The notes beneath the pieces were generated by a model. That model saw only the letters and a list, made by a program, of their open reading frames with translations. It was not told the DNA's origin and ran no database searches. A stretch of 64,000 bases of DNA, from positions 69,661 to 133,660 of the forward strand of contig CAWBMO010000007.1 in assembly GCA_963789965.1 (NCBI GenBank). Direction: 5' to 3'. Source of the DNA: an uncultured Acidobacteriota bacterium (lineage in GTDB: Bacteria > Acidobacteriota > Vicinamibacteria > Vicinamibacterales > CAVVIG01). The position numbers and the translations under genes are program-made. Positions 1-64,000 of this stretch are shown piece after piece (within the stretch, counting starts at the first letter, position 1; the number at the start of each line of letters is the position of its first letter).

Positions 1-2
1 CG

Positions 3-278
3 ATGTACTACGAAGATCGGCTGAGTGGCGGCGGCTTCGCGCGCGTCTTTCTGGCGGGCGCTGGCGGCGGTGGCGCTCGTCATGCGGGCGAAGTCGAACT
101 GGTACGCCGCAGCCTCCAGGACCGCCTCGCCGCGACGGTCGACATGGTCGACCCGCGCGCGGCAGTGACGCTGACCGATCGGATCTCGGCAGGGCCGGCG
201 TTTCTGGACACCCTCGCGCCGCTGGTGGGCGTCCTTCTGCGCGGGGAGCCTCGGGAGCCTGGAGAACACGCCGCGTGA
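3..278 (+). CDS. pilM: PilM-like pilus assembly protein, C-terminal fragment (gene begins left of window)
   Basis: Frame is open from the window edge. Its TGA overlaps the GTG start of the next gene (GTGA). It lies directly upstream of pilN/O/P/Q-like genes. Assignment is by synteny only. Confidence 0.4.
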   Translation: MYYEDRLSGGGFARVFLAGAGGGGARHAGEVELVRRSLQDRLAATVDMVDPRAAVTLTDRISAGPAFLDTLAPLVGVLLRGEPREPGEHAA

Positions 279-862
279 TCCGCAGCAACCTCTCGACGCG
301 GCCCTTCTACAACGAGCGCGCGGTGCAGCTCTGGCTGCTCGTGCTGGCCTTCATCGTGGCGGTCGCGACATTCCTCAACATCGTCCGCGTGATTCGCTAT
401 TCGCAGACCGACACGGAGCTGGCCGGCCAGGCCTCGCGCGACGAGGCGCGAGCGGCGGATCTTCGCGAGGAAGCCTTGCGTCTACGCGGCAGCGTGGACC
501 TGCAGCAGGTCGAGCTCGCGTCGACCGAGGCGCGTCAGGCCAACGAGCTGATCGACCGCCGCACCTTCTCGTGGACCGATCTGTTCAATCAGTTCGAGAC
601 GACCTTTCCCGACAACGTCCGGATCATGGCCGTCAAGCCCACGCTTGATGAGAAAGGCGGCCTCGTGCTCACGATCAACGTCGCCGCCCGCTCGGTCGAC
701 GATGTCGATGAGCTGATCCGTAACCTCGAAGGCACGGGGTCTTTCACCAACCTTCTGTCCGTTGAAGAGCATTTCAACACTGACGGGATGCTCGAAGCGA
801 CGCTCGAAGGCAAATACATGCCGCGGCCGGCAGCACCCGCCGCCGAGGCGCGAAAGCCATGA
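275..862 (+). CDS. pilN: PilN-like fimbrial assembly protein
   Basis: 195 aa. N-terminal NLSTRPFYNER motif, one TM helix (LWLLVLAFIVAVATFLNIV), coiled coil, periplasmic domain. 4-nt overlaps with both neighbours. Confidence 0.7.
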   Translation: MIRSNLSTRPFYNERAVQLWLLVLAFIVAVATFLNIVRVIRYSQTDTELAGQASRDEARAADLREEALRLRGSVDLQQVELASTEARQANELIDRRTFSWTDLFNQFETTFPDNVRIMAVKPTLDEKGGLVLTINVAARSVDDVDELIRNLEGTGSFTNLLSVEEHFNTDGMLEATLEGKYMPRPAAPAAEARKP

Positions 863-1431
863 CGCTTCTGCAGCGGATTCTTCGCGAGAAGCGGCCAATC
901 CTCGTGCCGCTCTTTGTCGCCCTGCTGGCGAACATCGCCGTCTATGCGCTCGTGGTGCGCCCGCTTGGCGTGCGATCGGCGACGGCGGCGGATCGCGCGC
1001 AGGTGGCAGCCACGAGCGTCAAGGCGGCTGAAGCCGATCGCGACGCCGCGCGCGCGCTCGTCGCGGGCACGACGCTGGCCGAGCAGGAACTGGCGACGTT
1101 CTACGGCAAAGTCCTCCCGGCCGATTTGTCCGCGGCGCGACGGATGACCTACGCCGCGCTCCCTGCGCTCGCGCGAAAGGCCAACGTCAAATATGACGCC
1201 AGTCGCACCGAGATCGAGGTGGTCAAGAATCAGCGAATCAGCCGGTTGCGCATCAGCATGGTGCTGGAGGGCGATTACGAAAATGTCCGCCAGTTTATCT
1301 ACGAGCTCGAAACGACGCCGGCCTTCGTGATCATCGATGACGTGACGCTTGCGCAGAACGACCCCAACCAGCCGCTCGCGCTGTCGCTCGAGCTGTCGGC
1401 GTATTACCGGACGGGGCTGAATGGCAACTGA
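859..1431 (+). CDS. pilO: PilO-like pilus assembly protein
   Basis: 190 aa. TM helix (ILVPLFVALLANIAVYALVV), coiled coil, C-terminal alpha/beta domain. Operon position between the pilN-like and pilP-like genes. Confidence 0.6.
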   Translation: MTLLQRILREKRPILVPLFVALLANIAVYALVVRPLGVRSATAADRAQVAATSVKAAEADRDAARALVAGTTLAEQELATFYGKVLPADLSAARRMTYAALPALARKANVKYDASRTEIEVVKNQRISRLRISMVLEGDYENVRQFIYELETTPAFVIIDDVTLAQNDPNQPLALSLELSAYYRTGLNGN

Positions 1432-1990
1432 GCGCCAGCGCCGGATTGCCCTCGGTGCGGTCCTTGTGGTGCTGGCGGTTGTGCTGTACCGTGCAGTGAC
1501 GTCCCTGGGAGCGCCGTCAGGGACGTCCACCGCCTCCAATTCATCGTCTAACGGAAGAGCCAGGACGGCGAGATCAGCCCGTGGCCCGGCGGCTCAGGCG
1601 ACCGCGCCCGACGTGCATCTTCGCGCGCTCGACGACGAACGGCCGATACCAATCTCTGGGGAACGCAATCTGTTCCGGTTCAAACCGGCAGCGCCCCCCC
1701 CGGCGCCGCCGCGGACGACGCCGCCGCCGCCGGTCGTGCGGAATGTCCCGAGCGTGCCCGCTGGGCCAGCGCCGCCGCCACCGATTCCGCTCAAGTTCAT
1801 CGGAATTGTCGAGGCGCCGCAGTCAAAACCGATCGCGGCGCTCGTCGATTCGACCGGGCGTTCGTTTCACGGCCGGGAGGGCGACATCGTGGCGGGGCAG
1901 TATCGCATCGTGAAGATCGGTGTGGAGTCCATTGAGATGACCTATCTGGACGGCCGCGGGCGGCAGACGATTCGCCTCACCGGATCGTGA
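1421..1990 (+). CDS. PilP-like protein (membrane anchor, Pro-rich linker, C-terminal beta domain)
   Basis: 189 aa. Hydrophobic anchor (IALGAVLVVLAVVLY), PPPAPPRTTPPPP linker, C-terminal FIGIVE..ALVD..YRIVKIG..SIEM pattern as in PilP. Immediately precedes the secretin. Confidence 0.5.
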   Translation: MATERQRRIALGAVLVVLAVVLYRAVTSLGAPSGTSTASNSSSNGRARTARSARGPAAQATAPDVHLRALDDERPIPISGERNLFRFKPAAPPPAPPRTTPPPPVVRNVPSVPAGPAPPPPIPLKFIGIVEAPQSKPIAALVDSTGRSFHGREGDIVAGQYRIVKIGVESIEMTYLDGRGRQTIRLTGS

Positions 1991-2047
1991 AATTGCAGAT
2001 TGCAGATTGCGGATTGCAGATTGCTGATTCATTGCGGATGGCAGATT
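1991..2047. repeat. Tandem heptamer array (ATTGCAG)n, family C, single arm
   Basis: About 8 direct units between the pilP-like stop and the pilQ ATG. The 22 nt TCGTGAAATTGCAGATTGCAGA are identical to the start of the element at 41713. Confidence 0.85.
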
Positions 2048-4587
2048 TGAGGACACTTGTGACGAGACGGTTGAGAGCAGTCGGGATTCTCCTGGCCTTC
2101 GGCATTCTTGCCAGCGGGTGCGCGGCCGGCAGCGCGTTCCGGCAGGGCGAGAAGGCATCGCAGGCCGGGAATCTCGACGAAGCCGTCGCGGCGTACCGCA
2201 GGGCGGTGCAGGCCGATCCGAGGAACCCGAACTACGCGATCGCGCTGCAGCGCACGATGGTCGCCGCGTCCCGGGCGCATCTCGAGCGCGCAAAGGAGTT
2301 CGAAGATCGCGATCAGCTGGAAGCGGCCCTCGGCGAGTACCGCCTGGCGTCGGAGTACGACCCGAGCAACCGGACCGTCATCGTGAAGGTAGCCAGCCTC
2401 GAGCAGACGATCCGCGCTCGTATCGAGGCGTCCCGGCCGCGGCCCGCCATTGAGGCACTCCGTGCGCAGGCGCGCGCGGCATCGGCCGAACCGGCGCTCA
2501 ATCCTGCGTCGCGCGACCCGTTGAGAGTCCAGTTCCCCAATGCCCAGGTCAGAGAGGTGCTCGGCTTCATCGCCAATCTGACGGGCATCAACATCACCTA
2601 CGACCGTGATGTGGTCGACGGCCGCGCGATTTCCGTCCAACTCGACGGGGTCACGCTCGAGCAGGCGCTCAATCAGATCATGACGATTGGGCAGCTGTCG
2701 TACAAAGTCGTGAATCCGCAATCCATCTTCGTGTTTCCGGACACGACCCCCAAGCACCAGATCTACGACGAGCAGGTCATCCGCACGTTCTATATCTCGA
2801 ACGCCGATCCCACCGAGCTTGCACAAACCGTGAGCCAGCTCATTCGAATTGCCGGCATCGCCGTTCAGCCGATGATTGCGCCCAACAAGATCGCCAACAC
2901 GATCACCGTGCGCTCCACCGGCCCCATGATGCAGATCGTCGAGAAGATCATCGAGCAGAACGACAAGCCGCGCGCCGAGATCATCGTCGACGTCGAGATC
3001 CTCGAGGTCGATCGCACCCGGACGAAAAGCTACGGCCTGAATCTGAGCGAGTACGCCGTCGGGACGATCTTTTCGCCCGTAGTGGCACCAGGCGGGGTCA
3101 CGGTCTCGACGCAGCAGGGCACAGTGACCGGCCCCGGAACGGGAACGGGAACGACAACGACCGCATCCGCGGGACAAGGGACAGCGCCGAGCGCCGTCAC
3201 CTCGCCGCCGCCGTTCAATCTGAACACGATCACGCGAGGCGTGAGCACCGCCGATTTCTATCTCGCCGTGCCGACCGCGATCGTGCGGTTTCTCGAGGCC
3301 GACAACCACACCAAAGTCATCGCGAAGCCGCAGCTGCGGGGCGCAGAGGGCTCCAAGCTGACGCTGAAGCTCGGTCAGAAGATTCCCGTGGTCTCGACCA
3401 GTTATACGCCGATTGCCACCGGCGGTGCGGGCGTCAACCCGCTGAGCTCGTACACATATCAGGACGTCGGCGTCAACATCGACATGACGCCGCGCGTCTC
3501 GCTCGACGGCGAGATTATCCTCGACTTGGTCCTGGACAACAGCGCGCTCGGCCCGGACAAATCTGTTGCGGGCGTGACGGTACCCACATTCGTGCAGCGC
3601 ACGGTCACGACACGGCTGCGCCTGCGCGATGGCGAGTCCAACCTGCTCGCAGGCCTGATACAGCAGCGAGACTCGAATACCGTCCAGGGATTCCCGGGCG
3701 CGATTCATCTGCCGTTTTTCAAGCAGATCTTCTCGGGCAACGACATCACGAGCGATCAGACCGAGATCATCATGCTGCTGACGCCCCACATCGTCCGCAC
3801 GCAGGAACTGACCGAATCAGACCTGCGGCCGATCTACATCGGCTCGCAGCAGAACCTGGGCCTCGGTGGACCGCCGCCGCTCATCGCCGCGCCGGAACCG
3901 GAACCGACGCCACCGCCGGCACCTGCGCCCACGCCTGGAGCGGCAGCACCCGGGGGGGCTGCGCCGGGTACTCTCACGGGGCCCGGCGGCGTCCAGCTGT
4001 CGGCTCCGCCTGGCTCGACTCCGGTCCCAGGCACCGTTGTGGTCGTCCCGGCGCCAGCCGTCCCGGCGCCGGGTGCGCCCGCCACCAATCCTGCGGCGCC
4101 GTCTCCAGCGCCGCAGGCAACGCCACCTCCAGGGCCGCCCGCGCCGGCAGCCGGAACCTCGACCACATCGCCCGGCCTCGGCCAGGCGCAGATCATCATC
4201 TCTCCGTCTCCCACGATGCGTGTCGGCGGCGGCCCGTACACTGTTCCAATATCAGTGACGAACGCGCTGGGCCTGTCGACGGTCTCGTTGACGCTGGTGT
4301 ACGACCCCACGAAGCTCCGCATCCGGTCCGTGCAGCAGGGCAGCTTCATGCGAACCGGGGGCATCGACGTCGTCTTCACCCAGCAGGTCAACGCGGGACG
4401 GGTCGACATCACGCTCACGCGGTCGGGGGACTCGACAGGCGCATCGGGCACCGGGCTTCTCGCCGCCGTGCTCTTTGACGCGATTGCGCCGGGCACGACC
4501 GCGCTCACGACGAGCGGCGCGGCAACCGGCCCTGGAGGCGCTGCCATGGGGCTGCAGTTCCAGCCGGTCACGGTCATCGTGCAGTAA
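2038..4587 (+). CDS. pilQ: Secretin (PilQ/GspD family) with TPR-like N-terminus and C-terminal Pro/Ala linker plus cohesin-like domain
   Basis: ORF 1987..4587. The first 17 codons translate the heptamer repeat, so ATG 2038 is preferred. Signal/lipobox-like LASGC, TPR-like helices, secretin N-domains and core (RAEIIVDVEILEV, TEIIMLLTPHIV). Then a ~100-aa P/A-rich linker and a beta domain (ISPSPT..VPISV..LTLVYDPTKL). Confidence 0.85.
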   Translation: MADLRTLVTRRLRAVGILLAFGILASGCAAGSAFRQGEKASQAGNLDEAVAAYRRAVQADPRNPNYAIALQRTMVAASRAHLERAKEFEDRDQLEAALGEYRLASEYDPSNRTVIVKVASLEQTIRARIEASRPRPAIEALRAQARAASAEPALNPASRDPLRVQFPNAQVREVLGFIANLTGINITYDRDVVDGRAISVQLDGVTLEQALNQIMTIGQLSYKVVNPQSIFVFPDTTPKHQIYDEQVIRTFYISNADPTELAQTVSQLIRIAGIAVQPMIAPNKIANTITVRSTGPMMQIVEKIIEQNDKPRAEIIVDVEILEVDRTRTKSYGLNLSEYAVGTIFSPVVAPGGVTVSTQQGTVTGPGTGTGTTTTASAGQGTAPSAVTSPPPFNLNTITRGVSTADFYLAVPTAIVRFLEADNHTKVIAKPQLRGAEGSKLTLKLGQKIPVVSTSYTPIATGGAGVNPLSSYTYQDVGVNIDMTPRVSLDGEIILDLVLDNSALGPDKSVAGVTVPTFVQRTVTTRLRLRDGESNLLAGLIQQRDSNTVQGFPGAIHLPFFKQIFSGNDITSDQTEIIMLLTPHIVRTQELTESDLRPIYIGSQQNLGLGGPPPLIAAPEPEPTPPPAPAPTPGAAAPGGAAPGTLTGPGGVQLSAPPGSTPVPGTVVVVPAPAVPAPGAPATNPAAPSPAPQATPPPGPPAPAAGTSTTSPGLGQAQIIISPSPTMRVGGGPYTVPISVTNALGLSTVSLTLVYDPTKLRIRSVQQGSFMRTGGIDVVFTQQVNAGRVDITLTRSGDSTGASGTGLLAAVLFDAIAPGTTALTTSGAATGPGGAAMGLQFQPVTVIVQ

Positions 4588-4597
4588 CGGTGCCTCG

Positions 4598-5209
4598 ATG
4601 GTCCCTGGTCCCTGGTCCTTCGTGCTTGGTCCGTCCCTGGTCCTTAGTCGTCCCTGGGCCTTGGCGCCTGGTGCACACCACGGACCGAGGACCAAGGACG
4701 GACTAAGGACTAAGAACGGACCAAGGACCAAGGCCCAAGGACTAAGGACCGACGACGGATACACGTTCATAGAGCTGCTCGTCGTCGCCACGATCATTCT
4801 GATTCTGGCATCGGCCATCATGCCGCTCGTGCGCGTCACGTCGACCCGCCAGCGCGAGGCCGAGCTGCGGCGCGATCTGCGGGAAATCCGCACGGCCATC
4901 GACAAGTTCAAGGACGCCGCCGACACCATGCAGATCAGCCCGCTCGACCTGAAGCCGGACGGCATGGGCTATCCGCCCGATCTCGAGACGCTTGTCGAAG
5001 GGGTGACCGCGGCGAACGATCAGGCCGCGCGCAAGCTCAAGTTTCTGCGGCGTGTCCCGGTGGATCCCATGACGCACGACACCGAGTGGGGGATGCGTTC
5101 GTACCAGGACGATCCGGACGCCACACGGTGGGGCGGACAGAATGTGTTCGACGTCTACACGAAGTTCGAAGGAACGGCGCTGGACGGGACCAAATACAAA
5201 GACTGGTGA
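4598..5209 (+). CDS. GspG-like pseudopilin / type IV pilin-like protein
   Basis: Prepilin motif G|YTFIELLVV with Glu at +5. GspG-like body (RRVPVDPMT..W). Start is uncertain: the in-frame candidates are ATG 4598 or TTG 4664, both inside hairpin repeat A1. Confidence 0.75.
   Translation: MVPGPWSFVLGPSLVLSRPWALAPGAHHGPRTKDGLRTKNGPRTKAQGLRTDDGYTFIELLVVATIILILASAIMPLVRVTSTRQREAELRRDLREIRTAIDKFKDAADTMQISPLDLKPDGMGYPPDLETLVEGVTAANDQAARKLKFLRRVPVDPMTHDTEWGMRSYQDDPDATRWGGQNVFDVYTKFEGTALDGTKYKDW
4600..4750. repeat. Tandem-heptamer palindrome, family A (GGTCCYT)n ... (ARGGACC)n
   Basis: ~75-nt left arm of GGTCCCT/GGTCCTT units, apex near 4675, right arm of AAGGACC/TAAGGAC units. Lies between pilQ and the first pseudopilin. 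Confidence 0.9.
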
Positions 5210-5388
5210 ATTGGGTAATTGGGTAATCTGGTAATTGGGTAATTGATTGGTGAATTGAATGCGGTGGATTGGCTGATGGTGGATAGGCAGACTGGATTGA
5301 AACGGCGACTGCGCACGACTCGTGCCCTTCGTGTCTTCAATCGTCTCTTCAATTATCCGATTACCCGATTACCCGATTACCCAATTGA
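5208..5388. repeat. Tandem-octamer palindrome, family B (GGGTAATT)n ... (CGATTACC)n with ~88-nt loop
   Basis: Left arm 5208-5262, right arm 5351-5387. The candidate start codons of the second pseudopilin lie in the loop. Confidence 0.85.
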
Positions 5389-5776
5389 CCGTTCCCCGTC
5401 CGGATTCACGATCATCGAGCTCCTCGTTGTCCTCGCCCTCATCTCCATCCTGGCTACCATGGGGATGGCGCAGTACCGGCAGGGCGTCGTGCACGCGCGC
5501 GAGGCGGTGTTGAAGACGGATTTGTTCGATCTGCGGGACGCGATCGATCAGTACTACGCCGACAAAGGGCAGTATCCCGGGACGCTCGACTCGCTCGTCA
5601 CTGACGGATATATCCGGAAGGTCCCCGTCGACCCCTTCACGAACGCCGCCGACACGTGGCAGACGGTTCCGTCAGACCCCGATCCCAATAATCCCACCGC
5701 CACTCCTGGAATCTACGACGTGAAGAGCGGGTCCGATGGGACCGCCATCGACGGCAGCAAATACGCGGAGTGGTAA
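5276..5776 (+). CDS. GspG-like pseudopilin (T2SS major pseudopilin family)
   Basis: G|FTIIELLVVLALISILA with Glu+5. DLRDAIDQYYADKGQYPGTLDSLV..YIRKVPVDPF is a classic GspG pattern. Start is uncertain (ATG 5276, GTG 5279 or TTG 5297, all in the loop of repeat B1). Confidence 0.8.
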   Translation: MVDRQTGLKRRLRTTRALRVFNRLFNYPITRLPDYPIDRSPSGFTIIELLVVLALISILATMGMAQYRQGVVHAREAVLKTDLFDLRDAIDQYYADKGQYPGTLDSLVTDGYIRKVPVDPFTNAADTWQTVPSDPDPNNPTATPGIYDVKSGSDGTAIDGSKYAEW

Positions 5777-5844
5777 CGGAGCGCAGCCACGCGCGCGAAT
5801 CGAATCAGGCCCACGAACCAAAGTGTCTCGAGGGGCTGCACGAT

Positions 5845-7137
5845 CTACGGAATGATTGTCGTCGTCGACGTCCCGGTTTGGCCCGATACGGTAGTTGTCA
5901 CCGTCACTCTCACAACTTTGGCACCGGATCCTGTCGCATACGGGTGCGACACCTGGTTTCCCGAAGTGTTCTGATCTGGTGTGCCGTCGCCGAATTCCCA
6001 ACGGTAATTAGTCACCTGAACACTGGATGGTGAAACAGTCGCTGTGAATGTGACCGTTGTAAAGCCGGGCGATGGAGTGTTAACGGCCTGAGTCGATGTG
6101 AGATTCACGGAGACCGCAGTCGACCCGCCAACGACGACGACCGTTGAAGCTGATGCCTGGCCGCCGTTCGTGTCGATCACGCTGACAGTCGCCGTCTTGG
6201 GACCGGGGCTATCGTAGACATGCTGCACTGCGAGGCCGGTGCCGGACGCGCTCCCAAGAGAAGCGCCGGTGCCGTCTCCAAACGTAACTGCGGTATTTTG
6301 GATAGCCGCAGAGCTGCCCGTGCCAGGTGTCGCGGTAATAGTAAATGTCGTCGCTATTCCCACCTGCGGATTGGCGGAAGCCGTAATCGCGGCGACGGGC
6401 AGTGGCTCCACGGTGACTGTAACCGTCGCAGACGGCGGGGGAACCGCCGTGGTCGTCGTGCCCGATATGGTCGAGGACGCGACGCCCGCGGTCGCCGTCA
6501 CTTTCGCTGTTTTGCTGGTCGTGAGTTTTGTGCTCGCCCTGCCGCTGGCATCTGTGTTGACCACTGACGGATTGACCGAACCGCTGTCGGTGCTGAACGT
6601 CACGGGCACGTCCGCGATGAGATTTCCGCCCGCGTCGCTGGCCGTCGCTGTGATTGTCGACTGACCTCCAGTTGAGATCGTGGCTGGAAGCGCTGTCACC
6701 GCGATGCCGGCGACACCCGCCGCCCCGATCGCTATCTTGATCGCGCCCAACGCGCCTGTCGTCACGCCACCAGAAAGGGCAGTAACCGTGGCCGTCCCGG
6801 ACAGGGTCCCGGCCTTGAACGTCACCATCACACGCCCACCAGGATCGGTTTCGGCCTCGACCGGCTCAATCGTGCCGAGCGACGTCGTAAAAGTCACGAG
6901 CGTCCCGCGCTGCGGCGGCGTCCCGGCGGGTTCGATCACTTGGGCGATGATATTCGTCGTCCCGCTCAAAGGAAGCGTCGACAGCAGCGTGGTCAGGGTG
7001 ATGCTCGACCCCGCCGGCGCGAGCAGCGCCACGCGCTGACAGCCTATCGTCGTGACGGCGAGCATGCCGAGTGCGGCCAGCAGGAGCGGGCGACGGAAAC
7101 CTGTTATCATGAATGCGCTAACCATCTTAAATCGCAT
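5845..7137 (-). CDS. Lipoprotein with tandem Ig-like (Big) domains and C-terminal PKD domains
   Basis: 430 aa. Signal plus lipobox (LAVTTIGC). Repeated ~90-aa T/S/G-rich beta domains. PKD signatures (VQHVYDSPGPKTATV, YRWEFGDGT..VSHPY). Confidence 0.7.
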   Translation of the reverse strand: MRFKMVSAFMITGFRRPLLLAALGMLAVTTIGCQRVALLAPAGSSITLTTLLSTLPLSGTTNIIAQVIEPAGTPPQRGTLVTFTTSLGTIEPVEAETDPGGRVMVTFKAGTLSGTATVTALSGGVTTGALGAIKIAIGAAGVAGIAVTALPATISTGGQSTITATASDAGGNLIADVPVTFSTDSGSVNPSVVNTDASGRASTKLTTSKTAKVTATAGVASSTISGTTTTAVPPPSATVTVTVEPLPVAAITASANPQVGIATTFTITATPGTGSSAAIQNTAVTFGDGTGASLGSASGTGLAVQHVYDSPGPKTATVSVIDTNGGQASASTVVVVGGSTAVSVNLTSTQAVNTPSPGFTTVTFTATVSPSSVQVTNYRWEFGDGTPDQNTSGNQVSHPYATGSGAKVVRVTVTTTVSGQTGTSTTTIIP

Positions 7138-8017
7138 GAAGTTACAAGGTCAATCAACAGCGGACCACGAGAGTCTGCGCACCGGTGTGACGTCGTGCGC
7201 AGACGTGGCCACGGCGAAAAACGCGAGCGATCGTGGTTACGCCATGGCGGTGCTTCTGGTGGCGATGAGCATCATGGCGATCATGATGACGGTCGCCATG
7301 CCGGTCTGGAAGCAGATGGCGCAGCGGGAAAAGGAGCAGGAGCTGATCTTTCGGGGTCAGCAATACGCACGCGCCATCGGGCTCTTCGAGCGCAAGTACG
7401 CCAACACACCGCCGCCCACACTCGATGTTTTGACCCAGGAGCGCTTCCTCCGAAAGAAGTACAAGGACCCCATTACAAACCAGGACTTTGTTCCGATTCC
7501 CGCCGCGGCGGCAGCCGTCAGCACGCCAGGCTCGACGCAGGCCGGGCGCGGCGGCGCTGCCGGCCCGGTCGCCGACCCGCGCGGTGCTCAGCCCGCCTTC
7601 CCTAGTATCGGCAGCACGGGAATCACCGGCGCATCCGGCGGCATCGTGGGTGTCACGAGCGCGAGCAAAGCCGCGTCGATTCGCATCTATAACGGTGCCT
7701 CGCACTACAACGAGTGGCGATTCGTGTACGCGCCGCCCGCCGCTACGCCAGGCGCCGGCGGCGGCCCCGGCGCCGCCGTTCCGGGTGGCCGGGGCGGGCC
7801 GGCAGGGCGAGGCGGCCCGCCAGGGCCCGGTGCACAGCCAGGAAGGGGTGGCCCGCCAGGGCCCGGCGGCCCGTTTGGGCCCGCCGGTCCGTTTGGGCCA
7901 GGAGGTCCGCTCGGACCGAACGGCCGCGGCCCAGGGGGCCCAGGGCCTGGAGGACCTACCCGAGGAGGATCGGGGGGCGGTCCAATCCCGCCTGTCGCGC
8001 CCGGCCGCGGTCGTTAG
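7136..8017 (+). CDS. Pseudopilin-like protein with Gly/Pro-rich C-terminal tail
   Basis: Prepilin-like G|YAMAVLLVAMSIMAIMM (no Glu+5, like minor pseudopilins). The C-terminal ~90 aa is GGP/GPG-rich. The start ATG 7136 overlaps the divergent gene's start codon. An internal GTG start is also possible. Confidence 0.55.
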   Translation: MKLQGQSTADHESLRTGVTSCADVATAKNASDRGYAMAVLLVAMSIMAIMMTVAMPVWKQMAQREKEQELIFRGQQYARAIGLFERKYANTPPPTLDVLTQERFLRKKYKDPITNQDFVPIPAAAAAVSTPGSTQAGRGGAAGPVADPRGAQPAFPSIGSTGITGASGGIVGVTSASKAASIRIYNGASHYNEWRFVYAPPAATPGAGGGPGAAVPGGRGGPAGRGGPPGPGAQPGRGGPPGPGGPFGPAGPFGPGGPLGPNGRGPGGPGPGGPTRGGSGGGPIPPVAPGRGR

Positions 8018-8030
8018 GGGTTAAGACGTT

Positions 8031-8126
8031 GAATCTGGTCATCTGGTTATCTGGTCATCTAGTCAATGATTTGGGTCACTCCTGAAATCAATGACCAGAT
8101 AACCAGATGACTAGATGACCAAATTC
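8031..8126. repeat. Tandem-octamer palindrome, family D (CTGGTCAT)n ... (ATGACCAG)n
   Basis: GAATCTGGTCATCTGGTTATCTGGTCATCTAGTCAATGATTT pairs with AAATCAATGACCAGATAACCAGATGACTAGATGACCAAATTC. Lies between convergent genes. The stop of the minus-strand gene is in the right foot. Confidence 0.9.
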
Positions 8127-9204
8127 ATAGTGCACCCAGCGCATCGTGGAAGGCGCGCCGGACCGCCCGCATGTCCTCCGGCGATCCGCCGCCGCAGGCC
8201 CGATTCGTCAGGAGCACGAAATACCGATCCCGGCCCGGGTCGACCCACAAGGACGTTCCCGTAAACCCCACGTGGCCGACGGCTTTCGGCGACATCTGCG
8301 TCCCACACGAGGAGGTTGGCAACATCGTGTCCCACCCGAGCGCGCGTGAGCTCCCGGGGACGGAGCTCTTCGTCATGAAGCTGGCGACGAGTTCGGGAGA
8401 GAACGGCGCGGGGCCGCTGTCGTCGCGTGCGGCACGCAGGAGGAGACGTGCGAAGGCGCCGACGGCGGGTACCGTTCCGAACAATCCCGCATGACCGGCG
8501 CTGCCGCCGAGTGCGGCCGCGTAGTTGTCGTGAACTTCGCCGGCGAGCAATCGGCCCCGGCGCGGATCGTCTTCGAGCGGCTGCGTCGGGGCGGCGCCGG
8601 CTCTCAAGTTCCCCCTTAGATCAAACGTCAGGGGATCCGCCGTCAGGCCGATTTGTGCCGCGATTCGATCAAACAACTCCGGCAGCGACGCTCCCCCGCG
8701 ATCGACCGCAAGAAATCCCAACAGAATGAAACCGAGATCGCTGTAGATCGACCGCGTCCGCGGCTCGTATTCAAGCGCCGTTCGGCAGATGTCGTGCTCG
8801 AACTCACGGCGGCTCCGTGGCGGGGCGTCGACGAGCCGCGCCGGGAGCCCCGAGGTGTGTTCCAGCAGGTCGCGAATCGTCACGCGCGCGCGATCGGCGC
8901 CGCGCCATTCGTTGAAGAATTCAGAGACGGAATCGTCGAGCCTCACTCGCATCGTGCGCACGAGCTCCATCAGAATGCTCGTCGTGACGATGGCTTTCGT
9001 GAGGGAAGCGAGGTCGAAGGGCGTGTCGAGCCGAGCCGGCAAAGAGCCGGCGTCGAAAGTCAGCGTGCCAAGTGCGTCACTCCAGAGCACACCTGCGGAC
9101 GAGCCGACCTCGAAACTCGCTGCAGGAAAGATCCGCCCGGCAATCGCTTGCTCGAGGACAAGCCGCGCGGCAACCGTCACGCCAGATGCGCGAGGGGCGT
9201 TCAC
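8125..9204 (-). CDS. Serine hydrolase (beta-lactamase / PBP4-like family)
   Basis: 359 aa. Active-site SxxK motif (ASLTK) near the N-terminus, class C beta-lactamase-like layout. 4-nt overlap with murQ. Confidence 0.8.
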   Translation of the reverse strand: MNAPRASGVTVAARLVLEQAIAGRIFPAASFEVGSSAGVLWSDALGTLTFDAGSLPARLDTPFDLASLTKAIVTTSILMELVRTMRVRLDDSVSEFFNEWRGADRARVTIRDLLEHTSGLPARLVDAPPRSRREFEHDICRTALEYEPRTRSIYSDLGFILLGFLAVDRGGASLPELFDRIAAQIGLTADPLTFDLRGNLRAGAAPTQPLEDDPRRGRLLAGEVHDNYAAALGGSAGHAGLFGTVPAVGAFARLLLRAARDDSGPAPFSPELVASFMTKSSVPGSSRALGWDTMLPTSSCGTQMSPKAVGHVGFTGTSLWVDPGRDRYFVLLTNRACGGGSPEDMRAVRRAFHDALGAL

Positions 9205-10145
9205 CCAGCGCCCAGCAGCTCTTTCAGCCGCGCCTCGGCGTCCTCCCCGATGGCGTCGCGGACAAAGTTATGCGCGCGGCGGAGCCGCGTGAGAGCCTGC
9301 GCGTGGGACAAACCGGACTTCTGCATGACGATCGCCGCTTTGACGTTCCACTGCGCGCGCTTGAGCAGCTTGTCGGCTTCGTCGTAGTCCAGTCCAGTGA
9401 CGATGACGATGATACGCCGCGCGCGATCGCGCAGCTTCTCGGATCCTGTCTGGACGTCGACCATCAGATTGCCATAGGTCTTGCCCGTGCGGACCATCGC
9501 CCCGGTCGTCAGCATGTTCAACACGAGCTTGGTCGCCGTCCCGGCTTTGAGGCGTGTCGACCCCGCAATCACTTCAGGGCCGACCGCCGGCGCAATCGTC
9601 AGGTCGACGAAGGTCTGCAGCTCGGTGCGTGGATCGCACGTGACGAATATGATTTTGGACCCGGCGCGTCTCGCCCTCGTCAGCGCGCCGAGCACGAACT
9701 GCGTCATCCCGCTCGCCGACACGCCCACCACCACATCGTGCTTTACCGGCCGCAGCCGGTTGATGGCGCGCGCCCCTTCTTCGTAGTGGTCCTCCACGCC
9801 TTCCTTCGGCTTGATGATGGCGCCCTTGCCGCCCGCCATGATCGCCTGAACGAGCTCGGGTTTCGTCCCGAAGGTCGGCTGCATCTCCGCTGACTCGAGG
9901 ACGCCCAGCCGGCCGCTGGTCCCGGCTCCGACAAAAATAATCCGGCCGCCCTTCTTGAGTGACTGCGTGATGATATCAATGCCGACCACGATCCGATCCT
10001 TCTCACGCTGGACCGCCGCGAGCATCTTGCGATCCTCGGTCAACATCTCTTCGACGATGTCGGCGGATGACTGCTTGTCGATGGCCAGCGTGGCCGGATT
10101 GATAGCTTCAGTCGGAAGGGATTGCCACTTCGAACGTACAGGCAT
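9201..10145 (-). CDS. murQ: N-acetylmuramic acid 6-phosphate etherase
   Basis: 314 aa. SIS-domain etherase pattern (LPTE..NP.T..ID, GGRIIFVGAGTSGRLGVLESAEMQPTFG). Confidence 0.9.
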   Translation of the reverse strand: MPVRSKWQSLPTEAINPATLAIDKQSSADIVEEMLTEDRKMLAAVQREKDRIVVGIDIITQSLKKGGRIIFVGAGTSGRLGVLESAEMQPTFGTKPELVQAIMAGGKGAIIKPKEGVEDHYEEGARAINRLRPVKHDVVVGVSASGMTQFVLGALTRARRAGSKIIFVTCDPRTELQTFVDLTIAPAVGPEVIAGSTRLKAGTATKLVLNMLTTGAMVRTGKTYGNLMVDVQTGSEKLRDRARRIIVIVTGLDYDEADKLLKRAQWNVKAAIVMQKSGLSHAQALTRLRRAHNFVRDAIGEDAEARLKELLGAG

Positions 10146-10196
10146 GCTGAGGGGACCTCACGAGCAAGTCGCGAATCTTACTACAGTCTATAGTTT

Positions 10197-10283
10197 TTGG
10201 TCGTTGGTCATTAGTCGTTGGTCGTTGGTTGGTCACCAGCCCTTGACGAACGTGTAACGACTAATGACTAATGACCAACGACC
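10197..10283. repeat. Tandem-heptamer palindrome, family E (TTGGTCGT/TTGGTCAT)n ... (ACGACYAA)n
   Basis: Lies in the murQ/xerD divergent spacer. The right arm ends one nt before the xerD GTG. Confidence 0.85.
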
Positions 10284-11159
10284 GTGATTGACGCCTTTCT
10301 GGACCACCTGCGCGTCGAGCGGCGGCTGGCCGCGCACACCCTCGAAAGTTACGGGCGGGACCTGGCTGCGCTCGCAGAATACGCAGCGGGGCTCGGCGTG
10401 GCGCCAGACGCGCTCGACCGGCGGGCGCTCGAACGATTCGTCAGGCGGCAGATCAGCCGGGGCCTCTCACCGCGCTCCGTGGCGCGATCGGTCGCCGCGA
10501 TTCGTGGATATTACCGGTTCCTCGTCCTCGACCGCCGTCTGCCGAGCAGTCCCGCAGACGACCTGCAGCCGCCGCGCGCGTGGCCGGCGCTGCCAAAATT
10601 CCTGTCGCTCGAGGAGGTCGATGCGCTTATTGCACAGCCGGATGTCGCGACACCACTCGGCCTCCGCGATCGCGCCATGATCGAGCTGCTGTACGCGACG
10701 GGGATGCGGGTGTCCGAGCTCGTCGGCGTCCGGACCGCGGATCTCCATCTTCGCGAGCGCTATCTGACCTGCGTCGGCAAGGGCAACAAAGAGCGGCTGG
10801 TTCCGACCGGCGATCAGGCGATCACGTGGATCGAGCGCTACCAGAAGACCGCGCGCCCGAGGCTCCTCAAAGGGCGCGCGTCAACGCGGCTGTTCTTGAA
10901 CGTCCGGGGCAAGCCCATGAGCCGCGTCGGCTTCTGGAAGCTTCTGAAACGGTACGGCCACCGCGCCAACCTGCCGCGCTCGCTCAGCCCGCATGTGGTC
11001 CGACATTCGTTTGCGACGCATCTGCTCGAGCGCGGCGCCGATCTGCGGGCGATCCAGATGATGCTAGGCCACACGGACCTGTCGACGACGCAAATCTACA
11101 CGCACGTGCTCGAAGCGCGTCTGCGTACCGTCTACGATCGATTTCATCCGCGGCCGTGA
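10284..11159 (+). CDS. xerD: Site-specific tyrosine recombinase XerD (XerC/XerD family)
   Basis: 291 aa. N-terminal [23 protein letters not shown]. Catalytic ARG..HxxR..Y region ([37 protein letters not shown]). XerC versus XerD cannot be resolved by eye. Confidence 0.85.
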
Positions 11160-11195
11160 TTCTGTTAGACTTAGCCGTTTTTACCTTTTATTTTG

Positions 11196-11255
11196 GGTCC
11201 GCCTGAAGGCGGGCACTACGACAGCACGAAAGTCGTGTCCGGCTTTAGCCGGACC
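11196..11255. repeat. REP-like double hairpin (K type)
   Basis: GGTCCGCCTGAAGGCGGGCACTAC and GTCGTGTCCGGCTTTAGCCGGACC modules. The same two modules recur at 19200-19255, and a degenerate copy lies near 29360-29400. Confidence 0.8.
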
Positions 11256-11271
11256 TTTGAAGGAGAGCGGC

Positions 11272-12423
<1,152 letters not shown>

Positions 12424-12444
12424 TGACGTGACTCATGAAGTGAG

Positions 12445-14175
12445 ATGAAGCGCTACGTGCTGGCGATGGCGGCCCTTGTGGCCGCCATCTGCGTTTTTGC
12501 GGGTGTGACCCTCCCGCCGCGACGCGTGACTCTGTCGCCTTCCGCCGATGGGACCGTTTCCGGCATCCTCCACATTCACACCAGCCGGTCCGACGGTCGC
12601 AGTACGCCCGACGAAATCGCCGCCGCGGCGGCGCGGGCCGGCGTCGCATTCATCGTCTTCACCGATCATGGCGACGCGACTCGAATACCCGACGCGCCCG
12701 TGTACCGGTCCGGCGTCCTGTGTCTCGATGGCGTGGAGATCAGCACCACGGGCGGGCACTACATCGCGCTCGACATGCCGGCGTCGCCGTATCCGCTCGC
12801 CGGAGAACCGCGCGACGTCGTGGATGATGTGCGGCGGCTCGGCGGGTTCGGCATCGCGGCGCATCCGGATTCGCCGAAGGCCGAGCTTCGCTGGAGCGAT
12901 TGGGAGGCACCGTTCGACGGCGTCGAGTGGATCAATCCTGATACCAGCTGGCGCGTCCACGCGGTGTCGGGCTGGCGATCGCGGTTCAGGCTGCTCGAAG
13001 GGCTGCTGCACTATCCGATGAGGCCGGCGGAGACGCTCGCCGGTCTGCTCACCGAGTTCCAAGACGCGATGGCCCACTGGACTCGGTTGGCGAGTCGACG
13101 GCCGGTCGTTGGGGTGGCGGGCGCCGACGCGCACGCCAAGCTGGAATTCCGAAACACCGACCCGGGCGACAACCGGTTCTCCATCCCGCTGCCGAACTAC
13201 GAGGCGTCGTTTCGGATGCTGTCGGTCCATGTGGCGCCGGAGCGTCCCCTGTCAAGATTGCCAGGCGATGCCGCCGCCGATGCCGCACTCGTGATGCGGG
13301 CGATCCGCGCAGGGCATCTCTACATGGCCGTCAATGGCGTCGCATCGCCACCTGCATTCGAGTTTGCCGCGACCAACCAGCGGGGCACCGCTCATCAGGG
13401 CGACGAGCTCGGCGTCGGCGGGCCGGTGTCGCTCCGCGTGCGCAGCAATGCTCCGCCCGGATTCACGACGATCGTCTGGCGTGGCGCCGAGATGTTGACG
13501 GTGGAACCGCGGAACCAGTTCACGATCGACGCGGGGGAAGAACCGGCGGTCTACCGCGTCGAGATCCGCACGAACGACCCCGAGCGCTCGAAGACGTGGC
13601 TGCTTGGCAACCCTATCTATGTTCGCGCTCCACAGCCGCTCGAAGCGCCACAGCCGGCCCCGGTCACCGTGGAGACCGCCCTCTTCGACGGCAAGACGGA
13701 TAGCGGCTGGCATCTCGAGAGCGACGCTTCGTCGACGGCCGGCGTGGATGTGGGGCAGACGCTGACCGGATCCGAGCTGCGGTACCGATACGCGCTGGCC
13801 GGCGATTCGGCGGCCGGCAATCAATGGGCGGCGCTGGTGTGGGGAACGCCGATTGGCCATGCGCCGATCAATGTCGCCGACTTCGATCGCCTGACGTTTA
13901 CGGCGCGAGCCGAACGACCCATGCGCATCTCGGTGCAGCTGCGCACGCTCGAAGCCGGCCGGGCGCTGCGGCGATGGCAACGATCGGCGTTCCTCGACAC
14001 GATCAATCGGGAACACACCGTCTCATTCAAGGACCTCGTCCCCAGCGCCGGCACCGATCCCGGAACGCCCCTCCTGGATCAGGTCAGCCAGATCCTGTTC
14101 GTCGTGGACACCACGAACACAAAGCCGGGCACGGCAGGCCGCTTCTGGATAAGCAGGGCGGTGTTTCAGAAGTAG
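12445..14175 (+). CDS. Secreted PHP-domain metallohydrolase with C-terminal carbohydrate-binding-like domain
   Basis: 576 aa. Signal peptide. PHP motif (GILHIHTSRSDG..FIVFTDHGD). The C-terminal ~170 aa is a beta-sandwich-like domain. Confidence 0.65.
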   Translation: MKRYVLAMAALVAAICVFAGVTLPPRRVTLSPSADGTVSGILHIHTSRSDGRSTPDEIAAAAARAGVAFIVFTDHGDATRIPDAPVYRSGVLCLDGVEISTTGGHYIALDMPASPYPLAGEPRDVVDDVRRLGGFGIAAHPDSPKAELRWSDWEAPFDGVEWINPDTSWRVHAVSGWRSRFRLLEGLLHYPMRPAETLAGLLTEFQDAMAHWTRLASRRPVVGVAGADAHAKLEFRNTDPGDNRFSIPLPNYEASFRMLSVHVAPERPLSRLPGDAAADAALVMRAIRAGHLYMAVNGVASPPAFEFAATNQRGTAHQGDELGVGGPVSLRVRSNAPPGFTTIVWRGAEMLTVEPRNQFTIDAGEEPAVYRVEIRTNDPERSKTWLLGNPIYVRAPQPLEAPQPAPVTVETALFDGKTDSGWHLESDASSTAGVDVGQTLTGSELRYRYALAGDSAAGNQWAALVWGTPIGHAPINVADFDRLTFTARAERPMRISVQLRTLEAGRALRRWQRSAFLDTINREHTVSFKDLVPSAGTDPGTPLLDQVSQILFVVDTTNTKPGTAGRFWISRAVFQK

Positions 14176-14227
14176 GCTCCGGGCTCCGGGCTCCAGGCCT
14201 GAAGCCAAGAGTCCGAAGCCTGAAGCC
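14175..14227. repeat. Tandem-heptamer palindrome, family H (GGCTCCG)3 ... (GAAGCCN)3
   Basis: Fills the entire spacer between the convergent PHP-hydrolase and lptFG stops. About 24-bp stem with transitions and G.U pairs. Confidence 0.75.
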
Positions 14228-14228
14228 G

Positions 14229-16592
14229 TTACGTTCTCACTGTAAGAATCAGATACGCCGCGGCAGCCGCGAACAGGATGTTCGGCGTCCAGGCAGCGAG
14301 CACCGGCGAGAGCAGGCCGCCGGCTCCAATCGCCGCACACACACTCAACATCAGCCAGTACGTGATGGCGAGCACGATGCCAGCGCCGATGCCGTACATC
14401 GCACCGCGGCGACCGGTGGTCGCCGCGAACGGCACGGCAAGGAGCGTCATGACGACTGTCACGAACGGAAACGCTACCTTCCGCTGCAACGCCACCAAGT
14501 ACGGCATCACGTTGTAGCCACCGACCCGCAGCTGCGCCACGTATTCCTTGAGCTGCCCGTACGTCATCAGCGCCGCGTCGGGCTCGTCGGTCTTGAAGTA
14601 GCTGGGAGACTCGAGCATCAGTGCCTGCTCGGCAAACGGCGTATACCTGACGACGGTCTTCGTGACCTTGCCCTGCGTGATGTCCGAGAACTCCCGGTTC
14701 CACCCGGTGAATCCCGTCCATCCCGCCGCCACGTCGTCGGCGCCGGCGCGGGTCAGCGCCACGTGGCTCGCGCGCGTGATCGACTGCAAATCCCAACGAG
14801 CCGGATGGAGGTGATAGACGACGAACTGCTGGAACTCGTTCTTGTTCGCGTCGAACAGGTCGTAGTGATAGATGTCGCCGTTCAGGGCCACCATCCACCG
14901 CCGGTCCAGCGCCCCAAAGCTCGCCGGTGGCAGATCCCGGATGAGGCGATTCAACCGGTCGGCCTCCCGGTTCGAGTACGCGATCACGCGCTCCTGCAAG
15001 GCGAACAGCACCGCGCTCGCCGCGACGCCAAAGAGGAGCAGCGGCGCCACGGCGCGATACAGACTGATGCCACAGGCACGCATGACCACGAGCTCGCTGT
15101 TCTTGGTCATGAGTCCGACGGTCACCAGGGTGGCCACGAGAGCCGACATCGGAATGATGTAGTAGATGTACTGCGGCGTCTGGAACACGAAATACCGCAG
15201 CATCATCGACGTCGTCGCCGAGCCGCGGAACAGCTTGTCGGCCAGATCCATGAAGGTCGAGATGTAGAAGATGCCAAGCAATCCAAAGAGGCCAAGAAAA
15301 AAGACCCGCAGGTACTGACCCGACACGTACAAGTCCAGCAGGGGAGGGCGGGGGAGATTCAGCTGCGGCACGCGAAGGACCAGCACGGCCCGTTTTCTGG
15401 CTGTCGCGACACCACCCGCAGCCTCGCCTGACGGAGCGGCCTCCTTCCCGGCGCCACGCCAGAAGGCGGGGATGCTGATTCGTATCGGCTGGTCGGCCGA
15501 ACGCGCGCGCCAGAGAAGAAGCGCGACACCGGCAGCGCCGAAGATCAGATTCGGAACCCACGCCCCCAGGCCCGCCGGAATCTGGCCGGTGAAGGCGGCC
15601 GCGCGCACGGTCCACAACACGACGTAGTAGAGAAAAATCACGCCGAAACCCAGCACAAAGCTCGCGAACCGCCCGTCTTTCCGGTTGCTGGCCCCCAGCC
15701 CGAGACCGATCAGGGCGAGGACGATGCACGCCACCGGGATCGCGAACTTCTGCTGGATCTCATACCGCTGCACGTACCCTGGATCGTGCGTCGCAGCGCC
15801 GGCCGCGATACTCGCCTTCAGTTCCGCAATGCTCATTTCTCTCGACGTCTTCGACGGCTTGATGTTCGGAAAGACCGTGTTCGGATCCAGTTGGATGAGG
15901 ACGCGCTCGTAGTCGGCGCCTTCATACTCGTCGGGTTTCGCGGTTGACGTCGTGTGTCGCGTCCCGCCGGTGAGCTCCAACGAGACCGATTGTTTCTCGC
16001 GGTCTACCAGCAGGCCGCCGGCTTTCGCGAAATACACGGTCGTCTGATTCGGCTGGGAGGTGTCGGCGAGAAACACGTCGCGCCAGCCGCCCGGCACCAC
16101 GTCCCGGGCGTAGATGGTGCGATTCGGAAACTCGCTGTAGAACACCCGCGGCTTGACGTTGCTCTCCGCGCGGCTCGCGATCACGTTGAAGGTGATTTCG
16201 ACAAATGTCCGATTCGCGTCAGGCAGTGCGACAATGATCTGGTGCGCCGTGGCCGCGGTCGCCACCAGGGCGACGAACGCGATGGGACGGATCAGACGAA
16301 ACGGGCTGACACCGCACGCCTGCAGCGCCACGAACTCACGATCGGCAGACAGACGGCCGAAGCCGATCAGAATCCCGAGCAGCACCGACATGGGTATGGT
16401 CAGGCTCAGCGACGAAGGCAGGAGCAGCACAAGGGCATGGAGGAATGTCGACCACGCGATACCCTTGACGATCAGCGGCTCCGCGTACCGGAGGATCGTC
16501 GGAATGGTGACGACGAACGTCAGCAGGATCAGGGACAACCCCATCGGCAGGAGCAGTTCCCGGATCACGTAGCGATCGACGGTTCGAAACAT
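14229..16592 (-). CDS. lptFG: Fused LptF-LptG lipopolysaccharide export permease
   Basis: Two YjgP/YjgQ permease halves in one ORF. First half: MFRTVDRYVIRELL..ADREFVALQACGVS. Second half: LLDLYVSGQYLRVFF..KNSELVVMRACGIS. ATG 16592 is preferred over ORF start 16637. Confidence 0.8.
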   Translation of the reverse strand: MFRTVDRYVIRELLLPMGLSLILLTFVVTIPTILRYAEPLIVKGIAWSTFLHALVLLLPSSLSLTIPMSVLLGILIGFGRLSADREFVALQACGVSPFRLIRPIAFVALVATAATAHQIIVALPDANRTFVEITFNVIASRAESNVKPRVFYSEFPNRTIYARDVVPGGWRDVFLADTSQPNQTTVYFAKAGGLLVDREKQSVSLELTGGTRHTTSTAKPDEYEGADYERVLIQLDPNTVFPNIKPSKTSREMSIAELKASIAAGAATHDPGYVQRYEIQQKFAIPVACIVLALIGLGLGASNRKDGRFASFVLGFGVIFLYYVVLWTVRAAAFTGQIPAGLGAWVPNLIFGAAGVALLLWRARSADQPIRISIPAFWRGAGKEAAPSGEAAGGVATARKRAVLVLRVPQLNLPRPPLLDLYVSGQYLRVFFLGLFGLLGIFYISTFMDLADKLFRGSATTSMMLRYFVFQTPQYIYYIIPMSALVATLVTVGLMTKNSELVVMRACGISLYRAVAPLLLFGVAASAVLFALQERVIAYSNREADRLNRLIRDLPPASFGALDRRWMVALNGDIYHYDLFDANKNEFQQFVVYHLHPARWDLQSITRASHVALTRAGADDVAAGWTGFTGWNREFSDITQGKVTKTVVRYTPFAEQALMLESPSYFKTDEPDAALMTYGQLKEYVAQLRVGGYNVMPYLVALQRKVAFPFVTVVMTLLAVPFAATTGRRGAMYGIGAGIVLAITYWLMLSVCAAIGAGGLLSPVLAAWTPNILFAAAAAYLILTVRT

Positions 16593-16639
16593 ATGGGCTG
16601 GAGGGGCGTCCAGCCCGTCCTGCCGAGAGAGTACCACCG

Positions 16640-18883
16640 ATGACCAAGGTCGCGATCCTCTGGCACATGCACCAGCCGTTTTACCAGGACCTGGCCACCG
16701 GGGAGCACATCCTGCCGTGGGTCCGGCTGCATGCCCTCAAGGACTACTACGGCATGGTCGCGCTCTTGAGGGAGTTTCCCGACGTGAAGGTGACGTTCAA
16801 CCTGGTGCCCTCGCTGCTCGTGCAGCTCGAGGCATTTGCCGCCGGTCGTGCGCGCGACCGGTATCTGGAGCTGAGCCTCAAGCCGGCCGACGATCTGCAA
16901 CCTTCTGACGTCGAATTCATCCTCGACCACTTCTTCCACGCGCAACGCCAGCGCATGATCGATCCGTATCCCAGGTACTCCGAGCTCCTGGCGCGACGCG
17001 GCGGGTCACTGCCGACCGAGGCCGACAAGCGCGCGGCCGCCCGCCGCTTCACGGTCGACGACCTCCGCGATCTTCAGGTCTGGCACAAGCTCGTCTGGAT
17101 GGATCCGTTCTATCTCGAGGGTGATTCGCGGACCCGAAGCCTCGTTGAAAAGGGGAGTCACTACACCGAAGAGGACAAGGCGCTCCTGGGACAGCTCGAG
17201 CTGGAGCTCCTGAACAGGGTCGTCCCTGAGTATCGCGAGGCTGCCGGCCGGGGCCAGATTGAGATTTCGACCTCGCCCTTCTACCACCCGATTCTGCCGC
17301 TCCTCTGCGATACCAGCGTGTACCTGCGGACCCACCCCGACTCTTCGATGCCTCGTCAACGCTTTGTGCATCCCGAGGATGCCATCGAACAACTCGAACG
17401 GGCCGCAGCCTGCCACGAGCGGTTGTTCGGCCGGCGGCCTACCGGACTGTGGCCGTCCGAAGGTTCGGTATCGGATGCCATGGTTCCTCTCGTCGCCGAC
17501 GCCGGCTTCACCTGGATGGCGACCGACGAGTTGATTCTGGCCCGCACCCTTGAGGTCGCACTGGCACGCGACAGCCACGGGAACCTCGAGGAACCGGAGC
17601 GGCTCTACACACCCTACGCCCTCAAGATCGGTGGAGCGGCGCTGACCTGCGTGTTTCGCGATCACACCCTGTCCGATCTCATCGGATTTTCCTACGCCGG
17701 CTGGAATTCCGAGGCCGCCGCCGACGACTTCGTCAGACGCCTGGCCGAAGCCGGCCGCCGCGCCAGCAATCGCCCTGGCAGTGAAGGCGGGGTAGAGCCG
17801 CTCATCCCGATCATCCTGGACGGGGAGAACGCATGGGAGCACTTCGAACATGGAGGCCGGCCGTTTCTGCGTGCGCTCTATCGCCGGCTGTCAACCCACC
17901 CGGACTTGCGCACCGTCACCATGGCCGAGGCGTGTGCCGCACCCCGTCGCGAGCTGACCGGCATCTTTCCGGGATCCTGGATCGACGCCAACTTCTATAT
18001 CTGGATCGGCCACGCCGACGACCAGCGCGGCTGGAGCCAGCTGGCTGACGCGCGCCAGGCGCTCGAGGCGGCGACGCGCGAGGGCAGACTTGACCCGGCG
18101 GCGCTTGCGGCGGCCCGTGAAGAGGTGTTCATCGCCGAAGGCAGCGACTGGTTCTGGTGGTACGGCGACGATCACTCATCAGATCAGGATCTCGAATTCG
18201 ATGATCTGTTCCGGCGCCATCTGCGGAACGTGTACCGGCTGCTGCAGAAGCCTGTCCCGGACGAACTGTTCGTCAGCAACATCTCGAGCCTCGGCGCGCC
18301 GCCAGCCCAGACCGCACCGGTGACACTGCTGACCCCGACGCTCGACGGAGAGGACACGAGCTACTTCGAATGGCTCGGCGCCGGCGCGCTCGAAATCCGC
18401 GACGATACCTATCGAGGCGGCGCCATGCACCAGGCGAGCCGGCGAAGTTCGATCCTGACGCTCGTGCGGTTCGGCTTCGGGCGCACGCCGGAGCGGCTTT
18501 TCGTCCGGCTGGATAGCGACCGCCCGATGGCCGACCTGCTGGCCGATGGCTATACCTTCTCGCTGAAGTTCCTGGAGCCGGCCGGTGTCCGGTTCGAGGT
18601 GCGGACAGCACACGGCGAGGTCGTCGGAACCTTCTGGGATCGGGCCCAAACGGGCGACCGCTGGATCGAACGAGCAACACGAGGCGCAGCGGTCGCTGCC
18701 GGAACGATCCTCGAGGCGGCGCTGCCGCTTGCCGAACTGGCTTCATCGGCCGGCGCGCGTGTGGCCTTCTTCATCGAAGTGTCGGCGCCGAATCAGACCG
18801 AGGGCGAGACGCATCCCGAGCACCATCCGCTCGAAGCGACCGTACCCGACGAGCAGTTCGAAGCGCGTCACTGGACGGCATAA
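16640..18883 (+). CDS. Glycoside hydrolase family 57 alpha-glucan enzyme
   Basis: 747 aa. GH57 N-terminal signature (ILWHMHQPFYQD..LPWVRLHALKDYY) plus EGSDWFWWYGDD. Confidence 0.85.
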   Translation: MTKVAILWHMHQPFYQDLATGEHILPWVRLHALKDYYGMVALLREFPDVKVTFNLVPSLLVQLEAFAAGRARDRYLELSLKPADDLQPSDVEFILDHFFHAQRQRMIDPYPRYSELLARRGGSLPTEADKRAAARRFTVDDLRDLQVWHKLVWMDPFYLEGDSRTRSLVEKGSHYTEEDKALLGQLELELLNRVVPEYREAAGRGQIEISTSPFYHPILPLLCDTSVYLRTHPDSSMPRQRFVHPEDAIEQLERAAACHERLFGRRPTGLWPSEGSVSDAMVPLVADAGFTWMATDELILARTLEVALARDSHGNLEEPERLYTPYALKIGGAALTCVFRDHTLSDLIGFSYAGWNSEAAADDFVRRLAEAGRRASNRPGSEGGVEPLIPIILDGENAWEHFEHGGRPFLRALYRRLSTHPDLRTVTMAEACAAPRRELTGIFPGSWIDANFYIWIGHADDQRGWSQLADARQALEAATREGRLDPAALAAAREEVFIAEGSDWFWWYGDDHSSDQDLEFDDLFRRHLRNVYRLLQKPVPDELFVSNISSLGAPPAQTAPVTLLTPTLDGEDTSYFEWLGAGALEIRDDTYRGGAMHQASRRSSILTLVRFGFGRTPERLFVRLDSDRPMADLLADGYTFSLKFLEPAGVRFEVRTAHGEVVGTFWDRAQTGDRWIERATRGAAVAAGTILEAALPLAELASSAGARVAFFIEVSAPNQTEGETHPEHHPLEATVPDEQFEARHWTA

Positions 18884-18947
18884 GGAACGGGGAGCGGCAC
18901 GCCTGCAATAACCCTCCACAAAGGGGTATCTCTTAGCGATATCTCTA

Positions 18948-18975
18948 GAGTCTGATAATGGATGTTATGTTAACT
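18948..18975 (+). other. dif: Candidate dif site (XerC/XerD chromosome dimer resolution site)
   Basis: GAGTCTGATAA-TGGATG-TTATGTTAACT. The right arm matches the E. coli dif XerD arm TTATGTTAAAT at 10/11 positions. The inner left arm has ATAA. 6-bp spacer. Lies in an AT-rich island in non-coding DNA, at a + to - gene-orientation switch. Confidence 0.6.
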
Positions 18976-19199
18976 ACAGCGCCTAACGCCCGGCCTCCCC
19001 GAGCGTCGCCTCGTGTCAATCGAGCGCCGTTTCCTCTTGGCTGATTGTGTCCGGGCCGGTTTACGCGGAGCCTTGATCCCCGGTGCGCTGCTGGCTCCTT
19101 CGTACCTGCCCCTGTTGCTTGTTCACGTCGGTCGGACCGTTCGAACCCAAGCGCGACCCAAGACCGGGACCTACCAGCGCTTTCACAATGCCGTAGTAC

Positions 19200-19255
19200 G
19201 TAGTGTCCGGCTTTAGCCGGACCTGTAGGCGGTCCGCCTGAAGGCAGACACTACC
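19200..19255. repeat. REP-like double hairpin (K type), second copy
   Basis: GTAGTGTCCGGCTTTAGCCGGACC-TGTAGGC-GGTCCGCCTGAAGGCAGACACTAC. The two modules are mutually complementary. Confidence 0.8.
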
Positions 19256-19282
19256 GGCATTGCGAAAACACTCTAGAGAGCA

Positions 19283-19460
19283 GTTTTCAGTTCGGCGTAG
19301 CCGTCAAGTCCTTGGTCCTTTGTCCCTGCGTTCTTGGTCCGTCCGTGGCCCGTGGTCCTTGGTGCGCATGCCACGATGGACCACGAACGAGGGACCCAGG
19401 ACGGACCATGGACCAAGCACCATGGACCAGGGACTGGCGTACGACACGGAACCGAAAAAC
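19283..19460. repeat. Tandem-heptamer palindrome, family A, with extended outer stem
   Basis: Core is 19308-19435 (GTCCTTGGTCC... / ...GGACCAGGGAC). The flanks GTTTTCAGTTCGGCGTAGCCGTCAA and TGGCGTACGACACGGAACCGAAAAAC also pair. Confidence 0.8.
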
Positions 19461-19696
19461 GCTCTAGCGGAGCTTCGTTGCAGAGCCCTTCGTTGCGGAG
19501 TTCTTTGGTCGGAGAATGGTTTCGGAGGCCGAAGTTCGGAGTCGCTGGTCGGTTGCCTGGTCCCTGAACGGGTTCGCTGCCTCGAACTTCACTGGCCGCA
19601 GACACCCTCAACCGGCGCGGCCATTCCCGCCACTCTGTTCTCGCGGTCCCACCATCACGGCTGGGTTCAGGTACTCACCAGTCTGTCCGCCGCCTT

Positions 19697-19915
19697 TTAG
19701 ACAGACGAGGTCGGCGGAGGCGCCAGCCGACTGAACACGACCAGCAGCGCCCCGACGCCGAGCCAGACGAGTCCCTGGGCGGTACCCGGCGGGCGGCCCG
19801 GATCCACCATCGCCAGCCCCATCGTCGCAGAACCGAGCAGCAGGAGGCCGACCCCGGCGACCAGCAATGTCTGTTTCATCGCGGCCTTCAGCGCCTGAAC
19901 GACATCGTCCGTCAT
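19697..19915 (-). CDS. Small membrane protein (2 predicted TM helices), unknown function
   Basis: 72 aa from ATG 19915 (GAGG upstream). Hydrophobic LLVAGVGLLLLGSATMGLAMV and LVWLGVGALLVVF. The upstream part of ORF 19697..20110 is translated repeat. Confidence 0.35.
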   Translation of the reverse strand: MTDDVVQALKAAMKQTLLVAGVGLLLLGSATMGLAMVDPGRPPGTAQGLVWLGVGALLVVFSRLAPPPTSSV

Positions 19916-19984
19916 CGTGATCGCCTCGCCGGCGCCACTGGCGGCTGTCCAGGATTGGCGCGCCGGTGTCGAATGTTGACGCGC

Positions 19985-20147
19985 ACTAGTGTCGCGTCTC
20001 CGAAGTTCGTTGTCGCACCGAGGGCGGCGAGGCGCCCGGCTGGCCAGGCGCGAGGAGCTCGCATATCGAGAATATGCGAGCGACGAGCAACGCCGCCAGC
20101 CGGGATGCATCGCCGGCCGAATGCAAACGAACTTCGGAGACGCGACA

Positions 20148-20152
<5 letters not shown>
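19985..20152. repeat. MITE-like element: perfect 27-bp terminal inverted repeats around a 114-bp core
   Basis: ACTAGTGTCGCGTCTCCGAAGTTCGTT (19985-20011) is the exact reverse complement of 20126-20152. There is an inner 10-bp palindrome GCTCGCATAT..ATATGCGAGC (20057-20081). The right TIR covers the parB stop. Confidence 0.8.
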
Positions 20153-20961
<809 letters not shown>

Positions 20962-20969
<8 letters not shown>

Positions 20970-21717
20970 GGTCGATTACCTCCTCGCACAGGCTGTCGTA
21001 CTCGGTCGCGCCGGTCGAATCGGGCGCAAACGTGAAAATGGATTCCTTGTAGGCCGGGCTCTCTTCAAGCCGCACGCTCTTCGTGATCACGGTCTTGAAG
21101 ACCTTCCCGCCGAACACCTTCTGGATCTGCGTCCGGATATCCCGCGCGAGCGCGGTCCGCTTGTCGTGCATCGTGATGACGACGCCGAGGATCCGCAGCG
21201 CCGGGTTGGGCCGCGCGCGCACCTTTTCGATGGTTTCGAGCAGGTCGTCGGTCCCTTCGAGCGCGAAATACGACGACTGGATCGGAATCAGCAGGTGTGT
21301 CGCGGCCACCAGCGCGTTGACCGTCAGCAGCCCCAACGTCGGCGGGCAGTCGATGACAATGTGCGGGTACTCTCGCCGAATCGGCTCGAGCTTGTCCTTC
21401 AGGCGGAAATGGGCATCCATCTCCCCCACCAGTTTGGCCTCCATCTTGGCGAGCGCGATCCGCGACGGCGCAATAAACAGATTCGGCACCGGCGTCGGCA
21501 TGATGACGTCCTTCATGGCGATGACCGGGTCGACGATGGCATCGTAGACGCTCTTGGTGACCTGCGGCATGTCGAGAAACGACATCGTGCTGTTGGACTG
21601 CGGATCGAGATCGAGAAGCAGCGTCCGTTTGCCGCGCAGCGCAAGGGCGGCGGCCAGATTGATCGCGGTCGTGGTCTTACCCACGCCGCCTTTCTGGTTG
21701 GCGATGGCGACGATCAT
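20962..21717 (-). CDS. parA: ParA-family partition ATPase
   Basis: Deviant Walker A (IAIANQKGGVGKTTTAINLA) begins right after ATG 21717. The 91 upstream codons of ORF ..21990 are translated repeat B2. 8-nt overlap with parB. Confidence 0.9.
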
Positions 21718-21762
21718 CAGTGGGGGCGGACGGGGAATTGTAACAGGAAAGAGTACGGCGAA

Positions 21763-21882
21763 GAATCGGGTAATCGAGCCATCGCGTAATTGGGTAATTG
21801 CCCCGATGTCGGAAACTGCCCAGCTACCCTGGGACCCGACTACCCAATTGCCCGATGACCCGATGACCCGATGACTCGATTC
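21763..21882. repeat. Tandem-octamer palindrome, family B (imperfect)
   Basis: GAATCGGGTAATCGAGCC..GTAATTGGGTAATTG pairs with CAATTGCCCGATGACCCGATGACCCGATGACTCGATTC. Lies between the nuclease gene and parA. Confidence 0.7.
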
Positions 21883-21886
21883 ATCG

Positions 21887-22372
21887 TCACATCTTGTACT
21901 TGCCGAGATCGTCCGGATCGAGGCTCTCGAGCCACCGATGGAGGCGGTCCGGGTCCGCTTTTTCCGTCGAGAAATCGACCGGCTTGGCATTGTCGATCAC
22001 CACGTCCTCGACGAAAATCGGCGCCCGGGCGCGCAGGGCTAGCGCAATGGCGTCGCTCGGGCGGGCATCAATCGCCACCGTATCGCCGTTCAGCTTGAGG
22101 TAAATCAGCGCGTAGAACGTGTTTTCCTGGAGGTCGCACACGACGATCTTCTGCACCGACGCCTTGAGATCCTGGATGACGTTCCTGAGCAGATCGTGCG
22201 TCATGGGTCGCGGCGTCGAGATGTTCTCGATCTGGAGCGCGATGGCGTTGGCTTCGAAAATCCCGACCCAGATGGGCAGCACTTTCTGCCCATCCTTGTC
22301 GCGAAGGATGACAATCGGCACGTTCGTGACCGGATCGACCATCAGGCCCTTGATCGTCATTTCGATCTGCAT
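21887..22372 (-). CDS. Bifunctional nuclease (BFN/DUF151) domain protein
   Basis: 161 aa from ATG 22372. VPIVILRD..VLPIWVGIFEANAI..RPMTHDL pattern. The upstream 282 codons of the ORF are antisense to miaB. Confidence 0.8.
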   Translation of the reverse strand: MQIEMTIKGLMVDPVTNVPIVILRDKDGQKVLPIWVGIFEANAIALQIENISTPRPMTHDLLRNVIQDLKASVQKIVVCDLQENTFYALIYLKLNGDTVAIDARPSDAIALALRARAPIFVEDVVIDNAKPVDFSTEKADPDRLHRWLESLDPDDLGKYKM

Positions 22373-23697
22373 GGCTGCCCCCACACGCTGTGCGGCCCGG
22401 CGCGCTCGATACGCACCGAGACGGTCTGACCGATCCACTCCGCCGATCCAGGCAGGTTCACGACGACGTTCGTGCTCGTCCGGCCTGAGAGCTCCGTGGC
22501 CCGGCGGCGGCTCGCGGCATCGACCAGCACCGCCACCTCCTGCCCCACCATCCGCTCGTGCAGCGAGGTCTGAATGTCCCGCTGCAACGCCTGCAGTACC
22601 ATGATACGCCTGGTCTTGACCTCCTCCCGGACATCGTCGGCGAGGCGTTTCATGGCCAGCGTATTCGGACGCTCGGAGTACTTGAACGAGAACATGCTGT
22701 GGTAGCCGACCGCGGCCGTCAACGACAGCGTGTCCTCGAAGTCTGCCTCGGATTCTCCAGGGAACCCGACGATCATATCGGTTGAAAGCGCCACTTCCGG
22801 CAGCCGCTCCCGAATAGACATCACCAGACTCAGGTAGCTCTCGCGCGAATACCGGCGGCGCATCGCGTCCAGGATCCGCGTCGAGCCGGACTGCACCGGC
22901 AGATGCAGGTGTCGGCAGATTTTGGGGAGCCGCACCATGGCGTCCAGCAGCTCCGGCGTCACATGGCGGGGGTGCGGGCTGGCGAACCGGATCCGCTCGA
23001 TCCCGTCGATCGCGTGAATCTCGTCGAGGAGCCGGGCGAAATCGCACGAGGCGTCGTCCGGCGCGGCATAGTGGTTGACGATTTGCCCCAGCAGCTGCAC
23101 CTCGCGGTGCCCGGTGGCCGCCGCTTCCCGGACTTCGGCCAGGATGTCGGCTTTGGGCCGCATCCGTTCGTGGCCGCGCGTGTAGGGTACGACGCAGAAG
23201 CTGCAGAACTCGTTGCACCCTTCGATGATCGTCACGTACGCCTTGACGGGATCGCCGCGCCGCGTCACGCCGAGCGGAAATGTGACGTCCTCATAGGGAT
23301 CGAGGTCGATGAGTCCTGTTCCCTTCTTCGCCGCCCCGCCAGCCTGCTCCACAAGCATCGGCAGCCGGCGCAGGGCCTGCGTCCCAATCACCACGTCGAC
23401 GACGCCCGGCGCGCGTCTGAAGATCGTCTCGCCCTCCTGCTGCGCCACGCAGCCGGCGACGGCCACGATGCGATGGTGCCCCTGTTCGGCAGCGAGCTGA
23501 CGCAGCTCACCGAGCCGCGTGTAGAGCTTCTCCTCGGCCCGCTCCCGGACGCTGCAGGTGTTGATCACGACGAGGTCGGCATCGGCGGCGTCCCCGACGG
23601 CTTCGAAGCCGGCCTGTTCGAGGAGCCCCGCCATCCGCTCCGAGTCGTGGACGTTCATCTGGCAGCCGAATGTTTCGATCAGGTATGTGCGCGCCAT
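22357..23697 (-). CDS. miaB: tRNA-2-methylthio-N6-dimethylallyladenosine synthase
   Basis: 446 aa. ETFGCQMN N-terminus, radical-SAM CxxxCxxC (CNEFCSFC), TRAM C-terminus. Confidence 0.9.
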   Translation of the reverse strand: MARTYLIETFGCQMNVHDSERMAGLLEQAGFEAVGDAADADLVVINTCSVRERAEEKLYTRLGELRQLAAEQGHHRIVAVAGCVAQQEGETIFRRAPGVVDVVIGTQALRRLPMLVEQAGGAAKKGTGLIDLDPYEDVTFPLGVTRRGDPVKAYVTIIEGCNEFCSFCVVPYTRGHERMRPKADILAEVREAAATGHREVQLLGQIVNHYAAPDDASCDFARLLDEIHAIDGIERIRFASPHPRHVTPELLDAMVRLPKICRHLHLPVQSGSTRILDAMRRRYSRESYLSLVMSIRERLPEVALSTDMIVGFPGESEADFEDTLSLTAAVGYHSMFSFKYSERPNTLAMKRLADDVREEVKTRRIMVLQALQRDIQTSLHERMVGQEVAVLVDAASRRRATELSGRTSTNVVVNLPGSAEWIGQTVSVRIERAGPHSVWGQPCRSK

Positions 23698-23729
23698 CTG
23701 TTATCTGCCAACTTTGCTTCACTGGCGCT

Positions 23730-23870
23730 GAGGCCCCACCCCGGGCCCCACGCGCGGCAGCCGCGCGTGGGAGCCCGCCCCCAGCGCGAACTTACTTACG
23801 CCGACGTCTCGCCGCGGCTTCGCACGCCACCCCAGCGCGGCTGCCGCGCCGGGGGCCCCGGCATGGCCAC
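23730..23870. repeat. Pair of GC-rich REP-like hairpins in inverted orientation
   Basis: CCCACGCGCGG-CAG-CCGCGCGTGGG (23747-23771), and an inverted, slightly degenerate copy near 23831-23855. recN-miaB spacer. Confidence 0.65.
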
Positions 23871-23900
23871 GGCTCGACGTGGCCGCAGGCGCTCTGCCCT

Positions 23901-25730
23901 CTAAGGCGTCCGTGTCCTCGGTTTTCGGACTTTCGGTGCGGTGCCCTCCGTGGTGGGGTTTTTTGGACTTTCGCCTTTCGCCCTTTCGCTTTCGCCCCCG
24001 GCCCCAGCTCCCCTAAGCATCTCACGAGCCGAGGCTCGCAGGCCCTCGGTAATCGCCGACCCACCCAACATCCGCGCGATCTCGTCAACGCGAGCGTCAG
24101 GGTCGAGCCGTCGAACGGTCGTCGAGGTGCGCGTGGAGTCGACGCGCTTGTCGAGTTGGAAGTGCGTGTCGGCGCGGACGGCAATCTGAGGCAAGTGCGT
24201 GATGCACAGCACTTGAAACGCTGAGCCGAGCGCCTGGAGGTTCCTGCCGACCACGTCGGCGACGCGCCCGCCGATGCCGGCGTCCACCTCGTCGAAGATC
24301 AGTCCGGGCGCGCCCGCTCCACGTGGGCGGGATCCGGCAAGATCCGGCCGGCTTTCAAGCCGCGTCCCGAATGTCAGCGTCTTGATGGCCAGCATGATCC
24401 GCGACAGCTCGCCGCCAGAGACGATGCGGGCGAGCGGCCGCAAATCCTCGCCGGGGTTCGGCGAAACAAAGAATTCCGCCGCGTCGATCCCCTCCGAAGT
24501 CCACGCGGATTCCCCGGGAACCGCGTCCACCGCGCCCGCGAATCGCACCTCGAACCGCGTGCGCTCCATCGCCAGCTCCGCAAGCAGACGTTCGAGCTCG
24601 CGCGCGAAGCGGCCTGCGACCTGACGCCGGGCCGTCCCAAGGGCGCCGGCAGCGGCGAGGTATTGTTCCCGCGCTGCGGCGTGCTCGCGCTCCAGTTGCG
24701 CCACCCGGTCGTCGCCCTGCTGCAGTTCGTCCAGCTCAATCCGAAGCGCCTCGCGCCGCGCGATGACCTCGTCAAGCGACGGGCCGTACTTGCGTTTCAG
24801 GCGATCGAGCAGGGCCAGCCGCTCCTCGACCTTCTGGAGATGCGCAGGCGACGCTTCGATCCCGTCGGCGTATCGCCGCAGAAAGAGCGCAAGGTCTTCG
24901 AGCTGTGCCTTGATGCCGTCGCGCGCGTCCACGTAGGGCCGGAACTTCGGATCGAGCGCCGCCAGCTCCGACACGCGCCGCCAGACCTGTCCGAGACCCG
25001 CCAGAATGGCGCCGTCGCTCTCGTAGAGCGACGCGTAGCTTTCCTCGCAGAGCCGTTCGACGCGCTCCGCGCTGGCGAGGACCTGCCGGAGCGCCATCAA
25101 CTCCTCATCCTCTCCGAGCTCTGCCAAACCTGGGCTTTTTTCAACTGGCCGCAGGCGCTCCCCTCCAGCCCTCAATTTCGCAGCATCGAGCTCATTCAAC
25201 TGGAACGTCAGGAGATCCAGCCGCGCATCGCGGTCGGCGATAGCGCTTCGAAGACGCGACAGAGTATCCGCCGACCGACGCAATATTTCGAACGCCGCGC
25301 GGACAGGGGCGAGGAGCGGCTCAAGCTGCCCGAACGTGTCGAGCACGCCCAAGTGCGTCGAAGGATCCAGCAGCGTCTGGTGTTCATGCTGGCCATGGAT
25401 CTCGATCAGGTGGGCCGCGAGATCTTTCAAGCCGCCGGCCGTCGCGAGCGAACCGTTGATGAACGCGCGGCTTCGCCCTTGCGCCGTAATCTCCCGCCGC
25501 ACAAGGACTTCCGTGTCTCCGCTCTCGAAGATGGCTTCGATGCTGGCCATCTCCTCGCCGGTCCTGACGAGGTCGCCGGACGCGCGACCGCCGAGCAGCA
25601 ACCCGACGGCCTCCACGAGAATGGACTTACCCGCGCCGGTTTCGCCGGTCAGGACGTTCAGGCCGGCGTCGAATTCGACCTCGACCGAATCGATAACAGC
25701 CAGGTGGGTGACGCGCAGGAAACGCAGCAT
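23901..25730 (-). CDS. recN: DNA repair protein RecN
   Basis: 609 aa. Walker A (LTGETGAGKSILVEA), long coiled coils, C-terminal SGGELSRIMLA signature. The last ~35 aa are encoded by repeat sequence. Confidence 0.9.
   Translation of the reverse strand: MLRFLRVTHLAVIDSVEVEFDAGLNVLTGETGAGKSILVEAVGLLLGGRASGDLVRTGEEMASIEAIFESGDTEVLVRREITAQGRSRAFINGSLATAGGLKDLAAHLIEIHGQHEHQTLLDPSTHLGVLDTFGQLEPLLAPVRAAFEILRRSADTLSRLRSAIADRDARLDLLTFQLNELDAAKLRAGGERLRPVEKSPGLAELGEDEELMALRQVLASAERVERLCEESYASLYESDGAILAGLGQVWRRVSELAALDPKFRPYVDARDGIKAQLEDLALFLRRYADGIEASPAHLQKVEERLALLDRLKRKYGPSLDEVIARREALRIELDELQQGDDRVAQLEREHAAAREQYLAAAGALGTARRQVAGRFARELERLLAELAMERTRFEVRFAGAVDAVPGESAWTSEGIDAAEFFVSPNPGEDLRPLARIVSGGELSRIMLAIKTLTFGTRLESRPDLAGSRPRGAGAPGLIFDEVDAGIGGRVADVVGRNLQALGSAFQVLCITHLPQIAVRADTHFQLDKRVDSTRTSTTVRRLDPDARVDEIARMLGGSAITEGLRASAREMLRGAGAGGESERAKGESPKNPTTEGTAPKVRKPRTRTP
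23905..23996. repeat. F-type half element plus (CTTTCGC)4 heptamers inside the 3' end of recN
   Basis: CCGTGTCCTCGGTTT..GTGCCCTCCGTGGTGG resembles the right arm at 39422-39470. CTTTCGCCTTTCGCCCTTTCGCTTTCGCC encodes the GESERAKGES tail of RecN. Confidence 0.55.
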
Positions 25731-25763
25731 CTAAAGAGAGAGAACTCCAATCCTAACATAGGT

Positions 25764-25792
25764 TTGACAGCAGTTTTGACGCATGCTACAGT
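25764..25792 (+). promoter_or_regulatory. Candidate sigma-70 promoter for tolQ operon
   Basis: TTGACA, then a 17 nt spacer, then TACAGT, about 75 nt upstream of the proposed tolQ start. Lies in the recN/tolQ divergent region. Confidence 0.35.
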
Positions 25793-25868
25793 CAGCGTGA
25801 CTATCCGGAGCCCCCATCCCGGAGTCGCGCTGTCCCAGCGGCGCAACAGCTATGTCGCGGAGGGCCGT

Positions 25869-26633
25869 TTGCGCACGCTTGGAAGTCCGTTCTTTGCCCT
25901 GCAGCTTCAGGGTCAGGACGGAGTCGTTTCTGGGAACTCCGGATCGCAGATTCTCGACCTGCTCTCTCATACCACCTACGTTTCCCGGGTCGTCCTGCTC
26001 ATTCTCGCGCTTTTCTCCATCGCCTCGTGGGCGGTGATTCTCTACAAGCTGTGGACCTTCAAGCGCGTCGAGCGTCAGACGGCCCAGTTTGTCGACGTAT
26101 TCCGTCAGAGCAATAAGTTTTCCGAGGTCCAGGCCGTGTGCGGATCGCTCGGCGCGAGCCCGCTCGTCGGGCTGTTTCAATCCGGGTATGCGGAGCTCAC
26201 TGCACAGCTGCGCGCGCATTCCCCGGTGGACGCCCGCAATCCGCCAGCCGCTGCCGGTCGTCCTATCCTCAAGAGTCTGACCGCGGTCGATCGTGCGCTC
26301 ATGCGGGCGGCCGGTGTCGAAGTCAACAAGCTCGAGCGGCGGCTCCCCCTGCTCGCCACCACGGCGAGCGTGGCGCCGTTCATCGGGTTGTTCGGAACGG
26401 TCTGGGGAATCATGACGGCGTTTCTGAGCATCGGACAGACAGGTTCAACCAGCCTTGGCGTGGTCGGCACTCCCATTGCAGAGGCGCTGATCGCGACGGC
26501 GTTCGGACTGGCAGCGGCCATCCCGGCGCTGGTGGCGTACAACCACCTGTCGAACCGCGTGAGGTTGTTTGCGTCGGAGATGGACGACTTCTCGATGGAG
26601 TTCCTCAACCTCGCGGAACGAAATTTCACCTGA
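25869..26633 (+). CDS. tolQ: Tol-Pal system protein TolQ (MotA/TolQ/ExbB channel)
   Basis: Last 254 aa of ORF 24663..26633 (the upstream part is antisense to recN). TTG 25869 is preceded by GGAGGG. Motifs: SWAVILYK, PFIGLFGTVWGIM, AIPALVAYN. Confidence 0.8.
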   Translation: MRTLGSPFFALQLQGQDGVVSGNSGSQILDLLSHTTYVSRVVLLILALFSIASWAVILYKLWTFKRVERQTAQFVDVFRQSNKFSEVQAVCGSLGASPLVGLFQSGYAELTAQLRAHSPVDARNPPAAAGRPILKSLTAVDRALMRAAGVEVNKLERRLPLLATTASVAPFIGLFGTVWGIMTAFLSIGQTGSTSLGVVGTPIAEALIATAFGLAAAIPALVAYNHLSNRVRLFASEMDDFSMEFLNLAERNFT

Positions 26634-27094
26634 TGCCTAAAGTTCACGTCGCAGCCGGAAACGGATCGGGACGCGCAGGACGCGGCCCTCGGGTCGGCAG
26701 TTCACTTGCCGAGATCAACGTCGTGCCGCTGGTCGACGTGATGCTGGTGCTCCTCATCATCTTCATGGTGACCGCGCCGCTGCTTCAGCGCGGCGTCGAC
26801 GTCAACCTGCCGACGGCGGTGCGTGCGACCGCCATCCAGGGCGAGCGCGTGTTTATCAACGTGCCGGCAACGTACCGGCAGGATCGTCGCGTCTACCTGG
26901 GTGATGAACCGGTTCGCCTCGAGATTCTTCATGAACGGATCCGCCAGAAGATGGAGAATCAGAGTGACAAGCAGGTCTATCTGCGTGTCGACGGAAGCCT
27001 GCAGATTCAGGATCAGATGGACGTGTTCGATCGAATCCTCGCAGCCGGCATCAGCAAGGTCGGCATCGTCACCAAACTGCCAGGGGAGAAATAA
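26633..27094 (+). CDS. tolR: Tol-Pal system protein TolR (ExbD/TolR)
   Basis: 153 aa. LAEINVVPLVDVMLVLLIIFM motif. The ATG overlaps the tolQ stop (TGATG). Confidence 0.8.
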   Translation: MPKVHVAAGNGSGRAGRGPRVGSSLAEINVVPLVDVMLVLLIIFMVTAPLLQRGVDVNLPTAVRATAIQGERVFINVPATYRQDRRVYLGDEPVRLEILHERIRQKMENQSDKQVYLRVDGSLQIQDQMDVFDRILAAGISKVGIVTKLPGEK

Positions 27095-27876
27095 TGGACG
27101 TCAGTGACGTCCTTCGCGATCGAATGGATGAGCCTGCCGGGCTTCAATACATGGCCGTGGCGTCGGTCGCCGCGCACGTCGTGTTGTTTGCAGCCTTCAT
27201 GCTCGCCCCTGGAGCGTGGCTGATGTCGCAAAACGCGGAGCCGGCCAGCGTGATGACGATCACGCTCGGGGGCGGGGGGGATGGCCCGCAGAACGGCGGC
27301 CTCACCGCGATGGGCGGGCGACCGGTCCAGTCCGAGACGCCAGCGAACGCCCCGAGGGAAGCCGTCCGGCCACCGGCGGCCGCGCCCCCCGAGATGACTG
27401 TGCCCGCGCCAGGAGCGAAGCCCGCGAGGGCCTCGTCGGCCGCGGTCAAGCAGGCGCCCGCCGAGGCGCGAGGTCGGACCCCGACGCGTGGGGCGCAAAC
27501 CGAGGCCGGGAGCGCCGTGGCTGTAACCGGTGCGCGCGGGCAGGGGTTTGGACTGTCCACGGGCGGCGGGCCCGGCGTCGCCGGCACCCTCGATGTCGGC
27601 GATTTCTGTTGTCCGGAGTATCTGACGACGATGGTGGCACGCATCAGGGCAAACTGGCGCGAGAATCAGAACGTCTCGGGGCTTACCACCATCAAGTTCA
27701 CCATTCAACGCGACGGGACGCTGGAGGACATCATGCTCGAGCAGTCGAGCGGCTTTCCCATTGCCGATCTGGCCGCTCAGCGCGCGGTCATTCTGACGAA
27801 ACAGCTGCCGGCGCTGCCTGAAGCCTTCCCCAACCCGACGCTCCCGGTCCATCTCAATTTTCAGTACATACGGTGA
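27094..27876 (+). CDS. tolA: TolA/TonB-like energy transducer (TonB C-terminal domain)
   Basis: 260 aa. TM anchor, Pro/Ala-rich spacer, C-terminal TonB_C-like domain. Position between tolR and tolB. Confidence 0.65.
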   Translation: MDVSDVLRDRMDEPAGLQYMAVASVAAHVVLFAAFMLAPGAWLMSQNAEPASVMTITLGGGGDGPQNGGLTAMGGRPVQSETPANAPREAVRPPAAAPPEMTVPAPGAKPARASSAAVKQAPAEARGRTPTRGAQTEAGSAVAVTGARGQGFGLSTGGGPGVAGTLDVGDFCCPEYLTTMVARIRANWRENQNVSGLTTIKFTIQRDGTLEDIMLEQSSGFPIADLAAQRAVILTKQLPALPEAFPNPTLPVHLNFQYIR

Positions 27877-27935
27877 CCCTTGTGGCTACAGTCGTGAGAG
27901 TCGATAAATCGTGAGGGTCGCTAAAGTGGTTAAAC

Positions 27936-29340
27936 ATGGTTGACACAGCCCGATCGACACCTCGCGCAATTCCCGTGATGGCCGCCGTCGCCGTAGCGAC
28001 CTTCGTGACGCTGGGTGTGCGCGCGCAGCAGCCGCCGCCAGCCCTTCCGGCCGCACCACAACAACCCAGCGAGATCACGACGACGATCACCGGCGAAGGC
28101 GGAGCGGCCCCGCGCCTGGCGGTTCCGGAATTCATCGCCTTGACGCGCGACGCGGAAACGCAGGCCATTGCCCGGGCGATTACCCAGGTGTTGTTCGACG
28201 ACCTGACATTCGAACGCGAGTTCGCCCTCGTGCCACGCGACATCTACGCCACGATCCCCGCCGCGACGACCCTCGCCGACGTGCCTTTCGATCGCTGGCG
28301 CGAGTTGAACGCCGACGGCCTCGTGATCGGCACAGTCCAGAAGCTGCCCACCGGGATCAGGATTGAAGTGCGCCTGTTCGACATGCGCAGCCGGCAACCG
28401 ATTCCCCCGTCTGCTTTTGGCAAGGAATACAGCGGATCCGCCGCGAACCCTCGCTTGTACGCCCACACGATGGCCGACGAGATGCACCAGTCGCAGCGCG
28501 CGCTGCGAGGCGTCGCGCGCACGAAGCTGGTGTTCGACTCCGATCGAGATGCCGAACGGATGACCGGAACGATCGAGAGCCGATCCGTCAAGGAGATCTA
28601 CATGGCGGATTACGACGGCGAGAATCAACGTCGTCTCACGGTCCAGAAGTCGCTGAACATTACGCCGACCTGGTCCCCCGACGCACGCTCGATTGCCTAC
28701 TCGTCATACCGCCGCGGGCAGCCGAACATCTTCATCTCGAACATCTATCAGGGGACGCTCGAGGAATTGACGAAGAGCGCCGGCAACAACTTCACACCGT
28801 CGTGGTCGCCCGACGGCACCCGGTTGTGCTTTGCCTCAACACGCGACGGCAACTCGGAGCTGTATGTCGTGAACCGCGACGGCTCGAACCTTCGTCGGCT
28901 GACGAACAATCCCGGGTAGCGACATCACCCCGACGTGGTCGCCGTCGGGAACGCAGATCGCGTTCACGTCCGACCGGACGGGCACGCCGCAGATCTACAT
29001 CGTCGGCGCCGACGGTGTGGGCCTGCAGAAGCTGACGTCCGAATCGTACGCCGATCGGGCGACGTGGTCGCCGGCGCCCTTCAACGAGATCGCGTACGCC
29101 GCGCGGACCGGGCCGGGCAACGACATCAAGGTCATGATCCTGGCGACACGCGAAGTGCGGCAGCTGACCTTTGGCGAAGGCACGAACGAGAGCCCGTCGT
29201 GGGCGCCCAACGGACGCCACCTGGCGTTCACGTCGACGCGCTCGGGCAAGACGCAGATCTTCACGATGGCACGCGACGGGAAGAACCTGAAACAGATCAC
29301 TCGAACCGGAAACAACTACCAGCCCGACTGGTCGAGATGA
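27936..29340 (+). pseudogene. tolB: TolB, interrupted by one +1 frameshift at the CCCGGG run (28911-28919); probably intact in vivo
   Basis: ORF 27936..28919 carries the signal peptide, the TolB N-domain and WD-like blades, and ends ..RLTNNPG*. The +1 frame continues seamlessly as SDITPTWSPSGTQIAFTSDRTG.. to 29340. Confidence 0.85.
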
Positions 29341-29419
29341 AGCCCGTCCGAAGTACGTGGCGTCCGGCTTTGGCTGGACCTGATGAGGTCCGACCGACAC
29401 ATCCGGGCAGGAGCAGACG

Positions 29420-29989
29420 ATGACGATTCGATCGGCGGTACTGATTTTCCTCGTGGTCGGTTTCGCCGCTGTCGGCTGCGGGAACAAGACACCGCCCGTG
29501 GCCAGGCCCGCGCCACCACCGCCCACAACCGCCACGGCGGCAGCGCGACCGCCGACGCCGCCACAGCCGGTCGCCGAACCGACGGTCGTACCGCCCGAGC
29601 CGGTACCGAGCGATGCCATTTCGTCGGCGTCGCTCGACGATCTCAACCGCAGCTCGCCGCTCAAACCGGTGTTCTTCGATTACGACAGCGCCGAGCTTGC
29701 AGCGATCGCGCAGGCGGCGCTGACTGAAAATGCCACGGTGCTCAAGGGATATCCCACCTGGACGGTCACCATCGAAGGACACTGCGACGAGCGCGGTACC
29801 GCTGAGTACAATCTAGCGTTAGGCGAACGGCGAGCGGTCGCCGCTCGCACCTATCTGGTCTCATTGGGTATTCCGGCCGACAGACTGAGGACCGTCAGTT
29901 ACGGCAAGGAATTTCCGTTCGATCCGGGACACGACGATGCCGCGTACGCCAAGAACCGGCGCGCGCATTTCGTCATCACAGCGAAGTGA
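29420..29989 (+). CDS. pal: Peptidoglycan-associated lipoprotein Pal (OmpA family)
   Basis: 189 aa. Lipobox (AAVGC), Pro-rich linker, OmpA-C motif ([24 protein letters not shown]). Confidence 0.9.
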
Positions 29990-29996
29990 GAAACAT

Positions 29997-30890
29997 ATGA
30001 GCCTCGGCAAGACATCGAGCCTCGGCACCATCCGCGCCATTGGTGCCGTGTTCATCCTGTTCACCGTCACGTGTCGTGACGCCGGTCGCCGCGCAAAGCA
30101 AGGAACAGCGGCAGATGATGGCCGACCTTCGAATGCTGCAGGAGCAGAACCAGACGCTCCAGAACGTGCTCGGGTCGATCATCGAAGCGATCAAAGCGGT
30201 CAACGCGCGCATCGACGATCAGGCGCAAGGTCACGGGCAAGGCGATGGCCGACCAGAAGCTGGTCATCGACAATCTGACTATCAACGTCCGCGAAATCCG
30301 CGAGAAGCTCGACGACAACAACGTGCGGCTCGGATCGCTCAATCAGGAAGTCGAGGCGCTGCGCCAGGGTGTTCAACAGCTCAACGCCCGCCCGCCGGTG
30401 CCCGATGCCACCACATCAGAGGCCGGCACGACGCCTGGAACCGGCGAAGCCGCCGCGGCGCCGCCCGCCGTCGCCGCCACCGGCCATTGCCCTCGGCACT
30501 TCGCCGCAGAAGCTGTACGACGAAGCCATGGCCGACTACTACCTCGCCCAGTGGGATCTCGCCATCGCGGGGTTCGAGGCGGTCATCAAGTATTTCCCGA
30601 GATCGGAACGCGCGGCCGACGCGCAGGTCAACATCGGGCATTCGTACCTCCAGGCAGGCAAGAACGACAAAGCGGTCGAAGCGTACGAGGCCGCCATTCG
30701 CAATTATCCAGGCTCGCCCGGCCTGCCGGACGCGTACTACAAGAAAGGCGTCGCGCTCAGGGCCCTGAAACGACCTGACGAGGCGAGGGTCGCGTTCGAG
30801 TATGTTGTGAAGACGTATCCCGACAGCTCGTCAGCGGGCCTGGCGCGGCAGGGACTCGCGCAAGTTGGGCCGCCTGTCCGTCCGAACTAA
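29997..30890 (+). pseudogene. cpoB: CpoB/YbgF (Tol-Pal coordinator), split by three +1 frameshifts
   Basis: Frame 0 carries the signal peptide (MSLGKTSSLGTIRAIGAVFILFTVT). Frame +1 carries coiled coil (QSKEQRQMMADLRMLQEQ..). Frame +2 carries more coiled coil (ADQKLVIDNLTINVREIREKLDD..). The TPR domain is back in frame 0 (LYDEAMADYYLAQWDLAIAGF..). Shifts are near 30072, 30226 and 30450-30490. Confidence 0.75.
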
Positions 30891-30907
30891 GGTACAATCG
30901 CGCGCTC

Positions 30908-31355
30908 ATGGGAAGCGTCAACAAAGTGATTCTGGTCGGCAATCTCGGGCGCGATGCGGAACTTCGTTACACACCCGGCGGCGCCGCGGTCGCGACGATC
31001 AACATGGCGACGACCGAGGTCTGGAACGACAAGGCCGGTCAGCGTCAGGAAAAAACCGAGTGGCACCGCGTCGTGCTCTGGGGCAAGTCGGCTGAGTCGC
31101 TCACGGAATATCTGACCAAGGGGAAGCAGATCTACGTCGAAGGCCGCCTGCAGACGCGCCAGTGGGACGACAAAGACGGCAACAAACGGTACACGACCGA
31201 GATCCGGGGCGATCGAGATCGTGCTGCTCGGCGGCGGGGGCGGGGGCCGCGGGGCTTCAGCCGATCGCGGCGGAGACATGACGGGCGGGCACGCACCAGC
31301 CCCTTCGGCTCCTGAGTCGTCAGAGCCGTTGACTGACGACGACATTCCTTTCTGA
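30908..31355 (+). pseudogene. ssb: Single-stranded DNA-binding protein, one +1 frameshift in a GGGG run (~31205-31211)
   Basis: OB fold ([36 protein letters not shown]). The canonical Gly-rich tail ending DDDIPF* is in the +1 frame (stop at 31353-31355). Confidence 0.85.
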
Positions 31356-31435
31356 ATCGGGTAATTGGATAATCGGGTAATTGAGTAATCGGAAATTCAA
31401 TTACTCGATTACCCAATTACTCGATTACCCAATTC
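31354..31435. repeat. Tandem-octamer palindrome, family B
   Basis: The left arm is identical over 36 nt to the left arm at 57468. The loop is AAATTC. The right arm contains the cupin gene stop. Lies between the convergent ssb and cupin genes. Confidence 0.9.
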
Positions 31436-31794
31436 ACCGTCTTATCCTCCCGCCCGTATCTGTCCTCGAGTCGCACCACGTCATGAATCTCCGGCGTGGA
31501 CACCTCGAAGATGTCGCTGTCCGTGATCGCCGTCATCCGGTGAATCGTCTTCGGCGTGATGTGCACGCGCTCGCCGGGGTGCATTTCACGCTTGACGAGC
31601 TCCTTGCCCTCCTGAATTTCGAACAGCAGCAGGCCCGAGTGCAGGTAGATCGTCTCGTCCTTCAGGTTGTGATACTGGAGGCTGAGTGCGTGGCCGGCGT
31701 TGACGTGGATCAGTTTGCCGACGTATCGATCCGTTTTCGCCCAGTGCAGCTCGTAGCCCCACGGCTTCTCGACGCGCGTGACATCACCGTTCAA
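31417..31794 (-). CDS. Cupin domain protein
   Basis: 125 aa. KPWGYE..G..LSLQYH..K.ET.Y cupin motif 1, and P..IHR motif 2. The last residues and the stop lie in repeat B3. Confidence 0.7.
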   Translation of the reverse strand: MNGDVTRVEKPWGYELHWAKTDRYVGKLIHVNAGHALSLQYHNLKDETIYLHSGLLLFEIQEGKELVKREMHPGERVHITPKTIHRMTAITDSDIFEVSTPEIHDVVRLEDRYGREDKTVNWVIE

Positions 31795-31838
31795 GGCATG
31801 CTCCTGGCCCGGCCGAGCGCGGAGGCGGACGCCGGACG

Positions 31839-33608
31839 CTATTCATGAATCGAAGACAGGCGGCCGAAGGCGGCCATCAGCTCGCGGCTAATCTCCTCGA
31901 CGGTCGCCAGCTTCAAGATCCGGCGGGCCAGGGCCCGCAGGTCGTCGGAGCGGACCTCCGCCAACACCTGTTTGGCTGTCGGAATCGCCGCCGGCGTCAT
32001 GCTGAACTCGGTGAGCCCGAGGCCGACGAGCAGCGTCAGCAGCGCCGGATCCGACGCCATCTCGCCGCAGAGGGACACCGGGATCCGGTGACGCACCGCC
32101 GCGCGGCGCACCATCAGGATCACCCGCAGAATCGCCGGATGCAACGGTTCGTACAGCCGCGACACGCGCTCGTCCGCCCGGTCGACCGCGAGGCAGTACT
32201 GAATCAGGTCGTTGGTACCGATCGTGAAAAAGTCGACCTCGCGCGCCAGCAGATCCGCAGTGTACGCGGCCGCCGGAATCTCAATCACGACGCCAATCGG
32301 CACGGGCGGCACCGCTTCGCCGCGCCGCGCCAGCTCCGCCGCCGCTTCTTTCACCATCCGCCGGGCCTCGCGCAACTGCTCGACGCTCGACACGAACGGA
32401 AACATGATCCGCAGCTGGCCCTGGGGGGAGTGTCGCGCGGCGCGCAGCAGCGCGCGCAGCTGCACCTGAAAGGGTTCCGGCCGCGTCAGGCTCAGCCGAA
32501 GCCCGCGCAGCCCCTGGCGGCTGGCCCGTTCCTGTTCGGCGACCCAGCCGCCTGCGCGCGAGTGCTCGGTCAGCCGTGACGCCAGCTGATCCTCGTCGAC
32601 GTCGAAGGTTCGCACGGTCACCGGCTCAGGGGCCATGCCTTCGAGCATGCCGCGGTAGATCTCGTACTGTTCGTCCTCGCCAATCGCGACGCCGGAAGGG
32701 CCGGTGAGGAGGAACTCGGACCGAAACAGACCGATGCCTTCCGCACCGGCGTAGCGGGCGGCGGCCAGATCGTTGGGAAACTCGATGTTGGCTTCCAAGC
32801 GAATGTGGACACCGTCGGCGGTCGTGCCGGGACGACGCCGCTCGGCGTCGCCGCCGACCGACGGACGCTCTTCGCCGCGCGCGGCGCGCGCGAGCTCGTC
32901 AGGGGTCGGATCGACGAACACGGCGCCGGCCGTGCCGTCGATCACCACCAGCTGACCAGCCTGGACCAGGTCGCTCGCGTTGTGCAGTCCGACCACGGCG
33001 GGCACCTCCAGCGAGCGCGCCAGGATCGCGGTGTGCGACGTCCGGCTGCCGGCATCGGTCGCGAAGCCGCGGACCTTGGTCCAGTCCACCTGCGCCGCCA
33101 GGGACGGCGTGAGCTCATCGGCAATGATCACCGACGACTCGTCCAGCTCGCGCAGCAGCTCCCGCGGGGTCGCCACGCCCTGCTGCAGGTTCATCTTGAG
33201 CCGGCCGGCGAGATCCGAGACATCGCCCCTCCGTTCGCGCAGGTACGGATCCGCGACCTCGTCGAACACCGAGCTGAACTCGTGGAAGACCTGTTGAACG
33301 GCCCACTCGGCGTTCACACGCTGCTCCCGGACGATGTCGGCGACACGGGACACGAGCATCGGGTCGTCGAGCATCAACAACTGGGCGTCGAACAGCGACG
33401 CCAGCTCCGGGCGCCGGAGCGCGACGCGCGCGCGGATGTCGAACAGCTGCTGCCGCGATCGCTCGCGGCTCTTCTCGAGCCGTGCCAGCTCGGCCGCCAG
33501 GCGCGTCTCCCCGATCTGATAACGGAGCACCTGAGCGCGCTGGATCAGGATCACCGCCCGGCCGGACACCACGCCGGGAGACACGCCGATGCCAGTCAGG
33601 CGCTTCAT
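31839..33608 (-). CDS. ptsI: Phosphoenolpyruvate-protein phosphotransferase (PTS Enzyme I)
   Basis: 589 aa. Phosphohistidine region (GSRTSHTAILARSLEVPAVVG), PEP-utilising C-terminal domain (FFTIGTNDLIQY, CGEMASDP). Confidence 0.9.
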   Translation of the reverse strand: MKRLTGIGVSPGVVSGRAVILIQRAQVLRYQIGETRLAAELARLEKSRERSRQQLFDIRARVALRRPELASLFDAQLLMLDDPMLVSRVADIVREQRVNAEWAVQQVFHEFSSVFDEVADPYLRERRGDVSDLAGRLKMNLQQGVATPRELLRELDESSVIIADELTPSLAAQVDWTKVRGFATDAGSRTSHTAILARSLEVPAVVGLHNASDLVQAGQLVVIDGTAGAVFVDPTPDELARAARGEERPSVGGDAERRRPGTTADGVHIRLEANIEFPNDLAAARYAGAEGIGLFRSEFLLTGPSGVAIGEDEQYEIYRGMLEGMAPEPVTVRTFDVDEDQLASRLTEHSRAGGWVAEQERASRQGLRGLRLSLTRPEPFQVQLRALLRAARHSPQGQLRIMFPFVSSVEQLREARRMVKEAAAELARRGEAVPPVPIGVVIEIPAAAYTADLLAREVDFFTIGTNDLIQYCLAVDRADERVSRLYEPLHPAILRVILMVRRAAVRHRIPVSLCGEMASDPALLTLLVGLGLTEFSMTPAAIPTAKQVLAEVRSDDLRALARRILKLATVEEISRELMAAFGRLSSIHE

Positions 33609-33961
33609 TTTCTTATGCTCCCGGGGCCATAACCCGGGTCGCTGGCGCTCGGGGTCCCGCTCGGGCCTTCGCCCTGCGCGCCGGCCGCAGGCGCTTCATC
33701 CTCGCCAAAGCCTGACGCGACCAGGGCGCTCAGCGCCTCGAGCGCATCGTGCTCGTCCAAACCGTCTGCGCTGATCGTGATCGTCGTGCCACGTGCTGCC
33801 GCGAGCAGGAGAATGCCCATGATGCTCTTCCCGTCCATTTCCCGGGCGTCCCGCGCCACGCGGACATGCGCATGGTACCGGGTCGCAAGGTGGACGAACT
33901 TCGCGGCCGCCCGGGCGTGCATGCCTAATTGGTTCACGACGACCACATTTCGGGACACCAT
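33605..33961 (-). CDS. ptsH: Phosphocarrier protein HPr with ~30-aa C-terminal extension
   Basis: NQLGMHARAAAKF (His15 region) and GKSIMGILLLAA (Ser46 region). ATG 33961 preferred. 4-nt overlap with ptsI. Confidence 0.85.
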   Translation of the reverse strand: MVSRNVVVVNQLGMHARAAAKFVHLATRYHAHVRVARDAREMDGKSIMGILLLAAARGTTITISADGLDEHDALEALSALVASGFGEDEAPAAGAQGEGPSGTPSASDPGYGPGSIRK

Positions 33962-34045
33962 AAAACCAGACACAACGATCAACGCAGAGACCGCTGAGCA
34001 CGCAGAGAATGCATGGCTCTGCGTGTTCTGCGTTGAATGTCGTGT

Positions 34046-34453
34046 CTACACTTTCTCCCCTCTCAGCAAGTCCGATGCGACCCAGATCGCGTTCCTCCCA
34101 TCGTCTCGCATCTGGCGCGCCACCGCCAGCAGGTCCTGCGACTCCGGAAGCGCGGCCAGCTTGATCAGCATCGGGAGATTGACGCCGGTAATGACCTCGA
34201 TGCGGTCCTTTTCGAGAAAGGTCATGCCCAGATTCGACGGTGTGCCGCCAAACATGTCGGTCAGGAGCAGCACACCCTCTTCGCCGCGCACGCGCTCGAT
34301 GGCCTGGACGATCTCCTCCCGGGCATCATTGACATCGTCGTGCCAGCCGATCGAGACGGCCGTGAACTGCGGCAGATCGCCGACGATCATCTCGGCGGCA
34401 TTGACGAGCTCGATCGCGAGCTGGCCGTGTGTGACGACAACGACGCCAATCAC
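34046..34453 (-). CDS. PTS EIIA component, mannose/fructose family
   Basis: 135 aa. IGVVVVTHGQLA..LTDMFGGTPSN pattern of EIIA(Man). GTG start at 34453. Confidence 0.8.
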   Translation of the reverse strand: MIGVVVVTHGQLAIELVNAAEMIVGDLPQFTAVSIGWHDDVNDAREEIVQAIERVRGEEGVLLLTDMFGGTPSNLGMTFLEKDRIEVITGVNLPMLIKLAALPESQDLLAVARQMRDDGRNAIWVASDLLRGEKV

Positions 34454-34456
34454 GCG

Positions 34457-34492
34457 TTCCCGCCTTTCCCGCCCATCCAGCCCGTCCCGCCC
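34457..34492 (-). repeat. G-tract array (GGGCGGG-type), potential G-quadruplex on the coding (minus) strand
   Basis: Minus strand reads AAGGGCGGGACGGGCTGGATGGGCGGGAAAGGCGGGAA. It fills the whole rapZ-EIIA spacer, including the RBS position. Confidence 0.7.
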
Positions 34493-35482
34493 TTATGCAC
34501 GGGCGATATCCCGATGCCGCACCCGCACGCGCGCGCCGGCCATGTCCGACAGGGCGCGCCGCAGCCGCTCCGCGATCATGACGGAGCGATGGCGGCCGCC
34601 CGTGCAGCCAATGGTGATGGTGAGGTAGCTCTTTCCCTCTGCGACATAAAACGGCACGACGTAGCGAACGTACTCTTCGAGCCGATCCATGAACTCGCGG
34701 GTCGTCGCCTCTTTCTCCATGAACTTGACGACTGCACGGTCCCGTCCGGTGCGCGGTCGGAGCGCCGGCACGAAGTGTGGATTCGGCAGACACCGCACGT
34801 CAAACATCAGATCGGCGTCGACGGGAACTCCGTGCTTGAAGCCAAAGCTGAGCAGCGTGACGACGAGCCCGTTCCGCGATCGGTCCCGGGACAGCCCCAT
34901 GAAGAATTGCCGCAGCTCGTGCACCGTCATGTCGGACGTGTCGATGATTTCGTCCGCTATCCCTCGAATGACATTCAACCGCGACCGTTCGTCGCGGATC
35001 GCTTCGCTCGCCGACCGGCCCTGCGCAAGCGGATGGGGCCGCCGCGTCTCACTGAAGCGCCGCACGAGCGCCGTGTGGCTGGCCTCGAGAAAAATCAACA
35101 TGGGGTTGAGCCGCGGCATCTTCCGCAGCCTTCCGAAGACTTCCGGAAACGAGGACAGGAAGTTGCCTTCGCGAACGTCGACGACAATCGCGACCTTTTC
35201 AATGTCGCGGCCACCACGCAGTGACAACTTCGCCAGTGTGGGAATCAGGGTCGTCGGCAGGTTGTCGACGCAAAAGTAGCCCAGATCCTCAAGCGCCCGA
35301 ATCGCCTGCGACTTGCCGGACCCGGACAATCCCGTGAGCACGATGAAGGGCTGACCTGCGTTCTTCCGTCGCTCGCCCGCCGGCAGGTCCAAGCCCGCCC
35401 GACCCGCCCGACCCGCCCTGCCTGCCCCACTGGCCCTACCGGCCCCTCGCGCCTTTCCGACCCGACGTATCTTGCCCGTCAA
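34493..35482 (-). CDS. rapZ: RNase adapter protein RapZ (P-loop ATPase)
   Basis: Walker A (LTGLSGSGKSQA), C-terminal CTGGRHRSV motif. The annotated 5' ~90 nt is G-tract repeat (GAGRAGRAGRAG). TTG 35392 is an alternative start. Confidence 0.85.
   Translation of the reverse strand: MTGKIRRVGKARGAGRASGAGRAGRAGRAGLDLPAGERRKNAGQPFIVLTGLSGSGKSQAIRALEDLGYFCVDNLPTTLIPTLAKLSLRGGRDIEKVAIVVDVREGNFLSSFPEVFGRLRKMPRLNPMLIFLEASHTALVRRFSETRRPHPLAQGRSASEAIRDERSRLNVIRGIADEIIDTSDMTVHELRQFFMGLSRDRSRNGLVVTLLSFGFKHGVPVDADLMFDVRCLPNPHFVPALRPRTGRDRAVVKFMEKEATTREFMDRLEEYVRYVVPFYVAEGKSYLTITIGCTGGRHRSVMIAERLRRALSDMAGARVRVRHRDIARA
35393..35450 (-). repeat. G-tract array (GGGCGGGTC)n, potential G-quadruplex on the coding (minus) strand
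   Basis: Minus strand reads GGGGCCGGTAGGGCCAGTGGGGCAGGCAGGGCGGGTCGGGCGGGTCGGGCGGGC, at the hprK/rapZ junction. Confidence 0.7.
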
Positions 35483-36480
35483 CGCGGTCCTCCGGGCTCG
35501 ACTTCTTCGTCTTCTTCATCGTCAGACGGCAGCGCGGAGTCGCGGAGGGTCTGCTCCAGGCGCTCCGCGAGCGCCCGCGCCGCGTGATGGCCACGCGCCC
35601 GCAGCAGCTGATTGCGGGCGGCCACTTCGACGAGAATCGCCACGCTTCGACCTGGCGCGACCGGCATGCGAATGAGCGGGACCTTCAAGCCGAGGATTTC
35701 GTAGAACTCGTCATCGAGCCCCAATCGCTCGTACTCGCGGCCCGGCTCCCAGCGTTCGAGCTGCACGACGAGTTCGACCCGCTTGGACAATCGGGTCGAG
35801 GCGATCCCGAACAGGTCTTTGACATTAATCACACCCAGGCCACGCAGCTCCATGTGATGGCGCGTCAACTCGGGACAGGTGCCGATCAGAATCGTTTCGG
35901 AGCGGCGACGGATTTCGACGGTGTCGTCGGCCACGAGCCGGTGGGTGCGCACGATGAGATCGAGCGCGCACTCGCTCTTGCCGATGCCGCTCTCTCCCAC
36001 AATCAGGACGCCGAGGCCGAGGATGTCCATCAGCACGGCGTGCATCATCGTCCGCTCGGCGAGGGAGTCTTCGAGAATCGACGTCAGCTTGGCGATCGCC
36101 GTCGGCGTCGACACGGGTGTCTTGAGCAGTGGGAGCTTGGCCCGCTCGGCCTCCACGAGGAGCTCCGCCGGGGGCTGGAATCCGCCGGTGATGACGAGGC
36201 ATGGAACGTCGAGCGTCAACGCGAGCCGCAACGCAGTGGAACGCGCCGCCGTCCCGAGGCTTTCGAGGTACCGGATTTCGCTTTCGCCGAAGATCAGCAC
36301 GCGTCCGGCTTTGAGGTATTCGTGAAAGCCGGCCAGCGCCAACCCGGTCTTCTGGATATGCGGGCTCGTGATGACGCGAATCAAGCCGTCGACGCCGGCC
36401 AGCAGCTCGAGCGGCAGACCGAAGGTCTCCGTCCGACTGCGCAGCAGCACACCGACGCTCACTCCGGGAATCGGGGCCAT
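35479..36480 (-). CDS. hprK: HPr kinase/phosphorylase
   Basis: 333 aa. P-loop (GESGIGKSECALDL) and LVADD..E signature. Confidence 0.9.
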   Translation of the reverse strand: MAPIPGVSVGVLLRSRTETFGLPLELLAGVDGLIRVITSPHIQKTGLALAGFHEYLKAGRVLIFGESEIRYLESLGTAARSTALRLALTLDVPCLVITGGFQPPAELLVEAERAKLPLLKTPVSTPTAIAKLTSILEDSLAERTMMHAVLMDILGLGVLIVGESGIGKSECALDLIVRTHRLVADDTVEIRRRSETILIGTCPELTRHHMELRGLGVINVKDLFGIASTRLSKRVELVVQLERWEPGREYERLGLDDEFYEILGLKVPLIRMPVAPGRSVAILVEVAARNQLLRARGHHAARALAERLEQTLRDSALPSDDEEDEEVEPGGPR

Positions 36481-36514
36481 TCTAGAGCGGTTCGAAAGGT
36501 CCTAACGGTTCGAA

Positions 36515-37087
36515 CTATAGTTCGATTTCGACCAATGTGAGCTCGCCGTTCACGCGGCGGTACAAGACGTTGATCAGGGCCGACTCGGCATCGAGGAAGA
36601 CGACGATGCCCTCGCGAGCGCCATCCAGCGCGCGTGCGGCGTCGGCTACCGACATCACCTTGATGGCCTGCCGCGAGGCGCGGAGGGTACGAGGCATCCG
36701 CGGTCGGATGCGCGTGGGCGCCACCGGTACGTCGGTCGCGACCGGCTGCGGCTCGAACGCCGCGAACCCCGCGCCCTTGACGCCGCGTCGCTTACGCTCC
36801 TGCCGCTTCCCCTTGAGCTTCTGCGCCTGATGGGCGAGCTTTTCGGTCGCGTCCGTCAGCGACGTCTCCCAGGTTCCGGCATCGCCCACCGCGTGCAGGA
36901 ACTGCTCGCCGCGCGCATGAACCGTGATCTCGGTCAAGTGCCGGTGTCTCTCGCGCGCCAGCACCACCTGCGCCGACACGGCGCTGTCGTTGAGCACGCG
37001 TTCGAGCTTCCCCACTCGAGTGGTCACGAGCCGGCGCAGCGCTGGCGTGACGTCGAGGTGACGGCCGGTCAGATTGAGTCGCATCAA
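36515..37087 (-). CDS. hpf: Ribosome hibernation promoting factor (long form)
   Basis: 190 aa. N-terminal LNLTGRHLDVTPALR..KLE S30AE fold, plus a C-terminal dimerisation domain. Directly downstream of rpoN. Confidence 0.85.
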   Translation of the reverse strand: MMRLNLTGRHLDVTPALRRLVTTRVGKLERVLNDSAVSAQVVLARERHRHLTEITVHARGEQFLHAVGDAGTWETSLTDATEKLAHQAQKLKGKRQERKRRGVKGAGFAAFEPQPVATDVPVAPTRIRPRMPRTLRASRQAIKVMSVADAARALDGAREGIVVFLDAESALINVLYRRVNGELTLVEIEL

Positions 37088-38511
37088 TACAACACTTTGC
37101 GCTGGTTCGACGTCGAAATCTTCAACTCCTCGCGGTACTTCGCGATCGTCCGCCGGGCGAGCACGAGACCTTCGCGCTGCAGGATGCTGACGATCTTCGA
37201 GTCGCTGAGAGGTTTGCGGGGATCTTCGTTTTCGATGATCTTCCGGATCCGCTGCTTGATCGTAACCGACGACACACTTTCGCCGTATGAGCTGCTGATT
37301 CCGCTGTGGAAGAAGTACTTCATTTCGAACACGCCCTGAGGCGTGTGCATGTACTTGTTCGTCACCACACGGCTGACCGTCGATTCATGCATGCCGATGT
37401 CGTTGGCGACGTCGCGCAGCACCAGCGGACGGAGATGTTCGATGCCGTGGTCCAGGAAATCGCGCTGGAAGTTGATGATGCTGTTCGCGACCTTGTGGAT
37501 CGTCTTCTGCCGCTGTTCGACCGACTTAATCAACCAGAGCGCCGAGCGGAACTTGTCCTTGACGTACGCCCGCGTTTCGTCGCTGTTGTCCGCGCCCTTA
37601 TCCAGCAGTCGGCGGTAGACCGGGCTGATCCGCATCTGCGGCAGCCCGTCTTCGTTCAAGACGGCGACGTACTGATCCTCGACCTTGACCACGTACACAT
37701 CCGGGATCACGTACTGTGACTGGCTCGGGTTGTAACGGCTGCCCGGCTTCGGATCCAGGTGACGGATGACCTCGATGTGTTCCTTGAGGTCGTCAATCGT
37801 CAGGCCCAGCTTCCGGGCAATCTCGGGAACCTGGTGGTTTTGAAGGAGCCGCAGGTGCTCGGTCACCACCTTCTCGGTCGGCGTGCCCTCGAGACCCAGG
37901 TGGCGCAACTGGAGGAGCAGGCACTCTTGAAGGTCGCGTGACGCCACCCCGACGGGATCGAAGGTCTGAATCAGACGGAGCGCCCGCTCCACTTCCGGGA
38001 GCGGCCACGGCCCCATCGCCGCGAGCTCCTCGAACGAGGCCACCAGATACCCGTCGTCGTCCAGATTCCCGATGATGGCCGACCCGATTTCCTTCATCAG
38101 CGGGTCGTCAGTCTGCATCGACAGCTGCCACATCAGATGATCCGAGAGCGAACTGGCCGTCGAGAGGGTGTTTTCAATCGGCGGCAGCTCTTTGATCTCC
38201 TGGGCCGCCCGGGGACGATACCCGTCGTCGAGGTAATCGCCGAAGAAGTATTCGTAGTCCTGATCGTCCCAGGTATCGGTTTTATTGACCTTTTCTTCGG
38301 TATCGGTCTTTTCCTGCGCGGTGGTGGCTTCGGCCGGCTGCAATTCCTCGGTGGGAACCTCTTCGAGCATGGGGTTCTCCACCATTTCCTGATTCAGCAG
38401 ATCCGACAGTTCGAGGGTCGACATTGGCAGCAGCTTGATAGCCTGCTGCAGCGAGGGAGTCAGAATCAGCTTCTGAACGAGCTTGGTATGGAGTTTCTGC
38501 TGGATGCCCAT
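37084..38511 (-). CDS. rpoN: RNA polymerase sigma-54 factor
   Basis: 475 aa. Gln/Leu-rich region I, HTH, and RpoN box (ARRTIAKYRE). Confidence 0.95.
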   Translation of the reverse strand: MGIQQKLHTKLVQKLILTPSLQQAIKLLPMSTLELSDLLNQEMVENPMLEEVPTEELQPAEATTAQEKTDTEEKVNKTDTWDDQDYEYFFGDYLDDGYRPRAAQEIKELPPIENTLSTASSLSDHLMWQLSMQTDDPLMKEIGSAIIGNLDDDGYLVASFEELAAMGPWPLPEVERALRLIQTFDPVGVASRDLQECLLLQLRHLGLEGTPTEKVVTEHLRLLQNHQVPEIARKLGLTIDDLKEHIEVIRHLDPKPGSRYNPSQSQYVIPDVYVVKVEDQYVAVLNEDGLPQMRISPVYRRLLDKGADNSDETRAYVKDKFRSALWLIKSVEQRQKTIHKVANSIINFQRDFLDHGIEHLRPLVLRDVANDIGMHESTVSRVVTNKYMHTPQGVFEMKYFFHSGISSSYGESVSSVTIKQRIRKIIENEDPRKPLSDSKIVSILQREGLVLARRTIAKYREELKISTSNQRKVLY

Positions 38512-38629
38512 AGACGGGTGCGTGTCGACTAAGTCTTTTGTGTCTTTATACTTGCACGAATCAAGAGGGCTGCGACGCTCGGTTCACGTGTCGGCGGCAC
38601 CAGAGCCAATGCAATTCCCACGCCTAATT

Positions 38630-39355
38630 CTAGTCCAATCGGAACTCGGTCCCCAGATAAATCCGGCGGACCTCGTCATCGTCAGCCAAGGTATCGGGCG
38701 TGCCGCTCTTAAAGATGACGCCCGCGTGAACGATATAGGCCCGATCGGTAATGCGGAGGGTCTCCCGGACGTTGTGATCGGTGATGAGGACACCAATGCC
38801 GCGATCCCGGAGGTGGAAGATGATCTTCTGGATGTCCGAGACGGCAATCGGATCGATGCCGGCAAACGGCTCATCGAGCAGGATGAACTTCGGCGAAACG
38901 ACCAGCGCCCGCGTGATCTCCGCGCGACGCCGCTCGCCGCCCGACAGGGTGTGGGCGGGCGCCTGCGCCAGCGGAGTGAGGTTCAACTCCGCGAGCAGCT
39001 GCCCCAGCCGCGCGCGCCGGGATGACGCGTCGCCATCCATCGTTTCCAGAATCGCGAGGATATTCTGTTCGACGGTGAGCCCCCTGAAGATCGAGGGCTC
39101 CTGCGGGAGGTATCCGATGCCCTTCCGGGCCCGGACGTACATCGGATCGTCGGTCAGGTCCTGGCCGTCCAGCAGGACGCGTCCCGAGTCCGGCGCCGTG
39201 AGGCCGACGACCATGTAGAACGTCGTGGTCTTGCCTGCGCCGTTCGGCCCGAGCAGCCCGACGATCTCGCCCGAGGCAACTTCGAGGTTGACGCCCCGTA
39301 CGACCGTGCGGCCGCCGTAGGACTTGGTGAGGTCGTGGGTGCGAAGGGTCGCCAT
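38630..39355 (-). CDS. lptB: LPS export ABC transporter ATP-binding protein LptB
   Basis: 241 aa. Walker A (GPNGAGKTT), LSGGERRR signature, Walker B (ILLDEPFAG). Confidence 0.9.
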
Positions 39356-39363
39356 TTAATAAG

Positions 39364-39470
39364 AAAGCACTACCACAAAGGACACGGAAAGAAACGGAGG
39401 GCACGGAAAACAATTAATAGGTTGTTGCCGTGACCTCGGTTTGTCGCCGTGACCTCCGTGGTAGAGCTTT
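39364..39470. repeat. F-type palindrome (AAAGCACTACCAC-AAAGGACACGG.. / ..CCGTGACCTCC-GTGGTAGAGCTTT)
   Basis: ~49-nt arms, loop TTAATAGG. Arm differences are mostly A/G transitions. Lies between the LptC/A-like gene and lptB. Confidence 0.85.
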
Positions 39471-39519
39471 CGTCGTTCGTGGTAGCGCTTTTTGTCGGAC
39501 GCTGCGGCGCTTTCGATAT

Positions 39520-41709
39520 TCAGGGACACTGCGCGCTCCCCTTCGTTTGCGTCCGCGTCCGCTCGTTGCCATCGATGGTGATGGTCTCGGCGGACTTGAC
39601 GTAGGTCAGCGTCCTGCCGATCGTCTCGCGCCGGCATTCGTCGACCACTTTCACGGGTGCGCCGGTCACGACGTAGCGCTCGTCCACAGTCGTATAGATC
39701 AGGTGCGTGCCGGTCGTCGTTCGATTCCGGTCACGAAGCGCGACGTTCTCGTAGGCTTCCGCGCGATCGAGCTCGTTACCCACCGGCTTCAGATAGAGCT
39801 CGATGCGCACCGCCGTCATGTCGCCGTCCGGGCTGTTCATGTGCGCGTTTCCCGTGTAAGTCGCACGATGCACAGATTCCTCGTACCGGAAGTCGGTGGC
39901 AGACGCAATCGATCGGACACGCTCAGTCTTCTTGTCCTTGTTCACCGAATCGCGGACCGTGACTGTCGTCACGCCGCCGCTGGCTGTCAGATCGCCGGTC
40001 TTGTCGTCGAGGATAATCGACGGGCCCTTGAGGGATGTCTCGTCCTGCCAGAGTTGGGCATTGCCGGTGTACGTGGCCTTGTTGACGGTCCCCCTGTAAT
40101 CGAGGGCGTCGGCGGTGACATTCACCGGTCTGTCCTGCTTGAACATCGACGGGAGGCGCGCATCGGATTTCGACGGACTGCCCTCGCGTCCAGACGCTGT
40201 CCCCCTGGCGCCCTGGCCGGTCACGACGCTCTTGACGGCGCCTGTCGCGTTCACGTCGGGACCCGCCAGGGTGACGTCGATACGCGTTGCGTCGACGGCG
40301 ATGCGGTCGTTGATGACACGCGGCTTGATTGAGCCGGGTTCCGAACCGGTCAGCGCCAGCGTGCCTTTATCGAGATCGTATCGAATCGCGGCCGCACACA
40401 TCTGGAATCGCGGCGATCGGCCCGACGCGCATCGATCGTCGGCCGGTCCATCGCTGGCGCCTTCGAAAAACCGAACGCCGTTCGCGAACCTCGCGTCCTC
40501 GATGCCGGCCATGGCCGGCTTGAGCGCAACGTCAAGTGTGGCGGCCCTCGCGACCCGATCGACGACATTGTCTCCAGAACCTCCGAAGCCACGCTCGCGG
40601 AATTCGACGTCGCCCGCAAACTGCGCCTGGGTCAGCCCGCGTGCCGGCTCCCCTTTCGCGTCCATGGTGGCCGATCGGATGGTCCGCTCCGGCGCCGCGC
40701 GCTCGGCCGGAAGCGTCAGCACCACCGATTCACGCGCGATCAACGCGACGGGCGTCGCGCCATCCGGCGCCAGCGTCACATCGATCGTGTTCGCCTTGAT
40801 CTGCCGGCCCGCCGAACCTGAGGACCCGGCGAGGAGGATCGTCCCCGCCCCCATCAGCACGGCGTGTTCGAGCGTCTGACCGTCAGCGGCGTACTTCAGA
40901 TCCATGTCGCGGCCGGTCAGCTCCTGCAGTCCGCCGGCCGCGGGCCTCTCCTTCGTGATCCGGGAGTGGCCCCGCAGTTCCATCAACTGGATCTGTTTCT
41001 CGTCGGGCGTGAGGGACGCGACCGCCGCATCGGCCTCGAGCACTTGGCCGCCTCGCTGCAGCTTCACGTCGCGTTCGAACCGGATGTTCTTTTCACGGCG
41101 AGTAAACGCGGCCGTCCCCGACCGAATGTCGGCGGCGCCAGCTCCCTGCTCGTCTGGAGCAACGTGGACGACCGCACGATCGAGAATCACGAGCACGTCA
41201 CGCACCGTGTCGTACGTCATGCCGATGCCCGACCCGGTCATTCGTCCGCGTGAGAACTCCACGGGCCCCATGGCCCTGACAAACGCGTCCTTGTCGGAAT
41301 AATCGGCGTGCTCAGTGCGAACCGCCATCCCATCCGATGCGGTGAGCCGCACGTTGCCGTTCATTTGAAACGTCGATTCGTTCTGGCCGACGTTCGCCTC
41401 GTTGCCCGACACGGTGAAACTGCGGCCGCCGGCGCGCTCGTCGGCGGCAATGGTGACGCCGACCAGCTTGGTGGACCCGTTGGCATACGTGAGCTGCTGC
41501 TCGTAGGCGACGCGCACGTCTTCGCGCGATAGCTTGAATCGTTCGACCCGCCCGCCCGTGACTTCGACGACCGCACCTGGATCCGTCCGGGAGGCAGACT
41601 GGGCGGGAGGCTGTGGAGCGCGGCGTTTGAACGCGAACGCGACGACGATCGCGAACACCACTGCCCCGATCGCGATAAGGAGCCGCGCACGCCGCTGCCA
41701 GAGGGTCAT
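39520..41709 (-). CDS. Large LptC/LptA-like protein with multiple OstA-type beta-jellyroll repeats
   Basis: 729 aa. N-terminal TM anchor. Reiterated ~100-aa segments with G.V....d......A..a.Y motifs, as in LptC/LptA. Position immediately upstream of lptB. Confidence 0.6.
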   Translation of the reverse strand: MTLWQRRARLLIAIGAVVFAIVVAFAFKRRAPQPPAQSASRTDPGAVVEVTGGRVERFKLSREDVRVAYEQQLTYANGSTKLVGVTIAADERAGGRSFTVSGNEANVGQNESTFQMNGNVRLTASDGMAVRTEHADYSDKDAFVRAMGPVEFSRGRMTGSGIGMTYDTVRDVLVILDRAVVHVAPDEQGAGAADIRSGTAAFTRREKNIRFERDVKLQRGGQVLEADAAVASLTPDEKQIQLMELRGHSRITKERPAAGGLQELTGRDMDLKYAADGQTLEHAVLMGAGTILLAGSSGSAGRQIKANTIDVTLAPDGATPVALIARESVVLTLPAERAAPERTIRSATMDAKGEPARGLTQAQFAGDVEFRERGFGGSGDNVVDRVARAATLDVALKPAMAGIEDARFANGVRFFEGASDGPADDRCASGRSPRFQMCAAAIRYDLDKGTLALTGSEPGSIKPRVINDRIAVDATRIDVTLAGPDVNATGAVKSVVTGQGARGTASGREGSPSKSDARLPSMFKQDRPVNVTADALDYRGTVNKATYTGNAQLWQDETSLKGPSIILDDKTGDLTASGGVTTVTVRDSVNKDKKTERVRSIASATDFRYEESVHRATYTGNAHMNSPDGDMTAVRIELYLKPVGNELDRAEAYENVALRDRNRTTTGTHLIYTTVDERYVVTGAPVKVVDECRRETIGRTLTYVKSAETITIDGNERTRTQTKGSAQCP

Positions 41710-41714
41710 GGTTC

Positions 41715-41793
41715 GTGAAATTGCAGATTGCAGAATTCAGATTGTAGATTCATTGCAGATTCAATCTGAATTCTGCAATCTGAAATCTGCAAT
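41715..41793. repeat. Tandem-heptamer palindrome, family C (ATTGCAG)n ... (CTGCAAT)n
   Basis: 25-bp stem ATTGCAGATTGCAGAATTCAGATTG / CAATCTGAATTCTGCAATCTG..CAAT, 17-nt loop. The right arm encodes the RecJ C-terminus and stop. Confidence 0.9.
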
Positions 41794-43488
41794 AGTCAGC
41801 TCTGTGTATGTCTCCCCGTTGTATTGATTCTGCTCCAACGAAAAGGCCACGTCGAGCGCGGCCCGGTGCTCCGTCAGGTACTCGTGCCGCTCGGCCGCGC
41901 GCCAGGCCACCGCCCTGAAGACGCGTCCGTCCTGCTTCAACGCCATCTTGAGATGCCGCTCCTTCAGCAGGCGCGGACCATCGACAATCTCCACGTGCCG
42001 CGCCGCAAAAACCGGACGCGGGTTTCCGGCGCCAAACGGCGCCAGCGAGGCAACGCCTGATGCCACGCCGGCGGTAATGCCGCGAAACGTCAGGTCGCCG
42101 TCGATGCGCAACCGCGGCATCAAATCGTCTGGACCCAGCGTCTCATCCGCCACCGCGTTGACCGCCAGGCGGAACTCCCGGACGCGGCCCGCCTCGAGGG
42201 TGAGACCCGCCGCCTGCCGGTGACCGCCGAACCGCCCGAGCAGGTGCGCGCATCGCTCGAGCGCGCCCAGCATGTCAAAGCCCGAAATGCTCCGGCACGA
42301 CCCCTGGGCGACGCCGTCTTCAACCGACAGCACAATGGCCGGCCGGTGAAACGCGTCCACGAGCTTCGAGGCCACAATGCCAATGACGCCGCGGTGCCAG
42401 CCCTCGCCGGCCACGACAAGGATGGAGCGGGCGCCGATGTCCGGATCGGTCTGGACGAGCTTTTTCGCCGCGGCGACGATCCCCGCTTCTTCCTCCTGCC
42501 GCCGGACGTTTTCTCCGTCGAGCTGCACCGCCAGGGCCCTCACCTCCTCTGCCATCGCCTCGTCGGTGGCGAGGAGGAGGCGGGTGGCGAGGTCCGGCGT
42601 GCTCATCCGTCCAGCCGCATTGATGCGCGGAGCCACCATGAACGAGATGTTGAAGCTGTCCATGGTCTTGCCCGTCAGACCGGCCACATCCAGCAGGGCG
42701 CGCAGCCCGACTTTGTGCGGGCCGCGCGAGAGCAATTCGAGGCCGATCTTCGCGATGACACGATTCTCGCCGACGAGCGGCACGACGTCGGCCAGCGTGC
42801 CGATCGCGGCGATCTTCACGAAACCGGGCAGCCAGCTTTCGCGGCCGGCCTGCGTGCAGAGCGCCTGCACCAGTTTCAACGCCACGCCGACGCCCGCCAG
42901 GAACTTGTCCGGATACTGGCAGTCGTGCCGCTTGGGGTTGATCACGGCAAACGCCGGCGGCAGCGTGGTGTCCGGCTCGTGGTGATCCGTGATGATCAGG
43001 TCCACACCGAGCTCGCGCGCGCGACGGGCGGCCTCGGCGCCGCGAATGCCGCAGTCGACTGACACGATGAGCGAGACGCCGTCGGCGTGCAGACGTTCGA
43101 TCGCGACAGGCTGGAGGCCGTAGCCGTCGCGCAGGCGCTCCGGGATGAAGTGGATCACGTCAGCGCCGAGCAGCTCGAGGGCGCGGCGCAAGATGACCGT
43201 CGACGTGACGCCATCCACATCGTAGTCGCCGTGGATGGCGATCCGTTCCCTGTTTGCGATAGCGCCCATGATCCGGTCGACAGCCACGCGCATGTCGGCG
43301 AGCCGCATGGGATCGTGCAGGTGTTCGAGCGTCGGGTTCAGAAAGCGAAACGCCAGATCCGGATCGCCCAGTCCGCGCTGGCAAAGAAGCCGCGCCACCG
43401 GGGCCTCGATGCCGAGCGCCGACGCCAGCCGCGCGGCGGCTTCCTCGTCGCAATCTTGCGATAGCCAGATCGGTCCGACGACGGGCAT
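41761..43488 (-). CDS. recJ: Single-stranded-DNA-specific exonuclease RecJ
   Basis: 575 aa. DHH motifs (IAIHGDYDVDGVTS, DLIITDHH) and a DHHA1 domain. The last ~10 codons lie in repeat C2. Confidence 0.9.
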   Translation of the reverse strand: MPVVGPIWLSQDCDEEAAARLASALGIEAPVARLLCQRGLGDPDLAFRFLNPTLEHLHDPMRLADMRVAVDRIMGAIANRERIAIHGDYDVDGVTSTVILRRALELLGADVIHFIPERLRDGYGLQPVAIERLHADGVSLIVSVDCGIRGAEAARRARELGVDLIITDHHEPDTTLPPAFAVINPKRHDCQYPDKFLAGVGVALKLVQALCTQAGRESWLPGFVKIAAIGTLADVVPLVGENRVIAKIGLELLSRGPHKVGLRALLDVAGLTGKTMDSFNISFMVAPRINAAGRMSTPDLATRLLLATDEAMAEEVRALAVQLDGENVRRQEEEAGIVAAAKKLVQTDPDIGARSILVVAGEGWHRGVIGIVASKLVDAFHRPAIVLSVEDGVAQGSCRSISGFDMLGALERCAHLLGRFGGHRQAAGLTLEAGRVREFRLAVNAVADETLGPDDLMPRLRIDGDLTFRGITAGVASGVASLAPFGAGNPRPVFAARHVEIVDGPRLLKERHLKMALKQDGRVFRAVAWRAAERHEYLTEHRAALDVAFSLEQNQYNGETYTELTIADFRLQNSD

Positions 43489-43515
43489 TAGAATCGGCCC
43501 ATCCTTTGCGTGTCA

Positions 43516-44030
43516 AAAGCGCTACTCACCGTAGTCCTCAACACAAAGGACACGAAGGAGCACACGGAGTACGATCTCGACCCAACGGCAGAGTCACGAC
43601 CGTGATCTAGTGCCGCGCTCGAGGTTCATTCGCAAATTGGGGCCGGAATGCTCGAGAGCGCGGTGTGGGCATGCATGTCTCACGAACTCGCCACCAACGG
43701 CCTCCACTTCGAGATCGACCAGGTTTATCTAGTCACGCTCGATGAGCAGTTCCGATTGCCGGTTCGGTTACCGCGTCGATCTTCTTGTCGAAGGAGTGGC
43801 CGGTCGTCGAGATCAAAGCGCGTGGAGAACATCCTTCCCGTTCATGAGGCGCAGGTACTCTCGTATCTCAAGTTGAGTGGGATTCGGGTCGGCTTGCTCA
43901 TTAACTTCAACGTCGCTCACCTGCGTCAGGGAATCAGACGCCGAATCTGTACGGTCCTGAGACAGAGTGATCCGTGTTCTCCGTTTGCATGAATTGTCCT
44001 TGCGTTGAAACCCACCGTGGCAGTGCTTCT
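43516..44030. repeat. F-type palindrome whose ~390-bp loop carries the GxxExxY gene
   Basis: The left arm is 43516-43576 (AAAGCGCTAC..CAACACAAAGGACACGAAGGAGCACACGGAG). The right arm is 43967-44030 (GTGATCCGTGTTCTCCGTTTGC..GTCCTTGCGTTG..GGCAGTGCTTCT). The arms are reverse-complementary in register. Confidence 0.7.
43590..43992 (+). pseudogene. GxxExxY-family (PD-(D/E)XK-like) protein gene, disrupted by several +1 frameshifts, nested in the loop of an F-type hairpin
   Basis: AALEVHSQIGAGMLESA.., then out-of-frame FGYRVDLLVEGVAG and VVEIKA, then VENILPVHEAQVLSYLKLSGIRVGLLINFNV. Shifts are near 43608, 43762, 43802 and 43821. The last three sum to +3, so ORF 43648..43992 stays open. Confidence 0.6.
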
Positions 44031-44046
44031 GTCTGTCAGGCGGTGA

Positions 44047-45018
44047 TCAGCTACCTTCGTCGACGAAATCGATACCGAGCCGCCCCATGTTTCGAAATTT
44101 GTCGTAGCGCAGCTTCAGCCTCGTGTCCCGATCGAGCGCGCTCACCTCCGTCAGCGCCTGCTCGAGAACGCGATCGATGAGCCTGGCGGCGGCCGCCGGA
44201 TCGGTATGAGCGCCGCCGATCGGTTCGGGCACGATTTCGTCGATGATGTCAGCCTTCAGCAGATCGGGCGCCGTGATCTTGAGCGCCGCCGCCGCTTCCA
44301 CCTTCTTCGCGGGATCACGCCACAGAATGGCCGCGCAGCCTTCGGGCGGGATCACGCTGTAGATCGCGTACTCCTGCATGAGCACACGATCGCCGACCGC
44401 AATGCCGAGCGCACCGCCGCTGCCGCCCTCGCCGCTGACGATGACGATGATCGGCGTGTCCAGGAGCATCATGTCGCGCAGGTTCACGGCAATGGCTTCG
44501 GCGACGCCCCGCTCCTCGGATTCGATCCCGGGATAAGCGGCCGGCGTATCGACAAACACGAGGATCGGCCGACCGAACTTTTCCGCGAGCCGCATCGCTC
44601 GAAGCGCCTTGCGGTACCCTTCGGGCCGCGCATACCCGAAATTCCTGAAGATCTTGTCCTTCGTGTCGCCGCCCTTGACGTGCCCGACGAGCAGCACCGG
44701 CTGGCCCTTGTAGTCAGCGAACCCGGTCATGATCGCGTGATCGTCGGCGAACCGACGGTCTCCGTGAATCTCGACAAAGTTGGTGAACAGGCGCTCGATG
44801 ACGTCTTCGAGGCCGGGACGGTTGGGATGCCGCGCGACCAGCACGCGCTGCCACGGGGTGAGCGATCGATACAGGTCGCCGCGTGTGGTCTCGAGCCGGC
44901 GCTTCAGCGTATCGATCTGTCGCTCGCGGGCATCGGTGCGCGGGAGCACCGTGAGCGCCTCGATCTCTTTCAAGAGAACGGCGATCGGCTCTTCGAAGTC
45001 CAGGGTCTCTAACGCCAT
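44047..45018 (-). CDS. accA: Acetyl-CoA carboxylase carboxyltransferase subunit alpha
   Basis: 323 aa. LDFEEPI..L, ARHPNRP and GEGGSGGALG motifs. The start overlaps the dnaE stop (TAATG). Confidence 0.9.
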   Translation of the reverse strand: MALETLDFEEPIAVLLKEIEALTVLPRTDARERQIDTLKRRLETTRGDLYRSLTPWQRVLVARHPNRPGLEDVIERLFTNFVEIHGDRRFADDHAIMTGFADYKGQPVLLVGHVKGGDTKDKIFRNFGYARPEGYRKALRAMRLAEKFGRPILVFVDTPAAYPGIESEERGVAEAIAVNLRDMMLLDTPIIVIVSGEGGSGGALGIAVGDRVLMQEYAIYSVIPPEGCAAILWRDPAKKVEAAAALKITAPDLLKADIIDEIVPEPIGGAHTDPAAAARLIDRVLEQALTEVSALDRDTRLKLRYDKFRNMGRLGIDFVDEGS

Positions 45019-48000
45019 TACCGCAATTCCACCGATCCTGCACCCGCGACCTGCTCGACTTCCGCGATGAGGGCCGGCGAGGGCCGCACGCGGATCTGCG
45101 CGCTCACATCCACGCGCACGCGCAGATGACCGGCCGTCTCGACTTCGAACGACACTTTCCGATCGCCCCGGTGTCGCGAGACGATGTCGAGCAGTGCCTG
45201 AAAGATACCATTGGCGGGCGCCTTGAGCCGGATCTTGACCTCGCGCGTCACACGCTCGCGGACGCTGTCGAGTGGCGCGATCTCCGACGCCAGCACCCGC
45301 ACCGATTCATCGTCTCGTTCCAGCTTCCCGCGGACGAGCACGAGCGTGCCGCTCTCAATCAATCCCGCGCTGCGCTGATAGGTGTCGGGAAAGGCAATCA
45401 CCTCGACGCCGCCTTGTGCGTCCTCAATGGTGAAGACGGCCATGCGGTCGCCCTTGCGCGTCTTGAGCAGGCGGCAGGCCGCGATGATGCCGCCGACGCT
45501 CGTGTCAGGCTCGATCGGTTTCGGCCCGCCGGGGCCCCAGGCGTCGCTACTCCGCGGCGCAGAGGGGCCCCGGAGTGGAAGACGCTCCGTTGACTGGCCG
45601 TTCCGCGAGCTCGCCCGTCGCCCGCGCCCCAAACTCTTTCAGCACCGATGCGTAGCGATCGACCGGGTGTCCGCTCCAATAGAGGCCGAGCGTTTCTTTT
45701 TCGAAGGTGAGCTGTTCGGTTTCGGACCAGGGCGTGGCCTCCGGCAGAGGGAGCGCCCTTAAGGGCGTCCCCTGAGCGGACGCCGACGCGCCGGCTCCGA
45801 ACGCACCGAACAGTTGGGCCTGCCCCTCGTTCTTGTCACGCTGCATCCGCAGCGCCGTGCTCGCAGGCCGCATCAATCGCCGCCATCAACCGCGGCCGCA
45901 AACGCCAGCGTGGGCAGGGACTCGTAGGCGGCCTGACCCCGGACGATCGAATCGAACGCGCCGGCCTTCGCGAGGCTCTCGAAGACGCGCTTGTTCACGA
46001 GCCGCAGGTCGAGATCTTCGCAGAGCCCGAGCAGCGACGTGATGCGGCCCTGCTTCTTCCGGACCTCGAGCAGCGACTCGACGGCTCCCTCGCCGACGTT
46101 CTTGATCGCGGTCAGGCCGAAACGGACGCCTGTGCCCGGCTCGACGGTGAATCGCAGCTGGCTCTCGTTGATGTCCGGCGGCAGCACCGGAATGCCGCGC
46201 TCGCGGCACTCGCCGAGGTACAGCGCCAGCTTGTCGGTATTCTGCGCTTCAATGGTCAGGAGCGAAGCGGCGAAGTACCACGGGTAGTTCGCTTTCAGAT
46301 ATGCCGTCTGATACGCCAGGAACGCGTATGCGGTGGAGTGCGCCTTGGGAAATCCGTACCCGGCGAAGTGCTCCATCAAATCGAAGATGGGGCCGGCTTT
46401 CTTTTCGGGAATCTTGTTCTTCTTCGCGCCCTCGACAAACTTGCCGCGCTGTTTCGCCATCACCTCGGGATTCTTTTTCCCCATCGCCTTGCGGAGGATG
46501 TCCGCTTCCCCGAGCGTGAACCCGCCGAGCTCCCGGGCTATCCGCATCACCTGTTCCTGATACGCGATGACGCCGTAGGTCTCTCGAAGGATCGGTTCGA
46601 GCTGCGGCAGCTCGTACTTGATGTCGACCTTCCCGCCTTTGCGCGCGATGAAGTCGTCCACCATGCCGCTGCGCAGCGGACCGGGCCGGTACAGCGCATT
46701 CAGCGCAATGAGGTCCTCGAGCGTCTGCGGCTTCGTCTTGCGGAGGATGTCCCGCATGCCACTGCTCTCGAACTGGAAGATGCCGTAGGTCTGGCCGTCC
46801 TGAAATACCTGGTACGTCTTCGGGTCGTCGAGCGGGAGGTTGCCGATATCGAGCGTCTCGCCGGTCGTCCGATTGATCTCCTTCACGCAGTCGTCGATGA
46901 GGGTCAGCGTGCTGAGCCCGAGAAAGTCCATCTTCAGCAGGCCGACACGCTCGATGTCCTTCATCGACCACTGGGTGACGATTTCGTCGTGCGCCCCCCG
47001 GTACAGCGGCGCGTATTCCGTGATGGCCTGCGGTGCGATCACGACGCCGGCGGCGTGGACCGAGGCGTGCCGCGTCATGCCCTCGAGGCGCCTGCCGACG
47101 TTCAGAAGCTCTTTGACCTTCGGGTCATCCTGCTCCATCTGGCGGAGCGTTTCGTTCTCCTCGAGCGCCTTATCGAGGGTCATGTCGAGCGCAGCCGGAA
47201 TCAGCTTGGCGACCTTGTCGACGTCGGCGAACGGCATCTCGAGCACCCGTCCGACGTCGCGCACCACCGCCTTGGCCTTCATCGTCCCGAACGTGATGAT
47301 TTGGGCGACGTTCTGGCGGCCATATTTGCGGGTCACGTAGTCGATGACCTCGCCGCGCCGCCGCTCGCAGAAATCGATATCGATGTCGGGCATCGACACG
47401 CGCTCCGGGTTGAGGAAGCGCTCGAAGATCAAGTTGAACTCGAGTGGATCCACATCCGTGATGCGCAGACAGTAGGCAACGAGGCTGCCTGCCGCGGAGC
47501 CACGGCCCGGCCCCACGGGAATGCCCTGTTCGCGTGCGTAGCGGATGAAGTCCCACACGATCAGGAAGTACCCCGGGTACTTCATCTGCTTGATCATGTC
47601 GATCTCGTACGACAGCCGACGTTCGTACTCGTCGATGGTCTGTCTGAGGGCGCCGGTATTCGCGAGCTGCTTGAGCCGTGTCAGCCGGTCGCTGAAGCCT
47701 TCGCGCACGACGTGCTCGAAGTAGTCGTCGAGCGTGTATGGCGCAGGCACATCGAAGTTCGGCAGGAAGCTCTCGCCCTCGGCGAGGCGCACGTTGCAAC
47801 GCTCCGCGATCCGAACCGTATTCGCGAGGGCGTCCGGATAGTCCTTGAAGGCGTCCGCCATCTGCTCGGCCGTCTTCAGAAAGAAATTCTGGCTTTCGTA
47901 CCGCATCCGCTTCGGATCGCTGTACGCCTTGCCGGTGCCAATGCAGAGGAGGATGTCGTGCGGGTGCGCGTCGGTTTCGCGGACGTAGTGGACGTCGTTC

Positions 48001-48611
48001 GTGCAGATGAGCGGCAGATTGAGATCTCGCGCGATCCTCGGCAGGCCGCTGTTGACGACGCGCTGATCCTCGATGCCATGCCACTGCATCTCGAGGAAGA
48101 AGTTGCCGGGGCCCAGGATGTCCCGGTAGGCGGCTGCCGCTTGTACGGCCTTCCGCTCCTGCTGGTGCGAGAGGCCTTCCGCCACCTCGCCCTTCAAACA
48201 GCTGCTCAATCCGATCAGTCCTTTGGAGTGCGCGGCCAACAGCTCTTTGTCGATGCGGGGCTTGTAGTAGAACCCCTCCGTGTACCCGGCCGAGACGAGT
48301 TTGATCAGATTGTGGTAGCCCTCGTTGGTCTCCGCCAGCAGAACCAGATGGTTGGCGGTTTCGCCCGGATTCCCGCTCTTGGTGAGCCGGCTCCCTGGCG
48401 CGACGTAAACCTCGCATCCGAGAATCGGCTTCACGCCATGCTGCCGCGCGTGATCGTGAAACATGACCGAGGAGAACAGATTGCCGTGCTCGGTGACCGC
48501 AATCGCCGGCATCTTCAATTTCTCTGCCTGGTCGAGCAGCTCCTCGATGCGGCACGCGCCGTCAAGGAGGGAAAACTCAGTGTGTAGGTGAAGATGGACG
48601 AAGTCGGTCAC
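45018..48611 (-). pseudogene. dnaE: DNA polymerase III alpha subunit DnaE, C-terminal region broken by three +1 frameshifts
   Basis: GTG 48611 gives TDFVHLHLHTEFSLLDG (PHP domain). The ORF is intact to 45873. Continuation is RPRLMAAIDAACEHG (+1), then LRMQRDKNEGQAQLFG..EKETLGLYWSGHP (+2), then the OB-fold tail GGIIAACRLLKTRKGDRMAVFTIED (+3) to 45018. Shifts are near 45897-45902, 45850-45858 and 45562-45573 (GGGGCCCC run). Confidence 0.9.
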
Positions 48612-48615
48612 AGCT

Positions 48616-48791
48616 AGTCCTTGGTCCTTTGGTCTTGGTCCTTCGTCCGTCCTTGGTCTTTGGTCCTTCGTCCGTCCTTGATCATTCGTCCGTCCCTGGT
48701 CATTCGTGCTCGGTCCGTGCCAAGCGCCAAGGCCCAAGGACAACCAAGGACTAAGGACGGACCAAGAACCAAGGACCAAGAACCAAGGACC
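48616..48791. repeat. Tandem-heptamer palindrome, family A (largest copy)
   Basis: ~100-nt left arm with internal GGTCCTTCGTCCGTCCTTG duplications, ~70-nt right arm (CCAAGGAC/TAAGGAC units). Fills the guaA-dnaE spacer. Confidence 0.9.
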
Positions 48792-48795
48792 ATCG

Positions 48796-50373
48796 TCATT
48801 CCCACTCTATCGTGGACGGCGGCTTCGAACTGATGTCATACACAACCCGGTTGATCCCGCGGACTTCGTTGACGATGCGTGAGGAGATGCGAGCAAGCAG
48901 ATCGTGCGGCAGCCGCGCCCAGTCGGCGGTCATGCCATCACGACTTTCGACGGCTCGAATCGCGACGGTGTACTCATAGGTCCGCTCGTCGCCCATCACG
49001 CCGACGCTCTGCACCGGCAGCAGCACCGCGAAGCTTTGCCAGAGACGGGTATACCAGCCCTCCCGCCGCACCTCTTCCGTCACCACCGCATCGGCGCGGC
49101 GCAACAGGTTCAGTCGATCGGGCGTGACCTCGCCCAGGATCCGTACCGCCAGGCCGGGTCCGGGAAACGGCTGCCGGACAACGAACTCCTCCTCGAGCCC
49201 GAGCTTGCGTCCGACCTCGCGCACTTCATCTTTGAACAGCTCACGCAGCGGCTCGACGAGTTTCATCCGCATGCGTTCGGGAAGGCCGCCGACGTTGTGA
49301 TGGCTCTTGATCAGGGAGGACTGCCCCACGATCGCGACCGATTCGATCACGTCCGGATAGAGCGTGCCCTGGGCGAGAAAATCGACCTGACCGAGCTTCG
49401 CCGCCTCGGCATCGAAGACATCGATGAATGTCCCGCCGATGATTTTGCGCTTCCGTTCGGGATCGACCACTCCCGCCAGGCGATCGAGAAACAGCGATGA
49501 CGCGTCGACGAACACCAGCGGCAGCTTGAGCCGCTCGTAGCGTTTGCGGATCTGCGCCGCCTCGTCCAGGCGAAGGACGCCGTTATCCACGAAGATGCAC
49601 GTCAGCTTGTCGCCGACGGCACGATGAATGATGAGCGCGGCGACTGTTGAATCGACCCCGCCGCTCAGGGCGCAGACCACGCGGCCGGCGCCGACCTGCG
49701 CGCGAATCTTCGCGGTAGCCTCTTCGACAAACGACGCCATGGTCCAGTCGCCGGTGCAACCGCAGATGCCGTACGCAAAGTTTCGCAGAATATCGAGGCC
49801 GCGTTCGGTGTGCGCCACTTCAGGATGAAAGAGCAGCGCATACAGGCCGCGATCGGCGTTGGCCATCGCCGCGACCGGCGCGTTCGCACTGGTCGCGACG
49901 ACGTCGAATCCGGCGGGCGCCGCAGCCACGAAGTCGCCGTGACTGGCCCATACGCGAATCTCGTCCGGGATGTCGGTAAACAGGACGGCAGGCCCTGAAG
50001 GGCCTGCCCTACCGACGCCTCCAGCTGCGACGGGCACCCTGATCGTGACTGTCGCGTGGCCGAACTCGCGCTGCGGTGCGGGCGCCACCCGCCCCCCGAG
50101 CGTGTGTGCCATCAACTGCATGCCGTAGCAGATACCGAGCACGGGCGTGCCCATGTCGAACACCGCCGGATCGCAGCGGGGCGCGCCGTCATCGGATACG
50201 CTTTTTGGTCCGCCCGACAAGATCACGCCGACCGGCGCGCGACTGCGGATCTTGTCCGCCGATGTGTCGGGCGGCCAGATCTCGGAGTACACCGAAAGCT
50301 CGCGAAGGCGTCGGGCGATCAGTTGTGTGTATTGCGACCCGAAATCCAGAACGATGATCGTCTGATGACTCAC
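48796..50373 (-). CDS. guaA: GMP synthase (glutamine-hydrolysing)
   Basis: GTG 50373 gives [21 protein letters not shown]. GATase domain (GICYGMQ), ATP-PPase motif (SGGVDSTV), C-terminal PPSTIEWE. Confidence 0.9.
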
Positions 50374-50429
50374 GAAGGGGCCTGCCCGAGCGTTACGAAT
50401 GGAAGTGGAATAGACGCTATTATAACGGT

Positions 50430-51626
50430 GTGGCCACAGGCCGAACCACAAGATGTTGTAGTGCAGTTGCCCTCATCATCACTGCCTTGGCAGCGATGAC
50501 ATCGCCCAGCGCAACGATCCGGGCGCAAACGACGCAGGCGGGCGCTCAGACACCGCTCTCGCTCTTTCCGATCCGAACGGTCTGGACGCTCGCCCTGAAC
50601 AACCAGCTCATCGCCCCCCCTGCGTATTCCGAATCGCACGCGTATTTCGCGATCGAAGGCGACCGGCTCGTGGCGTACGAGCTCGAGCGTGGGAGCCAGG
50701 AGTGGATCGTCACGGCACATCCTCAATTCGAGCCGACTGTCGGCGATGGATTGCTGTTCCTCGTCCAACCCGCCTCGCTGACGGCACTCCGAATGAAAGA
50801 CGGGAGCGTGGCCTGGCAGCTGCCCGCCATGGGCGAGCTCTCCGCTCCGCCCGTGTGGGACAACGGATGGCTGGTGCTCGCGATGCGCACCGGGGAGGTA
50901 CTCGCGTTCCGGGCGGTTGACGGACATCTCGTGTGGCGGCGCGATTTGGGATCGCCTGCGCACGCCCAACCCTCGCTTGCTCCCGGTCGCGTCTACGTGG
51001 CGGTCGACGACGGCCGCATCGTGGCGCTGCGAGAGGACACGGGCGATGTCGTGTGGGAACACCGCCTCGGGGGGCCGGCGACCGGCGTGCTCGCCCTCGA
51101 GGAGCGTCTCTACGCCGGGTCGAACGACAACTTCTTTTATGCGCTGGAGGCCGCCGACGGCAGGGTCGCGTGGCGCTGGCGCACCGGCGCTGATGTCGTC
51201 GGCATACCGGTGGTAGACGAACGGAACGTGTATTTCGTGTCGTTTGACAATGTCCTGCGCGCGCTGTCGCGCAAGACTGGCGTGCAGCAATGGGTGCGCC
51301 TGCTGCCGCTCAGGCCGACTCGAGGCCCACTGAAGATCGATCGCACGCTCGTCGTCAGCGGAATCGCGCCGACGCTCCGGGCCTACAACATGAAAGATGG
51401 CTCGCCGGCTGGCGATGTGCCTGGCTCGGGTGAACTGGCCGGATCGCCGTACGCCACACCGGGATCGCCGCAGATTCTGATGGTGACGCGCGACATCGCG
51501 AAGGGCGCGACGGCGACACTCTTCATGCGACAGCTCGATCCGCCGCTCAATCCCCTGGCCGCGCTGCCGAACGCGAACAAGGCGGCGTTCCTGGATCCGG
51601 TCACGCCCGCCGCTCCAGAACCGTAG
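50430..51626 (+). CDS. PQQ-like beta-propeller repeat protein (BamB/YfgL-like)
   Basis: 398 aa. Signal peptide. Repeated ..G.l.A.d..dG...W.. blades ([48 protein letters not shown]). Confidence 0.6.
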
Positions 51627-52641
51627 TCAGACGTGGCCGTTCGACCGCATTAGCCGGCTGCGATGCGCGGTCCCTGTGTCTGTATTGAAGGTACAGCGTC
51701 ACGTAGGCGCCGAGTGCTGTCAGCCCGAGATACTCGAACACCAGCCCGCGGACGAGCAGCGCGGCGAGCTGCAGCGGAACCACGGCGAGGCCGACGAGCG
51801 GTACGAAGGCGATGAGGCCGACGCCAGACCAGGCCAGCGCCGACGCGAACGTCGCGACGACGACCAGGGCGAGGACGACGCCGAAGACGGCCGCCAGTTC
51901 GCGGTACTCGGACCGAATGAACCGTAGAACGGCCAGGGGCGCCTTGGTCAGGCCACCGCCTTCCACGGCAATCGCGATCTGTATCAGCAAGTACAGCAGG
52001 TTAACGAGCGTGATCCACGCGACCAGTAACGCCGCGGACAGCGCCGCCGCGAACGTCCAGCCGACGAGGAGAAAACGGTCAGTGGCAGCACGGTATCCGT
52101 AGAAGACGAACGCCATGTACGCAGCGCCGGAGACGGCATACACGACCATCAGCGTCAGGCCCACGGCCAGATACGGCTTGAAGAGTCGGCGGCACCCCCC
52201 CATGAATCGCTCCAGCGTGAATCTCGACGCGGCGCGCAGGGCGTCGATGGTGATCGGCTCGCGCTCGATGGGGCCCACGGCCTGATGCGCGGCAATGAGC
52301 ACGTCGAGCGTGCCGCCCTTGACCAGGAACATGAGGGCCGACCCACCAATCAACACCACGGCGAAGGCCGCGACGAACGCAAGCATCACCACGGGGACCA
52401 CAGGCGCCACGGCTCCGGACATCAGCGCGTTGGTGATGGCCGTGAAGATATCCCGGCGGGATCCCTGGATCAGCTCGGCAAGGTCGGCGCCAAGCAGCAC
52501 CGCCACCAGGATCGCCGAGCCAATGAGCGGAACGGCCAGCAGCACCTGGACGGTTGTGGCGGCCACGAACTGAATCGCGATGACGGGCCAGTTCGCCGCG
52601 GCGAGGAGTGCGCCGCGCTTGAGGAGAAGTTTGAGGCGCAT
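51601..52641 (-). CDS. Integral membrane protein, unknown function
   Basis: 346 aa with about 8 hydrophobic helices. No recognisable catalytic motif. Its 3' end overlaps the convergent gene by 26 nt. Confidence 0.5.
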   Translation of the reverse strand: MRLKLLLKRGALLAAANWPVIAIQFVAATTVQVLLAVPLIGSAILVAVLLGADLAELIQGSRRDIFTAITNALMSGAVAPVVPVVMLAFVAAFAVVLIGGSALMFLVKGGTLDVLIAAHQAVGPIEREPITIDALRAASRFTLERFMGGCRRLFKPYLAVGLTLMVVYAVSGAAYMAFVFYGYRAATDRFLLVGWTFAAALSAALLVAWITLVNLLYLLIQIAIAVEGGGLTKAPLAVLRFIRSEYRELAAVFGVVLALVVVATFASALAWSGVGLIAFVPLVGLAVVPLQLAALLVRGLVFEYLGLTALGAYVTLYLQYRHRDRASQPANAVERPRLTTVLERRA

Positions 52642-52675
52642 TGGCGCAGGTCTTTAGACCTGCCTTTCTTCAGCA

Positions 52676-55600
52676 TTGTATGCTGTCTTTATCGTGCTGA
52701 CTTCGTCCACGCCGAGCGGCATCGTCCGCACGGGTCTCCTCGCCGCGCTGGCGGTCGCCGCCGGCGGCTGGACGCTCGAGCGTGTGCGGTTCGGCGCGTC
52801 TGACGCCGAGGCCATCGCGCGCGTCGAGGCGGAGACCCAGCAACGGTTTGACGCCAGTGCGGACAGACTCGGCGCCCTGACGGCCCGCGCCGGCCAGCGC
52901 GAACTGATTCGGGCGGCCGCGCGTGATGCTGCCGCCGCCGCGCGGCTCTTCGACGCGCTCGACGCCGCGCTGGCTGGCGACCAGGCCCACACCGGCATTA
53001 CGGTCTTCGATGCGGCCGGGACGCCCGTGGCGTGGGCCGGTCTCGTGGCGGATCTTCCGAGGCCGCTCGACGGCCCCGCGGCGCTCGTCGTGACCGCCGG
53101 CGCGCTTGGTCCTCGCCTCACGCGCATTGAGCCGATTCTCGACACCGATCGCCGTCCCGCCACTCGCTTCGCCACCATCGTCGCCGAGCAGATTCTCGAA
53201 CCCGTCAATCGCCCGCCGGCCCTGAGCGGTCGGTTCGTGCTGTCCACTTCGCTCGCTCCGGTCACGCTCCGCGTGGGCGCGGTGACGCCCACGCCGTCGC
53301 CGCCGGTCTTCTCGATTACCTCGCGAGCCGGCGGCACGCTGATCGACGCCGAAGTGGCCCCTGGCGATCTCGCCGACGCGCGGGCGCGGTGGCGTCGAGG
53401 CACGGGTGCGGCAGTGCTCTCCGTGTTCGCCTTCACCCTGTTGTTTGGCGCCGGCGTTCTTGTCGAGAAACGCCGGCGCAGCAACACCTTCGGGGCGCAC
53501 CTCGCTCTGTCCGCCGGCATTGTGGCCGCTCTCGTTCTGGCGCGCGCGCTCTTCCAATTCGCGACGATGCAAGTCGAAGCCGCGCCGTCGCTCGTGGGTC
53601 CACTCGACCTGCTCCTGACCTCGCTCGTGGCCGCTGCGCTCGCATGGCTCGCGATCGACCTTATCGAAAGCCGCCGGCGGGCTCGACCGCGAGCGCGGCT
53701 GCTGGCCGCGGACGCGACGGCACTCGTGGCCGTCGTCTACCTCATCGTGGGCGTGCTCGACGCGGTGCTGCTTTGGGCGTACGGCCGCTTTATTCAGTCA
53801 GTCGTCCTGGGCACAACCGTCGACCTGCTGCACTTCTCGCTGCACCCCTTCGATGCCACGCGGCTCGGGCTTGGCTTCGGGCTGGTGCTGCTCCACGCGG
53901 CCATCATCTGGACTGCGGCCGCCCTTATTCGTGTGCCCGCGCTTCTGTGGCGGGTGCCGAGACGCAGGTTGCCCGCCGTGGCGGCGGCGAGCTGGGCCGT
54001 CGGCGCGCTCGCAGCGGTGATGGTCGCCCGACTGCGTGATCCGTCAATCCCCTCACTGCCCTTCGTCATTGCCCTGGCCGCGGCCGCTGGTTGTGCACTG
54101 TCGCTGCCGAAACTCCGCGTGCGCGCCCGGAGCGTGTCGCAATCGATGCGGATCGCGGGACTGTTTCTCGCGCTCCTCGTTCCCGCCATCGCGATGTACC
54201 CGCTGCTTTCCACGTTTGCGATTGAAGCCAAGGAGCGGCTCATCGCCAACGAGTACGGCGCTCAGGTCATTGCGCAGCGCGAGGACCTGCAGCAACGCCT
54301 GAGTCGCGCGCTCGATCAAATCGACGCACTGGCCGCCCTCCCGGAGCTCGTCGCGGCGCCCGCCGACGACAACGCGAGAGGCGCCTTCCTCGTCTGGTAT
54401 CAGACTGAGCTCCAGAAATATCGCGTCACATCCGCCGTCGAGCTGTACGGACGCGATGGACGGCGTGTGAGCCGCTTCGCCCTGATTCTGCCGGAAATCG
54501 GCACGACGCCGTACCGCCCTGCGGGCTGCGATTGGGATCTCTCCGACGACGTCTCGCCGCCGCGAAGCTCCCGAACGGGGGCGAACGAGTCGCACGTGCT
54601 GCGCGCAAGTCGAGGCGTCTGCGTGAACGGACGACCGCTCGGCGGCATCATCGTCCGCGCGATGCTCGACTATCGCACGCTGCCGTTCATCTCGTCGCGA
54701 AGCCCCTATCTCGAGTCACTGCGGCCGGACCCTGAGGCGTCTGCCGAGGGCGTGCCCGGCCGCGATATCGAGTTCGTGTTGTACGGCTGGAGCCGCGCTC
54801 CTCTGTTCGCCTCGGGCACGAGCGTCTGGACCATTCCCGATGCGGCGTTCGAGCAGATGGTGGATTCGCGAACGCGGTTCTGGGCCGACGTTGATCGCGG
54901 CGACGAGCGGTTTCGCGTCTACTTCATGAACGACCGCGGCGGCATGTATGCGCTCGGCTATCCGGTCATGACGGCGTTCGGCCATCTGATCAATCTGGCG
55001 GAGCTGGTCACGCTGGCCTTCGTGCTGTTCGTCCTGCTGATCGCCAGCGCCACGATCTTCAACACGGTGTTCTCGCACGCGCCAACCACGGGGCGGGCAC
55101 TCCTGCGCGAGATTCGGTCGAGCTTCTATCGCAAGCTGCGGCTTGCGTTCGTCGTGGGATCGGTGGCGCCGGTGATTATCCTCGCCTACTCCACGCACGT
55201 GTACTTCGCCAATGAGTTGAACGCCGGCATCGAGGACGCCGCTGCGCGGACAGCGACGGTCGCGCAGCGCCTTGTCGAAGACTACGCCGCGCTGCAGCAA
55301 CGCGGCTCTGGAGGGTCGGGAGGACTCGAGACGCTGGACGACGACACCATGATGCTCGTCAGCCGTGCCATCGACGAAGACGTCAACCTCTTCGAACGAA
55401 CCCGCCTTCAGGCGACGAGTGCGCTCGACCTGTACGCCTCGCAGCTGCTTCCCAACCGCACGCCGGCCGACGTCTACCGGCGGGTCTACCTCGAGCGCGC
55501 GCCAACGTATGTCGGAGAGCAGGAGGTCGGCACGGTCCGGTATCTCGTTGCCGCCGCGCCTGTCCGAACGGCGGGACGGGAGGGCATCGTGACGGTGCCG

Positions 55601-56590
55601 GTGACGTTACGGCCGCTCGAGGTCGAAAGCCAGCTCGACGAGCTCGACCGTCGTGTGCTGTTTGGCGCGGTGCTGTTCAGCCTTCTTGGGGGCGCGCTGG
55701 GGTACTGGATGGCGGAGCGTATCGCCGATCCCGTGAACCGGCTCACACGCGCGACCCGGCGGATCGCGCGCGGGGATCTCGATGCCCGCATCGCCACGAC
55801 GTCGGCGGACGAGCTTGGACGCCTGGTCCAGGACTTCAACCAGATGGCGGCCGATCTGCGGCGCCAGCGCAGCGAGCTCGAACGCACGCAGCGCCTCGAG
55901 GCATGGGCCGACATGGCGCGGCAGGTCGCACACGATATCAAGAACCCGCTGACGCCGATCCAGCTCTCCGCCGAACATGCGCGGCGCGTCAACCTCGATC
56001 GCGGACGCCCGCTGTCGCCGGTCCTCGATGAGTGCATCACGGTCATCCTCAACCAGGTCAGGCTGCTGCGTCAGATCTCGGCCGAGTTCTCGAGTTTTGC
56101 CTCGTCTCCCACGCCGCATCCGGAACCGACGGCACTACCCGCACTCATCGACGAAGTCGTCTCGCCGTACCGCACGGGGCTGGCCGATCGGATCACCATC
56201 GACGTGGAGTCGCCGGGCGACCTTCCCCTGGTGACCATCGACCGCACGCTGTTTGCGCGCGCGCTGACCAACATCATCGAGAACGCGCTGTACGCCATGC
56301 CCGGTAAAGGTGCGCTCACGATCACGGTCCGCCTGGAGGGGGACACTGCGCCGCAGGTCCGGCTAAAGCCGGAAACTACGGAAGTGGTGGTTGAGATCAC
56401 CGACACCGGTGTCGGAATGGACGACGAAGCGCTCAGCAAGATGTTCGAGCCGTACTTCTCGACGAAGGCCACCGGAACCGGACTCGGGCTGACGATTGCC
56501 AAGCGGAACATCGAGCTGAACGGTGGGACCATTCAGGTGAAGAGCCAGCGCGGCGTCGGCACGACGGTGACGCTGACGCTGCCTGCGTGA
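52676..56590 (+). CDS. Large multi-pass sensor histidine kinase (NtrY-like: HAMP + HisKA + HATPase)
   Basis: 1304 aa. Many TM segments. HAMP (PVNRLTRATRRIARGDLD..ADELGRLVQDFNQMA), H-box (VAHDIKNPLTPIQLSAE), and N/G boxes (ENALYAM, DTGVGM, GTGLGLTI). Confidence 0.8.
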   Translation: MYAVFIVLTSSTPSGIVRTGLLAALAVAAGGWTLERVRFGASDAEAIARVEAETQQRFDASADRLGALTARAGQRELIRAAARDAAAAARLFDALDAALAGDQAHTGITVFDAAGTPVAWAGLVADLPRPLDGPAALVVTAGALGPRLTRIEPILDTDRRPATRFATIVAEQILEPVNRPPALSGRFVLSTSLAPVTLRVGAVTPTPSPPVFSITSRAGGTLIDAEVAPGDLADARARWRRGTGAAVLSVFAFTLLFGAGVLVEKRRRSNTFGAHLALSAGIVAALVLARALFQFATMQVEAAPSLVGPLDLLLTSLVAAALAWLAIDLIESRRRARPRARLLAADATALVAVVYLIVGVLDAVLLWAYGRFIQSVVLGTTVDLLHFSLHPFDATRLGLGFGLVLLHAAIIWTAAALIRVPALLWRVPRRRLPAVAAASWAVGALAAVMVARLRDPSIPSLPFVIALAAAAGCALSLPKLRVRARSVSQSMRIAGLFLALLVPAIAMYPLLSTFAIEAKERLIANEYGAQVIAQREDLQQRLSRALDQIDALAALPELVAAPADDNARGAFLVWYQTELQKYRVTSAVELYGRDGRRVSRFALILPEIGTTPYRPAGCDWDLSDDVSPPRSSRTGANESHVLRASRGVCVNGRPLGGIIVRAMLDYRTLPFISSRSPYLESLRPDPEASAEGVPGRDIEFVLYGWSRAPLFASGTSVWTIPDAAFEQMVDSRTRFWADVDRGDERFRVYFMNDRGGMYALGYPVMTAFGHLINLAELVTLAFVLFVLLIASATIFNTVFSHAPTTGRALLREIRSSFYRKLRLAFVVGSVAPVIILAYSTHVYFANELNAGIEDAAARTATVAQRLVEDYAALQQRGSGGSGGLETLDDDTMMLVSRAIDEDVNLFERTRLQATSALDLYASQLLPNRTPADVYRRVYLERAPTYVGEQEVGTVRYLVAAAPVRTAGREGIVTVPVTLRPLEVESQLDELDRRVLFGAVLFSLLGGALGYWMAERIADPVNRLTRATRRIARGDLDARIATTSADELGRLVQDFNQMAADLRRQRSELERTQRLEAWADMARQVAHDIKNPLTPIQLSAEHARRVNLDRGRPLSPVLDECITVILNQVRLLRQISAEFSSFASSPTPHPEPTALPALIDEVVSPYRTGLADRITIDVESPGDLPLVTIDRTLFARALTNIIENALYAMPGKGALTITVRLEGDTAPQVRLKPETTEVVVEITDTGVGMDDEALSKMFEPYFSTKATGTGLGLTIAKRNIELNGGTIQVKSQRGVGTTVTLTLPA

Positions 56591-56593
56591 AAA

Positions 56594-56613
56594 GGGCGTC
56601 GGGTCCCGACCCC
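56594..56613. terminator. Short GC hairpin between convergent kinase and pssA genes (possible bidirectional intrinsic terminator)
   Basis: GGGCGTCGG-GTC-CCGACCCC stem-loop, followed by TGTTTC on + and TTTTC on -. Confidence 0.35.
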
Positions 56614-56617
56614 TGTT

Positions 56618-57457
56618 TCACAACCCGGTGCCATCGCGGGCGGGCGGATCGATCGGAACGGCGTGAGGGGAGGTGTCCTGGCGGGGGCGGTCGCCTCGGC
56701 GCAGACGGCTGAAGGCCAGGCCGACGAACGCGGAGACGAGATACGAGTACGCCAGCACGATGAGCACGACGCGTGGATGCGTCGCAATAAGGGCGATGCC
56801 GGCTGCGAGCAGGATGACCACCGTATACGACCGGCGGCTCTGCAGGTCGATGCTCTTGAAGCTGCGGAACCGGATTGTGCTCACCATCAACGCGGCAGGG
56901 ATGAGCACCATCGCCAGCGCCGGCAGAGCCGCCCGATAGTCGGCCAGACCATCGGGAAAGGCGAAGACCGTCGCGGCCGGTATCCCCGCCGCCGCCGGGC
57001 TCGGCATGCCGACGAAGTACCGTTTGTCACCGCCCATGCTGCTCTGAATATTGAAGCGCGCCAGCCGCATCGCCGCCGCCGTGAGGAACAGAAACCCGGC
57101 GAGCCATCCCAGGCGGCCGAGAGGCTGGAGTCCCCAAGAGAACGACAGAATGGCGGGCGCGATACCGAACGAGATCACGTCGGCAAGCGAGTCGAATTCG
57201 ACGCCGAAATCGCTCGCCGAGCCGGTCATCCGCGCGATGCGGCCGTCGAGCATGTCGAGCACGATGGCAAATCCGATAAACGGCGCGGCCGTCTCGAACT
57301 CGCCGCGCATCGCGAAGACGATGCACGAGTACCCGCAGAACATGTTGCCCAGCGTGAACAGCGTGGGCAGGATGTAGACACCCCGCCGGAACCGTCGCCG
57401 AGGCCGGTCGGCCGCGCGCCGCAGGAATCGCAACCGTCCCGCCTGGTGAGTCAGCAC
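56618..57457 (-). CDS. pssA: CDP-diacylglycerol--serine O-phosphatidyltransferase
   Basis: 279 aa. CDP-alcohol phosphotransferase motif (DMLDGRIARMTG..FGVEFDSLADVISFG). GTG start. Confidence 0.85.
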   Translation of the reverse strand: MLTHQAGRLRFLRRAADRPRRRFRRGVYILPTLFTLGNMFCGYSCIVFAMRGEFETAAPFIGFAIVLDMLDGRIARMTGSASDFGVEFDSLADVISFGIAPAILSFSWGLQPLGRLGWLAGFLFLTAAAMRLARFNIQSSMGGDKRYFVGMPSPAAAGIPAATVFAFPDGLADYRAALPALAMVLIPAALMVSTIRFRSFKSIDLQSRRSYTVVILLAAGIALIATHPRVVLIVLAYSYLVSAFVGLAFSRLRRGDRPRQDTSPHAVPIDPPARDGTGL

Positions 57458-57467
57458 AATGACACCT

Positions 57468-57543
57468 GAATCGGGTAATTGGATAATCGGGTAATTGAGT
57501 AATTGCGATTACCCAATTACCCAATTACCCGATTACCCAATGC
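57468..57543. repeat. Tandem-octamer palindrome, family B
   Basis: The left arm GAATCGGGTAATTGGATAATCGGGTAATTGAGTAAT is identical to 31354-31389. The right arm contains the psd stop. Lies inside the psd-pssA operon. Confidence 0.9.
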
Positions 57544-58185
57544 CCCTGTCTGTGAGTGTAGCACCGCGATGACGGTTTCGCCGCCGCGCACCATGTCGCC
57601 GACTGCAACAGTAATCGTGGCATCAAGCGGCACGAACACATCCATCCGCGAGCCGAATTTCATGATGCCGAAACGGTCACCGGCGCGCACGTCTGTACCG
57701 GTTGCCACGCGACAGACAACGCGCCGGGCCAGCATCCCGACGATTTGACGGGCCACGATCGTCTGACCGCCGTGATCGATCCAGATCTCACTCCGCTCAT
57801 TGGTCGTACCTGCATCGTGCCGGTACGCCGGCAGAAACCGGCCGGGCTTGAACGTCACCCGCGTGACACGACCGGAAGCCGGAATGCGATTGACGTGCAC
57901 GTCCATGGGCGACAGAAAGATACTGACCTGCTGCCACGATCCGGGCGGGGACGATTCTGCGGGGGCCAGGCCGGCCACTAGCACGCGGCCATCCGCCGGC
58001 GAGAGCACCGCCTCCTCATCTGACGGCGACAGTCGATCCGGATCGCGGAAGAAAAAGAGGAAGAAGCCCGCGAGAAGAAGGAACGGCAACGCCCCCAGCC
58101 AGGCGCCAGCGACAACCCACGCGAGCGCGAGGGCAAGCGCGCCGCCGATGAACGGCAACGCGGCGGGATCGATGTGAATGGCCAT
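57517..58185 (-). CDS. psd: Phosphatidylserine decarboxylase-related proenzyme
   Basis: 222 aa. N-terminal TM helices. FLSPMDVHVNR and the self-cleavage region FGSRMD. The stop codon lies in repeat B4. Confidence 0.8.
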   Translation of the reverse strand: MAIHIDPAALPFIGGALALALAWVVAGAWLGALPFLLLAGFFLFFFRDPDRLSPSDEEAVLSPADGRVLVAGLAPAESSPPGSWQQVSIFLSPMDVHVNRIPASGRVTRVTFKPGRFLPAYRHDAGTTNERSEIWIDHGGQTIVARQIVGMLARRVVCRVATGTDVRAGDRFGIMKFGSRMDVFVPLDATITVAVGDMVRGGETVIAVLHSQTGALGNRVIG

Positions 58186-58198
58186 CGATCACTATCTT

Positions 58199-58274
58199 AA
58201 GAGGTTCGAGAGGTTTCGAGAGATTCGAAAGGTTCGAGAGGTTCTAGAACCCTTAGAACCTCTCGAACCTCTCG
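58199..58274. repeat. Tandem-nonamer palindrome, family G (GAGAGGTTC)n ... (GAACCTCTC)n
   Basis: Centred on GGTTCTAGAACC (58241-58252). Lies between the DUF465 gene and psd. Confidence 0.85.
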
Positions 58275-58281
58275 CCGCCCG

Positions 58282-58506
58282 CTAGGCTTGGCGATGCCGC
58301 CGGAGGATATCCTCCATGCGATCCTTGATCTGCAGCTTGCGTTTCTTCAGCGTGACTTCTTCGACTTGTTCTGGTTCCGAAAGGTAATGCTTGGTAGTGA
58401 GCTCGTGGAGTCGACCTTCAAGTTCGTGGTGTTTCGCAAAGAGGGTGTGGAATTCTTCGTCCGTCTGCAGCAACTGATCCTTCAAGTCCTGCGACTGCCC
58501 ATTCAT
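58282..58506 (-). CDS. DUF465 (YdcH-like) small coiled-coil protein
   Basis: 74 aa from ATG 58506, preceded by AAGGAGG. ..L...D.EF..L..KHHELE.RL.EL... pattern. Confidence 0.6.
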   Translation of the reverse strand: MNGQSQDLKDQLLQTDEEFHTLFAKHHELEGRLHELTTKHYLSEPEQVEEVTLKKRKLQIKDRMEDILRRHRQA

Positions 58507-58577
58507 GAACGCCTCCTTGGACATCGCCAGCCACCCGGCGTGCCTCGGCCGAAAACTAACACAAGCTCTCCGACCTT

Positions 58578-59054
58578 TCAAGGTCCGTCATGGGCTAGGC
58601 CGTCCAGACCCTCGCGCCAGAGGATGATCGCGTCCTCGACGGGCTTGGTGTAGTAGGCACGCCGTATGCCGGCCACCGAAAAGCCGAAACGTTCGTACAA
58701 AAGGCGTGCCGGTTCGTTCGACAGGCGAACCTCGAGGGTGGCCCGAACGGCCCCAAATCGGGCGCCTTCGCGCAAGACATGGTGCAGCAGGGCCGTCGCC
58801 GCGCCCGCGCGGCGGTCCCGGGGCATGACGGCAAGGTTATTGATATGGAGCTCGTCCATGACCCGCCAGAACGAGCAGAACCCGACGACGTCGCGATCGG
58901 TATTTCTGGCCAGGTAGCAGTAAGAGACGCCCTGGTTCTCGAGTTCGGCCAGATACATTTCGCGCGTCCACGGATTCGTGAACGAGGCTTCCTCAACCGC
59001 GAGCACCGCCTCGACCTCCGCGGGCGACGTCAGCCGTTCGATGATCCAGTCCAT
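58578..59054 (-). CDS. rimI: Ribosomal-protein-alanine N-acetyltransferase (GNAT)
   Basis: ATG 59054 (the upstream ORF part is translated repeat F3). GNAT motif A (LAVMPRDRRAGAATALL). Downstream of tsaB, as usual. Confidence 0.8.
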   Translation of the reverse strand: MDWIIERLTSPAEVEAVLAVEEASFTNPWTREMYLAELENQGVSYCYLARNTDRDVVGFCSFWRVMDELHINNLAVMPRDRRAGAATALLHHVLREGARFGAVRATLEVRLSNEPARLLYERFGFSVAGIRRAYYTKPVEDAIILWREGLDGLAHDGP

Positions 59055-59061
59055 TAACCAG

Positions 59062-59150
59062 TCAACACAAAGGACACCAAGGACACAAAGGTAAAACACC
59101 TTTGAGTATTTCCTTAGTCTCTTTTGTGTCCATGGTGTCCATTGTGTTGA
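59062..59150. repeat. F-type palindrome (TCAACACAAAGGACACCAAGGACACAAAGG / rc)
   Basis: ~30-bp stem. Lies between tsaB and rimI. The tsaB stop is in the loop/right arm. Confidence 0.85.
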
Positions 59151-59878
59151 GCGGTCTTCCGTTCCCGTTCGACTTCGGCGTCAGGCCTCCGCACGTACAA
59201 GGGTTGCACCGCCGCTGGATCGATCGTGTCCCCACGCTCGGCGCGCGCCAGCGCGATGCGGCCGATGGCACCGGCAAGCAGGGGCGTCTGTGGCAGCCGC
59301 GTCCAGCCGGGTGACGCGCCCCTGGAAATGGTATCGATGGTGTCCGCATGCAGTATCGCGCCGTCACCGACGAACAGCACGCGGGCGTCGCGGATGTGGC
59401 TCCTCCACCGCGTCAGCGTCGCAGCCGGCTTGCCAACGCTCGGTCCTTCCACTTCGACCAAACGCTCCGGAGAAAACGCCGCGGCATCAGTGATTTTGTA
59501 CAGCGCCGTGAACACATCCTGGCGACGGGCATCGATCCACGCGGCGACGAACGTTCCGGGCGGGCCGCCACTGCTCTGCGCCAGCGCCTCGAGGGCCGAA
59601 ACCGCCACGACTCGCCGTCCTGTGGTGAGCGCGAGCCCCTGGATCGTCGCGATACCGATCCGCAGGCCGGTGAACGATCCGGGGCCGGACGCGACCGCGA
59701 ACACATCGATCCCGCTCACGGATAATCCGTGCGCTCCGGCCAGCCGAACGAGCTCGTCTGGCAGTCGCTCGGCGTGAGAGCGCGCGGCATCGCCGCGGCG
59801 CTCCTCGACAACGTGATGTTGGTCGACGAGCGCCACACTCCCGTCGCGCGTCGTCGTATCAAGCGCCAGCACATGCAT
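59114..59878 (-). CDS. tsaB: tRNA t6A biosynthesis protein TsaB
   Basis: 254 aa. LALDTTT..SVAL and GPGSFTGLRIG motifs. The C-terminal ~12 codons and the stop lie in repeat F3. Confidence 0.85.
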   Translation of the reverse strand: MHVLALDTTTRDGSVALVDQHHVVEERRGDAARSHAERLPDELVRLAGAHGLSVSGIDVFAVASGPGSFTGLRIGIATIQGLALTTGRRVVAVSALEALAQSSGGPPGTFVAAWIDARRQDVFTALYKITDAAAFSPERLVEVEGPSVGKPAATLTRWRSHIRDARVLFVGDGAILHADTIDTISRGASPGWTRLPQTPLLAGAIGRIALARAERGDTIDPAAVQPLYVRRPDAEVERERKTAQHNGHHGHKRD

Positions 59879-59895
59879 GCGTTAGACTACAGAAT

Positions 59896-62604
59896 ATGTC
59901 AACGTCGGCGACGCCGGCGATGCGCCAGTATCTGGACGCGAAGCAGCAGTATCGCGACGCCATCCTGTTCTTCCGCATGGGCGACTTCTACGAAATGTTC
60001 TACGAAGACGCCCTCGTCGCGGCGCGCGCCCTCGAATTGACGCTCACGTCACGATCCAGGGACGGGAACGGCGGCGGCATCCCGATGTGCGGCGTGCCGT
60101 TTCACGCCGTCGACGGCTACATCGCGCGGCTCGTCAAGAAGGGGTTCCGCGTCGCCATCTGCGATCAGGTCGAGGACCCGCGAAAAGCCAAGGGGCTCGT
60201 CAAGCGCGAGGTCGTCCGCGTCGTGTCGCCCGGCACGCTGACCGACGCGAGTTACCTCGACGCGCGCGAGCCGGCGTTTCTGATGGCTGTATTCTCGGCG
60301 GGCCCCAACCGCCTTCGCGCCTCCGGCGCTTCGGCGAGTCGCGCCGAAGCTCGCGGGCAAAGCGTGCGGGCGGAGGCGGAAGGACCCGCCCTACAGCACC
60401 ACGTGATCGGCGCCGCTCTTCTCGATCTCTCAACCGGCGAATTCACGACAGCGGAATATCGCGGCGCTGACGGGCCGGCGGCGCTGGCGGATGAAATTGC
60501 GCTGCTCAAGCCGCGCGAGATTATCGCGCCGGCCGACGCCGACATCCCCATGATCACGGCGTCGGGGGTTCCTGTCACGCTGGTCGATGCGTGGACGTTC
60601 GACGCCGAATCCGCGCGCCGCGCGCTTCTCGACCAGCTTCGGGCGGGCAGCCTCGAGGGGTTCGGGCTGGAGGGACGGCACGCCGCGGTCGCGGCTGCCG
60701 GAGCGCTCGTCCACCATCTGCGCACCACGCAGAAGCTGGACCTCGCTCACGTGCGCGCCATCCGGTACCGGGAGCGCCGTGACACGCTGCTCATCGATCC
60801 GACAACGCTCAAACACCTGGAGATCGTCGAAGGCTCCGAGGGTGGCCGTGCGGGTTCATTGCTTGACGAACTCGATCGGACGGTCACCTCGATCGGCAGC
60901 CGGCTCCTCAGGTCGTGGCTGCTCGGGCCGCTCGTCGCACTTGAACCGATTCGCGATCGGCTCGACGCCGTCGAGGAGATCGCCTTTCGGACCACCGAGC
61001 GCGGCAAACTCCGAGAAGCGCTCAAGTTCGTTCAGGACCTCGATCGGCTGGTCGCTCGAGCCGCTCTTGGAACCGCCGGCCCACGCGATTTTCTCGGCCT
61101 GAAACAATCCCTGACGGTCATCCCGCGCATCCGTACCGTCCTTGCCGATCTGCACGCCCCCCTCGCCTGCTCCCTTGTCTCGGAACTGGACGACCTCGTC
61201 GACGTGCGGAACGCGATCGAAAGCACCGTGCTCGAGGATGCGCCTGCCCTGGCGCGCGATGGCGGAATCATCCGGGACGGCGTTGACACGGAGCTCGACG
61301 AGCTCCGCACCATCAGTCGCTCGGGGAAGCAGGTCATCGCCGAGATGGAGACGCGCGAGCGCGCACGCACCGGCATTGCATCGCTCAAGATCCGCTACAA
61401 CCGCGTATTCGGGTACTACATCGAGATCTCGAAGTCGAACCTCGGCGCCGTGCCGCCGGATTACCATCGCAAGCAGACGATTGCGGGTGGCGAACGCTTC
61501 ATTACCCCGGCACTGAAGGAGTACGAGGAGAAAGTCCTCGGCGCCGACGAACGCATTCTCGAACGGGAGCTCGAGATTTTCGAAAAGCTGCGCTGTGCGG
61601 TGGCCGGCGAGGCCCCGCGGATTCAAGCCACTTCGAGAGCGCTCGCCGCGCTCGACGTGCTCGCGGCGCTGGCCGAGACCGCGGCCGCGAACAACTACGT
61701 CAAACCGCACGTGCACGACGGCGACGAGCTGGTCGTCGGCGACGCGCGGCACCCGGTTGTCGAACGCCGCGCCGCTGCCGCCGGCGAGCCATTCGTGCCC
61801 AACGACATCAGCCTCAACGGCACGACGTCGCAGCTCATGATCCTGACCGGCCCGAACATGGGCGGCAAGTCGACCTACTTGCGCCAGACGGCGCTCGTCA
61901 CCGTCATGGCGCAGGCGGGATCGTTCGTCCCCGCCCGCGAGGCGAAAATCCCGCTCGTCGATCGCATCTTCGCGCGGGTGGGCGCGTCGGACAATATCGC
62001 GCGCGGCCACTCGACCTTCATGGTCGAGATGCAGGAAACCGCCAACATCCTGCACAACGCGACCGGCCGCAGCCTCGTTGTGCTCGACGAGATCGGCCGC
62101 GGCACGTCGACCTTCGACGGCTTGAGCATCGCGTGGGCGGTCGCCGAGTATCTCGCGACCAATGCTGTGGCAAGACCGAAGACGCTCTTTGCCACGCACT
62201 ACCACGAGCTCACCGACCTGGCGGACGCCACGCCCGGCGTCGTCAACTTTCACGTCGCAGCCCGCGAGTGGAAGGACGATATCGTGTTCCTCCGCAAGAT
62301 CGTGCCGGGCCGGTCCGATCGCAGCTATGGGATTCAGGTGGCGCGGCTCGCGGGCCTGCCGCCCGCCGTCATCAATCGCGCCCGTGAGATTCTCGCGGCG
62401 CTCGAGCGGGACGAGCTGACCCGGGGCGGAAGGCCCTCGGTGAGCGGCACTCCCGCCGATCCGCAGCGGCAGCTCGGGTTGTTTCAGAGCCAGCCGGCCG
62501 ACGATCGGCTGCGCGAACGGCTGTCCGCGCTCGACGTCGATCGGACGACGCCGATCGAGGCGCTGGCGCTGTTGGCCGATCTCAAGAAAGAGGCGCAGGG
62601 ATGA
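59896..62604 (+). CDS. mutS: DNA mismatch repair protein MutS
   Basis: 902 aa. TPAMRQYL..K, FFRMGDFYE, Walker A (GPNMGGKST), and DEIGRGTSTFDG. Confidence 0.95.
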   Translation: MSTSATPAMRQYLDAKQQYRDAILFFRMGDFYEMFYEDALVAARALELTLTSRSRDGNGGGIPMCGVPFHAVDGYIARLVKKGFRVAICDQVEDPRKAKGLVKREVVRVVSPGTLTDASYLDAREPAFLMAVFSAGPNRLRASGASASRAEARGQSVRAEAEGPALQHHVIGAALLDLSTGEFTTAEYRGADGPAALADEIALLKPREIIAPADADIPMITASGVPVTLVDAWTFDAESARRALLDQLRAGSLEGFGLEGRHAAVAAAGALVHHLRTTQKLDLAHVRAIRYRERRDTLLIDPTTLKHLEIVEGSEGGRAGSLLDELDRTVTSIGSRLLRSWLLGPLVALEPIRDRLDAVEEIAFRTTERGKLREALKFVQDLDRLVARAALGTAGPRDFLGLKQSLTVIPRIRTVLADLHAPLACSLVSELDDLVDVRNAIESTVLEDAPALARDGGIIRDGVDTELDELRTISRSGKQVIAEMETRERARTGIASLKIRYNRVFGYYIEISKSNLGAVPPDYHRKQTIAGGERFITPALKEYEEKVLGADERILERELEIFEKLRCAVAGEAPRIQATSRALAALDVLAALAETAAANNYVKPHVHDGDELVVGDARHPVVERRAAAAGEPFVPNDISLNGTTSQLMILTGPNMGGKSTYLRQTALVTVMAQAGSFVPAREAKIPLVDRIFARVGASDNIARGHSTFMVEMQETANILHNATGRSLVVLDEIGRGTSTFDGLSIAWAVAEYLATNAVARPKTLFATHYHELTDLADATPGVVNFHVAAREWKDDIVFLRKIVPGRSDRSYGIQVARLAGLPPAVINRAREILAALERDELTRGGRPSVSGTPADPQRQLGLFQSQPADDRLRERLSALDVDRTTPIEALALLADLKKEAQG

Positions 62605-64000
62605 GGCGCCGCGTGTTTTTCACCACAAAGGACACTAAGGACACAAAGGCCAGAACCGGTTCGTTCCTCTGTGTCCTTTGTGTCCTTTGTGTTCCTGCCT
62701 GCCTTGAACGGCCCACTCTTAATCCGAACGTCCTCGTCGTCGCGATGCCGAGCGGACCCAATAGTCTCGACCCTCGGGTCGGACTCGACGATGCGTCGCA
62801 GAAGATCCATCAGTTGATCTTCGACAATCTGTTCGAGCTCGACGACAAGATGCGTGTGAGGCCGAAGCTCGCCGAAACACTCGACCACCCGACGCCCACG
62901 ACCTACGTCGTCACACTCAAGCACGGGGTTCGTTTTCAAGACGGGCACGAGCTGACATCGGCTGATGTCGTCTATACGTTCCGGAGCTTCTTGGATCCCG
63001 ATTTCGTGTCCGGACGTAAGGGCGGGTACCGCGAGCTTCATTCCGTTGACACGATCGACCGGTACACCGTGGTCTTTACTCTCGACAGACCCTTCACGTC
63101 TTTCCCGATTAATCTCGTCATGCCCATCGTGCCCGACGGCGCTGGTGCCACGCTCTCGAGACGTCCCATGGGCACGGGACCGTACCGGTTCGTTCGCTAT
63201 GCGGTCGACGATCGCATCGAACTTGAGCCTTTCAACGAGTACTTCGGCGGCCGCCCGCGCAATGACGGGCTGATCATAAAGGTCGTGCCCGACGACATCA
63301 TGCGCGGGCTCGAGTTGCGGAAGGGGACGACGGACCTGGTCATCAACGACCTGACGCCGGACATCGTCTTCCAGCTCGAAAAGAGCGACCGGCTGCAGCT
63401 GGTCGAAGCGCCGGGTGTCGATTACCAGTATCTCGGACTGAACCTGCAAGACCCTGTACTAAAGGATGTCAGAGTCCGCCAGGCCCTCGCGTACGCAATC
63501 GACACGCACGCGATCATCGAATATCTGCGACGCGGGCTCGCGACGCCGGCGACAGGGCTTATGCCCCGTCAGTCCTGGGCGATTGCTCCCGATGTACGCG
63601 CGTACCCGTTCGATCCGGATCGTGCAAGAGCGCTTCTCGACGAGGCAGGCTACCGCGATCCGGATGGCGACGGTCCAGCGCCCCGCCTGCTCCTGAGCTT
63701 GAAAATCTCCAGCGCTCAGGAATTCAACCGGCTGCAGGCGTCAGTCATACAGCAACACCTGCGTGCCGTCGGCATCGATCTCGACGTGCGCACCTACGAG
63801 TTCGCGACGCTGTTTTCGGACGTACTGAAGGGGAACTTTCAGATATACAGCCTGCAGTGGACGGCCGGCTCGCTCGCCGATCCCGATATGCTCCGCCGCG
63901 TCTTTCATTCGAAACAGGTGCCGCCCGAAGGGTTCAACCGCGGTCACTTCAGCGATCCACGAGTGGATGCCCTGCTCGACGAAGCCGCCTCCTCGACCGA
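62601..64000 (+). CDS. ABC transporter substrate-binding protein, family 5 (peptide/nickel type), 3' end outside window
   Basis: The frame is open from ATG 62601 (overlaps the mutS stop, ATGA) to the window edge, so it is absent from the ORF track. LDPRVGLDDASQ..IFDNLFELD, VTLKHGVRFQDGHELTSADVVYTF, GTGPYRF. Codons 8-34 are repeat F4. Confidence 0.75.
   Translation, partial: MRRRVFFTTKDTKDTKARTGSFLCVLCVLCVPACLERPTLNPNVLVVAMPSGPNSLDPRVGLDDASQKIHQLIFDNLFELDDKMRVRPKLAETLDHPTPTTYVVTLKHGVRFQDGHELTSADVVYTFRSFLDPDFVSGRKGGYRELHSVDTIDRYTVVFTLDRPFTSFPINLVMPIVPDGAGATLSRRPMGTGPYRFVRYAVDDRIELEPFNEYFGGRPRNDGLIIKVVPDDIMRGLELRKGTTDLVINDLTPDIVFQLEKSDRLQLVEAPGVDYQYLGLNLQDPVLKDVRVRQALAYAIDTHAIIEYLRRGLATPATGLMPRQSWAIAPDVRAYPFDPDRARALLDEAGYRDPDGDGPAPRLLLSLKISSAQEFNRLQASVIQQHLRAVGIDLDVRTYEFATLFSDVLKGNFQIYSLQWTAGSLADPDMLRRVFHSKQVPPEGFNRGHFSDPRVDALLDEAASST
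62621..62695. repeat. F-type palindrome inside the 5' end of the substrate-binding protein gene
   Basis: CACCACAAAGGACACTAAGGACACAAAGG - 17-nt loop - CTCTGTGTCCTTTGTGTCCTTTGTGTTCC. Confidence 0.85.

Follow-up and report, generated by a model that had tools for sequence, protein, structure and literature searches.

The hairpin at 57468-57543 and its twin at 31354-31434 are probably (at a probability of about 0.7) ORF-less members of a dispersed inverted-repeat family, whose long relatives carry a PF05635 gene, and which has been copied, inherited vertically and altered by slippage of its short units. Judging from sequence comparison, copies have persisted vertically at a site for long periods, are conserved above the level of silent sites, gain and lose whole units, and are occasionally absent. 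At the density observed, such hairpins must have consequences for operon transcripts and for genome stability in a lineage that is among the most abundant in soil.

Hairpins and unit families

The window (the whole 64-kb stretch of DNA that was analysed) is densely coding, with a G+C content of ~64%. A comparison of 80 psd loci assigns the window to the Vicinamibacterales (Acidobacteriota; Acidobacteria subdivision 6), with the nearest species representative at 85% identity. Tandem Repeats Finder, an inverted-repeat scan and folding identify at least 16 intergenic hairpins, in which each arm is a tandem array of 7-9 nt units and the other arm is complementary to it. All of them lie in spacers, and roughly one window spacer in three contains a long perfect-stem hairpin; this high copy number and extragenic position are what is asked of REP/REPIN elements. 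The automated hairpin detector is conservative, recovering 8 of the ~16 window hairpins, and the genome-wide copy number is an extrapolation from the window and the metagenome loci.

The window hairpins sort into about eight unit families (A-H), which are listed in Table 1 with their copies and the genes that adjoin the B hairpins. An Rfam search of the window (E <= 1) gave no family match and no rRNA. Sub-threshold Rfam matches to plant and animal miRNA hairpin models were rejected as matches to generic stems.

Table 1. Unit families, repeat copies and adjoining genes, in window coordinates
Feature	Position	Strand	Units, arms and feet	Context and remarks
Family A			ATTGCAG	
Family B			AATYGGGT (other arm ACCCRATT)	
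Family C			ATCTGGTC	
Family D			TTGGTCG	
Family E			GGTCCTT	
Family F			ACACAAAGG	
Family G			AGAGGTTCG	
Family H			ACGCAGAG	GC-richer relative of the F unit
B hairpin, focal copy	57468-57543		left arm 57468-57503 (AATYGGGT units), 4-nt loop, right arm 57508-57543 (ATTACCCR units)	between psd and pssA
B hairpin, twin copy	31354-31434		left arm 31354-31389, equal to 57468-57503	between ssb (+) and a cupin gene (-)
B element	5205-5392		arms separated by a ~100-nt central segment	
B hairpin, diverged copy	21762-21884		starts GAATCGGGTAATCGAG	
A array	1985-2047	+	ATTGCRG x8, foot TCGTGAA	direct array only
A hairpin	41713-41793		22-nt foot the same as 1985-2006	
F hairpin	59057-59155		units ACACAAAGG	between rimI and tsaB
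F hairpin	62621-62694			directly after the mutS stop codon
F-like hairpin	39363-39471		feet AAAGCACTACCAC ... GTGGTAGAGCTTT	z = -6.6
Partial F-type left half	43516-43564	+	AAAGCGCTAC ... CAACACAAAGGACAC	no convincing inverted partner
G hairpin	58197-58276		units AGAGGTTCG	between psd and a DUF465 gene
H hairpin	33966-34049		units ACGCAGAG	
E hairpin	4595-4755		units GGTCCTT / AAGGACC	
E hairpin	19300-19440			
E hairpin	48612-48797			longest of the window
C hairpin	8030-8126		units ATCTGGTC	between convergent genes
D hairpin	10195-10288		units TTGGTCG / TTAGTCR	between divergent genes
pssA-like (CDP-alcohol phosphatidyltransferase)	56618-57457	-		GTG start 10 nt from the hairpin foot
psd (phosphatidylserine decarboxylase)	57517-58185	-		frame ends at TAA within the hairpin right arm
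ssb	30908-31355	+		split over two frames; conserved DDDIPF* end adjoins the hairpin

A separate structure at 19984-20152 is a 169-nt GC-rich imperfect hairpin of about -125 kcal/mol as RNA, with ends ACTAGTGTCGCG. It is not of the tandem-unit type, and it partially overlaps a predicted ORF.

Shared feet and folding

The window contains exactly two copies of the 36-mer GAATCGGGTAATTGGATAATCGGGTAATTGAGTAAT, both on the plus strand (31354-31389 and 57468-57503), and zero shuffles matched it, even with three mismatches permitted. The 36-nt identity reported for these two places in the initial annotation is thus borne out, as is the divergence described past the shared stretch, where the loops and right arms do differ. 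These 36 nt are mostly a repeated 8-nt unit, and the informative part of the sequence is the order of the unit variants (AATCGGGT, AATTGGAT, AATCGGGT, AATTGAGT), not its raw length. Among the matches listed, the same next 9 nt follow in only ~2-3 of the 114 other metagenome copies that have the first 27 nt.

As DNA, 57464-57548 folds strongly on its two strands (z = -8.7 and -10.9), as does 31351-31438 (z = -7.1 and -7.0), and the inverted-repeat scan and folding recover one long stem formed from terminal inverted repeats (z = -7 to -11). The 22-mer TCGTGAAATTGCAGATTGCAGA is likewise common to two sites, as had been claimed, but one of these was misplaced by a nucleotide, at 1984-2005 instead of 1985-2006 (the other copy is at 41713-41734). 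The description of this pair as hairpins holds for the 41713 copy, with z = -6.3 for 41710-41797, but not for the array at 1985-2047, since 1983-2052 forms no hairpin as DNA (z = +0.7) and its units all run head to tail, with no inverted arm. Direct-only arrays of this kind are also found at L028:10638-10669, L038:10635-10666 and L085:12625-12660, where other genomes have full hairpins, as they do at the window array. They may be half-elements left after the deletion of one arm, or precursors.

A motif search located the F-type foot and array-start motifs at the places originally given for them. The array start CAMCACAAAGGACAC is present at 43539, 59063 and 62621, and at 39371 with one mismatch, with complementary arms at 59135(-) and 62680(-). 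The foot motif AAAGCRCTAC has three window occurrences (39364+, 39482- and 43516+) where 0.03 would be expected. The sequence at 39363-39471 is a further hairpin; the folding of 43505-43660 is not significant. Two of the three AAAGCRCTAC copies bracket the 39363-39471 hairpin, and all three lie just upstream of minus-strand gene starts, which leaves both a foot and a promoter or leader motif as possibilities.

Flanking genes

Within operons, the elements are found exactly between the stop codon and the next ribosome-binding site. The ssb stop codon, a TGA at 31353-31355, overlaps the hairpin foot. TAA occurs in all three frames within three units, so that a gene reading into the array is soon terminated. 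The ancestral stop codon of psd, TGA in the relative L084 and others, is TCA in the window, and six extra codons lead to the TAA in the arm (57517-57555).

The ssb frame from the ATG at 30908 stops at 31313-31315, and the conserved DDDIPF* end is in another frame, with the shift near a GGGG run at ~31195-31210. Homopolymer errors are typical of long-read assemblies, and the split is either such a sequencing error or a real frameshift.

Dispersal of the B family

A 27-nt piece of the foot, AATCGGGTAATTGGATAATCGGGTAAT, was used as the probe for dispersal. At least 120 soil-metagenome contigs contain it, and there are 116 distinct flanks among the 125 instances listed; viral contigs gave 0 matches. 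In 72% of the instances listed, the array begins exactly with the 27-mer, which is preceded by G (75%) and T (56%). Stacking of the copies gives a B consensus with a median length of 103 nt, four units per arm and a variable loop, which reads (CTG)AATCGGGT-AATTGGAT-AATCGGGT-AATCGGGT-AATTGATTGG, loop, CCAATCAATT-ACCCGATT-ACCARATT-ACCCGATT-ACCCGATT(C). The conserved inner stem (AATTGATTGG / CCAATCAATT) differs from the unit, and position-specific variants recur among the copies, with AATTGGAT in one arm and ACCARATT in the other, which marks the copies as a repeat family with a master sequence and not as independent slippage products. The metagenome set was chosen by the 27-mer, so that arm conservation within it is circular; only the comparison with the relative L085 (see below) is unbiased.

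The feet therefore extend past the repeat unit, and the number of contigs and flanks, the consensus beyond the unit, and the empty and occupied sites described below all uphold the original proposal that the hairpins form a dispersed family. The opposite reading is that each array arose at its own site, where a short seed expanded by slippage and was then duplicated through fold-back or template switching, with all similarity being convergent. This is strongly disfavoured and has very little probability, given the identical 27-mer with its specific variant order in 116 contexts, the conservation of the non-unit inner stems and of the preceding (C)TG, the conserved gene within the same arms at four or more loci, and the presence of different families in one spacer in different genomes. 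It would fit the pure tandem arms that change by whole units, the direct-only arrays (window 1985-2047, L028 and L038) and the differences in unit families between genomes.

A search for the target-site duplications that copying might have left returned none, as there is no excess of 2-8 nt direct repeats over permutation at any offset tested in 57 copies, with boundaries that are approximate and derived from folding. This result also bears on whether the hairpins are ordinary MITEs of an insertion sequence with a DDE transposase. Terminal inverted repeats, small size, intergenic position and the existence of long and short forms are all compatible with such elements, but in addition to the lack of a duplication, the product of the long form is a four-helix-bundle protein of 125-155 aa and not a transposase, and the arms are arrays of 7-9 nt units, not a unique terminal inverted repeat, making this origin highly improbable.

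Of 77 copies, 33 have a TGA stop codon across the foot, and in 23 of these the upstream frame is open. This pattern is only suggestive, because open frames are common in GC-rich DNA.

Age and conservation at orthologous sites

The two window B hairpins with the shared left arm both have counterparts at orthologous sites. At the pssA/psd site, one arm of the window copy matches that of L085 at 35 of 36 positions, with flanks at 77-84% nucleotide identity, and the other arm is ~78% identical, which is above the silent-site level. At the ssb/cupin site, the arm is also 35/36 identical between the window and L093, with the same junction (CCTTTCTGAATCGGG) and flanks at 84-89% nucleotide identity. 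The L085 locus was found through MutS, and the comparison is therefore unbiased; the L093 locus was found through the 27-mer, and that comparison is biased. For the window versus L085, identity at the fourfold-degenerate sites of pssA, psd and mutS is only 0.51-0.56, with saturation at 0.38, so that an arm identity of 35/36 is far from neutral; by the authors' own binomial arithmetic, P(>=35/36 at p = 0.55) is about 1e-8. The F left arm at rimI/tsaB is 38/38 identical to that of L081, where fourfold sites are 0.73 identical.

On the strength of these alignments, both window B copies are old and are not recent insertions. The initial annotation had taken identity over tens of nucleotides to indicate copying. 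The dispersal of the family supports this, but recent copying does not hold, since both copies are at orthologous sites in L085 and L093. Orthologous occupancy and conservation above silent sites indicate that the long identity reflects constraint on, or homogenisation of, an old family, and long identity between distant copies can have this meaning, rather than recent transposition, elsewhere. As to selection or gene conversion, the data are mixed. Conversion predicts that copies within a genome are more alike than orthologs, and the right arms of the window B copies differ from each other at 3 positions, versus 4 and 7 from their respective orthologs; the F copies are closest to their own orthologs.

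Occupancy varies among relatives, and the sites are thus not always occupied by co-diverging sequence. The pssA/psd spacer is empty (0-9 nt) in L084, in which MutS is 87% identical, and is only 8-40 nt long in most of the 80 relatives. It contains B-type arrays in L085, L028 and L038, of which the latter two are direct-only; L016 and L018 have F-type hairpins in this spacer. Upstream of psd, the window shares its G hairpin with L084 and L085, and the closest relative, L081/L082, lacks it. The search for empty sites that had been recommended was thus successful in L084 and L081/L082, at sites too diverged for exact junctions.

Orthologous copies also differ by whole units, in keeping with the local gain and loss of units after copying that had been envisaged. 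The right arm of the rimI/tsaB hairpin differs between the window and L081 by one 9-nt unit, the L081 ortholog of the post-mutS F hairpin is two units longer than that of the window, and several-unit (8-nt) differences are found among four near-identical contigs. These whole-unit differences point to slippage, and head-to-tail units with a copy number that varies between orthologs are a VNTR-like feature.

In one and the same spacer, F- and H-type hairpins have different units on both arms and nevertheless keep the pairing and the feet TCAACRCA...TGYGTTGA, so that both arms would have changed together. H-type and F-type versions of one spacer in different genomes are found at L084:9140-9205 and L085:9890-9960 versus window 59057-59155 and 33966-34049. 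The H units (ACGCAGAG) resemble a G-for-A version of the F units (ACACAAAGG).

It is possible, although less probable than not, that the hairpins are structural or regulatory elements selected by the host, such as RNase III sites, 3'-end stabilisers, terminators without a U-tract, or DNA sites recognised by a unit-reading protein; a mobile origin would be compatible with this. The conservation of orthologous arms far above silent sites, the retained pairing and feet of the F/H hairpins despite changes in both arms, and the position exactly between stop codon and ribosome-binding site favour it, and long orthologous conservation is no less compatible with a host-selected function than with a selfish element. 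Also in favour, for 9 of the 11 window hairpins whose transcribed strand is known, that strand gives the better fold. However, the 44 co-directional metagenome copies have no bias in the orientation of the 27-mer arm relative to transcription (23:21), nor is the sense strand the more stable one (22:21), and strand asymmetry at the RNA level was dropped as evidence. Moreover, the same spacer is empty in close relatives with intact genes, the units vary among families and genomes, which counts against a single sequence-reading protein, and the stems have no following T-run.

The long form and its four-helix-bundle gene

A search of the relatives' and metagenome loci detected inverted B arms 430-485 nt apart at three loci (L130, L152 and L188), each of which encloses an ORF of 107-135 aa. 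The enclosed ORF matches PF05635 (23S rRNA intervening-sequence protein) and TIGR02436 (four-helix-bundle protein) only, along with an uncharacterised protein in the PDB (entry 2RLD). B arms with a PF05635/TIGR02436 gene are also present in L206, L207, L208, L209-216 and L217-222. The long form is a 125-155 aa four-helix-bundle gene between the same arms as those of the short hairpins, and the two forms align at their left ends on a common foot, the B terminal repeats being shared by both. Gene-carrying forms occur at four or more loci (RidA/rhodanese, moeA/Zn-ribbon, x/MacB and M28/MFS), and B arms flank every four-helix-bundle gene whose context was retrieved. This arrangement suggests that the hairpins are ORF-less derivatives of an element resembling the intervening sequences (IVS) of 23S rRNA.

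The link between gene and hairpin is shown for the B family only, and an HMM search of the window and of 85 unselected relatives' loci detected no PF05635-like ORF. Across samples, each protein variant is found in one genomic context only, and there is thus no sign of recent movement of the long form. To our knowledge, no catalytic activity has been assigned to the four-helix-bundle family, and no transposase or other known mobility enzyme was found in association with the elements.

The protein family has 871 close metagenome relatives, which are mostly on very short contigs. Most contigs with a four-helix-bundle gene (P0121-P0240) measure only 0.5-2 kb, as would be the case if short-read assemblies broke at the flanking arrays. 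The repeats probably fragment such assemblies of this lineage in general, and the element density in short-read MAGs is probably underestimated. At the moeA/Zn-ribbon locus, the four-helix-bundle gene of L152:1035-1706 is split over two frames, and is intact in the orthologous L188, which suggests that the ORF decays in some lineages, as in the Coxiella IVS.

If the hairpins are indeed ORF-less relatives of this long form, they would stand to it as a MITE stands to its autonomous element, or as an IVS after loss of its ORF, that is, as deletion derivatives. The family would have spread by copying into short intergenic spacers without target-site duplication, with changes in units by replication slippage and absences by deletion, and unit families A and C-H may be parallel lineages of the same architecture. 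By analogy with the stems of rRNA IVS, a transcribed stem might serve as an RNase III substrate or as a 3'-end barrier. A more ambitious and rather doubtful extension would make a multimer of the four-helix-bundle protein (S23p / Avd-like) the maintenance or mobility factor that reads the 7-9 nt units. The hairpins would then be the non-autonomous majority of a class of mobile element for which the literature search gave no description, with a cognate gene for each unit family, and the rRNA IVS would be members that landed in rRNA.

Relationship to known repeat elements

Cyanobacterial STRRs are intergenic direct arrays of 7-9 nt tandem units, with several unit families and slippage. The TAACTGA repeats of the Beggiatoaceae are direct arrays oriented towards start codons (PMC4679880). 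The elements described here share with both the 7-9 nt intergenic tandem units, the multiple families and the change in copy number by slippage. However, those arrays are direct only, whereas here arrays of opposite polarity pair into a hairpin whose feet are defined.

The architecture is closer to that of the IVS, in which an S23p ORF lies between terminal inverted repeats, RNase III cuts the stem, and mobility has been proposed (PMC4990558). In the 23S rRNA IVS of Leptospira and Coxiella, as in the long form, a PF05635 ORF is located inside terminal inverted repeats that form one long stem (PMC4990558). ORF-less and decaying versions, a sequence more AT-rich than the host, a sporadic distribution and the lack of a known mobility enzyme are further points of similarity. 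Unlike IVS, which occupy helix 25 or 45 of 23S rRNA, the copies here lie between protein-coding genes; their arms consist of tandem 7-9 nt units, and ORF-less forms abound (at least 16 hairpins, counting all families, per 64 kb).

MITEs such as Correia, Nezha and MITEAba12 are also short, non-coding and intergenic, with terminal repeats common to a longer gene-carrying element. However, no target-site duplication was found here, the long form carries a gene that is no known transposase, and the terminal repeats are internally repetitive. In behaviour, the hairpins are most like REP/REPIN or MITE families, and in architecture they resemble rRNA IVS; yet no GTAG tag or RAYT, and no target-site duplication or transposase, was found with them, and their place is outside rRNA.

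A literature search of incomplete coverage returned no description of tandem-unit hairpins in Acidobacteria or Vicinamibacteria, or of IVS-protein genes with such arms. The connection of the hairpins to a PF05635 gene is new here, and suggests a type of selfish or domesticated element. It bears on the old question of the nature and mobility of IVS elements and S23p proteins, and the system offers many copies, long and short forms, insertion polymorphism and unit-level variation for work on binding, cleavage and mobility.

RAYT-like genes and REP elements

The metagenome B copies are in co-directional (44), convergent (18) and divergent (10) contexts. In contigs of at least 3 kb, the 27-mer arm is on the C-rich strand (negative GC skew) in 40 of 60 (p = 0.013), although these contigs are not independent. 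This polarity may be linked to replication, as a weak lead. Both window B copies also have the 27-mer arm on the strand with negative GC skew.

Such features raise the question of whether the hairpins are REP/REPIN-type elements that a tyrosine (HUH) transposase, RAYT or TIRYT, moves in the form of single-stranded hairpins. The hairpins are abundant and intergenic, form several families per genome, persist vertically, prefer the 3' side of genes, and lack a target-site duplication. The preference for co-directional and convergent over divergent spacers is also as in REP/REPIN elements, and transposition coupled to the replication fork would be expected to give an orientation bias such as the weak one observed (40:20). 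A separate group of RAYT-like TIRYTs belongs to the Acidobacteria (PMC3733652), and one RAYT-like gene was detected in this clade, at L050:17715-18186 (E = 2.5e-8 to an E. coli RAYT query sequence). It is the only one in the 2.1 Mb of loci searched, and none was found in the window or in the 120 contigs containing B copies. This gene is flanked, within L050:17655-18350, by two and three GC-rich GTAG-tagged palindromes (GTAGGGGCCGCCTTCAGGCGGCCC), not by tandem-unit arms. The search for a RAYT/TnpA(REP)-like mobiliser advised by the initial annotation thus leads to a gene among GTAG REPs, whereas the gene enclosed by B arms is always a four-helix-bundle gene and never a Y1 transposase. The tandem-unit hairpins are AT-rich rather than GC-rich and have no GTAG or CGTC tag, their feet reading (C)TGAATCGGGT, TCAACACAAAGG and TCGTGAAATTGCAG, and their single arms are not palindromes. 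Taken with the four-helix-bundle gene, these differences make movement by a RAYT or TIRYT improbable, and the reading as ORF-less relatives of the PF05635-carrying form is preferred.

The GTAG REPs with their RAYT-like gene are a separate family that coexists with the hairpins in this clade. Di Nocera et al. catalogued classical REPs of this GTAG kind (PMC3733652). In the window, matches to the GTAG-REP pattern are at chance level. In L084, L085 and L081, GTAG REPs adjoin tandem-unit hairpins and yet are distinct from them. Classical GC-rich GTAG REPs are located at L084:6683-6748 and L081:4605-4640. In L081, a REP lies immediately upstream of the post-mutS F hairpin and is absent from the window, which constitutes a REP insertion polymorphism.

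Follow-up and report, generated by a model that had tools for sequence, protein, structure and literature searches.

What is a hairpin doing inside the first codons of a binding-protein gene? At the junction between mutS and a downstream gene for an ABC substrate-binding protein (SBP), the only start codons in frame lie upstream of a palindromic repeat, here called F-type, so that translation would have to run through both of its arms. An initial annotation proposed that the two arms encode the two halves of the signal peptide. We examined the repeat within the window (the whole stretch of 64,000 nucleotides that was analysed) and compared it with orthologous DNA taken from metagenome assemblies. 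We consider it probable that a dispersed palindromic repeat is translated inside the 5' end of this lipoprotein-type SBP gene and supplies its export signal, a reading built on sequence comparison.

Reading frame and start codon

The features of this part of the window are as follows.

59057 to 59155, no strand assigned: second full F-type hairpin, between the tsaB stop and the rimI start (minus strand), mostly non-coding; also kept in L014
59896 to 62604, plus strand: mutS (902 aa), from the list of open reading frames; the called genes in the syntenic L014 and L017 carry Pfam MutS_I-V
62601 to 62603, plus strand: ATG, predicted start of the SBP precursor, in an ATGA overlap with the mutS TGA (62602-62604), with a GAGG Shine-Dalgarno-like motif 7 nt ahead of the ATG
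62613 to 62615, plus strand: alternative in-frame GTG start, from the start-codon list
62624 to 62657, plus strand: left (A-rich) arm of the F-type hairpin, read as T-K-D-T-K-D-T-K-A-R-T, a putative polar, basic n-region
62654 to 62661, plus strand: apex of the palindrome (AACCGGTT), its centre (62657/62658) at a codon boundary
62658 to 62693, plus strand: right (T-rich) arm, (CTT TGT GTC)n GTT, read as G-S-F-L-C-V-L-C-V-L-C-V, a putative hydrophobic h-region plus lipobox position -3
62694 to 62702, plus strand: P-A-C, putative lipobox positions -2, -1 and +1 (Cys34 at 62700-62702), placed by orthologue alignment
62703 to 62744, plus strand: linker and first beta-strand of the mature protein (LERPTLNPNVLVVA), from coding-type evolution and homologue alignments
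62745 to 64000, plus strand: rest of the SBP_bac_5 domain, running off the window end, from Pfam; the ATG at 62745 is an internal Met

The reading frame is open from 62388, and the sole ATG, GTG or TTG codons before 62745 are ATG 62601 and GTG 62613, the two starts named in the initial annotation. Translation from 62601 gives MRRRVFFTTKDTKDTKARTGSFLCVLCVLCVPAC-LERPTLNPNVLVVAMPSGP, exactly the peptide written there, and passes through both arms to Cys34, with the hairpin ending three codons before this conserved residue. The downstream protein matches SBP_bac_5 (PF00496, E = 5.5e-83) and a solved family-5 binding protein (PDB 5u4o, E = 1.8e-46); solved homologues align only from query residue ~39-45. 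The ATGA start position is kept in L001, L002/3, L004, L005/6, L013, L014/15 and L138-143, whether or not a hairpin is present, and a search of the orthologues for a conserved counterpart of GTG 62613 found none. ATG 62601 is our predicted start of translation, with GTG 62613 possibly serving in its place.

Comparison with orthologues

Cys34 aligns with a Cys that is invariant, with [AGS] at -1, in 35 of 40 orthologues (those whose gene call includes the N-terminus), and that is directly followed by the L-x-RPTPNPNVLVVA common to Vicinamibacterales orthologues. This alignment marks it as the predicted lipoprotein +1 Cys. Where the hairpin is lacking, orthologues run from the ATGA start to this Cys through a lipoprotein signal peptide of the ordinary kind; start and cleavage Cys are thus unchanged, in keeping with the initial annotation's reading.

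We examined 11 distinct repeat-bearing sequences (the window, L013, L138, L014, L015, L016, L017, L141, L140, L001 and L002), and in all 11 no stop codon interrupts the frame between the start that overlaps mutS and the end of the repeat. Two of the proteins in this set, P0009 and P0022, are wrongly begun at the internal Met in public gene calls. The hairpin sits inside an open reading frame that is kept in every repeat-bearing orthologue examined, within a host gene whose mature part has a dN/dS of 0.07-0.12 at a dS of 0.5-0.95. The precursor takes 17, 18, 25, 26, 30, 34, 35, 43 or 49 codons to reach the Cys. L014 and L015, with flanks that are 99.7% identical, differ by 18 nt in the repeat, and L141 shows an in-frame left-arm loss of 27 nt. 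Since slippage alone should give indels in multiples of 9 nt, these in-frame indels are weaker evidence of selection than they appear.

The 15 codons from the hairpin to ATG 62745 (the Cys34 codon pooled with them) have a pS of 0.51 and a pN of 0.056, for a pN/pS of 0.11 over 55 pairs, and 6 of 11 orthologues have Ile in place of the Met at 62745. Given this coding-type evolution and the change of Met to Ile, translation must begin 5' of the right arm. A start at ATG 62745 behind a non-coding hairpin, which the initial annotation had also thought implausible, is largely refuted.

Predicted signal-peptide features

The predicted N-terminus resembles SPase II signal peptides in its tripartite build: first a basic stretch (n-region), then an uncharged hydrophobic one (h-region), then a small residue at -1 before an invariant +1 Cys. 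This Cys holds the position that it has in orthologues with ordinary lipoprotein signal peptides. The net charge of the n-region is +5 from ATG 62601 and +2 from GTG 62613. The uncharged run TGSFLCVLCVLCVPA is 15 residues long, within the ~7-22 residues of an h-region, and the maximum 9-residue Kyte-Doolittle hydropathy of the repeat-encoded h-region is 3.5, as compared with 2.2-3.2 in conventional orthologues. Around the putative cleavage site are V at -3, A at -1 and C at +1, which are lipobox-compatible, and L at +2. The charged left arm and hydrophobic right arm of the initial annotation are borne out.

Several features set it apart from known SPase II signal peptides. A single inverted repeat encodes the n-region in one arm and the h-region in the other; the h-region consists of LCV tripeptides that vary in number and make it unusually rich in Cys; the n-region is unusually long (17-21 residues, two of them Asp); and the Pro at -2 departs from the lipobox [LVI][ASTVI][GAS]C. 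A PROSITE-like lipoprotein pattern fails here, as it does on 16 of 20 N-terminal models, including three conventional ones, and pattern rules of this sort were mixed in outcome on conventional orthologues as well. The initial annotation considered VPAC only a weak lipobox. The Pro is indeed atypical, but P0035 and P0037, two orthologues that lack the hairpin, have VPAC too, so in this SBP family the motif appears less weak than was feared. We infer that the peptide would be recognised by Sec, Lgt and LspA. The stem, at ~-46 kcal/mol, falls within the first 34 codons of the SBP gene and might impede translation.

Codon complementarity of the arms

A codon with A in the middle (hydrophilic) complements one with T in the middle (hydrophobic), and hairpin arms therefore encode opposite hydropathy. 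Here the centre of the palindrome coincides with a codon boundary, and each codon of one arm is the exact reverse complement of its mirror codon in the other (K/L, D/V, T/C); for that reason a basic n-region is followed by a hydrophobic h-region. The initial annotation was right that complementary arms give both halves of a signal-peptide-like sequence. By the same complementarity, an A-rich/T-rich hairpin should read polar-then-hydrophobic in any frame and on either strand. Reading 19 other F hairpins in every frame of both strands gives 114 translations; 84 of them contain no stop, and 81 of these 84 have a polar first third and a hydrophobic last third. The 9-nt unit would preserve the frame whenever copies are gained or lost. 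Sense/antisense hydropathic complementarity was originally proposed for peptide-peptide recognition. The pairs in the hairpin are an instance of the same idea, which differs here in accounting for one palindrome that gives both halves of an export signal.

The F-type repeat family

The inverted repeat at 62624-62691 consists of two 34-nt arms (62624-62657 and 62658-62691) that are 85% complementary with a 0-nt spacer, and each arm contains three tandem 9-nt units (GGACACAAA / TTTGTGTCC). The RNA fold of 62590-62720 has an energy of -58 kcal/mol (z = -4.8), equalled by 0 of 200 shuffles. The hairpin is a member of a multi-copy dispersed family, with copies in the window and in other genomes. 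With at most one mismatch, the unit GGACACAAAGG occurs 9 times in the window, where 0.63 occurrences are expected; besides the second full hairpin there is a half copy at 43540. Among 120 genome loci, other genomes and phyla included, we found 19 hairpins with the F-type unit. Most F-type hairpins elsewhere are intergenic, 5' of the start codons of cytosolic genes. Comparable hairpins occupy many tight gene junctions of the window.

No Rfam family matched anywhere in the window at gathering thresholds, and sub-threshold matches were to generic miRNA hairpins only, at no more than 32 bits against thresholds of at least 87. A search of 62300-62900 for an intrinsic terminator (GC-rich stem and U-tract) found no such site; CCTGCCTGCC directly follows the stem.

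Rickettsia palindromic elements (RPEs) and other MITE or ERIC/BOX fusions are dispersed palindromic repeats that lie in frame in genes and are translated with the host reading frame kept (PMC10969869), and the F-type hairpin appears to be like them in all of these respects. RPEs differ in that they are ~100-150 bp long, encode their own conserved peptide and sit inside enzymes rather than in an export signal; they have neither sequence similarity to the F-type repeat nor tandem 9-mer arms. The term signal peptide occurs 0 times in the review of in-frame palindromic insertions (PMC10969869). REP and BIME elements are likewise short imperfect multi-copy palindromes packed into the small spaces that separate co-oriented genes, frequently just behind a stop codon, but they are extragenic by definition, whereas the copy at 62624-62691 appears to be translated and has arms of tandem 9-mers. 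Two REP superfamilies are defined by GTAG or CGTC end tags (PMC3733652); both tags are absent from the F-type ends (TTCACCAC… and …TTTGTGTT), which have the form (A/C)(A/C)CAC…GTG(G/T)(G/T). PARCELs are coding repeats with DNA dyad symmetry that are linked to membrane-targeted proteins and to horizontal spread (PMC2996958). They differ in being 25-residue domains arrayed in mature proteins of Mollicutes and other microbes, not a single hairpin forming a signal peptide, and their sequence is unrelated to the F-type.

Nucleotide-level constraint and alternative explanations

Synonymous sites in the right arm are 96.7% identical across orthologues, compared with 65-72% in the next 60 codons, and the arm uses rare codons (CTT 10%, GTT 8%, ACA 8%). 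Together these observations indicate that something besides the peptide is conserved, which implies that the arms would be constrained as nucleotide sequence in addition to their coding. Of the two, coding could be the secondary role.

One possible explanation, which we entertain tentatively, is that the hairpin is translated but brings no benefit as a signal peptide, and persists because n- and h-regions accept nearly any polar-then-hydrophobic sequence. The element would then be selfish or have a role in RNA or DNA (decoupling, stabilising or attenuating the mutS-SBP transcript, or protein binding). The constraint on the arm fits such tolerance, since it persists even in orthologues without the left arm, as do the similar hairpins at so many tight junctions of the window. 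So does the fact that unrelated small hairpins are also read in frame at this SBP junction: GGCGGGTCCAAAAGGACCCGCC, read as GGSKRTRPTT (L004, L014, L015, L141), and GTCCGCCTTCAGGCGGAC, in two copies in L007. However, tolerance is compatible with a working signal peptide, since the repeat-bearing orthologues have no other hydrophobic segment before the Cys, and P0014 tells against it. This protein has G-V-L-C in GC-rich synonymous codons (GGT GTG CTG TGT), and looks like an arm in which the peptide was retained after nucleotide identity had decayed.

We think it unlikely that the repeat originated in place, through slippage that turned native h-region codons (…GTC CTT…) into the LCV tandem array and a later template-switch inverted duplication that added the left arm. 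Right-arm-only forms exist (L001, L002, L140), the conventional allele L142 already has GTCCTT within A-V-L-L, array copy number differs between near-identical strains, and the distribution on the tree is patchy, all as this origin would have it. It does not explain why the F-type unit occurs with identical outer ends (TCAACACAA… / CACCAC…) at unrelated loci, for example at 59057 in the window and in the 19 hairpins from other genomes and phyla. L141, moreover, resembles L014 after a clean left-arm deletion of 27 nt with the terminal TTCAACACAAT retained, which points to loss of the left arm rather than gain.

It is most improbable that the hairpin is purely non-coding and intergenic (a REP-like mRNA stabiliser or mutS terminator) with the SBP starting at ATG 62745: the intergenic location of most F-type hairpins, the conservation of right-arm synonymous sites beyond coding needs, and automatic gene calls that begin at MPSGP in several orthologues (P0002, P0009, P0011, P0022) speak for it, but the codons upstream of 62745 evolve as coding sequence, the short-called loci do have an open frame back to the ATGA start, no terminator-like site turned up in 62300-62900, and the protein would be left with no export signal, at odds with an extracytoplasmic family and an invariant Cys.

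Proposed history and recurrence in other exported proteins

Under the preferred explanation, a translated repeat that supplies the export signal, translation from the mutS-overlapping ATG, or possibly from GTG 62613, would read the A-rich 5' arm as a Lys/Thr/Asp-rich, net-positive n-region and the T-rich 3' arm as a Leu-Cys-Val h-region, and the conserved mature N-terminus would come after Cys34. We infer that the repeat arrived by insertion. It would have taken the place of most of a signal peptide of the conventional type, ancestrally M-I-R-R-L-A-C-A-V-L-L-L-A-C-x-x-C, and the repeat-encoded version is likely a lineage-specific replacement, now under one constraint at the peptide level (export) and another at the nucleotide level. 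Hairpin, right-arm-only and conventional forms are interleaved in a neighbor-joining tree, and the history may have involved one insertion, several insertions or recombination. The conventional alleles L142 and L143 lie in the same clade as hairpin forms; the junctions have been remodelled, and a target-site duplication could not be delimited.

A putative hairpin-encoded export signal is also found in this SBP gene in related soil bacteria. In four other Acidobacteriota genomes, F-type arms encode the signal-peptide cores of four other exported proteins:

L115: PSCyt1/cytochrome c protein, whose orthologues have conventional signal peptides
L104: TIGR03436 VWFA protein
L127: LptE lipoprotein
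L073: BamB/PQQ propeller (BamB-like)

For the window itself, the initial observation is confirmed, and its interpretation as a signal peptide is supported by the comparative evidence.

For P0002, P0009, P0011 and P0022, gene callers start at the internal Met, and the export signal is lost from the annotation. At this locus the same 70 nt would be shaped both by peptide function and by a requirement at the nucleic-acid level, a case of overlapping constraints. Complementarity in the genetic code offers a mechanism by which 'junk' hairpin repeats may become functional protein sequence, and, should it prove general, repeats that insert and are later domesticated would be a source of new or replaced signal peptides. 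F-type hairpins, and perhaps other tandem-arm hairpins of these genomes, may conceivably be portable cassettes for export signals, functional whatever the frame or strand, although we regard this as speculative. If it is true, a hairpin landing at the 5' end of a gene can give rise to a signal peptide or lengthen or replace an existing one, the length of the h-region could be tuned as the 9-nt unit slips, and repeat elements would have a general route to rewire protein localisation in Acidobacteriota.

The hairpin is part of the reading frame

The gene for an ABC substrate-binding protein (SBP) of the SBP_bac_5 family (PF00496, E = 5.5e-83), which lies 3' of mutS, carries at its 5' end a copy of the F-type hairpin, a dispersed palindromic repeat with an A-rich left arm and a T-rich right arm. 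Each arm contains three tandem 9-nt units, of the CACAAAGGA type on the left and the TCCTTTGTG type on the right:

59896..62604, plus strand, mutS; its TGA overlaps ATG 62601 as ATGA
62624-62657 / 62658-62691, plus strand, arms of the F-type hairpin (inverted repeat, 34-nt arms, spacer 0)

The RNA of 62590-62720 has a folding energy of -58 kcal/mol (z = -4.8), and none of the shuffled sequences folded as well; the window has 9 copies of the F-type repeat unit where 0.63 would be expected. The SBP frame is open from 62388, and the only ATG, GTG or TTG codons it contains upstream of ATG 62745 are ATG 62601 and GTG 62613; beyond GTG 62613 the next possible start in frame is ATG 62745 itself. Translation gives the precursor MRRRVFFTTKDTKDTKARTGSFLCVLCVLCVPAC / LERPTLNPNVLVVAMPSGP… (slash, predicted cleavage). 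The inverted repeat, its fold, the open frame and the list of start codons confirm what the initial annotation had described, namely a hairpin read in frame through both arms from one of only two possible starts. Alignments of solved homologues begin only at about residue 39-45 of the query, so residues 1 to about 38 are extra to the fold.

Orthologues share the start and the cysteine

A search of 5.8 billion proteins returned hundreds of close SBP relatives, the few with organism labels being Vicinamibacterales or Acidobacteriota. Upstream of a shared Cys, their N-termini are of three kinds: conventional signal peptides of the lipoprotein type (MIRRLACAVLLLACAAC and MKAALPLLVALAVVPAC, for instance), the F-type repeat as in the window (MNTKDTKGQTGLLLCVLCVLCVPAC), and the right arm without the left (MRWRRVLCVLCVLGVPGC). 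The Cys is followed by L-x-RPTPNPNVLVVA in 35 of the best 40 orthologues, these 35 being the ones whose gene call includes the N-terminus. Because this context is kept across orthologue N-termini, the Cys of the window's VPAC motif is the +1 lipoprotein Cys of the family; VPAC is also found in members with no hairpin. In DNA from 16 orthologous loci, mutS-SBP synteny is kept with or without the repeat, as is a start codon that overlaps the stop of mutS; the distant hairpin-less loci L005 and L006 also keep this overlap (ATGAAG…, MKRLSGALLLAMSTAC). A metagenome scan by protein gave 12 loci, 7 of them useful. The same start and the same Cys are thus used whether or not a hairpin is present, which supports the proposed reading.

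Evidence for translation

No stop codon interrupts the frame between the start that overlaps mutS and the Cys in any of the 11 distinct repeat-bearing orthologue sequences. The precursors have 17, 18, 25, 26, 30, 34, 35, 43 or 49 codons to the Cys; slippage of 9-nt units alone keeps the frame, so in-frame indels do not require selection. The linker, the 15 codons that begin with Cys34 and end just before ATG 62745, has a pooled pS of 0.51 and pN of 0.056 (55 sequence pairs), and the codon equivalent to 62745 is ATG in five sequences and Ile (ATA, ATT or ATC) in six. Since the linker evolves as coding sequence and Met 62745 is often replaced by Ile, initiation must lie upstream of the right arm; with Ile at this codon in 6 of 11 sequences, ATG 62745 is as implausible a start for the SBP as had been supposed.

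Excluding L017 and L140, where internal indels break the ungapped comparison, dN/dS of the host gene is 0.07-0.12 at dS 0.5-0.95. Such strong purifying selection indicates that the hairpin-bearing alleles are working genes of a family that must be exported. Public gene calls for four orthologues (P0002, P0009, P0011 and P0022) begin at an internal Met (MPSGPNNLDP…) and lose the signal peptide, which looks like systematic mis-annotation caused by the repeat. The DNA of P0009 (loci L014 and L015) and P0022 (L141), checked at all three loci, is open from the mutS-overlapping ATG.

The repeat varies among close relatives. Flanks of L014 and L015 differ at 2/900 and 7/2600 bases (99.7% identical), while the right arm has five LCV tripeptide units in L014 (4677-4735) and three in L015 (1081-1121). 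The difference of 18 nt, or two 9-nt units, is confined to the right arm, and consequently the signal peptide has an uncharged run of 21 residues in L014 and 15 in L015. This may be real strain variation, an assembly artefact being less likely. L141 equals L014 less 27 nt of the left arm. In L017 (3663-3690) the left arm provides both the mutS stop (TAA in GGACACTAAGG) and the SBP ATG (ATGGACAC…), and the two genes overlap by 11 nt inside the repeat. We regard translation of the hairpin, and its making up the n- and h-regions, as very likely.

Signal-peptide properties and the genetic code

The n-region has a net charge of +5 from ATG 62601 or +2 from GTG 62613, and the uncharged run of the h-region spans 15 residues, its 9-residue hydropathy peaking at 3.5. 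The lipobox Cys at +1 has A before it (-1) and L after it (+2). These values equal or exceed those of conventional orthologues and, together with the orthologue comparison, favour the assignment of the left arm to a charged n-region and the right arm to a hydrophobic h-region. A Pfam scan of N-termini matched no lipoprotein-attachment-site model for hairpin and conventional signal peptides alike, and lipoprotein regular expressions (PROSITE-like and G+LPPv2-like) gave mixed, non-discriminating results for both kinds of orthologue. The hairpin peptide probably works as a lipoprotein signal peptide; its coding role may be under selection or may simply be tolerated.

The palindrome centre, between 62657 and 62658, is a codon boundary, so that mirrored codons are exact reverse complements: AAG/CTT (K/L), GAC/GTC (D/V) and ACA/TGT (T/C). 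Because codons with A in the middle on one arm face codons with T in the middle on the other, hydrophilic residues are mirrored by hydrophobic ones. Of the 114 strand-by-frame readings of 19 other F-type hairpins, 84 contain no stop codon, and 81 of these 84 are polar in the first third and hydrophobic in the last (mean Kyte-Doolittle -2.4 vs +1.7). The polar-then-hydrophobic reading is independent of phase and, since the element is a palindrome, holds for both strands.

Other exported proteins and genomes

A 15-mer scan of reference genomes gave at least 120 loci, mostly chance matches in unrelated phyla, and we used only those where a mirrored partner arm was present or the coding context was obvious. 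Among the matches listed, 19 have a mirrored arm, mainly in Acidobacteriota, and most mirrored-arm copies lie upstream of start codons of cytosolic genes. As to whether other F copies are found at the 5' ends of exported proteins, some are: at four of about 31 loci labelled Acidobacteriota among the matches listed, they lie in signal peptides:

L115, PSCyt1/cytochrome c protein (CxxCH), MDTKEIKRVGLTFVSFVSFVVMTLASPGGSSVSHA / QQ
L104, TIGR03436 VWFA protein, MHRMFCVLSFVSFVSFVVA / AQQ
L127, LptE lipoprotein, …WLCVLGVLCAGSAALSSTAC / GYG
L073, BamB/PQQ propeller

Orthologues of L115 have ordinary signal peptides (for example, MRKSLGVVAAVVALASPAAVA), and the arm is read in different frames among signal peptides (LCV, FVS and GVL). 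A non-systematic survey found no clearly cytosolic protein whose obligatory N-terminus is an F arm. Searching the 5.8 billion proteins with an idealised hairpin peptide gave 13 weak matches to tiny ORFs, an uninformative result given that composition-bias correction removes low-complexity matches. A repeat-encoded signal peptide has a clear mechanistic rationale and recurs across protein families.

F-type or close-variant GGACACNAA hairpins also occur outside Acidobacteriota (L037, L070, L074, L078, L079, L097, L119, L129, L130 and L137), in records labelled Saprospiraceae, Betaproteobacteria, Anaerolineae, Planctomycetota, Lysobacterales, Gemmatimonadetes and Prevotellaceae. Most cross-phylum hairpins have similar outer ends, (A/C)ACCAC…GTGGT, and their loops are unrelated.

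Related hairpins in the window

Further hairpins were taken from the inverted-repeat list, a purpose-made tandem-run detector having given almost nothing:

59057-59155, second F-type hairpin, between the tsaB stop and the rimI start (both minus strand); kept in L014
59114..59878, minus strand, tsaB; its frame enters the hairpin for about 14 codons (…NGHHGHKRD, then stop)
58578..59099, minus strand, rimI; its longest ORF would start inside the hairpin (MFYLCVLGVLCVDWL-MDWIIERL)
8033-8116, 10197-10283, 21765-21872, 41720-41793, 57461-57550 and 58217-58274, other tandem-arm hairpins
4595-4755, plus strand, larger hairpin of GGTCCTTGG / CCAAGGACC-type units, 8 nt past the stop of the upstream gene 1936..4587
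4598..5209, plus strand, prepilin-type gene with N_methyl motif G/YTFIELLVV at residues 53-74

The rimI start is likely the ATG downstream of the hairpin; at this site L017 has a CCTAAGC-type tandem repeat in place of the F-type hairpin. Arm units of the other tandem-arm hairpins are 7-9 nt long and differ (ATCTGGTY, GGTCGTT, GGGTAATYG, ATTGCAG and CGAGAGGTT). Tandem-arm hairpins occur about once per 7 kb in the window, most of them where two co-oriented genes are separated by a very short gap, and have no Rfam family. The hairpin at 4595-4755 overlaps all in-frame prepilin starts (ATG 4598, GTG 4622 and TTG 4661), so the pilin leader peptide would be hairpin-encoded.

Origin of the SBP hairpin

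A neighbour-joining tree built from the mature regions groups repeat-bearing forms in the clade of the window, where they are interleaved with conventional ones. More distant orthologues are conventional in all cases but one, which makes the conventional signal peptide ancestral. We favour arrival of the hairpin by insertion, as suggested by the recurrence of the F-type unit and its ends at unrelated loci and by the resemblance of L141 to a deletion derivative of L014. The mutS/SBP junction is an insertion hot spot; other small hairpins there are also read in frame as n-region:

L004:2884-3003, L014:4593-4640, L015:997-1044 and L141:412-450, GGSKRTRPTT (from GGCGGGTCCAAAAGGACCCGCC)
L007:~90-200, doubled GTCCGCCTTCAGGCGGAC, read in frame

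The hairpin may instead have arisen by expansion in place. GTCCTT is already present in the conventional allele L142, and the 'conventional' signal peptide of P0014 (L143:1001-1070) contains F-G-V-L-C, with G-V-L-C written in GC-rich synonymous codons (GGT GTG CTG TGT vs GGT GTC CTT TGT in the F arm). This part of P0014 may be a decayed, domesticated F arm that kept the peptide and lost nucleotide identity.

The nearest precedents for the F-type hairpin in the SBP gene are palindromic repeats inserted in frame into genes, such as Rickettsia RPEs and other MITE fusions (PMC10969869), but these elements exceed it in length, bear no sequence relation to it and are not described as signals for export. 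The F-type hairpin lacks the tags GTAG/CGTC that mark the REP superfamilies (PMC3733652). PARCELs, coding repeats in membrane-targeted proteins (PMC2996958), share its dyad symmetry, but are internal domains. In a partial coverage of the literature, where absence of evidence is only that, we found no paper with the repeat sequence or with repeat-encoded bacterial signal peptides.

Constraint at the nucleotide level

Over the seven right-arm codons before the lipobox, synonymous third positions are 96.7% identical among 11 orthologues, compared with 65-72% over the next 60 codons downstream. The genes on either side seldom use the codons of the arm: CTT makes up 10% of their Leu codons, GTT 8% of Val and ACA 8% of Thr. 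A scan revealed no terminator-like or promoter-like site that would account for the hairpin. Rfam had no match in the whole window at gathering thresholds, and a permissive Rfam scan of the hairpin gave only sub-threshold matches to miRNA precursors, that is, generic hairpins.

Stem pairing alone is insufficient to explain the conservation of the right arm, because it persists in loci that have lost the left arm or do not have it (L001, L002 and L141). It could be due to a factor that binds the sequence specifically, to homogenisation with other copies, or to acquisition that was recent and repeated. A protein or enzyme binding the TTTGTGTCC repeat, if it exists, would explain both the synonymous-site conservation and the cross-phylum distribution.
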